64,000 bases of DNA from Oopsacas minuta (GCA_024704765.1 JAKMXF010000044.1:310001-374000); one strand, 5' to 3'. Shown: positions 1 through 64,000, counted from the stretch's first letter. A program made the numbers and translations. The notes: generated from the sequence alone by a model not told the origin.

Positions 1-1235
1 GTGTTGTCCCAAACATATAGGTTCAAACGACAAGTTTCGAAATGGTTTGGTCATAGTTACATCGTTTGTCAATTAATGTTACGAATTAACTCCAAGAGTT
101 AAATTTGTAAATGCAAAGAATTTCAAATGATAATAAATGTTAGAAACGAATTAAATTGACATTTTGTGATTATCTAAAATTTATCCACACACGCACAGGC
201 TTTGTGGCCCACCGGTAGCGTAGCCAGCCTCGGCAGTCTACTGGCACAGGATGGTACATGAGTAGGGTATACTGGAACGCTGTTTCTAGCCAGATGACGC
301 GAGATTGGGCTATGTGGTTCAGGGACGTAGCCACGAATCTTCTCCGGGAGATGATTTGTATGTGCCGCTAACACATATATATCCCCAATCAAATTCTTCT
401 GATGCCCAAAACCACAGTATAATTACAAGGTGATGGATTAAGAGTCAATAAACATTTATCTGCAATTCACTGGCTTCTAAATTATATTTCGCATTACTCA
501 ACCTTACAACATATCCTCTAGTATATGTTATAAGACTAATAGCAAAGAAGGATAGATCTATTTCACAGCCTTGACTACTTCCTATATGCAATACAAAAGC
601 TTTTGGATATGGCAATATAATTCTTTGGAGGCATATCCACTTGATTCTGTGCATCTTTTATTGTATCTAGGAAAGGTTTTACTGAATGTAAGGTAGCTAT
701 GTAGTATATAATTTTGATAAATAGATTAACTTCCTCGCAGCATTTGTTGCAGGTATCTGACACTACAAAATCCACTTATAATAGCGACTACAAAGTGGAA
801 ATTCGTCCAATCATAATTGGAACTCCATCATATGATTGTAAGCAGCGGAGTACCGTGTGGGGGGCGGTAGAGAGGAACATTACCTCTTACAGGCAGAAAA
901 TTCATTCAATAGTATCTATATAAAGTTATTGTAATTTTGGTGTTATGTAGTAACTTCAATTCTGAATTGCTTTACATTATCTTGTTAAATTCTCTGTATA
1001 TAATTAACAGTTCTAAATACGTATAATAACATTGAAGCATGTAACAGAATGAGGTCATGACTGAAACAGTATAAATGAAAAATATGCCTATCATGACCAG
1101 ATAGTTGAATTCTTGCGAAACCATACTCAACCATATGTATTTTGACAAGTAACACACCAATACAACTAATCTACTCGTTATATTTGCACAACTTAAAGTT
1201 TTCATTTTGTATTCTTTGTTTTTGTCGAATTTTCA

Positions 1236-2363
1236 ATGCATTTTAAACTCCAAATTTCCATTGAAAATCGAGCCAACCTGATACTACTTCAGAAAGTGGC
1301 CATACTAAGAGGGAGGTAGCTAAAATGGTTGGATGTAGCCAAAAAAGTGTAACCAAGATCCTCAAGAAACACAGGCTGACTGGCACGGTAAGAAACCTCG
1401 CTATTCCGGGTAGGTCTCGTGTCACAACCAAAAGGCAAGACATTTTATTGGTCAGAAAATGCAAAAAGGATCGATTTAAGACTGCTACTCAGATCAGAGC
1501 TGAAGTGTTATCAGAATATTCGATAAAACCTTCCACTTCAACAGTTCAGAGAAGATTGCGAGGGTCCGGACTGTTCGGACGAAAGCCGCGAAGGAAGTCC
1601 CGCCTTACTACCAAGCACAAAAGAGACCGACTTTCCTTCGCAAGATCGCACAAGAATTGGAATACTGAAGATGGGCAAGAGTTGTGTTCACTGACGAATC
1701 TAGGTTCCTTCTGTATACTAATGACGGGGGAGCCTACGTCAGGAGGATGAAAGGGGAGGAGTTCTCAGAGAGGTTTCTTCAAAAAACTTGCAAGTTTGGT
1801 GGAGGTGGCATCATGGTTTGGGGATGCTTAAGCTGGAGTGGCGTAGGACTCTTGTGGAAAGTATCTGGGAACCTCAAGACAAATTCCTACATTGATATAT
1901 TGGAAAATGTACTAATCCCAAGCGTTGATTTGCATTCTCTACATTCTGGATGGACCTTCCAGCAAGACAACGCCCCATATCATAGGTCAAAGGGTACTAA
2001 GCAATGGTTTGGTGAGCAAAAGCTAGAGGTCATGAATTGGCCTGCTCAGTCACCTGATCTAAATCCGATTGAGAATCTTTAGGATCACATTTCCCTCAAA
2101 ATTCAAGATAAAGCCCATCCAACCTCTCAGAGTTGTGGAATGCCATATTAAGCACTTGGGATAGCATCGAAATTAACAGGCTCCATACTCTAATTGAGAG
2201 TATGCCACAAAGATGTAAAGCCGTAATTCAAGCAAGAGGAAGTTCTACTAAACACTAACAACATTTTACTTGATTATAACAAAGTATTGTTGTTATAATC
2301 AGTCATAGATATAAGAATTTGGGGGAAATTTACTCTGAGCAATTCTTTTTGACCGACACTCTA
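1236..2363 (+). mobile_element. Tc1-family (DD34E) transposon, decayed, left TIR missing; transposase remnant 1236-2258
   Basis: Transposase is reconstructed across frameshifts near 1290, 1680 and 2115 and a TAG at 2080. It has an HTH region, VFTDESRF, GGGGIMVWG and QQDNA..PDLNPIE with 34 residues between D and E. A right-end TIR-like sequence (..CTTTTTGACCGACACTCTA) is followed by TA, but no matching left TIR was found. Confidence 0.9.
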
Positions 2364-3261
2364 TATTTGCATCGAATCAAGTATAAATTTGGATATAAAG
2401 GATAAGAAATGTAAGGAACATTAACATCTGGTGGGGGGGAAATTTGTTACGGTACGCGACTGATTGTGATAGAATCAATTCATCTACTTCAAAACAAATT
2501 ATAGGATTATTTGTTCTGGACAATATTGGAAATATTGTATTAGATATAGCAATTTCTTCACTTTCAGCTGGCGCAACCTTAGGACGTTTAGCACCACAAA
2601 GCGTTCAAAGGCGAAGTGATATTATTCTATCCGTTCATTTTAACAGGAATCCTTGAGTTTTTACTTGTGTGTCATTCTTCAACTGTTTTCTCCGAAACTG
2701 TTGCCCATAAAAACAACAACGAAAGATGTTTACGCATTTATAAGAAACAGAACAAAGTACAGGTAGCAAATGTATGATATCAATGTTTATCCTCAGTGAA
2801 TAGTCTAGATTTCTTCCGGGGTTACAAATAGTCCCACTGCCACTAACTACGCCTCTGTTGTGGTGGGACATTACCTGGACGGAAAGTAAAAACAGGCGGA
2901 ATAAATGCGCCAATTGCTCCATACTGTGTACGCAAGTTTTCCCAACTGAAGTCTACCTTCTGATAATTATACAGGTCAACTATCAAGAATAAACGAAGAA
3001 AAATGATGTTCTTCTCTAACAGTTTTTGTATATTTCCTCAGACTTTTGTGCTACTGAACCAAAGTTTGCATCTGTCCATTCCGTATATTTCTTCTTACGT
3101 TGAATTTGTATCACTTCAAATAGATCTGGGAGAGTTGCCAGGCCCAAAATATTCCTGTATGCCAGGATCAACTTTGGAGGTCTTCGAGTTCCTTCAATCA
3201 ATTCTGGACATACATACATATACACATTTACAGATTTATTACGTTTTACAAATAACTTATA

Positions 3262-4605
3262 CAGGATGTCTCAAAAGTTTGTTCCTCCTCAGTACTTCGA
3301 TTGAAGTCGTTATAAATCGAACAGGATTGTTTACTAACCGACCATTTTTCAGATTATTATTATTAGTCTATAGTAGTCCAATACTATAATGAATACTTTA
3401 TTTCCTTATTTGATAATATGTTTATATTTTCATAATTTTTCTCAACCCTCACAAATTTCATACATGGATGTCATGAAACCGAGATTTGCTGTTCGTGAGC
3501 GAGCGATTAGCATGATTGAAGCGGGTTCAACACAGAAAACAGTCGCCAATACTCTTGGACCCACAATTCGGACAGTTCGGAACTGGTGTAAAAGGCATAG
3601 AGCTGGATGTTTGCTTGATGACAAGCACCGGTCTGGACTTCCGACGAAGCTTTCCCGGATTCTGAAAATTATAATTCGAAAATCAATCGAGAAACGCTAC
3701 AATTCAACCCGAAATCTTGCGAAATATATCTCGCCTAAGTCGGTGACCGTTAGTAAAGACACAATTCACCGTTATTTACGCGACACAATCGGAGCGAAAG
3801 CCTATAAAAGACCCTTATACCCAAAATTGACTGAAAACAAAAGGTAAAGAGACTAGAATTCTGTCAGGAACGCAAAACATGGACTGGTTGTGATTGTGGA
3901 GAGTTCTTTTTAGTGATGAAAGCCCTTTTGAGCTTTTCCATCCGACTAATAGGCAGAATGATCATGTTTGGGACATTAATCCGCACAACATTACCCCAGT
4001 TGAATCAGTCAAAAACCCCCCGTAAATGATGGTCTGGGGAATAATGAGCCGGTTAGGGCTATCAGAACTACACTTCATCCCCCCAAAACACTCAGTGAAT
4101 ACTGACTACTATATTAATGAAATCCTGGAGAAGTGTTGTCTCCCTACCTTTAAGCGTAGAAAGACTAGCGCCCCACTTACCCAAAGGAAAATCTGTCGAA
4201 AGATGTCCGAGACAATTTTCATGCAGGATGGCGCCCCTGCCCATACAGCCATAAGGACCCAGAAATGGCTTTCAGAGCATCTACCTGGATTTTGGGAGAA
4301 AGGTGTTTGGCCTAGTAACTCCCCAGATTTAAATCCCATCGAAAATCTTTGGTCTATTATGCAAGCAGAGCTAGACAAGAGAAAGCCCGCTACAAATTTA
4401 ACACAGCTCGGAAAATATTTGGAAAATATATGGAATGGGATTAGCCCGTCGATACTTGAGAATTTAGTTGATGGGATGCCAAGTCGAATTAATTCATGTA
4501 TAAAACTTAATGGTGAATATATAGACAAATAATTAGATGAATTTATCTAAGAAATTCTATATTATAGTGGTATTCATAAGAGGAAAAGACTTTTGAGACA
4601 CCCTG
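3262..4605 (+). mobile_element. Tc1-like DD37E (TRT/ITmD37E-type) transposon, full length, inactive; transposase remnant 3464-4532
   Basis: TIRs CAGG(A/G)TGTCTCAAAAGT.. at both ends with TA duplications at 3260-61 and 4606-07. Motifs FSDES, MMVWG and FMQDGAPAH..SPDLNPIE with 37-residue D-E spacing. Stops and frameshifts near 3845, 3898 and 4023. Confidence 0.93.
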
Positions 4606-4774
4606 TATATGGTTCAGCTATACTATAGTACAGTTTTTGTGTACTAGTATTTCTAAGTAGGAGGAAAGGTCATTTCTTTCGGATTAATGAAAGTCGCCTT
4701 TTGGAATGAGGATATGGGGTTTTGTATTACAAAAAACAGTACTCTACTATAGTTCTGATATATATACGGAATCT
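4606..4774. repeat. Palindromic MITE-like dispersed repeat, copy 1 (second copy at 33902-34089)
   Basis: Inverted arms (TATAGTACAGTTTTT..AAAAAACAGTAC..CTATAG). The internal sequence (GGAAAGGTCATTT..TTTGGAATGAGG.TATGGGGTTTT) is shared with 33902-34089. Confidence 0.8.
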
Positions 4775-5120
4775 CTGCGTATAAATAGCATAGATTGACA
4801 AATATTCATTCATTTTGACCTATCAAATACGAAATAGAATTCATATTACCCCTGGGTTCCGGGAGTTTTGGCGTTTATTATTCGTTGAGCGGCTTTATCT
4901 TTGATATATTGTTACTTCTTCACGGATCAGAATTATACCATAATCAATGTTACATTTCTGCTCGTATGGAAAAAGAAAACGCTTTCATTTTGAATAAGAA
5001 TTCAAATTCTACAAAACTAATTTACATATCAACTTTATAATAAATAGCGCGCTTCGCTAGCTTGGTCGCTGGGGGAGAGCTTAGAGCTCTTGGTTAGCTT
5101 GAGTATTAATTAAACAACGT

Positions 5121-5998
5121 TTTCAGATTTACAAAGACATGATAATGACTTCATGACTTTTGTCATAGTTGTGAATATTCGTCCAAGAATTAATTTGTCC
5201 GAGCCAAGTGGGGAATATGTTGATTATTGCAGCAAGAATCCATGACATTCTGGATAATATCATCTTACCTATTGCAGTGCTGGACAGATGATCCCCATTT
5301 GATCCTCCAAATCTTGCGTTGATCACACAATGGCATGAAGATGCTAAATGATTGGAACTCATCCAGCAACACTTGACAGTAAGTAAATAAGCTAATTAAC
5401 TGTTGTTTTACTCATATGAATTACATAATTTCTTGTACATACCAGCCATCACAGTTCAACAACTTCTGTCTGTGATCATTAGAAGATATATTCCTTAGAT
5501 TTCAGGATTATATCATGATATTAAATTCGAGGCTTAGTAAGATGCGATCATTGATAGAACGATATCGATTTGCTTTCGACAATCGGAGGATGAAAATTTT
5601 CGAACGTTAGAGGCATAGTGAATTCGAAATTTGGCTAATCTACATCCCAAAATGCATATCAAATATTTAATAATTTCACTGCAATTGGAAAGGTGGATCT
5701 CTTATGGCAGCATGGGCAGAAGGGGGCGAAGAAATTGAGCATATCTCTATATGAGTTGCATATAAATTTGAGAAATTAGATAGGAATAATCATTGTATCA
5801 TTAAATTGATGATCCAATAAACTCATCACCTTCAATGTGAGTGAAGCTTGCAGAAATCAACTATTTGCAATTTGAGAAAATCTATTAAGTATTGATTTGA
5901 TTATTCAATACTGCTACAATTCCTTATCATGAATAATTATCTTGATGGAGGATGCTCCCATCCCTACAGTCTACTACATGGACCTGAAAGTTTAAATT
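5121..5998 (+). pseudogene. Decayed, apparently spliced coding sequence of unassigned family
   Basis: AG acceptor at ~5126, GTAAGT donor at ~5380 and AG acceptor at ~5446. Long protein-like frames (IHDILDNIILPIAVLDR*SPFDPPNL; SLEDIFLRFQDYIMIL) are broken by scattered stops. Confidence 0.35.
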
Positions 5999-6718
5999 AA
6001 AAATGAAAGAATTGCTGAATTGAACTACTTAAACAAAAATATAGGCAATATATTGTTCAAATAAGTGAAGAGTGGAGAGTCGTGTTTCCCATAAAAAAAG
6101 AAGTGTTCGCAAGGCGCGCTTATTAAAAGTTTAAAGATATGATTCACTAGTCATAATAAATACAACAACAAACAATTCATAAATTAATTATTTAATAATG
6201 GATAAATGAGAGCACACTTACAATGGACATTTATAAGAATAGAAGCAAAAATTCTTTCGAAAAAATACTAGTTTATGATTTTATTAACATGATGAAGTTA
6301 AGTAAAAGCCTCCATAAAGTATTAAAAACAATATTATACTCACAAATCTGATGAATGCTTACAAATATTACATGGTCGTGCCGTAAACATTGTAAGTGTG
6401 GCGGATACCACACCTTATCGAGAAAATTGAGTATTGATGCCTTTGATGGAAGTAACTAGGAAAGCTTGCCAATAATGTTCAGAAGTATGAATCTCGAACA
6501 AAGAAACTCAAAGAATAGTGGGCCAGAGAGAGGGGACTCCCCCTGTAAACCCTCTTGACACCACTGGCCAGTGGCCACTATACAAAAGTGACTATTAAGT
6601 CGGCAAGGTAATAGTGGTGAATTCTTGAGATAACTAAGAGTTCCACAGAATACCCCTGAAGTATGAGAGATGGAGCAAATCAGTTTCACTAAGTAAATAA
6701 AGTCACCCAGAATTATTA

Positions 6719-8059
6719 CAGGGTGTAACAAAAGTCTTGGCCGGTTGCATTATGGTGGCTCACATAAAATATTTCAAGGTCACAATATCTACTTATTTAC
6801 CAATATAATCACTACCTCTTTCTAAAACTAATTTCATTCGATTGGGCATCCAATTCACCAGGTTTTGAAGTAGTTCGGTGAAATCGTCTTCCATGCCGTT
6901 TTTAGGTTTGCAATTAGGGCCTGAATCGTGATGACTTGGCCCATTTCATCCACCCGTTCATACATAGTACCCCAAAGATTTTCAATCGGATTCAAGTCGG
7001 GGAATTAGCTGGCCACTCCCCTTTCTTCCAAAACCGAGGGAACTTCTCTGAACACCAATGCTGCGTGACATTAGTTGTGTGTGCGGGGGCACCATCCTGC
7101 AGGAACAGAAATTTTGACATGTTTCCAACATGGACCTCTCAATAACGGACTCCTTTTTAGCTTTACGAGCCATAGCATCCAGATAGATTTCTTCAATATT
7201 TCGTTCCTATAGTAGCCTCCATTGACGGTCTGTTTTGGGGGTACAATGTGCAGTTCTGACAGCACTCTGTATGACACCATTCCCCAGACCATAATTTTCG
7301 CTGGGAATTTGACCTGAAAAATAGGCTCAATATTTTGTGAACCAATTGCCCATACTCGATCATTTTGTCTGTTTGGCGAATGAAATAACTCAACCGGTGA
7401 TTCATCAGACCAGAACACATTATTCCAATCCTCGAAAGACCAATTCTCATGATCCCGAGCGAATTTCAATCGATTTTCCTTGATTTTTTGTGTAATTTTT
7501 TCCCATTTGGGACGTTTACAGTGTCTGGCATCAAGCCTTTGTGCTAAGTGCCGCTGTATTGTCATGTGAGATATGGGGTTTCCTCTGATAGATAGTCTCC
7601 TCGACAATTTTCGGGTTGATTGCCTTCTTTTCCCCAAGGATTTCTTAATCACAATTCGGGATACCCGTTTCAAAATTTGAGGCCGTCCAGATCGAGGCTT
7701 AGTCTCCATAGTCTCACCGCATTTGTGTTGACTCCACCATCTCCGTACAGATATTGCTCCAACATTTAGACGTGTAGCTACCTCTTTTTGAGTAATGTCA
7801 CCTTCAAGCATCCAAATTGCTTTAGAACGGAGCTCGACTCCGTGATCACCGACATTCATTTTCCCGAAACAAACTGGTAAGGTAAATATGCTAAAAAAAT
7901 TCGAGAGCAGTGTTGAAGATATTCAATATGCCTATAGTATAAACGTAGTTACCATATAGAACTATCAGTGAACTAGCATTTCCGTTGCATGCTATAATTA
8001 CTAGTATATATTAAATCCATCTACGATTGAGAACCGGCCAAGACTTTTGTTACACCCTG
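6719..8059 (-). mobile_element. Tc1-like DD37E transposon (second subfamily), full length, frameshifted; transposase remnant 7859-6793
   Basis: Perfect 28-bp TIRs CAGGGTGTAACAAAAGTCTTGGCCGGTT with TA duplications at 6717-18 and 8060-61. Motifs FWSDES, IMVWG and LQDGAPAH..SPDLNPIE with 37-residue spacing. Frameshifts near 7170 and 6860. Confidence 0.94.
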
Positions 8060-8384
8060 TATATAAGATACACATATAGTACTTACCCATGACATAATAT
8101 GTGGAAACGGTTATGGACTAGTGAGAACGCGTCGACTAGAAAGCATTCTAAACGCATTCTTAATAGCTGAACTGGTTTCAACTGGAAACGGCTTCTGATT
8201 ACAAGAAATACATACATTTAGAAATTAGGGATGATAGAGATGGATTACAGCAAATATGGTAGGAAAGAAGATCAATGCACCCACAATTTTATGTAATCCA
8301 CACCATAATATTAATATTTCATTATAATTCAAGATATTGGCAAATCGAGCAAAGTATAAAATACAATGTAAATATCAAAATAAC

Positions 8385-8780
8385 CTGCTTTCGAGAAATC
8401 TTTTGTGGAGGGATTCAGCAGCCAAATGGGCCGAATCATGAGAACACATTTGTACATAACATTCTCCTGTAGGCTGTCCTTTCTGGTTATAAACAAAGTG
8501 TATTCCACGAGGCAGTATATCATCTGCGAGTCTATTGAAAAAGTCTAAGATATCATCCACTGTTGCTGAATAAGGAAGACCCCGGAGACGAACACAATCA
8601 TCTTGATTACAATATTCATCGCGAGGAGAACTTCTACAAAAAGCTTCTTCTCTTTCATAAAAGTTAATATTACATCTATTAGGAGAAAAACCAAGAATGT
8701 TAGAAAAAGATGAGGATAAGTCCTGTCGACAAGCTATTTGTAGTAATTCACCAATGTTTGACCGAAAGACTTCGATGTAC
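8385..8780 (-). CDS. ESRP: Single internal exon encoding the end of quasi-RRM2 plus quasi-RRM3 of an ESRP/Fusilli (hnRNP F/H-superfamily) protein; rest of gene not found
   Basis: Open 132-codon exon bounded by TAG|G and AG|GT. It reads (R)YIEVFRS..DCVRLRGLPYSATVDDILDFF..GIHFVYNQKGQPTGECYVQM..HKRFLESR, matching recalled ESRP RRM3 ([40 protein letters not shown]). Confidence 0.75.
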
Positions 8781-9915
8781 CTAGAGGATTAATAAGGGAA
8801 AAGTGATATAAATATGATTATTAAGATTTTTGCTCATAAAAATAGAATATCAAGATATCGAAATCATTAGCAATGAAATGCCAGATAATGTTGGAGACAA
8901 TAATTCACAGCGTTCATCAAACGAGACATTAGCTTTGCAAACTAAAATATTAAATATGTAGAAACATATCCCACTAATTTGAAACTGTATTTGCACTAAT
9001 GAATTTGTGAATCCTATTTATTTTCCAATGACTATTTTTACACTTCCTGGTATAACAGTTTATTCATATTTCTGGCTAACTCTCTATACATGCGAACTAA
9101 ACAAACTCTCAAGAATTTTAATGTTAGATTACCTTTTATTCCATATACTCATACTCTTAGTAGTGCACACAGGTTGAATAGTTCATATTGTTAAATGATA
9201 TGAATAAACCACATTCTCCAAAACAGACCAGACCTGAATAGAGCTAGCAACAGTCTACCGTGCAGCTAAAGTGATAAATGATCAACTATATGCATTTCAA
9301 CAATACTGAAATTCACAAAATAGGAGAGTCAGTATTTTGTGAGTGAAAGAGAGATATAAATATCCCACAATGTGAGAGATTAAATATGTTCATATATACT
9401 CCACGTAGATACAGATAATATAAATATTGTCATCACATAAACAAAAGAAATATGTAATTATAGGGTATCAATGTTCTTACTACGTATAGAGATGGAACTA
9501 GGAATTTCTTTCAGGACTGAACCTTTTAGGTAAGTATATTCTGGTGCCCTCCAAAATAGGCTTTTTGCAACAGTATGATTTTAACATCGTAACTGCAATT
9601 TTATGGATCTAAATTCACTTTACTCGAACTTACATAGACCTATATAACATCCAACTCCTTGTACATAAACTGCTTGAAATGAAGATCATGTGATTTTGAA
9701 AATCCAAAAAGGTGGCAATTGCATCATCATTTCGTCAGGTGTGAATTTTCGTCCAAGACTCAAACCTGTCCGAATGAGGGCCAAATAACTCCCTATATGG
9801 CAATAATCAGCCCCGGGGTGTGCACTAAATTTTTATTATTATTTTTTCTCATTATTATTTATATGTACAATAATTCAGATTATAGAGAGAAAGTGAATTT
9901 TAGTTTTCCCATATA

Positions 9916-10076
9916 CAGTGTATGCTTAATACGAACACCAATGGACCGTACGATGGAAATTTGTTCGCCTTTCCGGAGTTCATAAGCTGGAGTAATATCC
10001 ATTGAAGTACTGTTGTAGGGACGTGATTATGTAACGAACATTGTTCGTTTTATCAGTATTCGTATTAACGAGATAG
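9916..10076. repeat. Fragment of a pogo/Tigger-type MITE
   Basis: TA-CAGTG..CTTAATACGAAC left end and an inverted ATTCGTATTAA remnant; the right end is degenerate. Confidence 0.4.
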
Positions 10077-10238
10077 TTTAAATTTATTAGTAAAATTACG
10101 CTAAGCAAAAAATGATAGTAAAATGCCGCCCCCCACCCTATTTCGCAGAAAAACATGGATGAAAAACAAGTAATTTATTTTACATGGCCTAAATATTGGT
10201 TTTCATGCGGCATGAAACCTGTTAGCCCATTATATATA

Positions 10239-11599
10239 CAGGGTGGGCCACGGGAGTCCGATCAAAAGTAAATTGCTCTCATTTGAAAACGAAACAATGA
10301 AACTTAATTCTGTAAAAAGACTTTTTAAATATAGATAAATGGTTCTGTGAATTCATCATCCTTTCTTCTTCAGCCATTAATCAGGTGCTCGATCCATGCC
10401 CCTTTCCTACCCAGCACTCTTTGTAGTCTGACAAGCATGTTATCGTACACTTTAGCCAGAGTTTCTCCATCAATCTTCCTGATTTCTCTTCTGATGTTCA
10501 TCTTGAGGTCTTCTAGTGTCTTAGGAACAGGATCCCTGTACACAACTGACTTCAGGTAGCCCCACAGGTAAAATCGCAAGGATTAAGGTCCGGGGAACAT
10601 GGGGGCCAGAAGTTGTCAAATCCACGACCAATCACCCTGTCACCGAACTTCTCTTGTAGCCAGCCCCTAACTAAATTGGCATAGTGTGGGGGTGCTCCAT
10701 CCTGATGGAAAGTAATAGTATTCAGTTCACCATGTCTCCTGATGTTGGGAAGGTAGAATCCTTTCGGCATTGCCAGGTATCTCCACCGGTTCACCGTACA
10801 GGTCTTACCATCCTCATCTTCAAAAGAGTACGGGCCTATGATCCGGTCATGGGCAACTGCACACCAGACAACCAACTTTTCAGTGCTCAAGGGTCTCTGG
10901 ACAATAGGTTCTGGCTTCTCCAATGCCCAGAACCTCATGTTCTGCTTGTTAACATGTCATGAAAGATGAAAGTTTGACTCGTCAGACCAATGAACTTCAG
11001 TGATCTTCAAAAGTTCTTCCACAATCTTCTTGGAAATGTACGTGGCAAATTGGACTCTCTTCTTCTGATTTGATTCACTTTGCTTTTGCTGCATCTGTAC
11101 TTTGTAAGGAAAGGCTCCAATGTCATCATTAAGGATCCTCCTCACTGAGCTTCTACTGATTGCAGCCTCTGCAGATAGCCTTCTTGTTGCGCGATGGGGT
11201 GAATCTGCCAGTTTCTTCTTGATTTTTTGAATGTTTTCAGGGGTTCTAACAGTCTTCTTGGGTCCCTTTCGTTTTCTATTGCCTACCGTACCACCCTCCT
11301 CCATCCTCTTGACAATATTCATGATTGTGTTCCTTGCAGGAGCCTTCAATGTCTTCTAATCCACCTTGAAAGCTCGTTGGGCCGAAACAACACTTCTCCC
11401 GTTTTCAATATACCAGTAGAGTAACTTCACTTTGACATCCTGCTGGAGCGACATTACATAAACCTAGGGGTAGTTTGGTTAGTATTTTTTAAAAACTATT
11501 TATCTCAGCTTTAAAATGAATGGTGAACCACTGAAGTCTGACAAAAATTGCACGTGCTAGAGCAATTTACTTTTGATCAGTCTTCTGTGGCCCACCCTG
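10239..11599 (-). mobile_element. DD41D (rosa/Visitor-type) mariner-like transposon, full length, inactive; transposase remnant 11454-10370
   Basis: ~41-bp TIRs CAGGGTGGGCCAC..GATCAAAAGTAAATTGCTCT with TA duplications at 10237-38 and 11600-01. Motifs WSDESNFHL, VWCAV and FHQDGAPPH..SPDLNPCD with 41-residue D-D spacing. Stops and frameshift near 11357, 10957 and 10570. Confidence 0.93.
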
Positions 11600-12048
11600 T
11601 ATTTATCACATGTTGTGAGAAGCATATTTACACATTATAAATCGTGGATATTTATTCTTCCCAATTCTCACTACTTTTAGAAGCCGAGAAAATGGAGTCA
11701 CATGTCATTTTGTCTCATGCGTTCCAACCATCCGTACCCTTCCTCATACTCAGTAGAAAATGTCTTATGAAGTCTCAATTTCCATTTAAAATTATTGTTG
11801 CCAAAACTTTTCACCGAGGTTATGGGTTCATTCGAACTATCTTAAAATACACAATCTAAATGCAGTTCCTATTTTTTGTATGCCTTAGTTTACCCTCCTA
11901 AAACTTCAAAAATATATCTGAATACATCGGTGGATATCGACGAATGTTGTGTTCTTGGTCCACACGTTTAAAGCTGATTCATAAATCGCAATCCAAATTT
12001 TGAGTCTTTACATATATCTCACATTTGGTTACTCTTCCTACAGTCTTA

Positions 12049-12330
12049 CCTTCCTTCTTGAGACTTTTCAATTCTCTTTGCACAAAGAATATTTGCATGG
12101 CTGCAATACTAAATTCAATATTCTTTGATCTCTGCAAATGTTTCAATTCGAAGTCATTCCTATAGAAAATGGATTAAGGTTGACCAATATTTGCTAATGT
12201 TGAATCAGTATATGTATTATAACACTGAGTATTCATTACTTACAGTCCACACGAATGTTTCTCAATCTTCTTTCTCTCGCGGACCAACCTTGTCTCATAT
12301 ATAAAGGTCCCGTGGAGCCTCAGCCACTAA
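12049..12330 (-). other. Two putative spliced exons of an unassigned (possibly decayed) gene
   Basis: Strong GTAAGT and GTAAG donors and TAG acceptors. The spliced frame reads WLRLHGTFIYETRLVRERKKIEKHSCGL|NDFELKHLQRSKNIEFSIAAMQIFF; no family recognised. Confidence 0.3.
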
Positions 12331-13731
12331 ACATAAGTGAAATTTGTAGGATGACTCCAGTTTGAGAACAAGTACTCTACACAATGTAACTATACGAAAT
12401 TCTGTGATTTTCTAGTGCATTTTACAAAAAGGTTTGCGAGCCGCAACTAACAAACATATCCATTAGTGCTCATTGGGAGAGTTCTTGTTGTTATTGTATG
12501 TTATGATTATTTATGAATAGAATGTAACATAATGCCTATGTTGTTTTGGGTATATCCAACTGCATAGGGACGCTTTGCCCTAGTGTCAAAAGTTCTATGG
12601 GTATATTTGACCCAAAGAGGGACTATTGACCCTAGCGCTAAAACCTTACTCTAGTGCCAGGTGTTCAGTGGGTACTCCTTGTTCTAATTCCAGAAGTCTA
12701 GGGAAATATTTGATCCGTAGGGGGGACTATTGGCCCCAGTGCCACAAGTCCGGAGGGACCACTTGCTTGAATCTTTTGGTGATATTTTCCTCCATAACAT
12801 ATATTAACGTAATCGTGGTACGTTAATTCTTGATATAGATCCTTTTTGTTTTAATTGCCAATATTGTCCAAAATTTCACAATGATGCCCTCCGTTGGAGA
12901 ATAGCCGAAATATCACTGCTGATCTTTGAATCTACTAGAAATTCCTGAAAATCTGAGCAGTTTAACTAAAACTATAGTAAATCTAATGAATTATACTTCC
13001 TATAGTATTCATACTACCATACACGAATTTAGTATCTAAATTTCAATTATACTATGAGCAGGGCAGGGGTTGATCAACCGAATTAAGTGGGCGGTTAAAA
13101 CTGTTTCGATAATAGCGGTTAACAGGTTAACCACTGCATTTATTCTTAATACAATCAATGATGTTTTGAGACTAAAATTGAAATTATTAATACATAGCTA
13201 TTATATATATATATATACAATCGTGATGCGATGTTATCTTTTTCAACTAATGAAATTTGAGAATACGGACCTAAATGTAACTTCTCATAAATACCAAGCT
13301 AGCAAAATTCGTGATATTTTATTTCTTATCTCTCAAACGCTTAGGAACACTAGACATTTGGTTGAAATAATACTTTTTCCTTTAACCGAATATATTTTAT
13401 TTAAGCAGTAAACTGGGGCCTTATTGAGTAAAATTCTAAGAATTCATGAATTATTCTTAGTTTTCGCTAGGAATTCTTAACTTGGCTATACTTAACGGAT
13501 TCTAAGAAAAATTCTTAGAATTGGGTAATTCTACTTGATTGATTCTCGCTATTGATTAACAAAATTTATGACAATTCATTCTACTTCTATCACTTTTTGA
13601 GAAGATATACGGATAGTAGAAAATAAATCCTTATACTTGTATACTTGATTTATCATTAATGAGATAAATTGCCCCAACCAATAGAAAAGGATACTCACTG
13701 CATTTCTCATTTGTGACTATTGTATACACAC

Positions 13732-14771
13732 ATGGCCTCGCTTTTTGTTCTTTTGGAGCCTGAAATAGGCAGTTTACGATACCAGAGATATTTCGTGACA
13801 GGTTAAACCTCCTTGATGCGTACACAGATGTAGAGTTTATTTCTCGTTATAGAATCAAAAGAGAGATGTTCTTAGAATTGCATGATAAAATTGAGACTTT
13901 CATCTCTTGATCTACAAGCCGATCTCATTCACTTTCGGTGACAATTCAATTAGCGGTCACTCTTCAGTTTCTAGCTACGGGTAGTTTCCAAACTGTGGTT
14001 GCATCAGCTCATGGAATTTCCCAGCCCTCTGTGTCCAACTATGTTAGAGGTGTAACAGATGCATTGTACTCAATTGCGAAATACCTTATACAGTTTCCAA
14101 CTGCTGCTAGACAGATGAGCATGCAACATGGATTTATGGAAAAATTCAGGTACCCAAAGTATTAGGTTGCATAGACGGTACACACATCCCAATTGTTGCG
14201 CTTAGCACCAACGAAGCATTTTATGTTAATCGTAAAAGTTTTCATTCAATTAACGCCAAGCGATATGTGACGATGTATTCAAATTTATTGATGTAGTTGT
14301 GAAGTGGCCAGGCAGCACACATAGTGCGTTCATATGGAGGCAATCAGGAATCAATCTTAAGATCGCCAGTGAAAAATTCCAATTCTTGATGGGTGGTTTC
14401 TCGGCGATAGTGGTTATCCGTTGCGCACAAATTTAATAACTCCATAATTATCTCCTGTTACAGGTCGCGAAAGAAGGCATGATCGTGCTTTACTGAAAAC
14501 TCGAAATACAATTGAATGCACTTTTGGAATATAGAAGAGCAGATGGAGATCAATGGACTAGACTGGTGACAGTTTGTGCTATACCGCAGAGAGGGTTTGC
14601 AAACTAATTTTATCCTCCACGATACTTCATAGTTTTTGTGTTGATTCCTGGCATCAAATTGATATTGAAAACTTGGAAAGTGACATGACCCACATTGAAA
14701 CAGACTACACTGAACATTCAGATAATGGGATTTGAGTTCGAGAAAATATAATTATAAATTATTTCACATGA
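13732..14771 (+). pseudogene. Harbinger DDE transposase (HARBI1-like), disrupted
   Basis: LQFLATGSFQ..GISQPSVS, LGCIDGTHIPI, YVNRKSFHSIN, KWPGSTH, FLGDSGYPL and RNTIECTFG motifs across several stops and frameshifts. Confidence 0.92.
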
Positions 14772-14860
14772 TATAGGAAGTTTAATTAATTAACTGAGCA
14801 CATGAATGAATGAATTAGGCTCTGATTTACTTATAACATAATTATCTTAATTAAGGATTC

Positions 14861-15636
14861 CTAATCTTGACTTTGAAAGTAATGAGGCAATGAAGACAAA
14901 TTAGAAGTAGGAAATGAAGGGGACAATGTCTGAAAATGCGGCAGAGGAGGCATAGTTTGAGCCATCAGAAGAGAAAGTGTCTTTGATTAATCCGCTGCTG
15001 TATGTTGCAAAATCTGGATCACTCGATCGAATTTACTCTCAAGTCGATCTAGCTTAGAATCGATGTTAGTCAAAATCTCCAATTTCTTATCTTCTTTCTC
15101 TAAAATTGCACGTTTGGTCGATTCCAATTCGTAATTTTCCAAACGATGGCGTTTTCTTGGGGCTTGTTGGAAAAACTTTATTTCTTCAATATCTTGAGAA
15201 CAGCTGCGCTCACCAGCATCCTTTCAGTTTCATCATTGGAACATTGGAAATCAAGAGAGAGATCGATACCCAATTCAATGCCTTCAAAAGCTTCCTTCCC
15301 TTGATGCTACTGATTTTAGCTTCCCTTTCATTTAAATCATCATCTGCAGGACCTCATCCAGTTTTTCTTGCTGATGCTAACTTATCTGCAATACAAGGCT
15401 TATGTTTTGTTAGTATATTATACCATTTTTTCATGATATCATCTCTTGTTCTTACATTCCCACGTACTTCAGACAGTCTCCCTGAAATTTCTCCTCAGAT
15501 TTTGTTCTTATCATCGAAAGTCAGAGTTGATAGAGCGCCGAACAATTTCGATTTTTGACCATGAATGAGATCCGAGTGACATTATCTCCTCCTGAGTAAA
15601 ATTCTTTGAACGAGTCTTCGATTTTTCAGTGGTCAT
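14861..15636 (-). pseudogene. Harbinger accessory Myb/SANT-like DNA-binding protein, disrupted
   Basis: MTTEKSKTRSKNFTQEEIMSL..RTRDDIMKKWYNI..ARKTG*GP, the Myb/SANT-like trihelix pattern typical of Harbinger ORF2, followed by a C-terminal coiled coil. Confidence 0.82.
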
Positions 15637-16214
15637 AATGCGAGCGATTGTTAAGATATTATCATAATTAATTAATATTGTATTATTATTTATAACTAAA
15701 GATGATAATATACGGAAATGGATAAAATTACGTAGATTGCGTATATTTTGCAGGATGTCACTCAAATGACATTGACTTTATTTACCTTAGTTTAAATACA
15801 ACACCATTTTGTTTCAAAGTATATGAGATATAATTACAGAAATACTTTTATTGATGTCATAATACAATTCAGAGTGACATCAAGAAATAGTATCTAAATA
15901 TAGTTGGGTATGTAGTTCGACTTGTTCTATACTGCGGTTATTACAACTTGTAGATATGATAGTCAAACATATTGTCTTAAGCGATTTACAATCTTTGTAA
16001 ATAAATGCCTATTTATTATAATTTCATAGAAAAGTAGAATAAATTTTAAGTTAAGTGTACTCTTTACCCCACTAAATATAATTCTTAGAATTATTCTAAG
16101 AATCTCACTTAAAGTTAAGCAAAATTCTAAGATTTTGACTTAAGAATTTTAGTTAATAAGGCCCCTGATAACAATCTACTATTCTTTGACATGTTCTGAA
16201 TAACAAGAAATTAA

Positions 16215-16258
16215 ATGTATCCGTGACCTACGTAATATTAAGTAGGTCACGATGTATC
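16215..16258. mobile_element. Probable P-element-type excision footprint: 15+15-bp TIR stubs between 7-bp direct repeats
   Basis: ATGTATC | CGTGACCTACGTAAT ATTAAGTAGGTCACG | ATGTATC; the two 15-mers match as an inverted pair at 14/15 positions. Confidence 0.65.
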
Positions 16259-17212
16259 GTAAAATTTCTAAGGAAGCGTTCATTGATTTAAATATATATT
16301 GCGGAGATCAACTGTCCTATGATCCGACCCGGCCGACCAGTCAATCTCAATAACAATTAAACAATACTTAACCTTACTAAATTTAGATTGAAACTAACAC
16401 TATGTCAACCCCAATCTCGACAACTTTGGTGAATAAAAGAGGGAGATGTCGGGCAATAATCGAACAATTTGCTACTATGTATCTCAAACTGTTAGCTATT
16501 TTAACTTGCCGATCGAACGGTTGGTCAAAATCTCGAGCGATACGGCCAATATCTGACCGGTTCTATCTCTGATATGTTGAGAATAGCGGAATACAGTGTG
16601 AGCAAAATATAAAGCATAGCACTGGACGAACCTATAAGATCCGGATACTTCCTCAAGCGAGGAACGATTTTTGAGATCAGTTCAAAATGTTGAAAACATT
16701 TTGTGGTAAATGTATACATAATAGAGTTGACTTTAGCTGTATTTCCACGTCAAACACGTATGAATCCTGAAATTGTGGATTGGAACACTTTAGAACTGCC
16801 ATAGAGATAGTATTATTTCTGAGTTCCGGGCATATCCTAAGATCAGAACATCCTCAGCTCCGAGCGACACTGCTCAGATCTCAGAGCTTCGACTGTATTG
16901 ATAATCCGAATAGCAGATAGAAATCGCAAAATAAACTTCAGAAATTGGAATAGTAACTCTAGATCAGTTGATGATTTATGTTCCGTTTCAAATATTTACT
17001 TCTCCTCAAATGGCATTGCAGTAAAATTATTAAATAAGCAACTACGTATTTGTAACCCCAAGATGTTAAGATAAAGGAATTTATTAATATAATTAACATT
17101 TATGAAAAAACAAGTATGACATAATAGCACTATTTAATGTGCAAAAATAGGATGTGAATCTTGAAGCAATGTTGACGGGGTGATGAATTGTGAATACAGT
17201 TTAAGAGTTTAG

Positions 17213-18208
17213 TTAAGTAGAAGGTTTTGGAGGAATAGAAGCTAAGTCTACATTACCCCCACACACTACAACACATACATTCTGTACACCTATACTTGAA
17301 GACAGATGTTTTAACTTGAATGAAGCAGCAAATGCAGCAGCAGCAGAAGGCTCTACTATAATTTTAAGTCTCTCCCAACTAAGATACATAGCAGAGATTA
17401 TCTCTTCTTCAGTTACAGGTATAACGTCTGTCAGATGTTCCTGGAGAACAGGCCAAGTTAAGGAGCCAATCGGAGCAGTTAATCCATCGGCTATCGTCTT
17501 AGGTCGACTCTCCATAGGAATCCTCTTTTTTGCTAAAAACGAGCGATATTTATCACCGACATTTTCAGGCTCAGCTGCATATATTTTAACACTGGGCTTT
17601 ATGCTCTTGACAGCAATACAGATACCAGATATTAATCCCCCACCAGAAACAGCTACTACAATTGCATCTACATTTGGAACTTGTTCTAGTATCTCAAGAC
17701 CTACAGTTCCCTGTCCTGCCATTACATATGGATTATCATACGGATGGATCATTACAGCATTTTCGCCTTGTTCCTTCTTCACTTCTTCTATCTTACTCAT
17801 TATTTCAGGCATCAAAGTACCACATCCATATACACTACCTCCAAAATCCTTAACGGAATTTATTTTAACAGCTGGTGAGTAACTAGGCATTACGATGTGT
17901 GCTTTCAAACCTTTTAACTGAGCAGTCTTAGCCACTGCTTGTGCATGATTTCCACTGCTAAAGGCTACAAGAATGGGCGGTGTGTCCCTATTCAAACAAA
18001 CATTAGTAACAGCGTTCATACAACCTCGAAACTTAAATGAACCAGTCCTTTGAAAGTTCTCGCATTTGAAGTAAAAGTTAAATCCGTGCATTTCATCAAG
18101 AGATGTTGACGTCATTATTGGAGTTCTATAAATGAACGGTTTGATTGTCTCTGCAGCTTTTCGTATGTCATCAACAGTTGGAGGCACGTCATCAAGGGGG
18201 TTAGCCAT
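17213..18208 (-). CDS. SRR: Serine racemase-like PLP enzyme (fold type II), paralogue 1, intronless, 331 aa
   Basis: KCENFQRTGSFKFRG (PLP lysine), FSSGNHA (Ser at the racemase re-face position), GQGTVGLEI, VSGGGLISG, AAEP, TIADG, EPSAA and CGGNVD. Confidence 0.88.
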   Translation of the reverse strand: MANPLDDVPPTVDDIRKAAETIKPFIYRTPIMTSTSLDEMHGFNFYFKCENFQRTGSFKFRGCMNAVTNVCLNRDTPPILVAFSSGNHAQAVAKTAQLKGLKAHIVMPSYSPAVKINSVKDFGGSVYGCGTLMPEIMSKIEEVKKEQGENAVMIHPYDNPYVMAGQGTVGLEILEQVPNVDAIVVAVSGGGLISGICIAVKSIKPSVKIYAAEPENVGDKYRSFLAKKRIPMESRPKTIADGLTAPIGSLTWPVLQEHLTDVIPVTEEEIISAMYLSWERLKIIVEPSAAAAFAASFKLKHLSSSIGVQNVCVVVCGGNVDLASIPPKPST

Positions 18209-18885
18209 GTGAGCTAATAGCTAATTTATCAAAATAATCTATATTCGAATTAATGAGGATTGCAACAAGGTAACACACAAGGTGCAACTTTGTTGGAGGA
18301 AAAGAGAACAAGTAGGCACATGCAACAAGTTTGCCTTCAAAATCCGAATAACTAATTTGCATGAATATTGTTGCGTGGATATTCAACATACAGGATGTAA
18401 GTTTGTTACATCCTGTGGTGGGCTTATGGTGTGCTATAGTCTACTGCTGCTAAGCAGATTGAAACAATATCCATTAATTAATTAAACACAATTGACTCTC
18501 ATTAATATGAAACCTTTATCACAAAACTTAGATAAGACTTTTCATTCCCACCAATGCCTTCCAATGAAAATCAGGATAAATACAAATTCCAGATAAAGAC
18601 TATCACTTGGTCTCATATTAACGAGAGTCCATTAAATACTTTTATATACTGCTGAGGAGCCTGTAAGGTGGATTATGTAACGTAAGGTAGTATACTTGTA
18701 AGATTACAGATTAAAGTGATAAAATATATGATAAGATCGAGTATAATCCTGTTAAATTACGAATCAACAATATATTACTTACTTGAATCAGTTAGTTGTA
18801 GACTATAGAGCATGGGTTAACATAAGTTTCCTTCAGAAGTATGTATCATATAATATTTTTAATTACATAATAATTACTGTATTTG

Positions 18886-20431
18886 CTAAGTTGCAACTTC
18901 CTGTTGGTCAGGCAATCCTGAGTGTAGAATAGAGCTCAATTGCCCTGACATCTTAACAAGTTCTGGATCTAGTGTTTTAAGACTGACACTAGTAATCAGA
19001 GACTCGAATTTAGTAATAAAGTATAGAGCAGATTTGGAATCTGCATTCTTTATAAGAAATATAGAGTAGTTAAGTAGAAGAGATATGTCGTCCGGCATAA
19101 GAGTTAAAGAATGTTCAAATGCCTGTTTAGCTTGACTTTGTTCATTTAGATGAGTTAGAGCTATTCCTAACAAAAGGTAAGATGCTCCTAGACGTGGATT
19201 GGTGCCAATAGCCGCGCGTAAGAAATGAACAGCTGATGCATATTGCCGTATTGTGAGATGTATCAAGCCTAAATTGTATGCTATGCGCCATTCAAAAGGA
19301 GCTAAGTACCAAGAGCGTTTGAGACAACTGACAGCTATGACGTATTTCTTCTTGTCAAAGAAACACATACCAATATTATTCCATAGCTGGGGGCTCTCTG
19401 GAGTGGACAGAGTAGCAACACGGTATTTGGAAATAGCTACATCATGATCCTAATAATAACAACAATATATTTAATTATCAATAGGCCATCTTTACTATGA
19501 AATATTAACTGTATTAGCATATTCACCTGATGTTTCTGCATAACGCTACCTACAGCAAGGATAGCCTTGTGCTCAGTTGGAGAATAAGCGAGCGAGTTGC
19601 CTAGATACTCAAATGCCTCTTGATGCTTATTGTTTCTAAGATATAACAATCCTAATGTAGTCATTAGCTCAGTATCTTCTGCAGAGATAGCTAGAGCTTC
19701 TTTATACACAGCAATAGCTTGTTCGATATTTCCCTCCTCAAGATGTACTCTACCAAGTTGCATGTAGGAGCTGTGTTGCTGTCCAATCTCTATAGCCTTC
19801 TTGAGATGATTCTTTGCAGCAGAACTGTCTCCAAGACGAGCATAGCATATTCCTTGATTATGCAATATCTCCCAATCCTTATTCTCAGGATTTCTGTTTT
19901 GTATAAGTTCTAATGCACTTGAATACACCTGAAGAACGAGTATACAGTAGTTTGTTGCTATTATACAAGCGTGTAAAATTACAATGTTGTATCTCAAATT
20001 AGTACTTCGGTATAATACTATGAACCTACCTCAATAGCTGTTTTATGTTTGCCCATTAGAAATAAAGATCTTGCAATCTGTTTCAAGTTTTCTGGATTTT
20101 GTGGATTTAGTCTTGAAGCTACTTGAAGAGAATCCAAGCTCTCCTGAATCCTTCCTTCCTGTCTGAGTACCATTCCTTGTACATACTGTGCATACTCACA
20201 CATACCTTGAGTCTCTGCTAACTGCTGAACTATCAGAGAACGACAGGTGTCAAAATCTTTTGACATGTAATGAGAATGAATCAACCAGTTACGAGATTCG
20301 AACGGTGGAATTTCAGGTGCCTTACTTGTTCGAATCATTCTCCGCTCCACCTGACGAACTGGGATATCAGTATCATTTGAATTCACAACCTTATCATCAT
20401 TAGATCCTGCACCAGTACCACCATCTGACAT
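18886..20431 (-). CDS. BBS4: Bardet-Biedl syndrome 4 protein (TPR, BBSome subunit), 3 exons: 20431-20030, 19928-19527, 19449-18886 (455 aa)
   Basis: KAPEIP..NWLIHSHY, QGMCEYAQYVQ, LKQIARSLFLMGKHKTAIEVY, PESPQLWNNIGMCFFDKKKY and YLAPFEWRIAYNLGL match recalled human BBS4. Both introns are GT-AG, phase 0 (101 and 77 bp). Confidence 0.96.
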
Positions 20432-21067
20432 GCTACATTATTTATACGTGGTAATGTTTGTTTTAACTAAATATACAACTATTCATGCTTTTCAACAATT
20501 TATAGAACACAGGAGGGGGCAAATGTAAGAGAATTATGTAATTCACAGTTAGAAATGTCATATATATCTACTTTCTACATCCATAAGTAAAATTTGATGA
20601 TTTTCCTAAATTCTCTTTCACAGGTAAGCAATACATGACAAATCAAAATTATAATTCCGATTTCACTACTATGTGATGTTGCAGAGTTTCAACTTCAAAT
20701 AAAATTGTACATAAAGTGAGTATTTGAACAGGTCAGTGCAATAATATTATTGTACTAGCAGAGTAGGTACTTTTCTTATTAGAGACAGTTTCACTTCTAA
20801 TGACATAATAATAGATTATGTGGCGGTTGCTTAATTATTACGAACTTAGTCCGAGAGAGTTAGTCCATTACTTAATCAGCAAAATTGTTTCGCCCAGAAT
20901 ACTACTACTATACTACTAAAGATGTCTGAAGCTCCGTTCAGAGTTGAAATATTAACAAGTTTCACAAACAAAATACTTATGGGATGACCGAGGGTGTACT
21001 GATACAGATATTTTCAAAATTCGAATCACATTTTTCTTGTAAAATGCAAATTATTGAGTCAACATTA

Positions 21068-21219
21068 CAGTAGAACTCGGATAAAACGAACCCCCTCGGG
21101 AAACAAAAATAGTACCATACTACAGAAGTACGTCTTATCTGAATATTTTTCTTATACAATTAGTACAAAAGATTGGTGATCAGTTTTTGAGAAAAGTACG
21201 TCTTATCCTAGTTCTGCTG
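21068..21219. mobile_element. TA-flanked pogo/Tc1-derived MITE (same family as 62876-63041)
   Basis: TIR CAGTAGAACTCGGATAA.ACG / CGTCTTATCCTAGTTCTGCTG with TA on both sides. Confidence 0.8.
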
Positions 21220-21401
21220 TACTCTAAACGATGAGATTTCCAGCATGCATTGGGAGCGATAAATATATAATAGGTTAGGGTCTATGTTAGTTATAGACGA
21301 ATAGCATTAGAATGCTATTGTCAAATGTAATTAATTAAGTTAGTGATTAAAGTTGGTAGCTACAGCGTTTTAACAAAGTTTAGATTTGTTTATGATAATT
21401 C

Positions 21402-24400
21402 TCAGATATTAGCAGGAACACTAAAATGTTGCGTAAAACTATCAATGTTATGTTTGATAGAGCTCTCCAATCTCTGTATAGTCTCAGTAATTTCTCGTAC
21501 TCTGTTCCTAATCTCAACTACCCCCTCGCTGTTAAGAGAATTCTCAGATTGGGATTGAGCAAGTTTTTCCCTCACACTTTTAAGCAGTAGCTTACTCTCG
21601 TATACTTGTATTAGCTGCTGTTTTGTTGTTTGTAACAATTTCAAGTCATCATAAGATATCTTCACCATCTCTTCTCTCTGTTTAGGATAAGGTTGGGAAC
21701 TAGCTATAATATCTGTATGTGACGTCATCAACGGACCAGCATCAGTTAACACTTCACACACAGAACTAGGTTTAATTTCTATGTGATCAGAGCTAGAAGA
21801 GATCTGGTTGCTTGTCTGCTTCATGAACTCAGGAATTCGAGGTGCTGGGAGAGCCCTGCCTCTCACGGTAAAGTCAGTTATCTCTGACCAGAACTTATCT
21901 ACACCAGAATGCTGCCTCGGTATGTTTGACGTGAGACTTGGTACAGCTAGTGCACATCTCCTGACCTCTCTGGTCTCATTCTTCTTTCTAGAAATTGTCC
22001 TCTGTTTCCAAATCTTGGCACATTTAAGCGCACATCCCCAGCTGTATTTGGTATTCCTCTCTATATTCCTCATTAGGTTAGACTCATCAGCTGCTAGCAT
22101 AACATTACCCGCGTGAATTATCTGTAAAATTCCTTTCTTAACAACTCTCTCCTTGAATTCATCAGCTGCTCGTTGATATCTCCCTCTCTTCCTCCTACAT
22201 TCCCTGGCATTAGCTCTCAAGGCCAGGAGAACTTTCCTCTCCAAAGCACGACTCCAAAACCATAAAGCTAACATATGTCTGTGATTGTAGTAGCGCTGTA
22301 AGCTGAGCTGTAATCTCCACTGAGTGTAAGTTCTAGCTAACAGGGATGAGAGATGGAACCAACATGCCCGTTGGTACATATTTATAAACTGCTTCCTAGC
22401 AACCATGGCATTCTTCCATTGAGACACACAGCGGGATGTTAAACAGCTGTAATAGTGATTGTTAGCTTTCATTACATCATATCGCTTTATCACAGTTTTA
22501 TCTCTCAGGCTTAACCAGCCCCAGAAACATCTAGCTAAACAACTCTTATTGATTATAGCTCTGATTTTAGAAATCCTTTCAGCTTCATAGAATCTCCTTT
22601 CTAATACATTTATTTGTGTGAATTTCCAAATTTGGAAACAATCATTAATAAGATATTTATTTCTAAAATCTTCTGCTAGTTTCTCTCTCGCTTTCTGCAT
22701 CTTAACAAATTCAATGTTTTCTCGCCAAATTCTAATCGCCTGGAGCTGAACTTTAATTTTACAGTACTCTTCTGCTCGTAGCATAACCCTATGTTCTTCC
22801 TTCGCTAACACAATGTATTGCTTCCATGCTATGAAGGTTTTACGTATACAGGTCAAACCTAGCAGAGAGATTAATTCATGACATCTTCTTCGAATAAATT
22901 GATTTCTATCAAATATTTGTTTCATTCGATAAAAGCAAATGCTGGTAATTCTAATTTGATATTTATTGTTAGCGAATATTTTCGCTTCTCTCCGCTCACG
23001 ACAGATAACTACAAAATGCTTCCAAATAATGAATACGTTCTTTTGTAGAGAAATTCTATAATTCAAGTCAGCCGTTAAAAAGCGCATTTTCTCGTTGTTA
23101 GCTAATTGATACTTTTCTCTCCACTGAGAAAAGAACGAACGCAATAATATACAAGAATGGTTTTCAAGTGCTTTCTCCAATAATTCATTATTCACTCTTT
23201 GTTGTTCAAGACAATCAACCCAAACGTAGAAATAATGATTAAGAAATATCTCGCGTTGAAACCGAGTAGAGAGATTGGAATGTTCTCTCTCTATAGATTG
23301 TCTACAGAGATACAATTTCAAAGATGTAATGCATTTACTTTGTAGGTTTCTCTCATAATAATATGCTATCTTCTTAAACTTTTCTTTCTTAGCTGTTCTT
23401 GCTGCCCAATAACTCTGAAATCCATTGAAACTTTTAGCAAGTATAACTCGAGCATAATGAGATCTAGCTAATTTAGTAGCACCTCGCTGTTTCAATTCTA
23501 TCCTTTTATCCATCCGAATCTCCCACTCATTCCAGGCGTGACGATATTTCCACAAAACCCATAGACTAAGAGCTATTTGGTTATTCCACTCAGTCACACG
23601 TTTCTGTCTCTGTGCTGTAACTATACATTTCCAGGACTTTGACTTCAAAGTGAATATTCTGAATGATTTAGCAGCGCGTTCTCTCTCCTGCTCCGATCTA
23701 CGGAAATCAGTATAATATACCCATTCTAGCCATAACCTTCTCATTTTGCTACGTGCAGCTAAATTCTCGATCTGCTTGTGTTTGTCTCGTAAGTTCTTTT
23801 CTTTCAATCTCCTAACACTCCATCTCTTCATATAATGACTCATTAATCTGTGTTGATAATCTTGCTTTAAATTCCAATATACCAGTTTAGTATTCCTTCT
23901 ATGTAATGTATAATCTCTCAACAACTCAAAGCTATTATGAACTAATTTAAAATTGTAATAATTATCTGCAAATAAAATCGATTGTATTCTATCATTTCTC
24001 TCTTTAATTCTGAATAACCATACAAACCACACTCTCTTCTTGATAACGCTGGAGTACAAGGATATAGATCTGCTCTCCATTTCATTATATACTTTCTTTC
24101 TAGATAATTCTTCTAACCAAATATGAAATGTCTCTTCAATTCGCTTTCTAAGATTAAATTCATTCGCAATATTAACTTTCTCTTCATCAAATCTCCTCAT
24201 CAAAACAAACTCCTTCCAAGCAGGAAAATAAATCCTAGCAGAGAACTTGTATCTCAGCTGATCTGCTATATGTTCTTTTTCTTTTTCAACTCTGTTTAAA
24301 GTCATAAACATTTTCCAAGCCTTCATACTCTTTATCAATAATCTGAATTTATTGTTGCAATCAGCTCGTACTGACTCTATCCAACTGATTTTATGACAGA

Positions 24401-24584
24401 TATTTTCTTGCCAGAAGTAAAATATTTTGGCCTTTAAGCGCCACATGTAGAATAAGTGAGCACGAGTTGGGCTAACTGAACCAAATGTCTTACGTATCCA
24501 TAAATTACTGTATTTTCTTAACAGATAAATATCACGCGGTGAAACAGGATGAAAAGAGGGAGAAATTCTTGATTGAATATCCAT
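21402..24584 (-). CDS. SFI1: SFI1-like centrin-binding protein, intronless, 1060 aa
   Basis: Long basic helical ORF with many repeats of the type A..F..(L)L...F..W(K/R), e.g. LLRSFFSQWREK, LARCFWGWL, LTSRCVSQWKNA, LLARTYTQWRLQ, and a C-terminal coiled coil. Confidence 0.78.
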   Translation of the reverse strand: MDIQSRISPSFHPVSPRDIYLLRKYSNLWIRKTFGSVSPTRAHLFYMWRLKAKIFYFWQENICHKISWIESVRADCNNKFRLLIKSMKAWKMFMTLNRVEKEKEHIADQLRYKFSARIYFPAWKEFVLMRRFDEEKVNIANEFNLRKRIEETFHIWLEELSRKKVYNEMESRSISLYSSVIKKRVWFVWLFRIKERNDRIQSILFADNYYNFKLVHNSFELLRDYTLHRRNTKLVYWNLKQDYQHRLMSHYMKRWSVRRLKEKNLRDKHKQIENLAARSKMRRLWLEWVYYTDFRRSEQERERAAKSFRIFTLKSKSWKCIVTAQRQKRVTEWNNQIALSLWVLWKYRHAWNEWEIRMDKRIELKQRGATKLARSHYARVILAKSFNGFQSYWAARTAKKEKFKKIAYYYERNLQSKCITSLKLYLCRQSIEREHSNLSTRFQREIFLNHYFYVWVDCLEQQRVNNELLEKALENHSCILLRSFFSQWREKYQLANNEKMRFLTADLNYRISLQKNVFIIWKHFVVICRERREAKIFANNKYQIRITSICFYRMKQIFDRNQFIRRRCHELISLLGLTCIRKTFIAWKQYIVLAKEEHRVMLRAEEYCKIKVQLQAIRIWRENIEFVKMQKAREKLAEDFRNKYLINDCFQIWKFTQINVLERRFYEAERISKIRAIINKSCLARCFWGWLSLRDKTVIKRYDVMKANNHYYSCLTSRCVSQWKNAMVARKQFINMYQRACWFHLSSLLARTYTQWRLQLSLQRYYNHRHMLALWFWSRALERKVLLALRANARECRRKRGRYQRAADEFKERVVKKGILQIIHAGNVMLAADESNLMRNIERNTKYSWGCALKCAKIWKQRTISRKKNETREVRRCALAVPSLTSNIPRQHSGVDKFWSEITDFTVRGRALPAPRIPEFMKQTSNQISSSSDHIEIKPSSVCEVLTDAGPLMTSHTDIIASSQPYPKQREEMVKISYDDLKLLQTTKQQLIQVYESKLLLKSVREKLAQSQSENSLNSEGVVEIRNRVREITETIQRLESSIKHNIDSFTQHFSVPANI

Positions 24585-26288
24585 GATTGAACCTGCTAAT
24601 ATGCCATATTAGAGATTTAAGAGTTTATTAAATAATGAATTTATTTACCAAAATCTATTACATTATACGTCAGATGTGATTAGATAATTGACAATGTATG
24701 GTAAAATAGTTTTTCTCAAGTAAATAAATAAATAATTTATGTTAGAGAAGAATGAAACACTAGTGAGTGGAGAGCATATGCGTTCGGTTAACTGGAGTGT
24801 TCGGATAACTGAAGTTCTACTGATATGAAATGTATACAATGCAGGGGTTAATACAGGAATTCTGTGTTGGCACTTTTCTTCCATTGGCTCTCCTGGGATG
24901 ACACTATTTCGAGGGTAACATATTGATCCTGTACAATTTGAGTCTCATGGTCAGCATTTTGTTTTCATGGCAGCTGGACTGGCACCCTAGGTACCCGCCA
25001 ACCACCTAGATAAAGACAAGTAGAAATTATCGTAAAGCAATTATTATTCCCTAAAGCTCTTTTTACTTAATGGGTTGATTTATGAACGAAATATTTTGAA
25101 TAGTGAGTACACGAAGCAGGTTTGCTATATTCATTATTTGAATGTGTTTTTGAGCAAATTATATATATGTGGCATGAGGTGAGTCGACTATTCCCTAAGA
25201 TGGGGTTACTGTTTTGAATTGTCACAAATGACCAATTGGGAATGCTTGGGAGTTAATTGAGCCCAAGTTTCTCTAGAAACTTTTGTATTTGGAAATCTTG
25301 AGTGTATTTTCAAATGGGTTGAGTACGTTTAGAAATTTTGAAAAACTAGAGCATTTTTGGAATTTTTTTAATTAATGGGATATCTATTCTTTAATTCCAC
25401 CATGAATATGAAATGGATGTCTTTCGGCAAGGTGTCCTAGCTGCTGGCCGGGGTTACTAATATTGCGGGCTGCGGTTAGAAATTTCTGTCCGCATGCAAC
25501 TCTGGGGCCGAAATCGAGTTTTGCTAGATCCTCCATAATACTATTTACATACAAAACTATGTGTTTTGCTACCTTGATCATGAAACATGTGCAAATTTAA
25601 TGTATTTCCTTTCGGGTTATTTTGCCTCTCTGCTTCTTTCCCTCTTTCATGAGTCAAGTGTGCAAAATTTCCAATTTCGAATGCAATTTTTAATTGGTCA
25701 AAATGATTAAATTTTGTCATTTGATAGGTTATTATACAATCGAAACCGGGTTTTCTAACTATTTCTTTGCTGGAAAAGTAGTTAGAAAAAACGGTTTCGA
25801 ATGTACTTAACATAGTATATATTTTGTTTTCTCTATTTTACATAGATTAATTAGATAAACGTGAAGACTAAGAATTCATAAATTGTTTTCCTCTTTTCCC
25901 GTACATTTTGGTGGGCAATAACCGCGATTTCGACTGTAGCAAATATCATGTGAAAGGGAAGTCTCAATATTATTTATTATGGAGAAATATTAATCCATAT
26001 TAAATATTTTGTTATTCACTAACACTTTAGGTAATACGTATATAATTATACTGTTAAAGTGCAAACGACATATTCAAGCAGCTAGTGATGTAAAGTAAAT
26101 AAACTACAAACCATTTAGAAATACTTGTTTGATAAATGGTATCAACTATCAATAGATAATGATCTCTCTCAGTTGACAAGATTATTATAAATTGAGCTCA
26201 ATAACTACAATTATTTATAACTTCTCAATGGCAGCACAACTCAATTATATCCCAAATCAGAGAGTTAGGAGAATTCAGCAATACAACT

Positions 26289-27536
26289 GTGAATGGTCTA
26301 TTACCTACTCCAGGTTTTGATCGAACTAATTTTCTTTTCAACAAAGTTCCTCCAAATATAAACCGATTCGCAATTCCAAACATTTTCCGAATTATTCCTC
26401 CTAAACAAGCATGGGAAATTATCAAAATTAAAATGATACACAATTTGAATGGAATCATCAATACGCCTTCTACATCAATCGCTAAATGCGCACTATTCCA
26501 GAATGACCCAACTTATGCTAGAGATCTTCAGGTTCTATTTGATGAGCTGCACAAACAGAAACAGGATTCATTTTACGAATTTTTAGACCAATTCGACTCC
26601 GAATCAATTCAGAAGAGGATTTGGTCTGCAGGAATTTCGCCTGAAGTGCAAAGCATTCTCTCTCGTAACTTGAGTGACATTATACCAATACTATCCTTGC
26701 TTATAGTTCTATCTGCTTGCCAAGGAATTCCTAATGACGTCACGTATGTACTAGCAGCAATATCTCGGTCTAGTTTAGACTATAACATTCCTTTAGAATC
26801 TCTATTACAATGTCTATCAGCTCAACACACAGACTTATCAAAGTTCATTCTAAACATTCACCATTCCCTGACTGACTGGCCTATATTCATAACTCGATTC
26901 AAGAGTTACTTCAAAGAGATATTGATTCCAGAATCTGTAGGAGAATATCACGTGAAGATGGTACTAATCAGAGAGACGACAATTTATCTCTCCAAATTCT
27001 TCAATTGTTATCTGCAACCGGATCACGTGGATGTAATCAGAACAATTAGAACAGCTAAGAGGGTTTGTCCGCGTTGTATACACGGTGTAATCTTACTAGC
27101 CACCAGTACTCGTATCAATAATCTACCTGACCCAATTGTTACTCCTGTTTGTGATCTCATCCCAGAAAATTTCCAATCTACTCTCTATCCTGATGAAGAT
27201 CAAGCAGCTGATTTCATGCTTACACTATATAACTATGGATTAACTCTACAACATTTAACTCACTTCTCACCAGAATGCCCACTAATTTGTTCAGAAATTT
27301 TGCTTGCAAGATTCAGTCAACAGTATATAATACCTTTGAAACAGCTGATTTCTTTCAAAAGAGAAGTTATCAAGCTAATGTGCAGTAATAAGATATGTGC
27401 CAAATGTGGGAAAGAATATTCTGGGAGTAAATACCCACCAATCCCTGAACATACATCATGCAGCTTCTGGGATAATGATACCTCATCTATTTCAATCCAC
27501 TCAAAATTTATATCCACTAATATCAAGTCAGAATAG
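26289..27536 (+). CDS. Hypothetical ~400-aa helical protein with Cys motifs (CPRC, CAKC..H..C); start uncertain
   Basis: 1.25-kb open frame (open from 26205). The track start is GTG, the first in-frame ATG is at 26433 and an out-of-frame ATG lies at 26228; no confident homology. Confidence 0.65.
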   Translation: MNGLLPTPGFDRTNFLFNKVPPNINRFAIPNIFRIIPPKQAWEIIKIKMIHNLNGIINTPSTSIAKCALFQNDPTYARDLQVLFDELHKQKQDSFYEFLDQFDSESIQKRIWSAGISPEVQSILSRNLSDIIPILSLLIVLSACQGIPNDVTYVLAAISRSSLDYNIPLESLLQCLSAQHTDLSKFILNIHHSLTDWPIFITRFKSYFKEILIPESVGEYHVKMVLIRETTIYLSKFFNCYLQPDHVDVIRTIRTAKRVCPRCIHGVILLATSTRINNLPDPIVTPVCDLIPENFQSTLYPDEDQAADFMLTLYNYGLTLQHLTHFSPECPLICSEILLARFSQQYIIPLKQLISFKREVIKLMCSNKICAKCGKEYSGSKYPPIPEHTSCSFWDNDTSSISIHSKFISTNIKSE

Positions 27537-28244
27537 CTCATAGACAATTAACCATGCATCCGTTTATCCAATGTTTACCATACGTAATATGCTTTTATAA
27601 TTTTATATCTTTGTTCTCGTTTAAAATTAAATATATATACCATGCGGAAATCATTTAATTACAGTTTGCATCGCGATGTATGCAAAATTTCTATGAGACT
27701 TTGTTGCATTAGAAATATAATATATGAATTTTTCACACATTTCTATGCAAAATATAAAAGCATGCTAGAGATTAGGTTCCAATATGTTGTCAATTTACAG
27801 ATTTATCATATGATTAATCATATTTAACACCATTGGGTATACTACAAATGATATTAATAATTTGGTTTTAACGACTAATGATTTGTTCATTGGTAAGAAA
27901 CATGACCCGGATCAGCTGTATGTTTCACATACATCCTTCATATTAGAGCAATAATGTATAAACGGACAGGACTATAGACAAAGTTAATGTTACAATAGCA
28001 GTACAGCACATGTTTAAACTATAAATATTTCAAAATAGCTGTTTAGATTCAAAATAAATACAAACATCCACGAAATAGGTTAATAAATACACACCAGCTC
28101 TAATATACATACCAGTAGAATAAATACATTATACGTATACGCACTCACATAAATCTAGAAAATCCTCAAGTATATAGCACTAGCGATATGACAGAATACA
28201 AAAGTACAGTAATTATAACAATTATCCGCTAATATTACAAATAA

Positions 28245-31200
28245 CTAGTACTGACTCTCCTCAGTTTTTCCCTTACGTTTCTTCCTTCCCAAAACTACAT
28301 TTCTATAAGATTCACGCATCAATGCGTACGGGAAATACGTTTCTAGCATGTCTAACGTAAGATATGAGGAGTTCTTAACTATAGTAGACAGTAGGATAAC
28401 CACATGATCTTTGTATTTAGGATGTTCCTTAGCATTATCACCCTCTTGACAATATCTGAGTAGTCTATTAGAGATCAGTTGTAAGAATTCCTTCATTCTG
28501 TCTACTGGGTGAGTGGAGCCGAATTTATGGAATATACAGCCAGTTAGCGTATTGATAGAGGTAGCAATGCAATGTGCGTTGTTCTGATGAGCTCCTAACA
28601 CTGTATTGAAGCTTATAACATTCTTGTGCCCCATTTCAGGAATGGTTACACCGATTAGAATCATGAAAAGAGTCCAAACTTCAAAGTCCTCCTGAGTTCC
28701 TTCAACATGCACCTTGAGGAGATTTATGAGAATAGGATCTAGAGTGGTTTTGAATCCAGAAGCTAGAGCTAGTTCTAGAGATAGTACAGCGTCTTCTTGC
28801 TTGTAATGATCCTTAATATCCCTGATACAGTCTATAATAAATGTATTTCTAGTTGTGAGGATAGTGTGTAGCGCATTCAGAGACAAATTACGAAACGATA
28901 GAATTAGACCGATCTGAATCAAACGATTGTTTGTCTCATCGATGTTAATAATACGTTTGCAATGAGAGTTTAGGATTTCAGGGCGATTGAGGTTGTTACG
29001 AATAGTGACGAGTACTTCTTTGTTGGCTATAACGAGGCGTTTCAGCTCCTTGACCTGGTTAGAAACATCTTCTAGAAGCTTTTGTCTTAACAGACGGAAC
29101 CCATAAGGTCCTATTATTTCAGCCAGAGCCTGAAGCTCGCTATGACTGGCATAAGTCTCGAATTTCAAACTCTGAGATTTGCTAATGAAAGATTTTCGTT
29201 CATCTGAGAAGAACACACTATCAACATCCTGTGAAGACAGATCCCTAAGCATTTGTACATACCAATCTGTGTAATAGCTAGCTATGGTGGGTTCTCCTTT
29301 GGAGTCAGTGGCTTGAGTCTGTCCTAAGAGGATTTTAGATAAAAACCGCGATAAATCCATATTAAGATAGAGCTCTAGGCTACGTATAGCAGAAGTTAGA
29401 GAGGCCAGCTGACTAGCTACCTCGCTAGGTCTCCTGATCTTGTTACTAGCGGGATCAGCCTGCAGAGCTATATGAATATATTTAAGCAGATTCTGCTCTA
29501 GATATATAGTCAGATATTCTCTAGGACCGAACACATGACTCCATGCCTCTATCTGAATGAATCTGTTTAGTGTCCAGCAGATATCAACCAGCTGGTAATA
29601 TTTCAAATCTTCATTACTCATTTCTCCTCGGTTAAAAATATGGCTCTCTGATCCTGGGTCTACCATCTCCATACGTGCTACCAGTTTTTCAGTTTTCTTG
29701 GTTTTCTCTAAATGAGCTCTAAGGTACATATTAGCCGCGTTAGATGAGTTTATCTGCTGGTTATACTTCATCCTATTCTCAATATTAACTGCTAGCAAAC
29801 CACAAGTCTCACTGGCTATAATATCCAGATACTGGTTGACTTTATTAATGCTAATCTCTCCGATATGATTCCTCTCCTCTGGACACATCTCATGATTAGA
29901 ATTGATATACTCAGCAGCTACCATTGGGTATGCGATAGCGTATTTAAGCATTTTACCCTGACTAAGACATTTCCTGAAATCTTGCTCCAAATAGTCTCTA
30001 TTGAAACAGAAGAATGACAAATCAGTACACTCCTCGATCAGTTTAGGGAGATCATCTACAGCCCTCGAGTGGATAACTGTGTCATTCATGTTTATGCCTA
30101 GTGCTTCGTTTTCGAATAAATTCATTTGAGAGCGCTTAGAACTTGTACTTACCTGTAGACGCATCCAATCTAACCGGATATGTGAAAACTCAAATTCCTC
30201 TCCACCCCCAGCTGTCTTGTCTTGTAAACTCACCAGATTCTCTACGAATGACGTCATGAGAAGGGACTCCTCTTCTGGAGCTACCTGTATCCCTTGTACC
30301 ACATCCCTCATAATAGCAGCATCATAACCAGCTAGATACTTAAGGTAGTAATTCTGTACCACCTGCATATGTTTATAAATTAACGCTTTAAAGTCACAGA
30401 TCATAAATAACATCTCTGGCATGTGTGGATCAATAAAGTCTGAAAATTGTAGTTTTTGTTTGCTCTTAGGCACCTGAGATTTAGCATGTTTGACCATCCA
30501 TATAATTTCATCTCTGAGCATTGACAAACCCATCAGTAGTATAAATAGCTTAGGACCTAATAGTCCTGGGGAATCAGTGAGTAGTAGGCCTAGCTCCTGG
30601 AGAGAGAGGCGGAGGTAATCTCTCATCTCCTGTCTGCGGATTCTAGAGCTCTGTGTACATAGATTAACTGCATCTGATATCTCAACTGACTTCTTTTTCT
30701 CGAATCTATCCTTTGTAGAGAGTAATTGCTCTGTGATAGCTACTGAAATTAGTATAGTCTCATTTCTGTGTAGAATTACTGTATAGCCGTATTCAATACA
30801 CTTTTTACATAGCTCAATAGCTTCAGGTCGACTAGTCATAGCAGAGCTACACACCAGGAATACAAGGAGAATCCATCTGGTGATCAGATCGAGTGACAAA
30901 ATGGATAGGTTATGAGGCCAATTCACGTGTTTCGGGTGGAGGATATATGATGGGGCCTCGCTAATGGAGAGTGCGTGTAGACCCCTCAACATACTGGGGT
31001 CACTAATTTTCAGCTGATAAACAACGTTACGCAGAGTCATTATAGAAATAACTATCTGCTCTGCACAGGGAGCGAAATCTTCTGACATTTTTCGAATTGG
31101 GTGTTCAAACTCAATCAACATCTGACCGAGTCGGGGGTAGAAAGCTTCTTGCTGGCCCCTGTTAGCATCATGCACATGGTTAAATACCGAGCAGATGACT

Positions 31201-31646
31201 TTTCGTTCTTCGATCCGCCCCATTATAATCATGATACTTACATAATCAGAAATAAGCTCAAACAGCGCACGACTAATATCAAAGTTTAGATGTGCGTGGA
31301 AACTCATTCCATTTGAAAAAATACTTACAATCAAGTTTTTCGTTTCATCCCTGAATTCCAATATATCTACAAATGTGTAGTATAGAGGAGTGAGTGAATT
31401 TACGATATCCTGATCTATTGCCAAGATAGTTGCAACGAACGCGTGTTTTGAGTCTATCTGAGGAAAGGTTTTCCTTATGTGTCTAAGAGCAGGTTCATAT
31501 AGCTTGTCTTTCAGAACAGCTGGGCGGAGTTTGGAGTCAGAGAGACAACGACGAATGTAGTGTAGTCTACAGAGAATACCTTTTGCTCTGTCGTTGAGAA
31601 TAAGGAGCTTCTCAGCAAACTTTTGTTTGCCAAGTGATAAATCCAT
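28245..31646 (-). CDS. NCKAP1: Nck-associated protein 1 / Nap1 / Hem (WAVE regulatory complex), intronless, ~1133 aa
   Basis: QKFAEKLLILNDRAKGILCRLHYI, YYTFVDILEFRD, YPRLGQMLIEFEHP, LLGPKLFILLMGLS, CPEERNHIG, PGSESH, IGPYG and YFPYALMRESY. The likely start is the ATG at 31646. Confidence 0.96.
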   Translation of the reverse strand: MDLSLGKQKFAEKLLILNDRAKGILCRLHYIRRCLSDSKLRPAVLKDKLYEPALRHIRKTFPQIDSKHAFVATILAIDQDIVNSLTPLYYTFVDILEFRDETKNLIVSIFSNGMSFHAHLNFDISRALFELISDYVSIMIIMGRIEERKVICSVFNHVHDANRGQQEAFYPRLGQMLIEFEHPIRKMSEDFAPCAEQIVISIMTLRNVVYQLKISDPSMLRGLHALSISEAPSYILHPKHVNWPHNLSILSLDLITRWILLVFLVCSSAMTSRPEAIELCKKCIEYGYTVILHRNETILISVAITEQLLSTKDRFEKKKSVEISDAVNLCTQSSRIRRQEMRDYLRLSLQELGLLLTDSPGLLGPKLFILLMGLSMLRDEIIWMVKHAKSQVPKSKQKLQFSDFIDPHMPEMLFMICDFKALIYKHMQVVQNYYLKYLAGYDAAIMRDVVQGIQVAPEEESLLMTSFVENLVSLQDKTAGGGEEFEFSHIRLDWMRLQVSTSSKRSQMNLFENEALGINMNDTVIHSRAVDDLPKLIEECTDLSFFCFNRDYLEQDFRKCLSQGKMLKYAIAYPMVAAEYINSNHEMCPEERNHIGEISINKVNQYLDIIASETCGLLAVNIENRMKYNQQINSSNAANMYLRAHLEKTKKTEKLVARMEMVDPGSESHIFNRGEMSNEDLKYYQLVDICWTLNRFIQIEAWSHVFGPREYLTIYLEQNLLKYIHIALQADPASNKIRRPSEVASQLASLTSAIRSLELYLNMDLSRFLSKILLGQTQATDSKGEPTIASYYTDWYVQMLRDLSSQDVDSVFFSDERKSFISKSQSLKFETYASHSELQALAEIIGPYGFRLLRQKLLEDVSNQVKELKRLVIANKEVLVTIRNNLNRPEILNSHCKRIINIDETNNRLIQIGLILSFRNLSLNALHTILTTRNTFIIDCIRDIKDHYKQEDAVLSLELALASGFKTTLDPILINLLKVHVEGTQEDFEVWTLFMILIGVTIPEMGHKNVISFNTVLGAHQNNAHCIATSINTLTGCIFHKFGSTHPVDRMKEFLQLISNRLLRYCQEGDNAKEHPKYKDHVVILLSTIVKNSSYLTLDMLETYFPYALMRESYRNVVLGRKKRKGKTEESQY

Positions 31647-31931
31647 ATAGGCTAATTTGTATAGAATTATGTAATATAAAAGAGTATTAACCATGTTGCT
31701 AATTACTAACGAATAGTTCAATACGTATTTGGTTCAACTGAATAATATTTGGCGAATATATAATAGTTATTCGGTAACTAACCAAATATCAGTATTCGAT
31801 ATTCGGTTGGTCAAAACCGAATATTTTCAGTATTCGAGATGGTTGCTATTAATAAATACTGAATATCGGTTTAAGCGGTTTCAACTTTAGTAAAACAAAT
31901 ATTTGTGCTATTATTTTGCAATTATGTCGAG

Positions 31932-32032
31932 CATACGTATGCGACAGCTCCAGACGCCCAAACTTTACATTGTTAATGTTATGGACATTATCAATGTAAA
32001 GTTTGGGCGTCTGGAGCTGTCTCATACGTAAG
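31932..32032. repeat. ~100-bp near-perfect palindrome (foldback mini-element)
   Basis: TACGTATG(C/A)GACAGCTCCAGACGCCCAAACTTTACATTG arm and its reverse complement, separated by a short spacer. Confidence 0.8.
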
Positions 32033-32160
32033 TAGACTCAGTTTAATAAGGTCAACTCGGGGATCAGGCCATTTTGACCCGAAAGAGGGAAAAAAAGGTA
32101 TAGCCCCAATTAACTAGAGCTGTTTAACAATAATTGAATAATTCTGTTTCTGATCTAATA

Positions 32161-32275
32161 CAGTAGACTCCCTATTAAGCGGATGATTTAGTATTAGGTA
32201 ACACACCTCCAGATGCTAATTGAAGGTCATTTAATAACATTTGCCTTTAATAGATCGCATCGCTAACCTATTAGT
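32161..32275. repeat. MITE fragment (TA-CAGTAGACTCCCTATTAAGCGG)
   Basis: pogo-like left TIR; no clear right TIR. Confidence 0.35.
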
Positions 32276-32700
32276 ATGCAAGAAATAGAGATGGTATTGT
32301 CAGATTGCCTATAAGAGGATAATATTATGAGCTAAAGTATTCTCTATACATGAAGATAAATGGAGAAATATGTGTATGAGACTATGAAGGAAATTCTTGA
32401 TGGTAATATGAGTCTGATCGATTTGGTATGGGCACAAACTCCAAGTCCAACAAATTTGTAGTTAGCAAAGCTGAAACACTACTTCACATGCACTTGATGA
32501 ATAGATATGCTTACTTTTTTCGTAATATTACATATGAGGAAATATATTCAACACAAATATTCACACTTCAAGTAGTCATACATAATACACTTTGTTTCAA
32601 ATCAACTTGTACAAAGTATAGTAGATAATACTGAATTAGATAAAGATTTTGAGTACGTATCTACGATGTATCTTATTAGTTATATTAATAAATTAATATA

Positions 32701-33702
32701 CTAGAACCTAAGCATCAAATTTGCGAGACATTCTCCACTTGCATGACTACATATTTCAAACACAACACATTTCATAGCAAACAAATGTTTATCAAAGTCT
32801 GGTCGTGAGACTTGTTTTGGTTTCCTAGGAGGCCAATCCTTACATTTGTAAACACCTAGGAGAGCTCTTCTAGGAGAATCTAATAAATAATCCAACTTAT
32901 CATTGGGATAGACTTTAGTATTTTCCCAACAAGGTTTGTTATCCACGCTATCCCAAACTGGAAATTCTTCTACTACAAAGTCTCTGATACCTTTACGGGA
33001 GTAGAGCGCCTCTCTAAGCGGTCTAGCCATGACATGGGGATTACCCAGGGTACTCACAAGAGGGGAAGGTACCCCTCTCCTGTATAGGTAAAATCCTGGT
33101 AAAGCGAACAGTGGATTTACATTACAGGTTCGTGGTGGTGTTTGTATAGGACGTGAAATAGGAACCCGACCTTGACCACCTGGAGGAAGCCCAGGATGTT
33201 TTTGTAATATTAATTGACCTTGCTTATTAATATAGAATGACTTATACACCTTATACGTAGCACCAAGATATCTGAAAAAGTCCATATCCCGACTGAGAAC
33301 ATCAGCTCCATCAGTACAAGCATGAAAAGCCATAGTATCATCATTATCCTTATCTACTGAGTAAGCTACTTCTACTCCGTGAATTCTGAAGAGGTCACCT
33401 ATTAGCGTGGAAGTACCTTGAGGCATGTTCTTCATACATTTTGATAATTCTTTTTCTCGACGCTTTCGCCATTTCTTAAGCGCTTCATCAGATTCTATAA
33501 CAGCGTCGATGAATACTTTTAGTATCCAACCTGATTTACGAGCAGCGGATATAAAACGTTCCACTTTTTTAGATGCCGTTGTGAGGTTCCAGTTTCGAAA
33601 ACTAAAAAAATCATCCGAGTAGTTTAGGATATCTACATGTAGCTTCCTCATATTTCTGGAAATTGAGCTCTCCATATACTTATATTCATATAATGATGCC
33701 AT
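32701..33702 (-). CDS. PIN-like (FEN1/XPG/Asteroid-fold) putative nuclease, intronless, ~333 aa
   Basis: Acidic motifs in PIN/XPG order: LHVDILNY, VFIDA, basic helical arch KKWRKRREK, DKDNDDTMA, VLSRDMDFF. The start could be 33702 or 33675. Confidence 0.65.
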   Translation of the reverse strand: MASLYEYKYMESSISRNMRKLHVDILNYSDDFFSFRNWNLTTASKKVERFISAARKSGWILKVFIDAVIESDEALKKWRKRREKELSKCMKNMPQGTSTLIGDLFRIHGVEVAYSVDKDNDDTMAFHACTDGADVLSRDMDFFRYLGATYKVYKSFYINKQGQLILQKHPGLPPGGQGRVPISRPIQTPPRTCNVNPLFALPGFYLYRRGVPSPLVSTLGNPHVMARPLREALYSRKGIRDFVVEEFPVWDSVDNKPCWENTKVYPNDKLDYLLDSPRRALLGVYKCKDWPPRKPKQVSRPDFDKHLFAMKCVVFEICSHASGECLANLMLRF

Positions 33703-33901
33703 ATTGGAATGAACTTCGTTTTTACACAATAAAAAATACCAATTTATTCCTCCAGAAGAAAATTGATCTATTGAGACAAGATAATCATGGAAACCAAATG
33801 CATATTATTGAATCCTTAAAGTAAAAGTTAAGAATACGCATAGTTCAATACGGTAGATGGAAAATTGTCTAAATTTTATAATAAGACAATAATATATTCA
33901 A

Positions 33902-34089
33902 TTTTACAAATAACTTACATATAGCTCAACAATATTATAGTACAGTTTTGTGTATTAGCTTTTCTATGTTCCCAGGAAAGGTCATTTGTTAGGCCTAATG
34001 AATGTCACCTTTTTGGAATGAGGGTATGGGGTTTTTGCATTACAAAAAACTGTACTATACTATAGTTGAGCTATATATATACGGAATCT
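33902..34089. repeat. Palindromic MITE-like dispersed repeat, copy 2 (uninterrupted)
   Basis: Arms ATAGCTCAAC..TAGTACAGTTTT / AAAACTGTACTA..GTTGAGCTAT; homologous to 3244-3261 plus 4606-4774. Confidence 0.8.
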
Positions 34090-34282
34090 GTCAATTTTAT
34101 AGCAGATAAACATCTACGTAATACTATATTACACATGCTGGCAGTACTTTCAACGATTGTATAACTTTCGAAAGAATGGGCTCCTAGATCCTATAGTATT
34201 GTTTCAATGCATTTCGCTAATCCGAACAAATTATTTTGCAATTGGGATTAGCGAGGGTCTACTGTAGTATGCCAGAGGTATT

Positions 34283-34578
34283 GAAAAGTCGAGTGCGCAT
34301 GCGGATGCGGACTGGGTTGAGTGAGCATACCTATGTGAGGTAGTTAAAATTATTGAGTGCATGTGCTGAATTTGAGTGTAGAGTATATAGAGCAAATAGG
34401 TCAAACATCTATTGGAACAGGGGGTCTCTGAATTTCGCCCAATAGGCCCAACCAATTTAAACACTAATCCAAGGCTGATTTCCAACCCTCACTCCTAATC
34501 GTGTATAAATACACACATACAGACTCGACTTAGCGCACATGCGCAGTCGACCCAGTGGGCATACGGACTCGACTTTCC
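34283..34578. repeat. Unclassified TIR element
   Basis: GAAAAGTCGAGTGCGCATG at the left end, CATACGGACTCGACTTTCC at the right end, and an internal ACTCGACTT repeat; TSD not resolved. Confidence 0.4.
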
Positions 34579-34795
34579 ATTATATGTATACCTCGTAACC
34601 TAAAGAGTTATAAGTCCATACAATTGTAATAGTAAAACATACGAACATGGTATTAAGATATTAACTATTAACATACGTATTAACTATCTCGAAAAAGAAA
34701 ATGATTTACAAAAATTTACAAAAACATGAGTAAAGATAAATGTCAGTCATAAAACCAAGATCAATATATAATTCTAACACATACCTTCACACTAC

Positions 34796-35860
34796 TTAAC
34801 TACAATCATTATCTCTAATGTGAGTAGTATAAGCAGCTCCATCAGCTGCAGACATTACAGTAGTGTAGGTAGTCTGTGAATTACAAACAGGCTTACGATT
34901 CAGTACACTATACAGTGTGTCTAATGCGATGTCACGACCTAGTTTATCCAGCATTTGGATAGCAGGATCCCTCCTATCATCAGAAGGGGGTGGACTCGTC
35001 CAGTAATCATAATTAGTCTCCAGTACATACCATAGACCCTTAACTAAATCTAATTGCCGAATGCTGATTGCAGATATTCTGCCCCTTGTTATAACCACAC
35101 CCTCCAATGTATTTACCCCTCCTACTATTAGATACGCCGGTGTAACCAAATATACTCCATATGCTAAGTAATTAACTGCACTTTGAAACGTCACATTAGG
35201 ATTATCTAGTGTGTCCCTGACAGTAAAGCTAACCATAGAATGATTAGTAAGCAGTAAATCTAACAGATTTTCTAGAATATTCCCTTCATTCCTCTGGTTC
35301 AGAGTAATAGTCAAAACATCAGCTTTTTGTGCAGTCAGTAGGCCAACATAGCCCGCGAAAGTTGTACCAGTATAGACTATTTTTCCTCCTCTCATAAAGT
35401 CCACGTCAATAACCAAAGGTTTGAGTTCTTTCATCAGATTATAATCAAGGTTTCTACCATGTATAATTTGGCCGGTATTGTTCTGAGCTACAATGCTAGT
35501 GCAGAAGGCGGTTAACTCGTAAAGAAGATTAGCTAGTACTATTTCAGATAGAGGAATATTCGAGGTATCAGCTAATCCTATCATTTCACCACTGAAAGGA
35601 GTAGGTATGTATTTATCCAAGTCAGAACCTATCTTATCTGCGATGTTGACCAGTTCCTTCGGAATATGATAATGCTCCAAGATGTCCTGTTTAAAATTTT
35701 TAAGAATATTTGCGTAATCTTGTCCAACCTTTTTCCACCTTTCTGGAGGATTAAGATCTAGATTGATACTGTAACGAGGTGTGCCGATAGACAGTACATT
35801 ATATCCACAGAAGTTAATGTACAATAGACAGAATATTACTGAAACAGATAGCTTGCTCAT
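34796..35860 (-). CDS. NAAA: N-acylethanolamine acid amidase (acid ceramidase family Ntn-hydrolase), intronless, ~354 aa
   Basis: Signal peptide, autocleavage site F|CTSIVAQ, IHGRNLDY, GTTFAGYVGLLT, ETNYDYW and DDRR. The likely ATG is at 35860. Confidence 0.9.
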   Translation of the reverse strand: MSKLSVSVIFCLLYINFCGYNVLSIGTPRYSINLDLNPPERWKKVGQDYANILKNFKQDILEHYHIPKELVNIADKIGSDLDKYIPTPFSGEMIGLADTSNIPLSEIVLANLLYELTAFCTSIVAQNNTGQIIHGRNLDYNLMKELKPLVIDVDFMRGGKIVYTGTTFAGYVGLLTAQKADVLTITLNQRNEGNILENLLDLLLTNHSMVSFTVRDTLDNPNVTFQSAVNYLAYGVYLVTPAYLIVGGVNTLEGVVITRGRISAISIRQLDLVKGLWYVLETNYDYWTSPPPSDDRRDPAIQMLDKLGRDIALDTLYSVLNRKPVCNSQTTYTTVMSAADGAAYTTHIRDNDCS

Positions 35861-36328
35861 TTCAGCTAATTTATAGATATTATTAAGAGAGTATAATGGA
35901 ATCAAAAACAATTGTTTGATACAGGACGAAGATAAAATATTCTCGGTTCGCTACAATATAGTATAATTTTGACAAGAAACTGATAGAAAAGAACGAAATT
36001 GCTAGAAAAACTGAACTGAGCGACATATTAGGCTGATATATAGTGAAAATGAACTTGAAACAAAGTTGATAAATAATGTACGAATTGATTTGTACAGCGA
36101 TCATTGGTGGCTTATATTAAAATCCCTATTCAACATCTACTGATGATCGCAAGACCTCACCAATGAGATCTACAATCAGACAAAGACACTAAGCAACAAC
36201 TATTGAAATTTATTATCGGTGATTGCGATGATCAATTGTTACAATGTATAAATATTTAATATTAATTAGATTCGAAAAGTAATACGGAATTATACAATTT
36301 TCACTAAAAGAGGGATATGACAGATAAA

Positions 36329-37312
36329 CTATGGTTTTGGAGGAATAGAAGCTAAGTCTACATTACCCCCACACACTACAACACATACATTCTGTACACC
36401 TGTACTTGAAGACGGATGTTTCAACTTGAATGAAGCAGCAATTGCAGCTGCTGCAGAAGGCTCTACTATAATTTTAAGTCTCTCCCAACTAAGATACATA
36501 GCAGAGATTATCTCTTCTTCAGTTACAGTTATAACATCTGTCAGATGTTCCTGGAGAACAGGCCAGGTAAGTGTACCGACAGACTGCCTTAACCCATCAG
36601 CTATTGTTACAGGACTTGTTTTCAAAGTAATTCTTTTCTTTGCTGCAAACGATTGTGCACAATCATTAGCTGATTCAGGCTCAGCAGCATATATATGAAT
36701 ACTTGGCTTAATGCTCTTAGCAGCTATACAAATTCCTGCAGCTAACCCTCCACCCGACACAGCTACAACTATCGCATCCACGTGTGGAACCTGCTCCAGT
36801 ATCTCGATACCTACAGTACCTTGTCCTGCTATGACGTCCGGATCACTGTGCGGTGAAATGAACACTGCAGCTGGTCCTAGCTCTTTCATTATCTGATTCG
36901 TCATATCTACACGAGCTTGTTCAGAATCTCCACACAAATGTATCTCGGCTCCATTAGCCTTCACAGCTGATTGCTTATATTTATTCGTGTCAGGCATTAT
37001 TACGTGTGCCTGTAGGCCACGAATTTTAGCACATTTCGACAATGCCACCCCATGATTGCCACTACTGTGTGTCACGAGAATAGGAGGGATAGTTTTCTCC
37101 TTACAAAAGTTGTCAACAGCAAACATGCAACCTCTGATCTTGAAAGAGCCTGTCTTTTGGAAATTCTCACACTTGAAGTGCAAATTAATCCCGGAAAACT
37201 TATCAAGTGATGATGACGTCATCACAGGTGTGTAATGAATGTATTCCTTCAAAACTTTATGTGCTTGTCTTATTCTATTCATTTCTGGAAGAGAGGGTTC
37301 TTCACTAGCCAT
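36329..37312 (-). CDS. SRR: Serine racemase-like PLP enzyme, paralogue 2, intronless, 327 aa
   Basis: KCENFQKTGSFKIRG, VTHSSGNHG, GQGTVGIEI, VSGGGLAAG, AAEP..DC and TIADG; the C-terminus is nearly identical to paralogue 1. Confidence 0.9.
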   Translation of the reverse strand: MASEEPSLPEMNRIRQAHKVLKEYIHYTPVMTSSSLDKFSGINLHFKCENFQKTGSFKIRGCMFAVDNFCKEKTIPPILVTHSSGNHGVALSKCAKIRGLQAHVIMPDTNKYKQSAVKANGAEIHLCGDSEQARVDMTNQIMKELGPAAVFISPHSDPDVIAGQGTVGIEILEQVPHVDAIVVAVSGGGLAAGICIAAKSIKPSIHIYAAEPESANDCAQSFAAKKRITLKTSPVTIADGLRQSVGTLTWPVLQEHLTDVITVTEEEIISAMYLSWERLKIIVEPSAAAAIAASFKLKHPSSSTGVQNVCVVVCGGNVDLASIPPKP

Positions 37313-37624
37313 GTACTATTAGACTATTAGGCTAAATAGTTAACTAAATTGGTTGAGATATCCAAGTCAAATTAGGCAGAGGAAAGGGTAATATAATATT
37401 GAGATCAAAACAATCGATAATCTGAATAAATTAGTGATAGAGGTTGTCTCACAAATATCAAATATGAAAAAAGAAATATAGGAAAACACTCAAGTAGCAT
37501 TCTGACAATATTCAGAGGATAGTAATTATAGAAAAATTATTTGTATTTTATTTAGTGATGAAGTGGATCTCACCACTAGAAAGTAGCATTATCTGTCTCT
37601 GTTTATCAATAGAGAACGCTCTTA

Positions 37625-39627
37625 TCATTTTAATGATTTGTCTTGACACCCGGTAGACTTTGGAATAGAAATTCTAGAAACGGAATCATGATTCAATTTC
37701 ACATATTGATTCACAAAATATCCATCTTCATCTTCATCTTCATCTTCATAACGCAAATAAGACCTTATCATATCCAGCTTATAATTATGAATATATCCAG
37801 TACACAAGTCCAGGACATATAGAGTATCAAAGAGTGTGGTGAGACAGCAAGAAAGAGACATTGTTGGTGTTTGAGCCAAAGAATAACATGCAGAAAATTT
37901 CAGATTGTTAATGTCCAATAGTTTTATGTAATATTGAATAATATTTCGATTGTTAGGTTGAATATCGGAAAATTGTCTTTTCTTTCGTTCGTAAGCAATA
38001 AAGGATGTTTGCGGTCGTCATATCGGCTCTCTGTACATAATATTAACAACTGATTGGTTTGTGTAGTTGATCTCACTATATCTACAAAATACACTCAGGT
38101 TTTTCGAAATAACACTCCGTATAGACTGGAAGGACAACTTTCTCGTTAACTCCAGTTTGAAAGTTAAATTTATAAATAATAGAAGAACTCATGCAAGCAA
38201 TGTATGCAGAATTAATACCTGCAAAGGTGTATAATTTGGGATTCTGTATATTAGTATTCCATTTCTGAAGTTGCTGGTTAACTTCTCCTCTTTCAGAATA
38301 CATATACATATAATTTCTAGACAAATTTAGAACGTACTCGTCCAGAAGAGTAATTGGAGAGTTTATCGGGAACCTAGCCGTAACTGTTACTTTATTGGTT
38401 TGTTCCATCATTAGGATTTGTAAATTTGCTGATAGTTTTCCAGCAAGTATCTGAATTATACGCAATATCTACTGGTTTGTGTATTTCTTGAGATAGTCTA
38501 TAGGTTTTGAGGTTAGTAGGAACAAAATCTGACTGATTTTGAATTGGAAAAGAATGGCCAGCTTTATTCAAAGTTAAGAAATTATTTATAGAATCTTGTA
38601 CTTTATTTTCAGTTAGTTGAATGATATTAACAAAGAATGAATCTGATGAATATAGTAGTCAGTTACAAACAAAGAGATATCATGCAACTTGTCTCTAGGT
38701 TTATGACTGATATTAGCTACATATGAGTACATATTCAACACATTTAAATAGCCTGCATAGGTAACAATTTGTTTCAGCTGTTGAAGGCCATTTTCCAACG
38801 AAGTCATCAGTGTATGATACATTTCAGAAAGTCCTCCTAACAGAATTTCTTTTCTATCCTCCAGCTGATTGTGCAGCTGTTGAAAAAATGTGACCACTTG
38901 TGTAGTTTGTTTCTTCTTTTTATTTTCTAGTTTTGATTTCCTATTTTCAAGTTGAGTAATACGAGACTTGCTTCTATGATACATTTCTCTTGAAAACTGT
39001 TTGATGACGTAATAGGTCTATCGATTTCCTCAAATACCTCATCTTCTGATAGTTCGTATTTTGTTCCTCTTATGGTATGTATTTTGTCCTCTGTGGATTA
39101 GATATTATAGAATAGCCTGTAGTACGTAGTATATGTTTGGAGCTTAATAATTTACTTTCTGCATAATTTCGTAAACTCGTGAGAATACCCTGAACGGAAG
39201 ACCCTAGCAATGAGTCCAGCTTCAGTATGAGATGTCCTATGTTGTACTTCTCATGACTCTTTACACTCCACACAATAAGCTACAGCTATTTCACCTGGGT
39301 TTCCAAATATACAGTCATTGCACCTGAGATTATCTGATTATTCAAACTTTTCAACTTATTAATAAGTTATGGCAATGGATTGCTCTGTAGCTCTGAACTC
39401 TGGTTGTTGTGCCTGGGACAGAGGGGACATTGTACTGACTCAGATACCTGAATATTCCCATTAATACAGGTTTTACAGAAAGAGTGATGACAGGATAGGA
39501 ATGTAGCTCTCTTGTTTGACAAAGATGACAAGTGTATGTTACATAATTGAAATGATGGTATGTTACTAGATGCTATTTCATCTGGTACAAGTCGAGTGGA
39601 TGGAAAGTCAACAATTCTTGTAGCCAT
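37625..39627 (-). pseudogene. TRIM-type (RING, B-box, coiled coil, C-terminal propeller-like) pseudogene
   Basis: C-x2-H..CHHSFCKTC..CPLC RING with a lost Cys, a B-box remnant (CNDC..AYCVECKES*), and a coiled-coil segment at 38613-38984; many stops and frameshifts. Confidence 0.75.
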
Positions 39628-39849
39628 AAAGTTACACCCTTATGCTAATAATTGATAACAAGCAATTGGTATAATGTTAAAGTAATATAAATCGTCAATT
39701 TTTCAGAAAATAGCCAGGGAAAAAAGCAATATTTTACGATCAATTAAATAAAAGAAAGAAATATGTAAATAAATATATAATAAATAAAAGTGAAGTCTCT
39801 GGTCAAAACGCAGTGATAAGGAATAAGTAAATAATAGCAGTACTCACAG

Positions 39850-40479
39850 CTAATACCTCCAGGGCTTAGATTTACTGTTAGCAGTAGATGACCACGTACC
39901 TCTATACCTACTGTATACTGTAGCAGGGATTGGCTTAGGATTGTAGGATAAGTAGTCTATCTCAGGATCTTCCTTCAGTGAATATCTCCAAGCACTGGTG
40001 ATATCATATGGTAGTTTTCTGGGTATATACCCTCTTACAATTAGAGAGGGTTCATCTCTCTCTGGTTGTGAGATAACGAGTCTCCAATCTCTCCTTTCAT
40101 GTGGTCCTATAGGATCAGCGCCAACCTCATTCAGCTGATCTCTGTGTAAGAGAGGAGGGTCAGGTGAAATACAACATGAATGGAATTCGTCTAGAGTACC
40201 GTATGTAGTGTGACGACTGTGTTCGTTTGATAGCCGATGCACTACAGTATCTCTGTCCATCTTCCTGAGACTAGGAAGACGTGGATTATATATACCATGC
40301 TTAACAGAAGCTAGCTGAGAGGATTTAGGACGGACCTGGGGTATTATTTCTTGTGGTTTGTTCATGAATAGTTTAGCTGCTGCGGTACGTGGCCGGATAC
40401 CTCGCTTATCTGTGAACAGACTCGAGTTGGCGCGTAGGTTGCACTTAGTAGCGATTGTCTGAGAAGTAGTATCTACCAT
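39850..40479 (-). CDS. Hypothetical 209-aa basic Pro-rich protein
   Basis: Intact ATG-to-stop ORF with GC above its flanks; motifs GIYNPRLPSLRKMDRD and AWRYSLK; family not recognised. Confidence 0.75.
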   Translation of the reverse strand: MVDTTSQTIATKCNLRANSSLFTDKRGIRPRTAAAKLFMNKPQEIIPQVRPKSSQLASVKHGIYNPRLPSLRKMDRDTVVHRLSNEHSRHTTYGTLDEFHSCCISPDPPLLHRDQLNEVGADPIGPHERRDWRLVISQPERDEPSLIVRGYIPRKLPYDITSAWRYSLKEDPEIDYLSYNPKPIPATVYSRYRGTWSSTANSKSKPWRY

Positions 40480-40764
40480 CCTTTACTAATAATAAGTTTA
40501 TAGTGCAAAGGTCATCAAAATTAATTAAGTAATTAACACGAACGAAGAAATTAGATAATGAAATAAAATGGGATAGGAGGTGTGTCATATGTTATATAAT
40601 TAACTCAAAATACAATAGAGCTTATTAGAGGTTATTGGAATATAATAATATCAGAATTAACAAAGAGGGAATAAAGTTTAGTACAGTTTATAGAGAACCA
40701 GAATAATACATAAAAATATACTAAAAAGGTGTACAAAAGTGATAATGGTAGAATTTATGGAAAA

Positions 40765-41500
40765 TTAGAATATCTGTACACGATGGTTGGGATTCGAAGA
40801 AGTAACTATGATTCTTCCTTCAGGACTGATTGTAATTCCTGTGGAGAGATCTCCTATTTCTCCACCTTCTTTGCCAAATTTGTGGATAGTACCTTCACCA
40901 TATGGAATAATCTCACTAATCAGTTGATGAGAATACAATAACCTCTTTAGATGTTAGTTGTATATCAATAGCACCCAAAATCTTGTCAATAAACGAGTGG
41001 AATGTGAGATTCGAATTCAAACAATGAACTCTGTCATTTTCCCATTCAGCTATATATATTCTATTCATTTCTTTTGAAAATAAATTCCTTTAATTCGAAT
41101 TTATTTTTCCCTTTCATCCAACAGATTTGTAGATATTTCCCTTCAGGAGAATGAATATGAGACGATTTGAACGATACTGAGTGACATACACGTGGTTCTG
41201 TTTGATATTAATTCCGAATGGAGATTCCACCTGCTCTCTGAATTGAAAATGCAAACTCAAAAGGTTTGGAAAAACACGATTGCTAATTATATCACAAATA
41301 TACATACAATTATTCGATGGATTAATTGCAATACCTTTAGTTTAATATAACACATCAGGTAAAGATTGGATTCGGTAAATGTTTCCCAAATGTTGCTACA
41401 GGTCCTCCTAGCTTCTTGTAGTCTCGTATATGTTTCATAGCATTGAGATGTATGTCATCTGTTACAGTTTATTCTCTAACTCAACATCCTGCTCCAATAC
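40765..41500 (-). pseudogene. NHL-repeat (TRIM-NHL-like) pseudogene
   Basis: PKGIAINPSNNCMYICD..NRV, SPFGINIKQNHVYVTQ, IYIAEWENDRV and GITISPEGRIIVTSSNPNHRVQIF NHL blades interrupted by stops and frameshifts. Confidence 0.8.
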
Positions 41501-41536
41501 TACATTCTTGTAGTTGTGTTTAGCTTTTAGAATTTA

Positions 41537-42362
41537 GGACTGTTGTATAATATGGATATTTTTTAACATCTATAAAATTTTGAGGGATAGTTAGGATCCT
41601 TAGAATTTATATTATCAAAACTAGTCCTGTCATGCCATATTCGCTATGGATGGTCCTTTGGGAAGACTTTGGGGGACAAAATATGGCATGACAGGTAGGG
41701 TTGCCAGAGTCCAAACCCGAACAAAATTTCGTTACGACAATCAGGGCTGTTTTTTGGGGGGTATGGACCTAGAGGCTAGGGGGCCGGATAGTCGGATACG
41801 TACCTATTTCTTATCCCGGGAATGTTTTCACCAATGTTTTCAACAAAAGCTAATGGTTTAACTTGAATAAGAGCGCTCACCAATTCTACTTTGACAAAAC
41901 ACCAATGACCAAAATATTAGTATTAACTATATTTCTGACAGCTACTAGAAATAGTTTCATTATGCAGTAGATGCCGGTTATAAGAACACTCTTAGGCTAG
42001 GACTGAATTTGGTTCTTATTACCGGTATGTTTGTAGATTCGGCATAAATAATTCAGTATATATGAGGACTGTTTTCTATAATATGGTTCCTACATACAAA
42101 TGTGTTTATTGAAGTGTTCTCATAACCGACATCCTCTATATGCTACATACCGGTTATAAGAACATGCCAGATATAAGAACATTATGTCCAGTCCTGACGA
42201 TGTTCTTATAACCTGCATCCACTATATTACAAATACTTATGGTGATGTAACTATTGAACGAGCGAGCGAGCGAGCGCGGGCAACCCTTATGACAGGACTA
42301 GTTGTGATAATAGAAATTCTAAGGATTCTAACTGCCTAAAATATTATACACAACAGTTCTCT
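41537..42362. repeat. Long imperfect inverted repeat element with an internal hairpin, (GAGC)n tract and nested MITE
   Basis: Arms AGTTAG.ATCCTTAGAATTT.TATTATCA.AACTAGTCCTGTCAT at ~41589-41634 and inverted at ~42289-42334, extending degenerately outward. Internal 16-bp IR CCTGTCATGCCATATT/AATATGGCATGACAGG. Confidence 0.6.
41965..42224. mobile_element. pogo/Tigger-like MITE
   Basis: TIRs CAGTAGATGCCGGTTATAAGAACA / TGTTCTTATAACCTGCATCCACTA with internal GGTTATAAGAAC repeats. Confidence 0.75.
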
Positions 42363-42782
42363 TGAACTTATTCCGTTTTCTTTAGGTACATTCTTTACAA
42401 CAGAGAGGAAATGATCTTCTGTAATAGCGTCAATACTAACCATGGTAAAACGAACCTAAGCTGAATAAATCTTATCAATAATAGTATAAATTTGGTCAAT
42501 AATGAAAATAGACCCATTACGAGTGTAATAAGCTTTATTCGAGTTATTTCGAGATTCAAATTATTACGGTATATCAAAATAGTCATAGGCCAACCCTGAC
42601 CGGTTCCATCTCTGAAAGCAGCTAATAGAAGGTCGCAGCACCATGCATTATATCCTGCAATTCTCCAATTAGCTAATTTACTACTTAGCTCCAGTTAACA
42701 AGAATGTATATCAGAACGCAGATAATATGTAATTATTATAGATAAAAGTGATTTGAGTTATAAATATATTAAAAAGGTGTGT

Positions 42783-43760
42783 TTATATTGATTTGATACC
42801 CTGCAACATAGAGAGGGTAACAGGCCAAGGATTGTGATCTAAAGAGCTGGCACGATCATCACCTAAATCAGGGAGAGATGGTATACTCGGTATAGAGGTG
42901 TGAGGTTTTGGTGATTTTATTCTTGGGCTAGTAACAATCTTTATATCTTTGTTATGTTGTGTAGACATATGGGGATAGTTAATATTAGAAACTAATCGCA
43001 TATTCTCTCCTTTTAATTCATCACAACTATACTGTAGTTTGACAATAAGGTCCTGGTACCATTTAATTTCCCGTTTAAACCAAGAATTCTCTTTTGTTTC
43101 TTTCACAATTAGTTCGTCAGCACTAACTGCGGTTTTTAACACCTGATCAGACACGACATGCTTCTGTTCTCCAATTTTACGACGTGTTTGCTCTTCTAGT
43201 GTGACTTTCATAACCTGAGATGCTTTATCAAGCTCAGCCTGTGTAGATTCATGTTCTTCATCCATCTTAATGAATTCTCCTCTCAACTCTTCAATTCTAT
43301 CTTCATTCTGTTTCCTCACTACTTCTTTAAAGTGTCTCCCTGCTAGAACTCTCTCCAACAGGACCTCCCTCTCCCTTCCTGTATCCCTAATCCTCTCCTC
43401 TAGCTCTTTAACTTCTGCTTTGCTTCTGTGTATGAATTCAATATTACTGTGTATAGCAGAGAGGACATTGTCTCTTCCACATTGTTCTTCAGTCTCATAC
43501 CTCTCTTTATACTTCTGGAATTCAGTCATGAAGTTGTTGAATGCGTCTTGTCTGTTCAATCGCGCTTTTTCTAGATATTTCCAGGTGTCATCTTTCGCAG
43601 CACGGGACTCAGTGTACTCCTGTTGCAAGGCTCCGAGCTGTTGTCTACGGTTAATTAGCTTGTAAGAGAGCAGTGCTTCTCTTCCGGAAGTGAATCCGCT
43701 GGGATCAAATTTCTTTTCTTTCTTTTTAGCGACTTTTGTACCTCCTTTCTTCTTAGGCAT
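42783..43760 (-). CDS. CCDC83: Coiled-coil domain-containing protein 83-like, intronless, ~325 aa
   Basis: EALLSYK, GRDNVLSAI..EF, ETKENSWFKREI, ELKGENMRLV and terminal WPVTLSML parallel recalled CCDC83 motifs (EALLDYQ, TREDVEEAM..KF, EIWENDWLKKEI, ELEAENLVLI). Confidence 0.7.
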   Translation of the reverse strand: MPKKKGGTKVAKKKEKKFDPSGFTSGREALLSYKLINRRQQLGALQQEYTESRAAKDDTWKYLEKARLNRQDAFNNFMTEFQKYKERYETEEQCGRDNVLSAIHSNIEFIHRSKAEVKELEERIRDTGREREVLLERVLAGRHFKEVVRKQNEDRIEELRGEFIKMDEEHESTQAELDKASQVMKVTLEEQTRRKIGEQKHVVSDQVLKTAVSADELIVKETKENSWFKREIKWYQDLIVKLQYSCDELKGENMRLVSNINYPHMSTQHNKDIKIVTSPRIKSPKPHTSIPSIPSLPDLGDDRASSLDHNPWPVTLSMLQGIKSI

Positions 43761-43842
43761 TTCTAAGCTGTGTAGTCGCAAACTTGTTGTAATAAATCAT
43801 TAGATGAATTTGTCAACCAAAATTCAAACATCACATATTCTA

Positions 43843-44244
43843 CACGTTTTTTTTTTTATAAGGAACCCTAATTCAAACTTCAGGCTGAAGTTCCTTATTT
43901 TTTTTGCCAATTTCAGCCTCAAAGTTCCTTATCGGTTCCTTATTTTCTCGGCTCGAAATATTGCTTAGAAAATGGGTGGTTTATTGGAAAGATCCAATAT
44001 TTTAACAGTAGGCTTGATGAGTTTAAAGTAGTATTTGAAGATGATTCAATTGATTATATATCAAAGGAAGATATAGACGATGTTGAAATATTCTTGATAA
44101 ATTAATAAATGATACTATGATAGGTATATTATTTATGGGTTTTATAATCTCAGGCTGGGCAGTTCCTTAAGAGTTCCTTAATTTTTTGCCAATTCTCAGC
44201 CTGGAGTTCCTTATAAAGGTGTTCCTTATAAAAAAAACAACGTG
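43843..44244. mobile_element. TA-flanked MITE, 402 bp
   Basis: TIRs CACGTT(T)nATAAGGAAC / GTTCCTTATA(A)nCAACGTG with TA on both sides; repeated internal CAGGCTG..GTTCCTT..TTTGCCAATT..CAGCCT units. Confidence 0.85.
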
Positions 44245-44676
44245 TATTGTATATTAATCAGCTGGTTACTAACTTACTAGAGACACTTTTTCAGTTCTAC
44301 TGTATTAAGTACAAGTAACTCTTTGTTCTTTGTAATTGTGGTTGAACTTATATGCTGTAAAATACCACTGACATGCCTGCCTTGGTCAATTTGTGTAAAA
44401 GCATTACATAGATGTCCCGCTAATTTCATTAATTAAATCTCATATGTGTCTGTTTGTTAGTTAGTTTGTCCGAAATGTAGTACGTGAACTGGTGATAGAA
44501 CCTACCTGTTGAATAACAAGGCTCTCAACTTGTGAACCTTTAGTAGTGTAGGCTAATGAAAGCCTGTTATCATGAGACACATGAGATCGAGATTGAGGGT
44601 CGATAAGTCCATATTGAGTATTAGAAATAGTGTTCGTATAGAATCTGACATTTAAATTTAAATTTAAATACACTTT

Positions 44677-44830
44677 TGGGCGTTCGAAAAACATAACGCA
44701 AAGTGGAGGGAGTGATATGCAAAGTGTGACAGCCTCATTCTTTTTGTATTATAAAAACGGTGAAAAAACGTGACACAGGGAGGGGGTCAAAATTTAGGGA
44801 ATTTTGCGTTACGTAACGTGTGAACCTCCC
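44677..44830. repeat. Degenerate Tourist/Harbinger-like MITE
   Basis: The right end GCGTTACGTAACGTGTGAACCTCCCC-TTA is typical of 3-bp-TSD MITEs; the left end is degraded. Confidence 0.4.
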
Positions 44831-45233
44831 CTTACTAGAGATCACAAAGGACGGCTTCGACATGAGGCATACAGGCTCGAAGCACGCCCCGACGCACAAA
44901 GGCTCGAGCATGAACGGGCCTTGGGTTCGGACTGGGCTCAGGACGGACTTGCGACCGCTTATACATACCAAGGTCGAAACTGCTCAACCGATGATTAATA
45001 TTTATGAATTGCAACCTCATCGAACAAATACTGATACAATTATACTACTGATAATATTTGGTAAACTCAACAGAATACTACAGATAATTATCGGTATTGA
45101 TCAACCGAATACTGGGTTATTTGGTTGCTAATAGATTATCAACTATTTGGAGCCAAAGAAAAGTTCATGAAACATGTGCCTACAGTTCAGGGCACGTGTG
45201 ACGTCAAGCCCTTCAGTCAAGGTTAAGTTGGAC

Positions 45234-45413
45234 CATGGCTTACTATAGATTACAGCTTGCTAAGCAAAGAATTGCCAAAATAATTTCCAGGCCATTGATA
45301 AATATTGAAATGACGATTTGTGAAATTCTTCATTTTCATTTTTAATGTTATCAATGGCCTGGAAATTATTTGGCAATTCTTTGCTTAGCAAGCTGTATCT
45401 ATAGTAAGCCAAG
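45234..45413. mobile_element. P-element-like foldback MITE with 7-bp TSD
   Basis: ~75-bp near-perfect arms beginning CATGGCTTACTATAGAT / ATCTATAGTAAGCCAAG, flanked by GTTGGAC at 45227-33 and 45414-20. Confidence 0.8.
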
Positions 45414-45889
45414 GTTGGACAAATATACCAGTAAATTTTGGGATGGTGGGACCAAAATGATCAACAATGGGGTCTTGGATCAGTACGACAGGCTCTACCA
45501 AGATAGACACTAATCCAAGGGAAATTTACTCACTACAATTGAAATACGTAGTGAATTGAAAAGCACAAATACAACAATTAACGCATGCGATAACTAATTC
45601 GATAAAAATCCTTCCTCTCCTCCAAATATATATCACTTCAAAATACGCTATCCAACAAGCAGGTGTCTAACATCCGTTCAATAAGTATAATTATTGCTTG
45701 TACCAGGTGTTAGTGACTTCATCAGGGTACATGTACCTGACACTGAAAGCCCAGAGGGCACATGTGCTCTGGACTTTTCTATCTATGATTATTATTATTT
45801 GATTGAACCGAATATTGAACTACGTATTTGGTTACAACGTTGACTTACTTATTCACTTATCATATAATCAAAGCAATCTCACAAGACTA

Positions 45890-47011
45890 ATGGCAACAGC
45901 AGATGTCCCGATTGACGTAGACAAAGAGTTAGAAGAGTACGTTAGAGAACAGAGAGATAGGATATCTCTCTGCTTCTCTGAAGCTAGAAGGAGACTAGAT
46001 AGGAAAGAAGCAGAGCTGATTAAACTGTTTGAAGAGAAACTGAATAAGAGTAGAGCTGATAACAAGAATATTGCTACAGACAGAAATCAGCTCAAATATA
46101 CACTAGAACTAATACAAGCTAGTCTATCATCAAATTCTCTTCAGATGACTGGAGATGAAGCAATCAGACCTATCAAAGAAAAGATAGAGAAATTGGAGGA
46201 AAAAAGGACGAGAGTTCAGTTCGATTGGGTTCCTCAGAAACTATACACTGAGATTAGCAAGATAGGAGAAGTTGCTACGATCCCTGCTCATAAAAAAATC
46301 TGTATTAGTAGTATTCCTGGATACAATACCAAAGAAGAAATGGTTATCAAATCTGTAATACCACCTCCTTACAAACAACAAAAACAAGAAATTCAATTTC
46401 TCCTAACCAAACCATTACAGGAAGGAGAATACTGGTATTTAATTCACATAATATGGTACAATCAATGGAAGAGTTACGTAGGCATTTCTGGCAAGGAGTC
46501 TAGTGCTGATAAGGAAATAGATAAACCCGGTCCTATTGATAACACAAGTTTGTTAGATCAGGATAAGTTGAGAAGATTTCAAGTAAATGAGAGAGATTAC
46601 AAGTCAGTACCAGAAGATGCTTGGTATAAATTGGTGTCATGGTATGGGATTAGTGAGGGATCTATGGGTATCAGGAGACGGGTGGTAATGTATGGGAAAT
46701 TTGTAAAACAGTGTAAATTAGAAGTGTACCCTCTTGAACTGAAAGCCTGTCTCTACCCTAATGAGACTGATTTCAAAATATTCACCATATCAGGATGTGA
46801 TACTATACGTACAATGGATAATAAGATTAGAAAATTATACGACATTGATTCTACCAAACAAACACGTATTTACATCAAATATCAGATCTCTAGGCATGAA
46901 CTTATCAAAGATATGAATTTAGAAGTTCAAGGTGTTGAATTATTTGACGGACAATATGTGCTCATAGAAGTACAGAATGTTGATGGAACCTGGCATAGAA
47001 AGAGACTATGA
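45890..47011 (+). CDS. Coiled-coil + DUSP-UBL (USP4/11/15 N-terminal module) protein lacking a USP catalytic domain, ~373 aa
   Basis: The N-terminal ~140 aa form a TRIM-like coiled coil. It is followed by GEYWYLI..WYNQWKSYVG..PGPIDNTSLL..AWYKLVSWYG..CKLEVYPLEL..DTI..KIRKLY..LFDGQYVLIEVQNVDGTW and then a stop. Confidence 0.88.
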   Translation: MATADVPIDVDKELEEYVREQRDRISLCFSEARRRLDRKEAELIKLFEEKLNKSRADNKNIATDRNQLKYTLELIQASLSSNSLQMTGDEAIRPIKEKIEKLEEKRTRVQFDWVPQKLYTEISKIGEVATIPAHKKICISSIPGYNTKEEMVIKSVIPPPYKQQKQEIQFLLTKPLQEGEYWYLIHIIWYNQWKSYVGISGKESSADKEIDKPGPIDNTSLLDQDKLRRFQVNERDYKSVPEDAWYKLVSWYGISEGSMGIRRRVVMYGKFVKQCKLEVYPLELKACLYPNETDFKIFTISGCDTIRTMDNKIRKLYDIDSTKQTRIYIKYQISRHELIKDMNLEVQGVELFDGQYVLIEVQNVDGTWHRKRL

Positions 47012-47463
47012 CTGTTGTAATTGATTTTTTGCCATCAGATTTCCCTATACAGTAGTTATTGAAAGTATTGTGATGAGTGTATTTCTGAGCTAACAGCTGA
47101 TCAAATTGCTCCAGTCGTAAATGACAAATCTAGGTAATTTATAAATCCATATCAATTTGATCACATGTCACACATCACACACATAATCTTCAGACGCATA
47201 TAGGATAATATTGGGTATTTCGTGAGGAGTAATGGTGGTGAGTATGTCCGAAAAAATGATCTTTGAATCCTTAAATCCCTATCGGTAACGAGATCAATCC
47301 TGTAGTGTAAGATACGGTTTACATAATTATATTAGTATCATTTGCACATATTGACTCTTGAGCATATTATTATAATTAAATCAAATTCATAAATATCAAA
47401 TTATAGCTCTAGAACTCTACCATAATTATAACACTACGAGTACCAGAAGATAGAGAGTAGTAT

Positions 47464-48384
47464 TTAGTGTAGATCAATCATAAAATCCCTCTTTGTGTAG
47501 AGAAGATAGTACATCTGAGATTGATGAGGAGTCATCAGTTCACAGAATATATCTCCCATATTTCTCACCTTCTCTAAATCATCTTTAAGATAATAGCTTA
47601 ACATTTCTTGCATGTGGTAGAACAGATAATCATCTACCATTGCAATATTCTTAGTATGGACATCATGTGGATTATAGTCTTTAACCAACTCTTCTAGTTC
47701 ATTGTCACACTTAATATTCTTTTCATGTCGAAACATAACTAGTAACATGTAAGTAAGCTCATTCTGACGAACCAACACAGTATGTACACCTGGAAACTTC
47801 TTAGCAATTTCTCTTATCTCTTTAGAATATACCATTGCTTGTTTATACTCTTTGATAACTATACTAATAGTTATTATTTCCTCACGAAATGGAAGTAACT
47901 CTGGCGATTCAGGTGGAAGTAGGGTGAGTGCATATTTTAACGAATAAATAGCTTCGTGGTATTGACTGAGGTCTCTGAGTAGCTTAGCTAAACGTTTACA
48001 TATGTATATACAAGTGGGGAATTTCTTTTCACGAACTTCAATCTGTATAGCCTTGTTGAAACAATGGATACCAGAATGTAAATGATATTGAATGGAAAGA
48101 CAACGGAGATCAGCTGTATCCTTCTCTGTTGCAAAAAACAGCTCACCAGCTTCTAATAAAACCTCAACTTGTAGACCTGTGTCTCCTAACTCAGCATCAC
48201 ACTTCGCCTTAGACTCTAACACCATTGCAGCATAAGGTTTACAATCCTGCAACCTTAGAACCCTAGCTAACCTCTCCAGATCCTCAGAGGCACCTGCATA
48301 ATCTGGCTTTTTGAAACCAAACTTCTTTTTTGTTTTAGCTAGAATAGCTTCATATTCTTTGAGGACGTCATGATTGGGATCCAT
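47464..48384 (-). CDS. F8A1: 40-kDa huntingtin-associated protein (HAP40/F8A), intronless, ~306 aa
   Basis: DVLKEYEAILAKTKKKFGFKKPDYAGASEDL..LRLQDCKPYAA..AKC matches recalled HAP40 ([41 protein letters not shown]..ARC). The likely ATG is at 48384. Confidence 0.85.
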   Translation of the reverse strand: MDPNHDVLKEYEAILAKTKKKFGFKKPDYAGASEDLERLARVLRLQDCKPYAAMVLESKAKCDAELGDTGLQVEVLLEAGELFFATEKDTADLRCLSIQYHLHSGIHCFNKAIQIEVREKKFPTCIYICKRLAKLLRDLSQYHEAIYSLKYALTLLPPESPELLPFREEIITISIVIKEYKQAMVYSKEIREIAKKFPGVHTVLVRQNELTYMLLVMFRHEKNIKCDNELEELVKDYNPHDVHTKNIAMVDDYLFYHMQEMLSYYLKDDLEKVRNMGDIFCELMTPHQSQMYYLLYTKRDFMIDLH

Positions 48385-49277
48385 GCTAAGTTGTTTGATA
48401 GCAAACTTTGAATCATTGGACACTCAAATACATAGCAACAGTTGTCTAGGATTCGGAATTCCCAAGACTTGTGTAATTATAAATAAACAAAATCATCCTA
48501 GTTATGTATTTGATAATTTGCAAATGGCAAAGTTTTACTTTGTACAAAACTAGCAATTTTGGTGTAAAGTGAAATTGTGAATTTAGTAATAAGTTCCATT
48601 CTCAGTAATACAACAGTCCATATATGGTTCTTGGTTTGCACCCGAGGTAGTCTAACAGGTGCATCACGAAGGGTGCTTCGGTTGTAAGCGTAAGTTTACT
48701 GACTCACTAAAATCAGACATTTAGCTTCCTATATATTCTTTGCAAGTTCAATTCACTTTAAATTCTCCCCTTAAGAAGTCACTTAAATTTTGAATTTTTC
48801 ATTATCAGTAACTTGTATTAGTAAATTCACCCACCCATTAAATGTCATAATGGTAATACAGAGCCTAGAGGGTGTATTTATGATTTGATTCAGTTTCATG
48901 ATTTATTAAAAAATGTCCAGCCGACAAACTGGTAGTGCAGCTAAGGGTTATGTATTTTTGTTCTTTTCGGGGGGCATGCCCCCCCCGATCCCCGTGTAAA
49001 TGCCGCAATGCACCGACCCGGCTGATTTTTGGCTCCTGGATCTGATAAATATTTCAGGTTATTCAATATTATCCGTCCCCTAATGTACTTCATGTTCTAT
49101 CCTCAAATCCAATGAAAAAATTCCGAAAAAATAACTCAAATAAAAAGATTTAATATGGGAATCATTAATCGAGGGTTTATTTGTAATATATTACATTGTG
49201 ATATATAATAATACATTTAAGTAATTAATAATAAGTAATGTAATGTAGAATAATAAGTGATGATTCGGTGGCAATTT

Positions 49278-49808
49278 TCAGAAATTTAAAAAATCATAAA
49301 TTCTTTTCAGTTTGAACGTAAGGATCAAAGTGTCTGTGTCGATATCCCATTGAGCACGAGTCATCTTATCATCTACTGGGTCAGGAAGGTTCAATGATAG
49401 ATAATATTTAGGAGTAGTCAGCAAGAGTAGAGTTTCTTTTATGTTTAATTGTATGTCACTACTCTTCGCATTAGGAAGTTTGACTCGTAAAATCATGGAT
49501 TCACATGACGCAGTGCCAGGGTTCTTTTTCCCCATGCCTAGAAACACGTCTTCTGTATTTACAGCTTGTAGGAACTTCATATCATACTCGGGGGAGGGTC
49601 TAGGGTCAGTATATGGCACTATGTTATCAACCTCTGATTTATTCCAGATATCCTTGGAGGGTTCTGAAATAGGATCACATTCCTGGATCTGTTTAACCGC
49701 AGGAGCCCCGATGCTAGCCGGAGTGAAAGGGGAAGTTTTTGTTTCACAAGATTCATCTTCTGGTGGATTGAGAAGTGCAGACAGTTTCAAAAGACAATCT
49801 GTTTCCAT
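49278..49808 (-). CDS. DNAAF6: Dynein axonemal assembly factor 6 (PIH1D3/Twister), 176 aa
   Basis: LSALLNP, DIWNKSEV, DPRPSPEYDMKFLQAVNTEDVFLGM, VKLPN..SDIQLNIKE and terminal DFLNF. Confidence 0.93.
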   Translation of the reverse strand: METDCLLKLSALLNPPEDESCETKTSPFTPASIGAPAVKQIQECDPISEPSKDIWNKSEVDNIVPYTDPRPSPEYDMKFLQAVNTEDVFLGMGKKNPGTASCESMILRVKLPNAKSSDIQLNIKETLLLLTTPKYYLSLNLPDPVDDKMTRAQWDIDTDTLILTFKLKRIYDFLNF

Positions 49809-49989
49809 TATTACCAGCTACAGTAGAACTCTGTTAGTATGTACTCGGAATAAGAAATACTTATACTTTAAAAACTGATTAACCAAAATTCATCAAAGTT
49901 ATACATTTCTATGTAAACTATTCCGGAGAGTAAATTAATATCTGTCTCTTATGACCACTATCTCCGACAAAAATAGTTTGATATACATA

Positions 49990-50074
49990 CTATTAAACCT
50001 GCAATGAACGAACATCTGCTTCTTATGACCGCTGAATTCGGAAAGCGGTCGGTCGTAAATGACAGGCTTTACTG
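49990..50074. mobile_element. Short pogo-type MITE
   Basis: AAACCTGCAATGAACGA left arm and GGTCGTAAATGACAGGCTTTACTG-TA right arm. Confidence 0.5.
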
Positions 50075-50151
50075 TACATCTACGTACTTCAGTTTTTAGT
50101 AACAGTACCTATTAACCACATTCTACTGCATATGTAAGACTTATTCAATCC

Positions 50152-50475
50152 TAGAGATGCTGTGGTTCAGTCCGTCTTGCAAAACTAGTTATTGGACCAG
50201 ACCGATGCTCTGGACTCTAGTCTCTGGACCTATAGTTCCTGTTTGATTTCCTAGCTACTAATTTCAAATATATATACCCTTTGTTCACTACCAAATAGTC
50301 ACTATTGCGCCTTAAAGGGTTGATCGAATCCATTTAATTACAGCTCGTATCTTATATAATGGCGACGTGGACGAAGACATAAGGCTAGATCAATTCTAAT
50401 TTCTAGATACACACCAACGGTATGGACAGGTCCTATCCGGTCCGGTCCTAGGTTCACTGTGTCACCGCATCTATA
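50152..50475. mobile_element. hAT-like non-autonomous element
   Basis: Termini TAGAGATGCTGTG / CACCGCATCTATA and subterminal GGACC/GGTCCG repeats; the 8-bp TSD is not conserved. Confidence 0.45.
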
Positions 50476-51011
50476 TTACTATTATTGACATTCTGCGGAT
50501 GATTATGAGTTTTTAATTGAGTTCATATTATGTCTATCTCCAATTCTATACTATTAAATACAAAATCTTTTGATTTCTAATTTCTAATTCCTTGTCAAAT
50601 GATATTACAAATACATACTGTCTTTCCCTGAAAAAGCGTCGGGGGTTTGTCTGCACGCGCTTATGAGCTTTCTCAGGGAAATATGGTAACTGAAATTCTG
50701 GTTATGTCCTTCACTGTTTACAATCACAGAAATGAATCTCACAGTTGAGTAACCCATGTATTCTCTCAAATGAGTGATAATCGTTCTCATAACAAGCAGA
50801 ATATATACGGATACAAAAGATATAATAAAATTATAAACGATACAGATATAAGTTAAGATCTATAAAGTATACAAATCCATTTATAGAGTTCTTTATTACA
50901 TAACATACTGAACTAAGTTAGAATGAATAGATTAAAATTGCTACAATATTTTATGCTATATCTGCGAAATGTTAATGGTTTTGCCGATCGCAATGCCCCA
51001 TCTTCGCGTAG

Positions 51012-54000
51012 TCAGAGCCGACAATTGTGTATTCTTATCATTCCATCTGACCAAACGCTTAAAATATTAATATTAAACACTTGACTCTCTTGCCTTGGGG
51101 CACATTTAGAGTAGATTCCTTGGCATTTGGCAATTGACTCAGATATAGCAGGGATCGTCATTTTAACATTGAATGTGTAGCAATCTATAATCAAAATCTC
51201 TCCAAGTGTGCTTGATACTGCAAGGAATATACCATTTTGTGTGTTGCAGACTGCACTACTGGTAAATTCATTTTCTAAATACTTGTTCAATAACGATTTA
51301 TTTTCAACAGATGAAAGATCCCAAAGCTCTACACTACTCCTACTGACTGTATTTAGAGTCAGTTTATCTAGATTTACACTCATTACTTCTTCATGAATTA
51401 CAGAAGTGTGTATATGTGTAGGTTGCATGTGAGATATCGGCCAATTAGGCTCTCCTTCCGTTTCGGGGGTAGTAGAGGTGTGTGGTAGACTCAGAGTTAA
51501 AAGGTAATTGTGAATTAAGTGTGAGTGGAAGATGACGTCATGTGATGCTAGCTTGAATAGAAAGGTTGTTTGTGTTGCATCTAGTTTCCAGACAAATATA
51601 TTTCCTGAAATATCAACAGTCACTGATTGCCCCTCGTGACACTACAAATACATAAATGAGGTATTGAGAATATGAACAAAGAAGGAGAGGTTCTACAAAA
51701 TATTTCGAGTAATCGCTCTCAGAAGTACGACAAGTGTATATAGATTAGTGCACAAAGCTAGTGTGACTTTGTGCAAACAATACGACGTTTATGTACAAAT
51801 ACCAATGGCAGTAATTTCCGCCATGGAACTCGAATAGCGCGGTAAAATACGCTCAAACAACATTCAAGGCACAAATGTCTCTGTATAATTCTCACTGCGG
51901 TATAATTATATAGAACTTACATGAATATCATTGATACAAGTGGGATGAGAAGAATTTGCAAATACTAACTCAATGCTGTGTTGCTGATCGGTGAGAGAGA
52001 AGTGATACATGACTAGTCTCCCGTCAGTGGTACCAGCTAGTAAAGAGTTCCCTGAGATTACAGATAGAGCAGATATTGACGTAGTCTACAAGATAAATAT
52101 AGTATGTAATATAGAAATCACTAAATTATATTCTGACAAGGAAAACTGATCCCGCAATCAGATCTATAACAAGGATACAATTATTATACAGATTATTAAT
52201 AGATATTATAATTAGGGAAATATACAAGATTGTAGATATTAGGACGAGAATCAAATTTCTAATTTAGGTGTTCCTCAATTAGCGGAAATATGTAATTTTC
52301 GATAAATTTAACAGAATGTAGTGACTAAATATTGATGAAATACCTCACTTAAAAAATAAATTCCTAACTAATTACTTCCAACCTATTCCATCCCTCAAGT
52401 AATACTATAGCTACTTGTTGGAATTCTATAAAGAGAGACACGCCCTATCCCATAAACACAAAATACCTTAACAGGATCTCCTAGCAAGTACTGCTTCGTG
52501 ATCCAATTCCAAGCAATAACACTTCCATCCTCACAGCCCAATATTATAATACCAAAGTGTTTGATGGAGCCCTGGATACAGGATATGTTAGCAGTAGCAA
52601 ATGTCTCCTCTCCTTGATAGGATAGAGTTATACGATTTGTGTTCTGTAGATAGCAAAAATCGTAAATCAATACTGTGTTATGGTATAGAATGAAAATCTG
52701 ATTGAAACATCCAATGAATCCGTTTATAGGAAATTGTCTAAGTTTCTCTTCGTGGATAGTTTTAAAGTAAGGAAATACAGTTCTCTGTTTAAAATGCCTG
52801 TGGTATCGGTTATAGGAACTGATCATAGGGTGGTGCATCGGTTGAGAGAATTGTCCGGGATAGAAATAGGGGAGGGGAGGTATCAATTGGGGGTAGTTAG
52901 ATACGTTCTGTGTAGGAAGGTAAATACGTCCTCTGGTGTACTGCTGAGGTAGAATAGGTATTCTGGAGTCTCTGTCATAGTAGTGAGTGAATGTAGGCTG
53001 TGAGGGATGATAGTACCAACAATTATCTCCGTAATTACAGTGTCCTGCTAGGAAGTACTGACAGGGCATGTTCTTCCTCTCATCAGTGGAGGATCCGCTC
53101 TCTAGCGAATCAGCTGTTGAGGGACGTTCAGTAGGGAAGGGAGGCTCGGAGATGAAACTCTTAGGAGAGTCAGTACATCTATCATGAGGCTTGTATTGAG
53201 GAGTAGATATACTGAAGCATATGCTACTCCCTGAGGAGATGGAGTTACTGGGGCTTGTGGGGGCGTAATCTCCTGGAGATGTGGGAGCAGAGGGACTAGG
53301 ATTTGGAACGGTTGGACTGTGAGCAGGTGATGCTGTATTAAAGAGTAACTGCTGAGGGGACATTGATCCTGATCCCCCTGTCCCCCTCATGAATTGAGGC
53401 ATCTGTACAGGAATAGGATATAAAGGTTGTGATTGTATATCAGCTGGTATAGATTGTAGATGTGAAAAAGCTTCAGGGAAGTTGTGTGAGAGAGCTGGCC
53501 TATCCATAGCAGTGATGGAGGGTACGTAATGACTGACAGGAAGACTTGAATGTCTCCGCCTGAACCGTTGAGGTCTGGGTTCTGGTAGCGTAGTGGTTAT
53601 GTTGAGGTGAGTGAAGGTCTGTTTAGCATACATCTGTACCCAGTTAATAAGGCCACGGTGCAAGTCAGGGCGAGAGAGAAGATTAGTGTCCTATTAAGCA
53701 ACACAAGAAATATGAATAAGTACACAGTAAAATTGGGTACACTGTGGTCACAGAGATTATTTATAGTAAACTCTCGTTATATCGAACACGGATACCTCGA
53801 TATATCCGCTTATATCGAAGCCCTAATTGAACAAATATGGCTCCAAATCGTTAACGTGACATAAATTACATCGGTTATATTAAAGTAGATATCGCAGTCC
53901 CATGATCTTCGATATAACGGGAGTTGATTGTATATCGATTTTTTGTAAAATTGATGATACTCCATGACCAATTTGACCCAAATTGACCAAACAAGTCAAC

Positions 54001-55118
54001 TTTGGATGTGGTCATAGTCCATGAGAGTTTGGGAAATCCTACAGTAGAGAATTATAGCAATATAGCGTAACGTACCAACTGGTAACATTCTCTCCCTAAA
54101 CACTCCAGATCAACCCAGCAATTACCAGCTCTACACTCAAACCTTGTTCTGTCTATCAACAGCTCCTGAGCTGAGGTGTCAACCTCGTGTACGAACTCAG
54201 GCAGGGGAGCAGGGTGCCAGTTCAACCACTTATTGTCAGCATCTGGGTCGATTGAGAATACGTGATAGAGAGTGTGGTTATTCTAATAGACAAATTATTA
54301 AATAAATAGGAATAACCGAAACTACATGAAAACTAAATTCCAAAGTAATTTAGACTGATAAGAAAGCCAGAAAATTCTTTTGAATTAACATGGATGGGTA
54401 TGCGAACAATGGAGGCCAGCTAATGCAATTCGTGTAAGTGCATTATCTATCCTTACAGCTTCTGATAGAGACCAAAGGAATGGTGCAATAAGATTACAAT
54501 CTCTGTAATTATGCGAAAATGGCTCGAATTAGGTTAGATTTTTATAAGAAAGAAAATATATTCGAATTTCCTGGTTCAATTACAAAAAGTGTTGTTAAAG
54601 GAAGATACGCAACGTACGTAGATGTAAAAATGTCTATAAAATAGATTTTCTATAAAAACTCACAAATTAACGAAAAAGAGTTTATGAAATTAGTTGTGTG
54701 TTTCGAAACTATGATTTCGATGTGTATATATAATAAACATGGAAATTTGATAACGTACTTTTCCTGATTGACTCCAAATAATATGGATGAGAGGAGGTAG
54801 ACCGTGAGGGGTACCTCCTCCACAAGTCTCCATTAATTTCCTTCTAGTTCCAGTAGACCCATGCTCATCCATATCATTGATTTGATCTAATCTACCGCCA
54901 GGAAATGACCATTTGAGGGATCCAAATGAATTCTGGCCTTTTCGTTGCAAAATACAAAGTACTTGTCCATCTGTACACCGACACACAACTGCGATCCCAA
55001 CATAAGGTCGTGAATAGTGTGCACCGAGTTCAGCATAGGGCTGAGCACGATCTGTGTCAGAGATTTGAGTATCAGAATTGTCAGGCTCTTGGTAAACGGG
55101 GTAATTCTGAGTGGCCAT
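51012..55118 (-). CDS. Five-exon gene: degenerate Nudix domain + Ser/Pro-rich linker + CCCH zinc finger + WD40-like propeller (~861 aa); exons 55118-54759, 54282-54076, 53690-52467, 52085-51921, 51641-51012
   Basis: All four junctions are GT-AG and phase 0, giving one open frame. Motifs: KWSFPGGRLD..TRRKLMETCG (Nudix box without catalytic Glu), CQYFLAGHCNYGDNCWYYH (C-x7-C-x5-C-x3-H), and ILGCEDGSVIAWNW, LLAGTTDGRLVMY, VDISGNIFVWKL, VWSDGMIRIH (WD40-like). Confidence 0.8.
53764..53930. mobile_element. TA-flanked pogo-type MITE inside intron 2 of the Nudix-CCCH-WD40 gene
   Basis: TIR TAGTAAACTCTCGTTATATCGAA / TTCGATATAACGGGAGTTGATTG-TA. Confidence 0.75.
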
Positions 55119-55996
55119 TGCTAGTTAGGGGGAAAGAAAATAATAACTGGCGCATATGAACATTTGAAAAGTGAAATATTTCAAACTTGGATAGTACATT
55201 ATATAGCATCACTTTAGTCTAATGAATAATAGGCACACAAAAATATAAATCTGAGAAAAAGGGAAAAATGAAACTTGGTAGATCTCTTGAATGAATGTAA
55301 CGGTACATTATCTTACCATGGTTATGCATATGCTGAAGAGTAAAAGAACTAATGTACTGCTTGTGATGTTAGATGTTGTACATTCTTTTCATACCATTGG
55401 TCTGGAAAACCTTGAACCCAGACAGACTTTAGACAGGCTAGTTGCTAAGATTAGGAAAAAAAACTATAAAAGAGAACGGGATACAGCAAATGTGGATTTG
55501 GTCTTAAAAGGCCTATCTTACACTATGGATGTGAATAATAAAAATATTTATTGTGAAACATATAAATTGTAGAATTTCAGTGAAAATATATGCCTCCGTA
55601 CAAATACTTCGTTTAGGTATTCGTATTAATTAAACTCTACAACTGGATATACAAATATAAGGTTGCACAATTAAGTATTTATGTGTTTGGGATTGGTTTA
55701 TTATCAGTGCAGTGTGCGGCTGTTTGCAGGTATTCAAGCGTTTTGGTGAGTTCTTGTGTTCATTGACACGCTCAGATCTACAAAAAACTGCATTTGATAG
55801 TATTAATTATCATCTAAATATTTCGTGCTTCTTGTATAATATGCAAATATGTAGAAACCCTGTTATATACTCACTTTACATGTGTTTTGTACAATAAAAT
55901 CTGTGAAATACTCAAAGGTAGATACGAGATATATATATATATATACGTATATGCAATTTTCGTACTTTATGTATCAATAATTGAGATTAAAACATA

Positions 55997-56036
55997 ATGG
56001 TTGTTTGTATGGTTGTTTGTATGATTGTTTGTATGA
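55997..56036. repeat. 12-bp tandem repeat (ATGGTTGTTTGT) x3.3, with an (AT)n tract nearby at ~55929-55946
   Basis: Direct inspection. Confidence 0.8.
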
Positions 56037-57135
56037 ATTACAGATGAACAGATATACGGCAAATGTCAGGAGAAAATATTGTATAGTATCCTGGATTCCT
56101 GGGCGTTGTCCGACACAGCCATAAAATACTATATTAAAATAAATGCTTTCTAATTATGTAATAACAATATATTATTATTATGAATGGTAGATTCTTCCCA
56201 TGTAATTCTATACATTCTATTTGTAGTGCAATTTTGTGTACAATTTTAGTGCGTTCTATAATCCTTTCTCAGTATGTATGACATATAGGATAGACAGTAT
56301 ATAGAGACATGACATAAATGCCAATTCGCATTACTTACTAGATTGGGTTGGTATTTCACAATTCTGGGTTATTATTCAATTTGCCCTAGAAGGCTATATT
56401 ATACGCAGGTATTTGATACCAAAATGTGTTTTCTAATCACTGTTTCAATAAAAAAAGGCTCTATAAACACAAATACGCAAGTAACCAACTAAAATTGTAC
56501 ACAAATATCTGTTTACTTACAGAAACAAATAAATTAACAAACTTGAAAACAGAAGGTAATTGAGATTTAACAATTTTGAATATTTCAAATGTCAAAAAAT
56601 GGTCTCCAGGGAATAAATATCGATCCGAAGTTTCACGAAGCCAAATTTCGACTGTCAAACTCTATATTGTGCAACCATATGTTCAATGATACCTGCACCT
56701 CGGGTTTATAATTACATCATTTCAAGGAATATGAGCTAGCAAGAATTCAGAAAAATAAAACTGTAATGATTTGTTCCCTCATGATGAAGGGATTTCTTCT
56801 CTCTAACTAATGGAAGTATTGTCAAGTATTGAGCAACTCACTACAAATAAACTTCCTTCAATTTTAATCTTAAATATCTGAAGATTCCAATACTGCGGTG
56901 ATGTAGGAGTAAATATTCTCAAATATTTCATTTACCTGACACGTATATTTCCCCTGCTACAGGTAACATAATAGATACAGATTCCTCCAGTACATAGATA
57001 CATTGTGTTCAAATATAATATAAATTCAAGAAAGACATGAAATACGATAAGTGCGTACGTTTATGAATCCTATAGACTTAGTAGTAACAGATCTATAGTT
57101 GAAATTAAGAGATAATTATTTGTATAATTAAAATC

Positions 57136-57621
57136 TCAATATTGCATCTGACTTAAAGCTTGTAGATATTGTATTCTGCTCTGAATAGCTTGTTTCACCC
57201 ATAAAAGCTCAAAACTTAATTGTCCACGTAGCTTCAATAACTCATCTCTATCACTTGGGTATTCTTGTAAGATAGTATGACTAGCATCCATGGTTGTTAT
57301 TGGGGAAGCTATTATAGATTCTTGTAAACTAACATCAGAGGTATCTTGAATCGGGCGAGTTGATATTATAATTTCATTGGGTTGTGTTAGATCTTCAACT
57401 TCTGCACTAATATTATTTATTTGATATTCTTGTGTCTGAGATACTGTAGGATAGCATAGAGATTTGCTGCTGGGCCAACTAACAGAGTTATTAGTTAATT
57501 CATTTTCAATCTCCATAAAGACATCATTATATTCTTTTCTTACATTTTGTATGATGTCTCTCCTTTTTAGATAGCCTCTAAGAACTGATTGTAACTCAAT
57601 TATGAATCCTTCCGTATCCAT
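57136..57621 (-). CDS. IQCC: IQ motif-containing protein C-like, 161 aa
   Basis: N-terminal IQ motif LQSVLRGYLKRR..EY..IE.EL and C-terminal LSFELLWVKQAIQSRIQYL (recalled human: LAMELLWLQQAINSRKEYL). Confidence 0.88.
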   Translation of the reverse strand: MDTEGFIIELQSVLRGYLKRRDIIQNVRKEYNDVFMEIENELTNNSVSWPSSKSLCYPTVSQTQEYQINNISAEVEDLTQPNEIIISTRPIQDTSDVSLQESIIASPITTMDASHTILQEYPSDRDELLKLRGQLSFELLWVKQAIQSRIQYLQALSQMQY

Positions 57622-58146
57622 GGTTGGTAACTATATATATATTTCCCACAATTCAATAGAGTAATATCAGCCTATTGAAGGAGAAATATTCAATCTTTTC
57701 TCTATAATCTATAAATTAATGCCTACTGTTGCGGAATATTTAACAACATCCACTGCTGCAAAATTTTATAACGGGCTGTGACAAAGTTCTCAAACTATAA
57801 ATTTCACAATCATGAGATTCGTAATATATCCCAATATCCAATCCTAATAAATAGGTATATGTTGCTATGAAAGACCAAGGTGTGTGTAGTCAGTATACTA
57901 TACGTTGAAATCGTGATAGAATTATTGCAATAGCCTTTGATAAACCTAATTCTTGAGTGAGAAGTTAAAGAACAAGATAATTTGAAGCCAATAATTATTA
58001 ATACATTCGGAATAATAATGTTAGTCATATACGTAGTTCACCTGTCAGTTTATAATAATTAAGTGCAAATTGGTTGATGTATCAATTGAAAGAACCAGTA
58101 AGCTCAAGTTTAAAATTGTAAAACTGTTCATCATTTTATGAGTGCA

Positions 58147-58704
58147 TTATTGGTTATGTTTTCCACAAACCCATTTAAACTTGAGTGAAATATTATCCGT
58201 AACTTTCAAAATATCTTGTACAGATATCCAGGTGCATTGACATGCATAAGCTCTGCTGCCTTTCAACAGTTTGGTTTCTGAAATTAACTTTAACTTATCA
58301 GGCATGTGATTCCTGAAAAATAGATAATCAGTTGATTGAGTCCATTTCCTGTTATCAATTGAGATAATACTAAAGTCACAAGATGTACAACGAATATTGT
58401 CACAGGCTTTGAGAATGAAATTTGAAGATTTACCCATAGTTCTTTTGGTACCAGCAAGATACAGCTGATCGCATTTATTAATAGGTTTATGTTGCGTTAT
58501 TTGATGCGATATTGATGTCAATTTTCTTGAAGGTGGAGAATTTTCAATTTGGTTAATATCTTCTAATAACATTTCTACTTCTATGTCTATCTCTTCCTGA
58601 CGAGGTTTTTCCGAATAAGGGACGGGGGATTTTGAAGGGGACAGTATATATCTAGATTCAACTTCATCCAGCAAATTGTCTAATTCCGCATCCACATGAT
58701 TCAT
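58147..58704 (-). CDS. CFAP418: Cilia- and flagella-associated protein 418 (C8orf37/BBS21), ~185 aa
   Basis: ELDNLLDEVES, ACDNIRCTSCDF, DYLFFRNHMPD, GSRAYACQCTW and KWVCGKH. The likely ATG is at 58704. Confidence 0.95.
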   Translation of the reverse strand: MNHVDAELDNLLDEVESRYILSPSKSPVPYSEKPRQEEIDIEVEMLLEDINQIENSPPSRKLTSISHQITQHKPINKCDQLYLAGTKRTMGKSSNFILKACDNIRCTSCDFSIISIDNRKWTQSTDYLFFRNHMPDKLKLISETKLLKGSRAYACQCTWISVQDILKVTDNISLKFKWVCGKHNQ

Positions 58705-58788
58705 TATAATAATAATTATATTGCTAGAATATTTTCTACAAATTGCTATTTGATAATGTATAACCATAGTAGATATTCACTGTTTATA

Positions 58789-59546
58789 ACCATGGATTAC
58801 TACAAGTCTATTAAATTTGGTAGGCAATTTAATATTCTCGATAACATCGAATTGGTACATTTTGGCTCGAATAAATCTATTATTGATAGATAATAATCCA
58901 CGCAAGTCATGTGATCTAACTATTACCAATTCGAAATTACGTATACTACATACCCAACTTCCCACACCCTTGTAATACATTTTGATACATTTTGATACGA
59001 TTTCTCTATCCGGTGTGACATAATCGTGAATATACCCATATTTGGTCATTATCAGGATATACACCATAGTGCTTAGAGATACCGTCTCAAGCTGTATTAC
59101 AAGGGTATGGGAAGTTGGGTATGTAGTACATATTGGCTGGACTGATTTGACCAAAACTCTCGCGACAATCGAGTTATAAGTGGAGATTGGCCAAAAAATG
59201 TGCCACCCACGGTATCTAGTATAATCAATAACGTGACAGCTTTATAATTAGAAAAATGTATATTTTATGTATAAACATCCTCAGATTACTTGATATTAAT
59301 CCTGAAATCAAAGACGCATTAGCGATCTTTTATCAGAGCTATTAAAATGGGGAGATTTTGGCCACATGTTGCCCTTTGAACCAAACAAATGGTGTCATTT
59401 CGAACTAGTAATAGTTAGATCACATGACTTGTGTTGATCATTATCTATCAATATTAGATTTATTCGAGGCAAAATGTACCAATTCGATATTATCGAGAAT
59501 ATAAAATTTTGCCTACCAAAATGAATAGCTTGAAGTAATCCATGGT
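58789..59546. mobile_element. Non-autonomous element with ~145-bp imperfect TIRs beginning (AC)CATGGATTAC
   Basis: 58789-~58935 is the reverse complement of ~59402-59546 with scattered mismatches; no coding core; TSD ambiguous (TA or none). Confidence 0.75.
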
Positions 59547-60021
59547 TAGGAATATATGGTCAGTGAACAGGCTATAGCTACGTAGGCTGTGAATTCTATT
59601 GTATAACATTCCTGGGTATTGAAGAATTTTAGTACGCCTTAAACAATTCAATAAAATATGTACGTATGTACAAATCTTGTACTAATATAATCCTAGGGAA
59701 CTCGAGTTATAGATGAATTCTGCCACACACAACCGCCGCCCCCCCCCCCTGTGTAGCGGATGTATAATTACGTGCCCGTAACAAATATAGATACAAATAT
59801 AGAAAAATTAAGTTTTTATATAAAATTATATTAATTATGTCTGGAATCTCACTAGAGTGACAAACATAACAGCTAAAAGACTAGCAACAAATAAACATTT
59901 CTACAAAAGCTAAAATAGTAACACATTGTATAAAATTATTGAAAAGTGGTAATAAGAAGCTTCGCTGGCAACTATAGTACTCTTGTTAGTAAGTGATCCG
60001 CGTAGCAGTGAGTCTATATAT

Positions 60022-61563
60022 CTAACTAATGGTATCGCTATTCACGAAATTGTTGATGTGAGGAGGTAGAGAAATGGGAGGAGGGATATTAGCTCTATTC
60101 TGTCTGAGGAGAGTATTATTCCCGCTGTTCTGTTGGATGATACAAGGATGGTCAGAGTTCTTTGAGATTTGTGAAGCAGAGTTGGTGTCAACTTCTGGGG
60201 TAGTAATACTCGTCGAGGTGGGAGACATCTTGGTCTGTGGGGTATTCTCTAAGGGTTGTACTCCTAGAGAGTCCTCTGAAGGAGGGGCACCTTGAAATTG
60301 GAAAAGTGCCCTCCTGGACTGTTGGCGTTTCTCCGGTTCAATCATATGTTGTTGGTAATAAGGAACATGTCCCTGCTGATAGAAACTGTTAGCAGTTGGA
60401 ACGAATTGAGGGTAAAACGGATTGAAATTAGCAGAGATACAAGGCAGTATATTATCAGTACGGTAATGAGGAGCTGTTGTCATGCTAGAGTGAGGAGCTT
60501 GTTGTAGCAACATCTCTCCAGGGACTGTTTGGGGTACTACAGGGTCCACTTTTGATTTCTTAATCATGGATGGATCCTCACTCGATTTAGTAGCAGTTTC
60601 TAGGTCCCGTTTACGGAGAGCTTCCTTCTTACTAGTGCGATGTGTCTTTGTCTTACCGCTAGGAGCAGATACTGGTGGTTGTAGGGTTGTGAGAGCCTCT
60701 TGTACAGCATATGGAATGAATATAGATGGACGCTGACAGTTAGGATCATAAGGAAATATATGATCAATGTTGGGGTAGGATTGAGTGGGGATGAGGGTCT
60801 GTCTGGGACCTGAATACATATCAGGGTATACTAGGGTATCCTGACCAGTACCCGTTAAGGGGGCGTAAGGAGCGGATCCAGGTTGTAGAGGGACATATAC
60901 CTGTTGGTAAGGAGGAGCTGAGTGAGGTATAAAGCCGTGAGTGAGGTAACAGGGACACTGCTGGAAGGAGAGATGGTCTTCTAGGACAGGACGTGTCAGC
61001 TGATATCCTCCTGGTGGGACATGGACGAGTAGAGGATTGGTTTGGGGATTGAGGGATGTTGAGCTAGGGTGAAGTTCAGTGGGGTGAGACATCTGTACAA
61101 GAGAGGGGTAGCTCTGTTCATGGTAATAAGGGAGACCAGCTGTTGGGGGGAGTCTGGAGAGAGGTGGGAGTAAGTTAGGACCAGAGTCTTGTTTCTGCGG
61201 TTTCTGAGTTGGAGGGAGCTGCTTTAGACACGCCTTCTTGTTTTCATTACGCTTATTGGGACCAGAGATAGGGTTGAGGGGAGGATGAGAATTAGTGACA
61301 GTACCCTCAACAAAGTCCTGTCTAGAAGTGTCTGGTTGATCTATGTTAGTGAGGAAGTGAGGATCTTGAGAATCACCCCTGGGAAGCACTATCGATTGGT
61401 CTATAGGAACGAAACGGGGAATAGGACCTTCTACTTCCGTTATAGTTGGTTGTAACTCATCAGCTGATGCTATTTCAGTGAGAGGATCGTCACTGGTGAT
61501 GTTCGAGAGCAGTCTCTCACTATCTGTAGCAGTAGGCAGCGAGTAGTGGTCTACGCTCTGCAT
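60022..61563 (-). CDS. Hypothetical Pro/Gln/Ser/Thr-rich, likely disordered protein, intronless, 513 aa
   Basis: Intact 1.5-kb ATG-to-stop ORF with GC well above its flanks; basic patch KTKTHRTSKKEALRKR; no recognisable domain. Confidence 0.8.
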   Translation of the reverse strand: MQSVDHYSLPTATDSERLLSNITSDDPLTEIASADELQPTITEVEGPIPRFVPIDQSIVLPRGDSQDPHFLTNIDQPDTSRQDFVEGTVTNSHPPLNPISGPNKRNENKKACLKQLPPTQKPQKQDSGPNLLPPLSRLPPTAGLPYYHEQSYPSLVQMSHPTELHPSSTSLNPQTNPLLVHVPPGGYQLTRPVLEDHLSFQQCPCYLTHGFIPHSAPPYQQVYVPLQPGSAPYAPLTGTGQDTLVYPDMYSGPRQTLIPTQSYPNIDHIFPYDPNCQRPSIFIPYAVQEALTTLQPPVSAPSGKTKTHRTSKKEALRKRDLETATKSSEDPSMIKKSKVDPVVPQTVPGEMLLQQAPHSSMTTAPHYRTDNILPCISANFNPFYPQFVPTANSFYQQGHVPYYQQHMIEPEKRQQSRRALFQFQGAPPSEDSLGVQPLENTPQTKMSPTSTSITTPEVDTNSASQISKNSDHPCIIQQNSGNNTLLRQNRANIPPPISLPPHINNFVNSDTIS

Positions 61564-62844
61564 TGGGTAATGAGCTTATGTGGATATAATATATTATTTA
61601 ACGCGTATATAGGATGAATTATTCTAATCTGTAAATGATCAGAACGGGAATATTTAAGGAGATGAGACCCAAGCCTATCACTGAATTTGGGAGTACTTCA
61701 TATAGGAAAGATGTATTAGCTAAGTTCCACCCACCACCCAAGAAGGGAAGGTATATAATCAGAAGAATACACTCACACTTAGAAGAGAGGTATTGAATAC
61801 ATTCATTTTCTATTATTACAAATATTCAAGTTATGCTCATTCATAAAAGATTTGATCAAATTTCCTATTAAAATGCTTGAGTGTAATAGAATTCATGATT
61901 ATACATACTCTACAGGTCATTAGATCTCCAGATTAATGATCGTTCCATGAATCAATAAACCAGCAAGTTATGGTGCAACTTGAGTAAATAATATTCAAAC
62001 TTTAAACGTAAATGTAATTCAAGCCTGGAGAGTGGACTGGTACATGAGTCGGTGCTTGTCTTAACTGCCACACCAGTTGTGCCGATATAAATCATAATCT
62101 TGTATATTAAATCTCGACGGATTTTGTTTTATGGGTTTGTCCAAGTTGATCGAAGAATTGGTAAGAGCTACGTACTTGAAAATTGGCATGTGTATGTAAC
62201 TTGGTAAAACTTAGATGAAATGATAATTTAATAGCGGTTTGTATTCGAAATTCATACTTGGAAATAAAATAAAAATTGAAGAAATAAATATTATAATAGT
62301 TGTGAATGTGTTAGTATTTTAGAAAATTAATATAACCAATCGAGCAACTAAAACACGTAATGAAGTTATAAATTCAAATCCTTACCAAGTACCAACAGCT
62401 TGAGGAACACATTAAGTCCATAGTGATGTTCGCATTCCCCAAAATTGTTACTCAATCATCTCAGCATAATTGTATTAGAAGTACGTAATAATCTGCAAGT
62501 AATTTTGCTTAATAAAAGAATACAAAATTCATTAAAAGCAATTAAATTTGCATTTCAAGGATGTAAACTTGTTCTCTGAAATGTTATTACGTATCATAAT
62601 TAAATCTTGAAAATCCATTGTAATTGCAAATGTGAACTGTGAATTAGCTAAAGGTAAAATAGAAATTTATAAATTACTGGAGATTTGGAAATTTAGAGCA
62701 AATTTTGTGTAAGAGTTTTCCGTGTAAAAGAATTTCGTGGGTTACATAAAACAAGAAATCAAAATATCCATGGTTGTAGTAAATGGAAAATCAAAAAAAT
62801 TATTAAAAGCCTAAAGCAGTTGTCCGCGAAATATTTGTACAATT

Positions 62845-63075
62845 TAGTATTCGATATAAGCGGGTATTTCGATATGTAGAACTCGGATAAGACGTACCTT
62901 TGGTTTGTACTTTTCCCAAAACAGATCATCAATTTCCTTGTATAGAAAAAATATTCGGATAAGACGTACTTAGCTTCAGTTATGGATAGTACGTACTATT
63001 TTTGTTTCCCGAGAGGCGTACGTCTAATCCGAGCTCTACTGTATCCATGTTCGATATAACTAGAGCTGACTGCAA
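62845..63075. mobile_element. Nested MITEs: an element of the 21068 family (62876-63041) inserted into the TIR of an element of the 53764 family
   Basis: Inner element has GTAGAACTCGGATAAGACG / CGTCTAATCCGAGCTCTACTG-TA ends. Its flanks (TTCGATATAAGCGGGTATTTCGATAT and CCATGTTCGATATAACTAGAG) join into the reverse complement of the 53764 TIR. Confidence 0.7.
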
Positions 63076-64000
63076 TACGTACCATGTATAGGGCGTAAGG
63101 CGATCCTTAATAAATTATCCCTATACATAATTCCCGATCTTTCCTTTAAAAAGGATTGACGATCATGGGTGCGATAATTTATTGAGGGTCGAATTACACA
63201 CTAATAATTTCAAAATATGTGTATTCATTCAATCCCTAACATTCTTGCGATCTATTCTATATAGTGAAACCGCACTATACAAAACACTCGTGGGACCGAA
63301 AACTACCAGCTATATACTTAAATAGAGGTGTTCCCCAGGGATGTATTGTGGGGAACGTGAACGCGCTTCTTTATGGATAATTTAACTGTATTTTCAGTTT
63401 AGAAATTATAATTTAACATTTTATGGCCAAGTAATATATTTTTGTATTATCCTATTTTGTGTTAATATCGTTTTCATGTTGGATTGCTTATTATCCTTCG
63501 ATTTTCAACTAACAAGTACTAAATATGATAGCATCCACGTTTTTGTACTCGGAATCTTCCACAATTAATGAAAATATCTTGTATCTCAAAGGATGTAGAC
63601 AAGTTTGGGAACCTAGGATATCAAAAAGATGCAGAAATTAGTGGAGGAGGGGGCAGTGCTTTGGAGTGTTCCCTTACTTCTATACTTAGGAATACACCCC
63701 TGGTGTTCCCTAATGAGAGGGTAAAGTAGTCATTAGCTCCCCAACTGTAGTACAGGAGTATAATTATCACACACTAGTGATTCTTAAACTATTAAATTTT
63801 AAGTACACTCTTGTGCCTATGAATTGCGTAATACATATATTTTGCCTAAGATAATGTATTGAAATAATTAATTGGATGATAATAAACACCACATGGCCAT
63901 TACTCAGATGAATGGCATGTAGAACTGATACATTTACCACCAACAGCCTTATTAATATTCTCTCGATAATTAAAATTAACCTTCATCATTAATATATGAA

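Follow-up and report, generated by a model that had tools for sequence, protein, structure and literature searches.

A Sponge Gene Family Combining a Nudix-like Domain, a CCCH Zinc Finger, and a WD40-like Propeller, with a Degenerate Nudix Box in Glass Sponges

As judged from its sequence and from those of its relatives, the minus-strand locus 51012-55118 of the Oopsacas minuta window (the whole analysed stretch of 64,000 nucleotides, GCA_024704765.1 JAKMXF010000044.1:310001-374000) is a real single gene of five exons, and a member of an uncharacterised family of glass sponges and demosponges. The three domain types that it appears to combine, Nudix, CCCH, and WD40, are each well known. A full-text literature search with the three domain terms together gave nothing relevant and found no described protein combining all three, and no member of the family is characterised. 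The best explanation as a whole, which we advance tentatively, is that this sponge-family gene would encode an RNA-associated scaffold with a non-hydrolysing Nudix module under control by phosphorylation.

Gene Structure and Conservation

The exons of the gene are as follows.

54759..55118, minus strand: exon 1, 120 amino acids; variable acidic N-terminus, then the first Nudix-like half from residue 36
54076..54282, minus strand: exon 2, 69 amino acids; second Nudix-like half, including the CWVDLE motif
52467..53690, minus strand: exon 3, 408 amino acids; predicted helix after the Nudix-like domain, basophilic site, Ser/Pro-rich linker, CCCH finger, Tyr/Pro/Gln-rich stretch, and WD-like blades one and two
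51921..52085, minus strand: exon 4, 55 amino acids; third WD-like blade (TTDGRLVMYHF)
51012..51641, minus strand: exon 5, 209 amino acids (51641-51015) plus the TGA stop (51014-51012); the remaining four WD-like blades and an insertion

Translation exon by exon gives a total reading frame of 861 codons over five open exons, with an in-frame TAA 9 nt upstream of the ATG and, in the minus-strand sequence, four introns that are all GT...AG and of phase 0. The initial annotation had joined the exons in just this way, and its model is upheld by the translations, by splice sites conserved across the glass-sponge loci, and by continuous open reading frames (ORFs) in relatives. A word search with exon 1 finds about 70 relatives showing 45-90% identity in this exon, every one of which ends at the KSGK|V donor; the exon-1 donor SGK|GT is thus conserved family-wide.

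The boundary between exons 2 and 3 nevertheless invites a question: Could two adjacent genes have been wrongly joined, exons 1-2 belonging to a small Nudix gene and exons 3-5 to a CCCH-WD40 gene? The intervening gap of 385 nt in the window, the read-through past the exon-2 donor that stops after 7 codons, and the compactness of the genome would all suit such an arrangement. However, in three relatives the corresponding intron measures only 61, 55, and 54 nt, is bounded by GT-AG, and cannot be read through since its frame is broken or it contains a stop, while the same parts lie within one ORF in P0234, P0266, and the Geodia barretti gene models presented below. Moreover, exon 3 starts without a conserved start codon at the place where it codes for the family-conserved helix following the Nudix domain, the predicted helix of the window (LHRGLINWVQMY) aligning with LQHGLVRWVQNYGEH of relatives. 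The short, unreadable introns of relatives come close to refuting the two-gene reading, which we find hardly credible, and the single gene of the initial annotation stands.

Every exon recurs, in unchanged order, on four other contigs of glass-sponge-like type; all five exons are collinear in the loci L004, L005, and L019, and exons 1-3 in L017/L018, with the conserved gene order RMP - ORF - gene - PIH1_CS. The amino-acid identity of the exons to other genomes spans 60-94%, reaching 87-94% for exon 2 and 61-75% for exon 4 in glass-sponge loci, and 73-76% for exon 3 in the orthologues P0001 and P0002. The genome of O. minuta is compact.

A degenerate Nudix box and Pfam scores below threshold in the window, both documented below, might also be taken as signs of a decaying or non-functional gene. 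Against this stand the openness of all exons, the single-copy and syntenic condition of the gene and, above all, purifying selection, which refutes the pseudogene reading: per-exon dN/dS is 0.02-0.16 in comparisons of three lineages in which dS is saturated, and dN is lowest in the Nudix exons. We therefore consider decay practically inconceivable. Strong purifying selection, together with conservation from Hexactinellida to Demospongiae, indicates that the family does something important in sponges.

The Family Outside Glass Sponges

A large HMMER search with the exon-3 profile retrieved full-length matches only within its own cluster and matches to the finger alone elsewhere. The orphan-gene reading drawn from this search alone was overturned by the relatives that the exon-1 word search found. 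One transcript-like sequence, P0234, is a continuous ORF of 1143 amino acids carried by mRNA-like contigs of 4.1-4.2 kb from two runs, and it contains the whole architecture; P0266 likewise joins the pieces in one frame. On the demosponge-type genomic loci L020 and L021, P0234 falls into five pieces, the break points of which match the exons of the window, so that four intron positions are common to the window and these loci. Exon 1, exon 2, and the start of exon 3 of the window tile the P0234 ORF with neither gap nor overlap at the junctions.

The same gene is present in Geodia barretti, which makes it part of an unstudied sponge gene family and not a one-off. Its 1139-residue product (CAI8055981.1 / UniRef100_A0AA35TYG8, GBAR_LOCUS30503; our P0303) is labelled 'hypothetical protein' or 'C3H1-type domain-containing protein' in databases, and the annotation of the G. 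barretti gene models drew on transcriptome evidence. Exon 1 of the window is 57.6% identical to this protein, exon 2 is 41.8% identical to its residues 107-172 (E 2e-16), and the finger region aligns with E 1.4e-6, whereas the two propellers have diverged too far for BLASTP. The order of elements is the same in both proteins, namely Nudix, helix, RRxS, long linker, CCCH, and WD40-like propeller, and the order of the family (Nudix, LQHGLxRWVQNY helix, RRxS, CCCH, propeller ending in WSDG) is complete in the window. Differences lie in the length of the Geodia protein, which exceeds that of the window by ~280 residues, mostly of linker; in its Nudix box, which has the canonical RELEEE where that of the window is degenerate; and in its basophilic site, which lacks the +2 proline present in the window. 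Hence, the initial statement that no animal protein was known with this combination does not hold for databases, which already contain the Geodia barretti protein with the same architecture.

The domain assignments themselves, Nudix plus CCCH plus WD40-like, are supported by profile matches and by the Pfam and PDB matches of relatives. They rest on profile comparisons and relatives because the window's own Pfam matches are below threshold; window sequences were searched exon by exon, and both the Nudix-like domain and the propeller span three exons.

The Nudix-like Domain and Its Degenerate Box

Exon 1 of the window scores 16.6 bits against Pfam NUDIX (PF00293), under the curated cut-off of 21.1 that is exceeded by the relatives P0303 (27.8 bits), P0237 (24.4), and P0262 (23.8). 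Against a profile of 11 Nudix paralogues of O. minuta, the same exon aligns with an hhalign probability of 94.8% and E 5.4e-8; exon 2 alone has no significant match to this profile, and a whole-genome scan with the Nudix family profile did not pick up the locus. NCBIfam gives only faint MutT-like matches, with no subfamily. The AlphaFold2 model of a relative's Nudix region has a pLDDT of 54, falling below 50 in the region of the box, and the ~35 Foldseek matches listed for this low-confidence model are nearly all Nudix proteins, at non-significant values (E >= 0.15, TM 0.2-0.3).

54816..54899, minus strand: degenerate Nudix box, G74-G101, from a column-by-column hhalign alignment

The GX5EX7REUXEEXGU box marks active hydrolases rather than the Nudix fold. 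In the alignment, residues R93-K94-L95-M96-E97-T98-C99-G100-G101 of the window occupy the position of REUxEExGU, and the loop that leads from GG to the box helix is enlarged by 3-4 inserted residues; both the glutamate of RE and the second glutamate of EE are replaced. The initial annotation had the box lacking the metal-binding glutamates, and this is accurate for these two, but E85 and E97 are retained. The Lys and Thr found in glass sponges occupy the positions of the two glutamates most important to catalysis by MutT-type enzymes (in E. coli MutT, E53 and E57).

Degeneracy of the box is confirmed for the glass-sponge lineage by this alignment and by the comparison with relatives: RRKL[ML]ETCGGG is invariant in glass-sponge sequences, whereas the box is canonical in Geodia and the majority of the other relatives, mostly (K/R)RELxEECGGG. 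Other sub-lineages have lost box residues too, and different ones, with KWSFPGG and GLPPLIHI remaining invariant throughout. Since RE..EE persists in Geodia and in most of the other relatives, the degenerate state is lineage-specific rather than ancestral, and the loss in glass sponges would be recent, given that sister lineages retain these residues. The pattern of boxes thus indicates that glass sponges, and some other sub-lineages, acquired the pseudo-enzyme state secondarily. The canonical box of Geodia and most other relatives on one side, and the replaced glutamates and even tighter constraint of the glass-sponge domain on the other, offer a clean natural comparison bearing on what a Nudix fold would do after it ceased to hydrolyse.

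Two key glutamates have become Lys and Thr, yet the Nudix domain is the most constrained part of the protein, which suggests that it is probably a non-hydrolysing binding module. Could the glass-sponge protein still be an active Nudix hydrolase, with RNA 5' ends or a small nucleotide as its substrate, and targeted by its finger and WD40 domain? It would then work with an altered metal site and its remaining acidic residues (E85, E97, D82/D84). Some Nudix enzymes do tolerate non-canonical boxes, and weak or altered catalysis is conceivable with E85 and E97 kept; the canonical RELxEE in Geodia and most other relatives and the very strong constraint on the domain would also agree with activity. 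However, all glass-sponge sequences examined have Lys in place of the RE glutamate and Thr in place of the second glutamate of EE, and the loss of different box residues in other sub-lineages argues that the conserved function can do without catalysis. We thus deem an active enzyme in glass sponges quite improbable and retain the binding module. A possible zinc site in exon 2 was rejected: its C-x4-C-x5-C-x4-C cluster occurs in glass sponges only, two of the four cysteines being missing in relatives.

Two known Nudix proteins present a comparable situation, namely CFIm25/NUDT21, a reader of RNA UGUA, and NUDT16L1/TIRR/Syndesmos, a binder of protein and RNA. As in the window, the fold has lost box glutamates while remaining under selection, presumably as a binder; unlike the window protein, both are single-domain proteins, and their sequence relationship to it is undetectable beyond the superfamily. 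Nudix folds in an RNA context are also represented by Dcp2, RppH, and MERS1 of T. brucei, the top Foldseek matches of the relative's model (pLDDT 54), albeit non-significant (E 0.15-1). None of the features of Dcp2, including Box A and Box B, was seen, and the window box, in contrast to those of RNA-directed Nudix hydrolases, lacks the two key glutamates.

The RRxS Site, the Linker, and the CCCH Finger

53538..53561, minus strand: RRRHSSLP basophilic (RRxS) motif, exon 3 residues 44-51
53007..53063, minus strand: single CCCH finger, C210-x7-C218-x5-C224-x3-H228, with Y/F/W inside

RRRHSSLP has the form R-x-x-S-x-P, like a 14-3-3 mode-1 site, and three glass-sponge sequences agree without exception at its residues R44-R46, H47, S48, S49, and P51. 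Among 12 relatives the RR pair (R210 and R211 of P0234) and the following S are invariant, while the +2 proline is found in glass sponges only. Of the basophilic or 14-3-3-type site originally described, the RRxS part is therefore family-wide and the 14-3-3-like proline is not; we infer from its form that the motif may be used by a kinase or by 14-3-3. The Ser/Pro-rich linker and the Tyr/Pro/Gln-rich low-complexity segment reported earlier are both present in the translation of exon 3; the long linker, taken to be disordered, contains SP motifs conserved in glass sponges.

The single C-x7-C-x5-C-x3-H finger of the initial annotation has the spacing indicated and is matched through the exon-3 profile and through relatives. 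Alone, the finger of the window remains below the Pfam cut-offs (zf-CCCH, 18.8 bits vs 20.5; zf_CCCH_4, 21.8 vs 29), but that of relatives passes (29.1 vs 20.5), and a search with the exon-3 profile brings up more than 150 CCCH proteins, matched in exactly the finger stretch, with E values down to 1.9e-18. The finger is invariant in glass-sponge orthologues. For relatives, the best PDB matches are the fingers of TTP, BRF2, and MEX-5, with Roquin also among the closest solved. TTP/TIS11 provides the best solved structure for the finger of the family (1m9o, E 4.6e-5; also 1rgo), and relatives share with it the K-E-I-L-C lead-in and the GEKCxFAH core. The likeness has its limits: the window has one finger instead of the tandem pair, this finger is more diverged (GDNCWYYH, x7 spacing), and a NOT1-binding tail is lacking.

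A lone CCCH finger binds RNA weakly, and CCCH fingers may have other ligands. One may ask, then, whether the protein serves instead as a scaffold for protein-protein contacts or signalling that has nothing to do with RNA, with the WD40 domain as substrate receptor or complex subunit, a Nudix domain that senses ADP-ribose or another nucleotide or binds protein like NUDT16L1/TIRR, and a finger that is structural or binds poly(ADP-ribose). The presence of one finger only, the generic scaffolding nature of WD40 domains, and the ability of inactive Nudix folds to bind proteins (mouse Syndesmos, 4zg0, is among the non-significant Foldseek matches) would fit this possibility. However, the closest solved fingers, those of TTP, BRF2, MEX-5, and Roquin, bind RNA; low-complexity flanks of Tyr/Pro/Gln and Ser/Pro type around a CCCH finger are a typical trait of RNA-granule proteins; and nothing specific to ADP-ribose was seen. 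A scaffold without connection to RNA is consequently rather unlikely in our estimation, and we continue with the RNA-associated one.

The WD40-like Propeller

Seven WD motifs of strand-C type are recognisable by eye (NTVLIYDF, DGSVIAWNW, DGRLVMYHF, SGNIFVWKL, SSVELWDL, LGEILIIDC, and SDGMIRIHN), so that the putative propeller would be seven-bladed by motif count; the C-terminal WSDGxIRI motif in exon 5 is common to relatives. The exons of the window have no match to WD40 (PF00400) and match Pfam beta-propeller families weakly (E 3e-4 to 0.05), among them VID27 (20.5 bits vs a cut-off of 22.1) and CDC20, EML, and Prp19 (E 1e-3 to 5e-2), with a faint NBCH_WD40 match in exon 4. In three orthologues, a clear majority of the weak Pfam matches of exon 5 are to beta-propeller families, and the atlas feature neighbours of exon 5 (0.94-0.96) that have an assigned family are beta-propellers without exception. 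Exon 5 is collinear from end to end with the demosponge-type exon-5 profile in hhalign (E 3.5e-4, probability 37%). Relatives give clearer matches, Geodia P0303 to WD40_CDC20-Fz with E 1.7e-10 and relatives in the PDB to designed WD40 propellers with E 8e-7. The AlphaFold2 model of exon 5 alone, a part of the propeller, has a pLDDT of 32, and aligning the exon-5 profiles with one WDR5-like protein in hhalign gave no useful information.

Plant and protist proteins of ZFWD type have, as in the window, a single CCCH finger N-terminal to a WD40-type propeller. Among named proteins, they lie closest to exon 3 in protein-language-model features, with scores of 0.82-0.83 that, being below 0.9, are leads only. 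In contrast to the sponge protein, they possess neither a Nudix domain nor a long linker, and in the exon-3 HMMER profile search no match reached from the finger into the propeller, except for short stretches.

Possible Function and Its Implications

Binding of RNA and of ligands, interaction partners, and phosphorylation are here all inferred from domain types. In the RNA-associated scaffold that we favour, the CCCH finger would contact single-stranded RNA, the face of the WD40 domain would recruit partner proteins, and the Nudix fold would give a pocket for a nucleotide or an RNA 5' end (cap-like). Geodia and most relatives, having RE..EE, could possess a working hydrolase delivered to RNA, of decapping or deNADding type, which in glass sponges would probably have turned into a non-hydrolysing binding module. 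The RRxS site and the SP motifs of the linker suggest control by phosphorylation, with 14-3-3 perhaps involved in glass sponges. A role as RNA-granule, decay, or nucleotide-sensing adaptor, as proposed at the outset, is plausible.

A more specific and speculative version, which we hold to be unlikely, is that the family constitutes a sponge RNA 5'-end factor, in which a Nudix enzyme of decapping or deNADding type, a TTP-like finger, and a platform of WD40 type would be fused, the enzyme becoming in glass sponges a non-hydrolysing cap or nucleotide reader. If this were true, the reader of glass sponges would not degrade RNAs but protect, store, or route them, with RRxS phosphorylation as a switch and with an unusually conserved 3'UTR, and the two sponge classes would embody a natural transition from enzyme to reader. 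The practical value of the gene is modest: it is a candidate post-transcriptional regulator in sponge biology, and not a new kind of system. It also illustrates that sizeable conserved multi-domain animal genes are still unannotated in early-branching lineages.

The Conserved 3' Flank

50795..51011, minus strand: conserved block directly after the stop, ~215 nt, with conservation at the DNA level

The block shows no covariation, a weak consensus structure, and no Rfam match; across the locus, Rfam gives only an insignificant SCARNA7 match in intron 4. Its sequence is 80-85% identical between glass-sponge lineages in which synonymous sites are saturated, and it is probably a 3'UTR element.

Gene Structure and Synteny in Glass Sponges

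In the AT-rich eukaryotic DNA of the window (GC ~36%), the Nudix-CCCH-WD40 gene appears as five open exons on the minus strand, running from 55118 to 51012 and adding up to 861 codons:

55118-54759, minus strand, exon e1, 120 codons
54282-54076, minus strand, exon e2, 69 codons
53690-52467, minus strand, exon e3, 408 codons
52085-51921, minus strand, exon e4, 55 codons
51641-51015, minus strand, exon e5, 209 codons, with the stop at 51014-51012

All four introns are GT...AG in phase 0, and an in-frame stop lies 9 nt 5' of the ATG. The exons tested (e1, e3, and e5) have one copy each in the O. minuta assembly searched (61,460,524 bases, 365 contigs); the published glass-sponge genome has 365 scaffolds, ~61 Mb, and 36% GC (PMC10280926). 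Window exons were used singly as queries, and full-length analyses were run with the natural continuous ORFs of relatives (P0234, P0266, P0302, and P0303).

A word search with e3 retrieved two ORFs of 73-76% identity, on contigs L004 and L005. Three glass-sponge-like contigs (these two and L019) carry e1-e5 in order, two others (L017 and L018) carry e1-e3, and the splice sites are kept in all of them. The gene order is identical in the window and in L004, L005, and L019, namely RMP-like gene, ORF, Nudix-CCCH-WD40 gene, PIH1_CS gene, and 307-aa ORF. Its window coordinates are:

47467-58704, minus strand, syntenic same-strand block common to L004, L005, and L019
58704-58150, minus strand, RMP-like gene
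57621-57142, minus strand, ORF between the RMP-like and Nudix-CCCH-WD40 genes
49808-49281, minus strand, PIH1_CS gene
48384-47467, minus strand, 307-aa ORF beyond the PIH1_CS gene

All genes of the block share the minus strand, in keeping with the close same-strand packing seen elsewhere in the O. minuta genome.

Could two neighbouring genes have been joined by mistake? The e2-e3 intron spans 385 nt in the window, but 61, 55, and 54 nt in L004, L017, and L019, respectively, always with GT...AG and, in these three contigs, with the frame broken or a stop present; since a gap of 54-61 nt is too short for an intergenic region, such a mistaken joining is very improbable. The ratio dN/dS ranges from 0.02 to 0.16 per exon, with dS saturated, and the slowest-changing exons are the two Nudix ones (e1 and e2); that the gene is decaying is hardly credible at all. 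The initial annotation had joined the five phase-0 GT-AG exons into a single frame of ~861 residues, a reading borne out by the open exons, the conserved splice sites, and the continuous ORFs of relatives. The motifs it named are all there (Nudix-box remnant, RRRHSSLP, Ser/Pro-rich linker, Tyr/Pro/Gln-rich stretch, and WD-like strands), as is the single C-x7-C-x5-C-x3-H finger in the e3 translation. The predicted gene model is strongly supported and, together with the architecture, is of high confidence.

A Wider Sponge Family

An e1-profile word search gave ~70 ORF fragments of 45-90% identity, all ending at one and the same SGK|GT donor and followed, in three contigs, by a CCCH ORF downstream on the same strand. 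Cluster look-up yielded P0234, a continuous ORF of 1143 aa on contigs of 4.1-4.2 kb from two sequencing runs, with an mRNA-like layout; on the genomic loci L020 and L021 of demosponge-type relatives it falls into five collinear pieces, the breaks of which correspond to the window exon boundaries. Both P0234 and P0266 are tiled by window e1, e2, and the beginning of e3, which abut at the junctions with neither gap nor overlap. The cluster of P0266 includes, besides isoforms, Geodia barretti CAI8055981.1 / UniRef100_A0AA35TYG8 (P0303, 1139 aa, "hypothetical protein GBAR_LOCUS30503"), from a genome annotated by MAKER with transcriptome evidence (PMC10542158); identity to P0303 is 57.6% for window e1 and 41.8% for e2. 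The window protein shows all the defining features of this Nudix-CCCH-WD40 family, which spans glass sponges and demosponges and carries no name, and belongs to it.

The earlier claim that no animal protein has this combination fails for the databases, given the Geodia barretti hypothetical proteins, but stands for the characterised literature: our literature search found no paper describing the architecture, and the database entries that carry it are hypothetical proteins only. The component domains are of known kinds, their combination being undescribed in the literature found; the sponge gene that joins these known parts is real, conserved, and uncharacterised. Plant ZFWD proteins likewise have a finger-plus-WD40 layout, a likeness of layout rather than of demonstrated descent.

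Degeneration of the Nudix Box

With window exons alone, Pfam scores are sub-threshold for NUDIX (16.6 bits, cut-off 21.1) and zf-CCCH (18.8 bits, cut-off 20.5), so the domain calls needed outside support. Compared with a profile built from 11 O. minuta Nudix paralogues, the e1 profile gives a match of 94.8% probability (E 5.4e-8), and the NUDIX cut-off is passed by P0303 (27.8 bits) and two other relatives, P0237 and P0262 (~24 bits); e2 alone has no significant match to the Nudix profile. The AF2 model of a relative's Nudix region is poor (pLDDT 54), and among the ~35 Foldseek matches listed for it nearly all are Nudix proteins, none significant, including Dcp2, NUDT6, MERS1, RppH, ADP-ribose pyrophosphatases, and Syndesmos. 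Homology places the predicted protein in the Nudix superfamily.

The window protein fails the Nudix-box test: column-by-column alignment puts R93-K94-L95-M96-E97-T98 at the RE-U-x-E-E position, with a 3-4-residue insertion before the box helix. This RK..ET state occurs in every glass-sponge sequence seen, whereas most other relatives, Geodia included, have RELxEE and two more sub-groups have lost different positions of the box, so the glass-sponge degeneracy is, on this comparison, derived. The catalytic degeneracy initially annotated is thus real in glass sponges but not family-wide. By Nudix box, the alignment of e1 relatives splits into at least three sub-groups, one with RELxEE, one with xELKKE, and one in which the box is missing entirely, while all of them keep KWSFPGG and GLPPLIHI unchanged. 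Loss of catalytic residues seems to have occurred several times independently, and what the family as a whole conserves seems not to need catalysis, a tidy predicted case of drift from enzyme to pseudo-enzyme. That the window domain is still an active hydrolase appears distinctly unlikely. Inactive Nudix folds working as binders have precedents in CFIm25 and NUDT16L1.

A C-x4-C-x5-C-x4-C cluster (54085-54135, e2 residues 50-66) is invariant in three aligned glass-sponge sequences and lacks at least one cysteine in L017 and demosponge relatives; it would be either a zinc/disulfide site that the Nudix domain gained in this lineage or a feature without role.

Finger, Linker, and Propeller

Outside its own cluster, the e3 profile retrieved nothing but CCCH proteins from a set of 1.84 billion, aligned over precisely the columns of the finger (best E 1.9e-18), and the best PDB matches of the family's finger are those of TTP, BRF2, MEX-5, and Roquin; the predicted finger qualifies as a genuine CCCH finger. 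The RRxS site, located after a conserved helix, does not vary within the family; in glass sponges it reads R-x-x-S-x-P, as a 14-3-3 site would, and the SP motifs of the linker are kept there. The linker also contains, at 53238-53279 (e3 residues ~138-151), two units in tandem that are similar to the heptads of the RNA polymerase II CTD, S-A-P-T-S-P-G then Y-A-P-T-S-P-S, nearly invariant in three glass-sponge sequences; they may be chance in a Ser/Pro-rich region or a docking mimic for CTD kinases or phosphatases.

Seven WD-like strand motifs were counted by reading across e3-e5. In Pfam, the window exons give sub-threshold matches to beta-propeller families (E 3e-4 to 5e-2); matches of e4 and e5 are weak, with a clear majority to such families in all three orthologues. 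Atlas neighbours carrying a family are propellers in every case, and relatives match WD40_CDC20-Fz (E 1.7e-10) and designed WD40 propellers (E 8e-7). The window and demosponge-type e5 profiles align end to end (E 3.5e-4, probability just 37%), sharing SGxIxVW, GxxxIxN, and WSDG, while the AF2 model of the single exon e5 is very poor (pLDDT 32). These data indirectly support a WD40-like propeller in the window protein.

Possible Function

A TTP-like single finger with aromatic/proline-rich low-complexity flanks and a WD40 platform would be the make-up of an RNA-associated scaffold, to which the Nudix fold would contribute a pocket that accepts a nucleotide or the 5' end of an RNA. Proteins with an intact box, among them those of Geodia and most of the remaining relatives, may carry a hydrolase to RNA; the glass-sponge domain has most probably turned into a binder. 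The RRxS invariance, its 14-3-3-like form, and the conserved SP motifs would indicate phospho-regulation. As a whole we advance this mechanism tentatively, as a possibility somewhat short of probable; a scaffold unrelated to RNA, or a nucleotide sensor, is a rather unlikely alternative for the same domains.

Flanking Sequences

Directly past the stop, ~215 nt are conserved (window 50795-51011, minus strand; L004 8763-~8985; L005 8767-~8985; L019 8456-~8680), with 80-85% identity between glass-sponge lineages, at least equal to that of coding exons (saturated at synonymous sites). Among its long invariant blocks are GATCGGCAAAACCATTAACATTTCGCA and TGTATACTTTATAGATCT. In this flank RNAalifold found no covariation and only weak structure, and an Rfam search with it gave no match; the flank is likely to be a 3'UTR element with a sequence-specific regulatory role.

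On L021 (ENA ERZ25069267), an animal-like contig, three tandem GH7 (Glyco_hydro_7, cellulase-type) genes at 15326-19908 adjoin the orthologous gene on its downstream side, with MICAL and TRIM/filamin genes nearby. GH7 genes are uncommon in animals.
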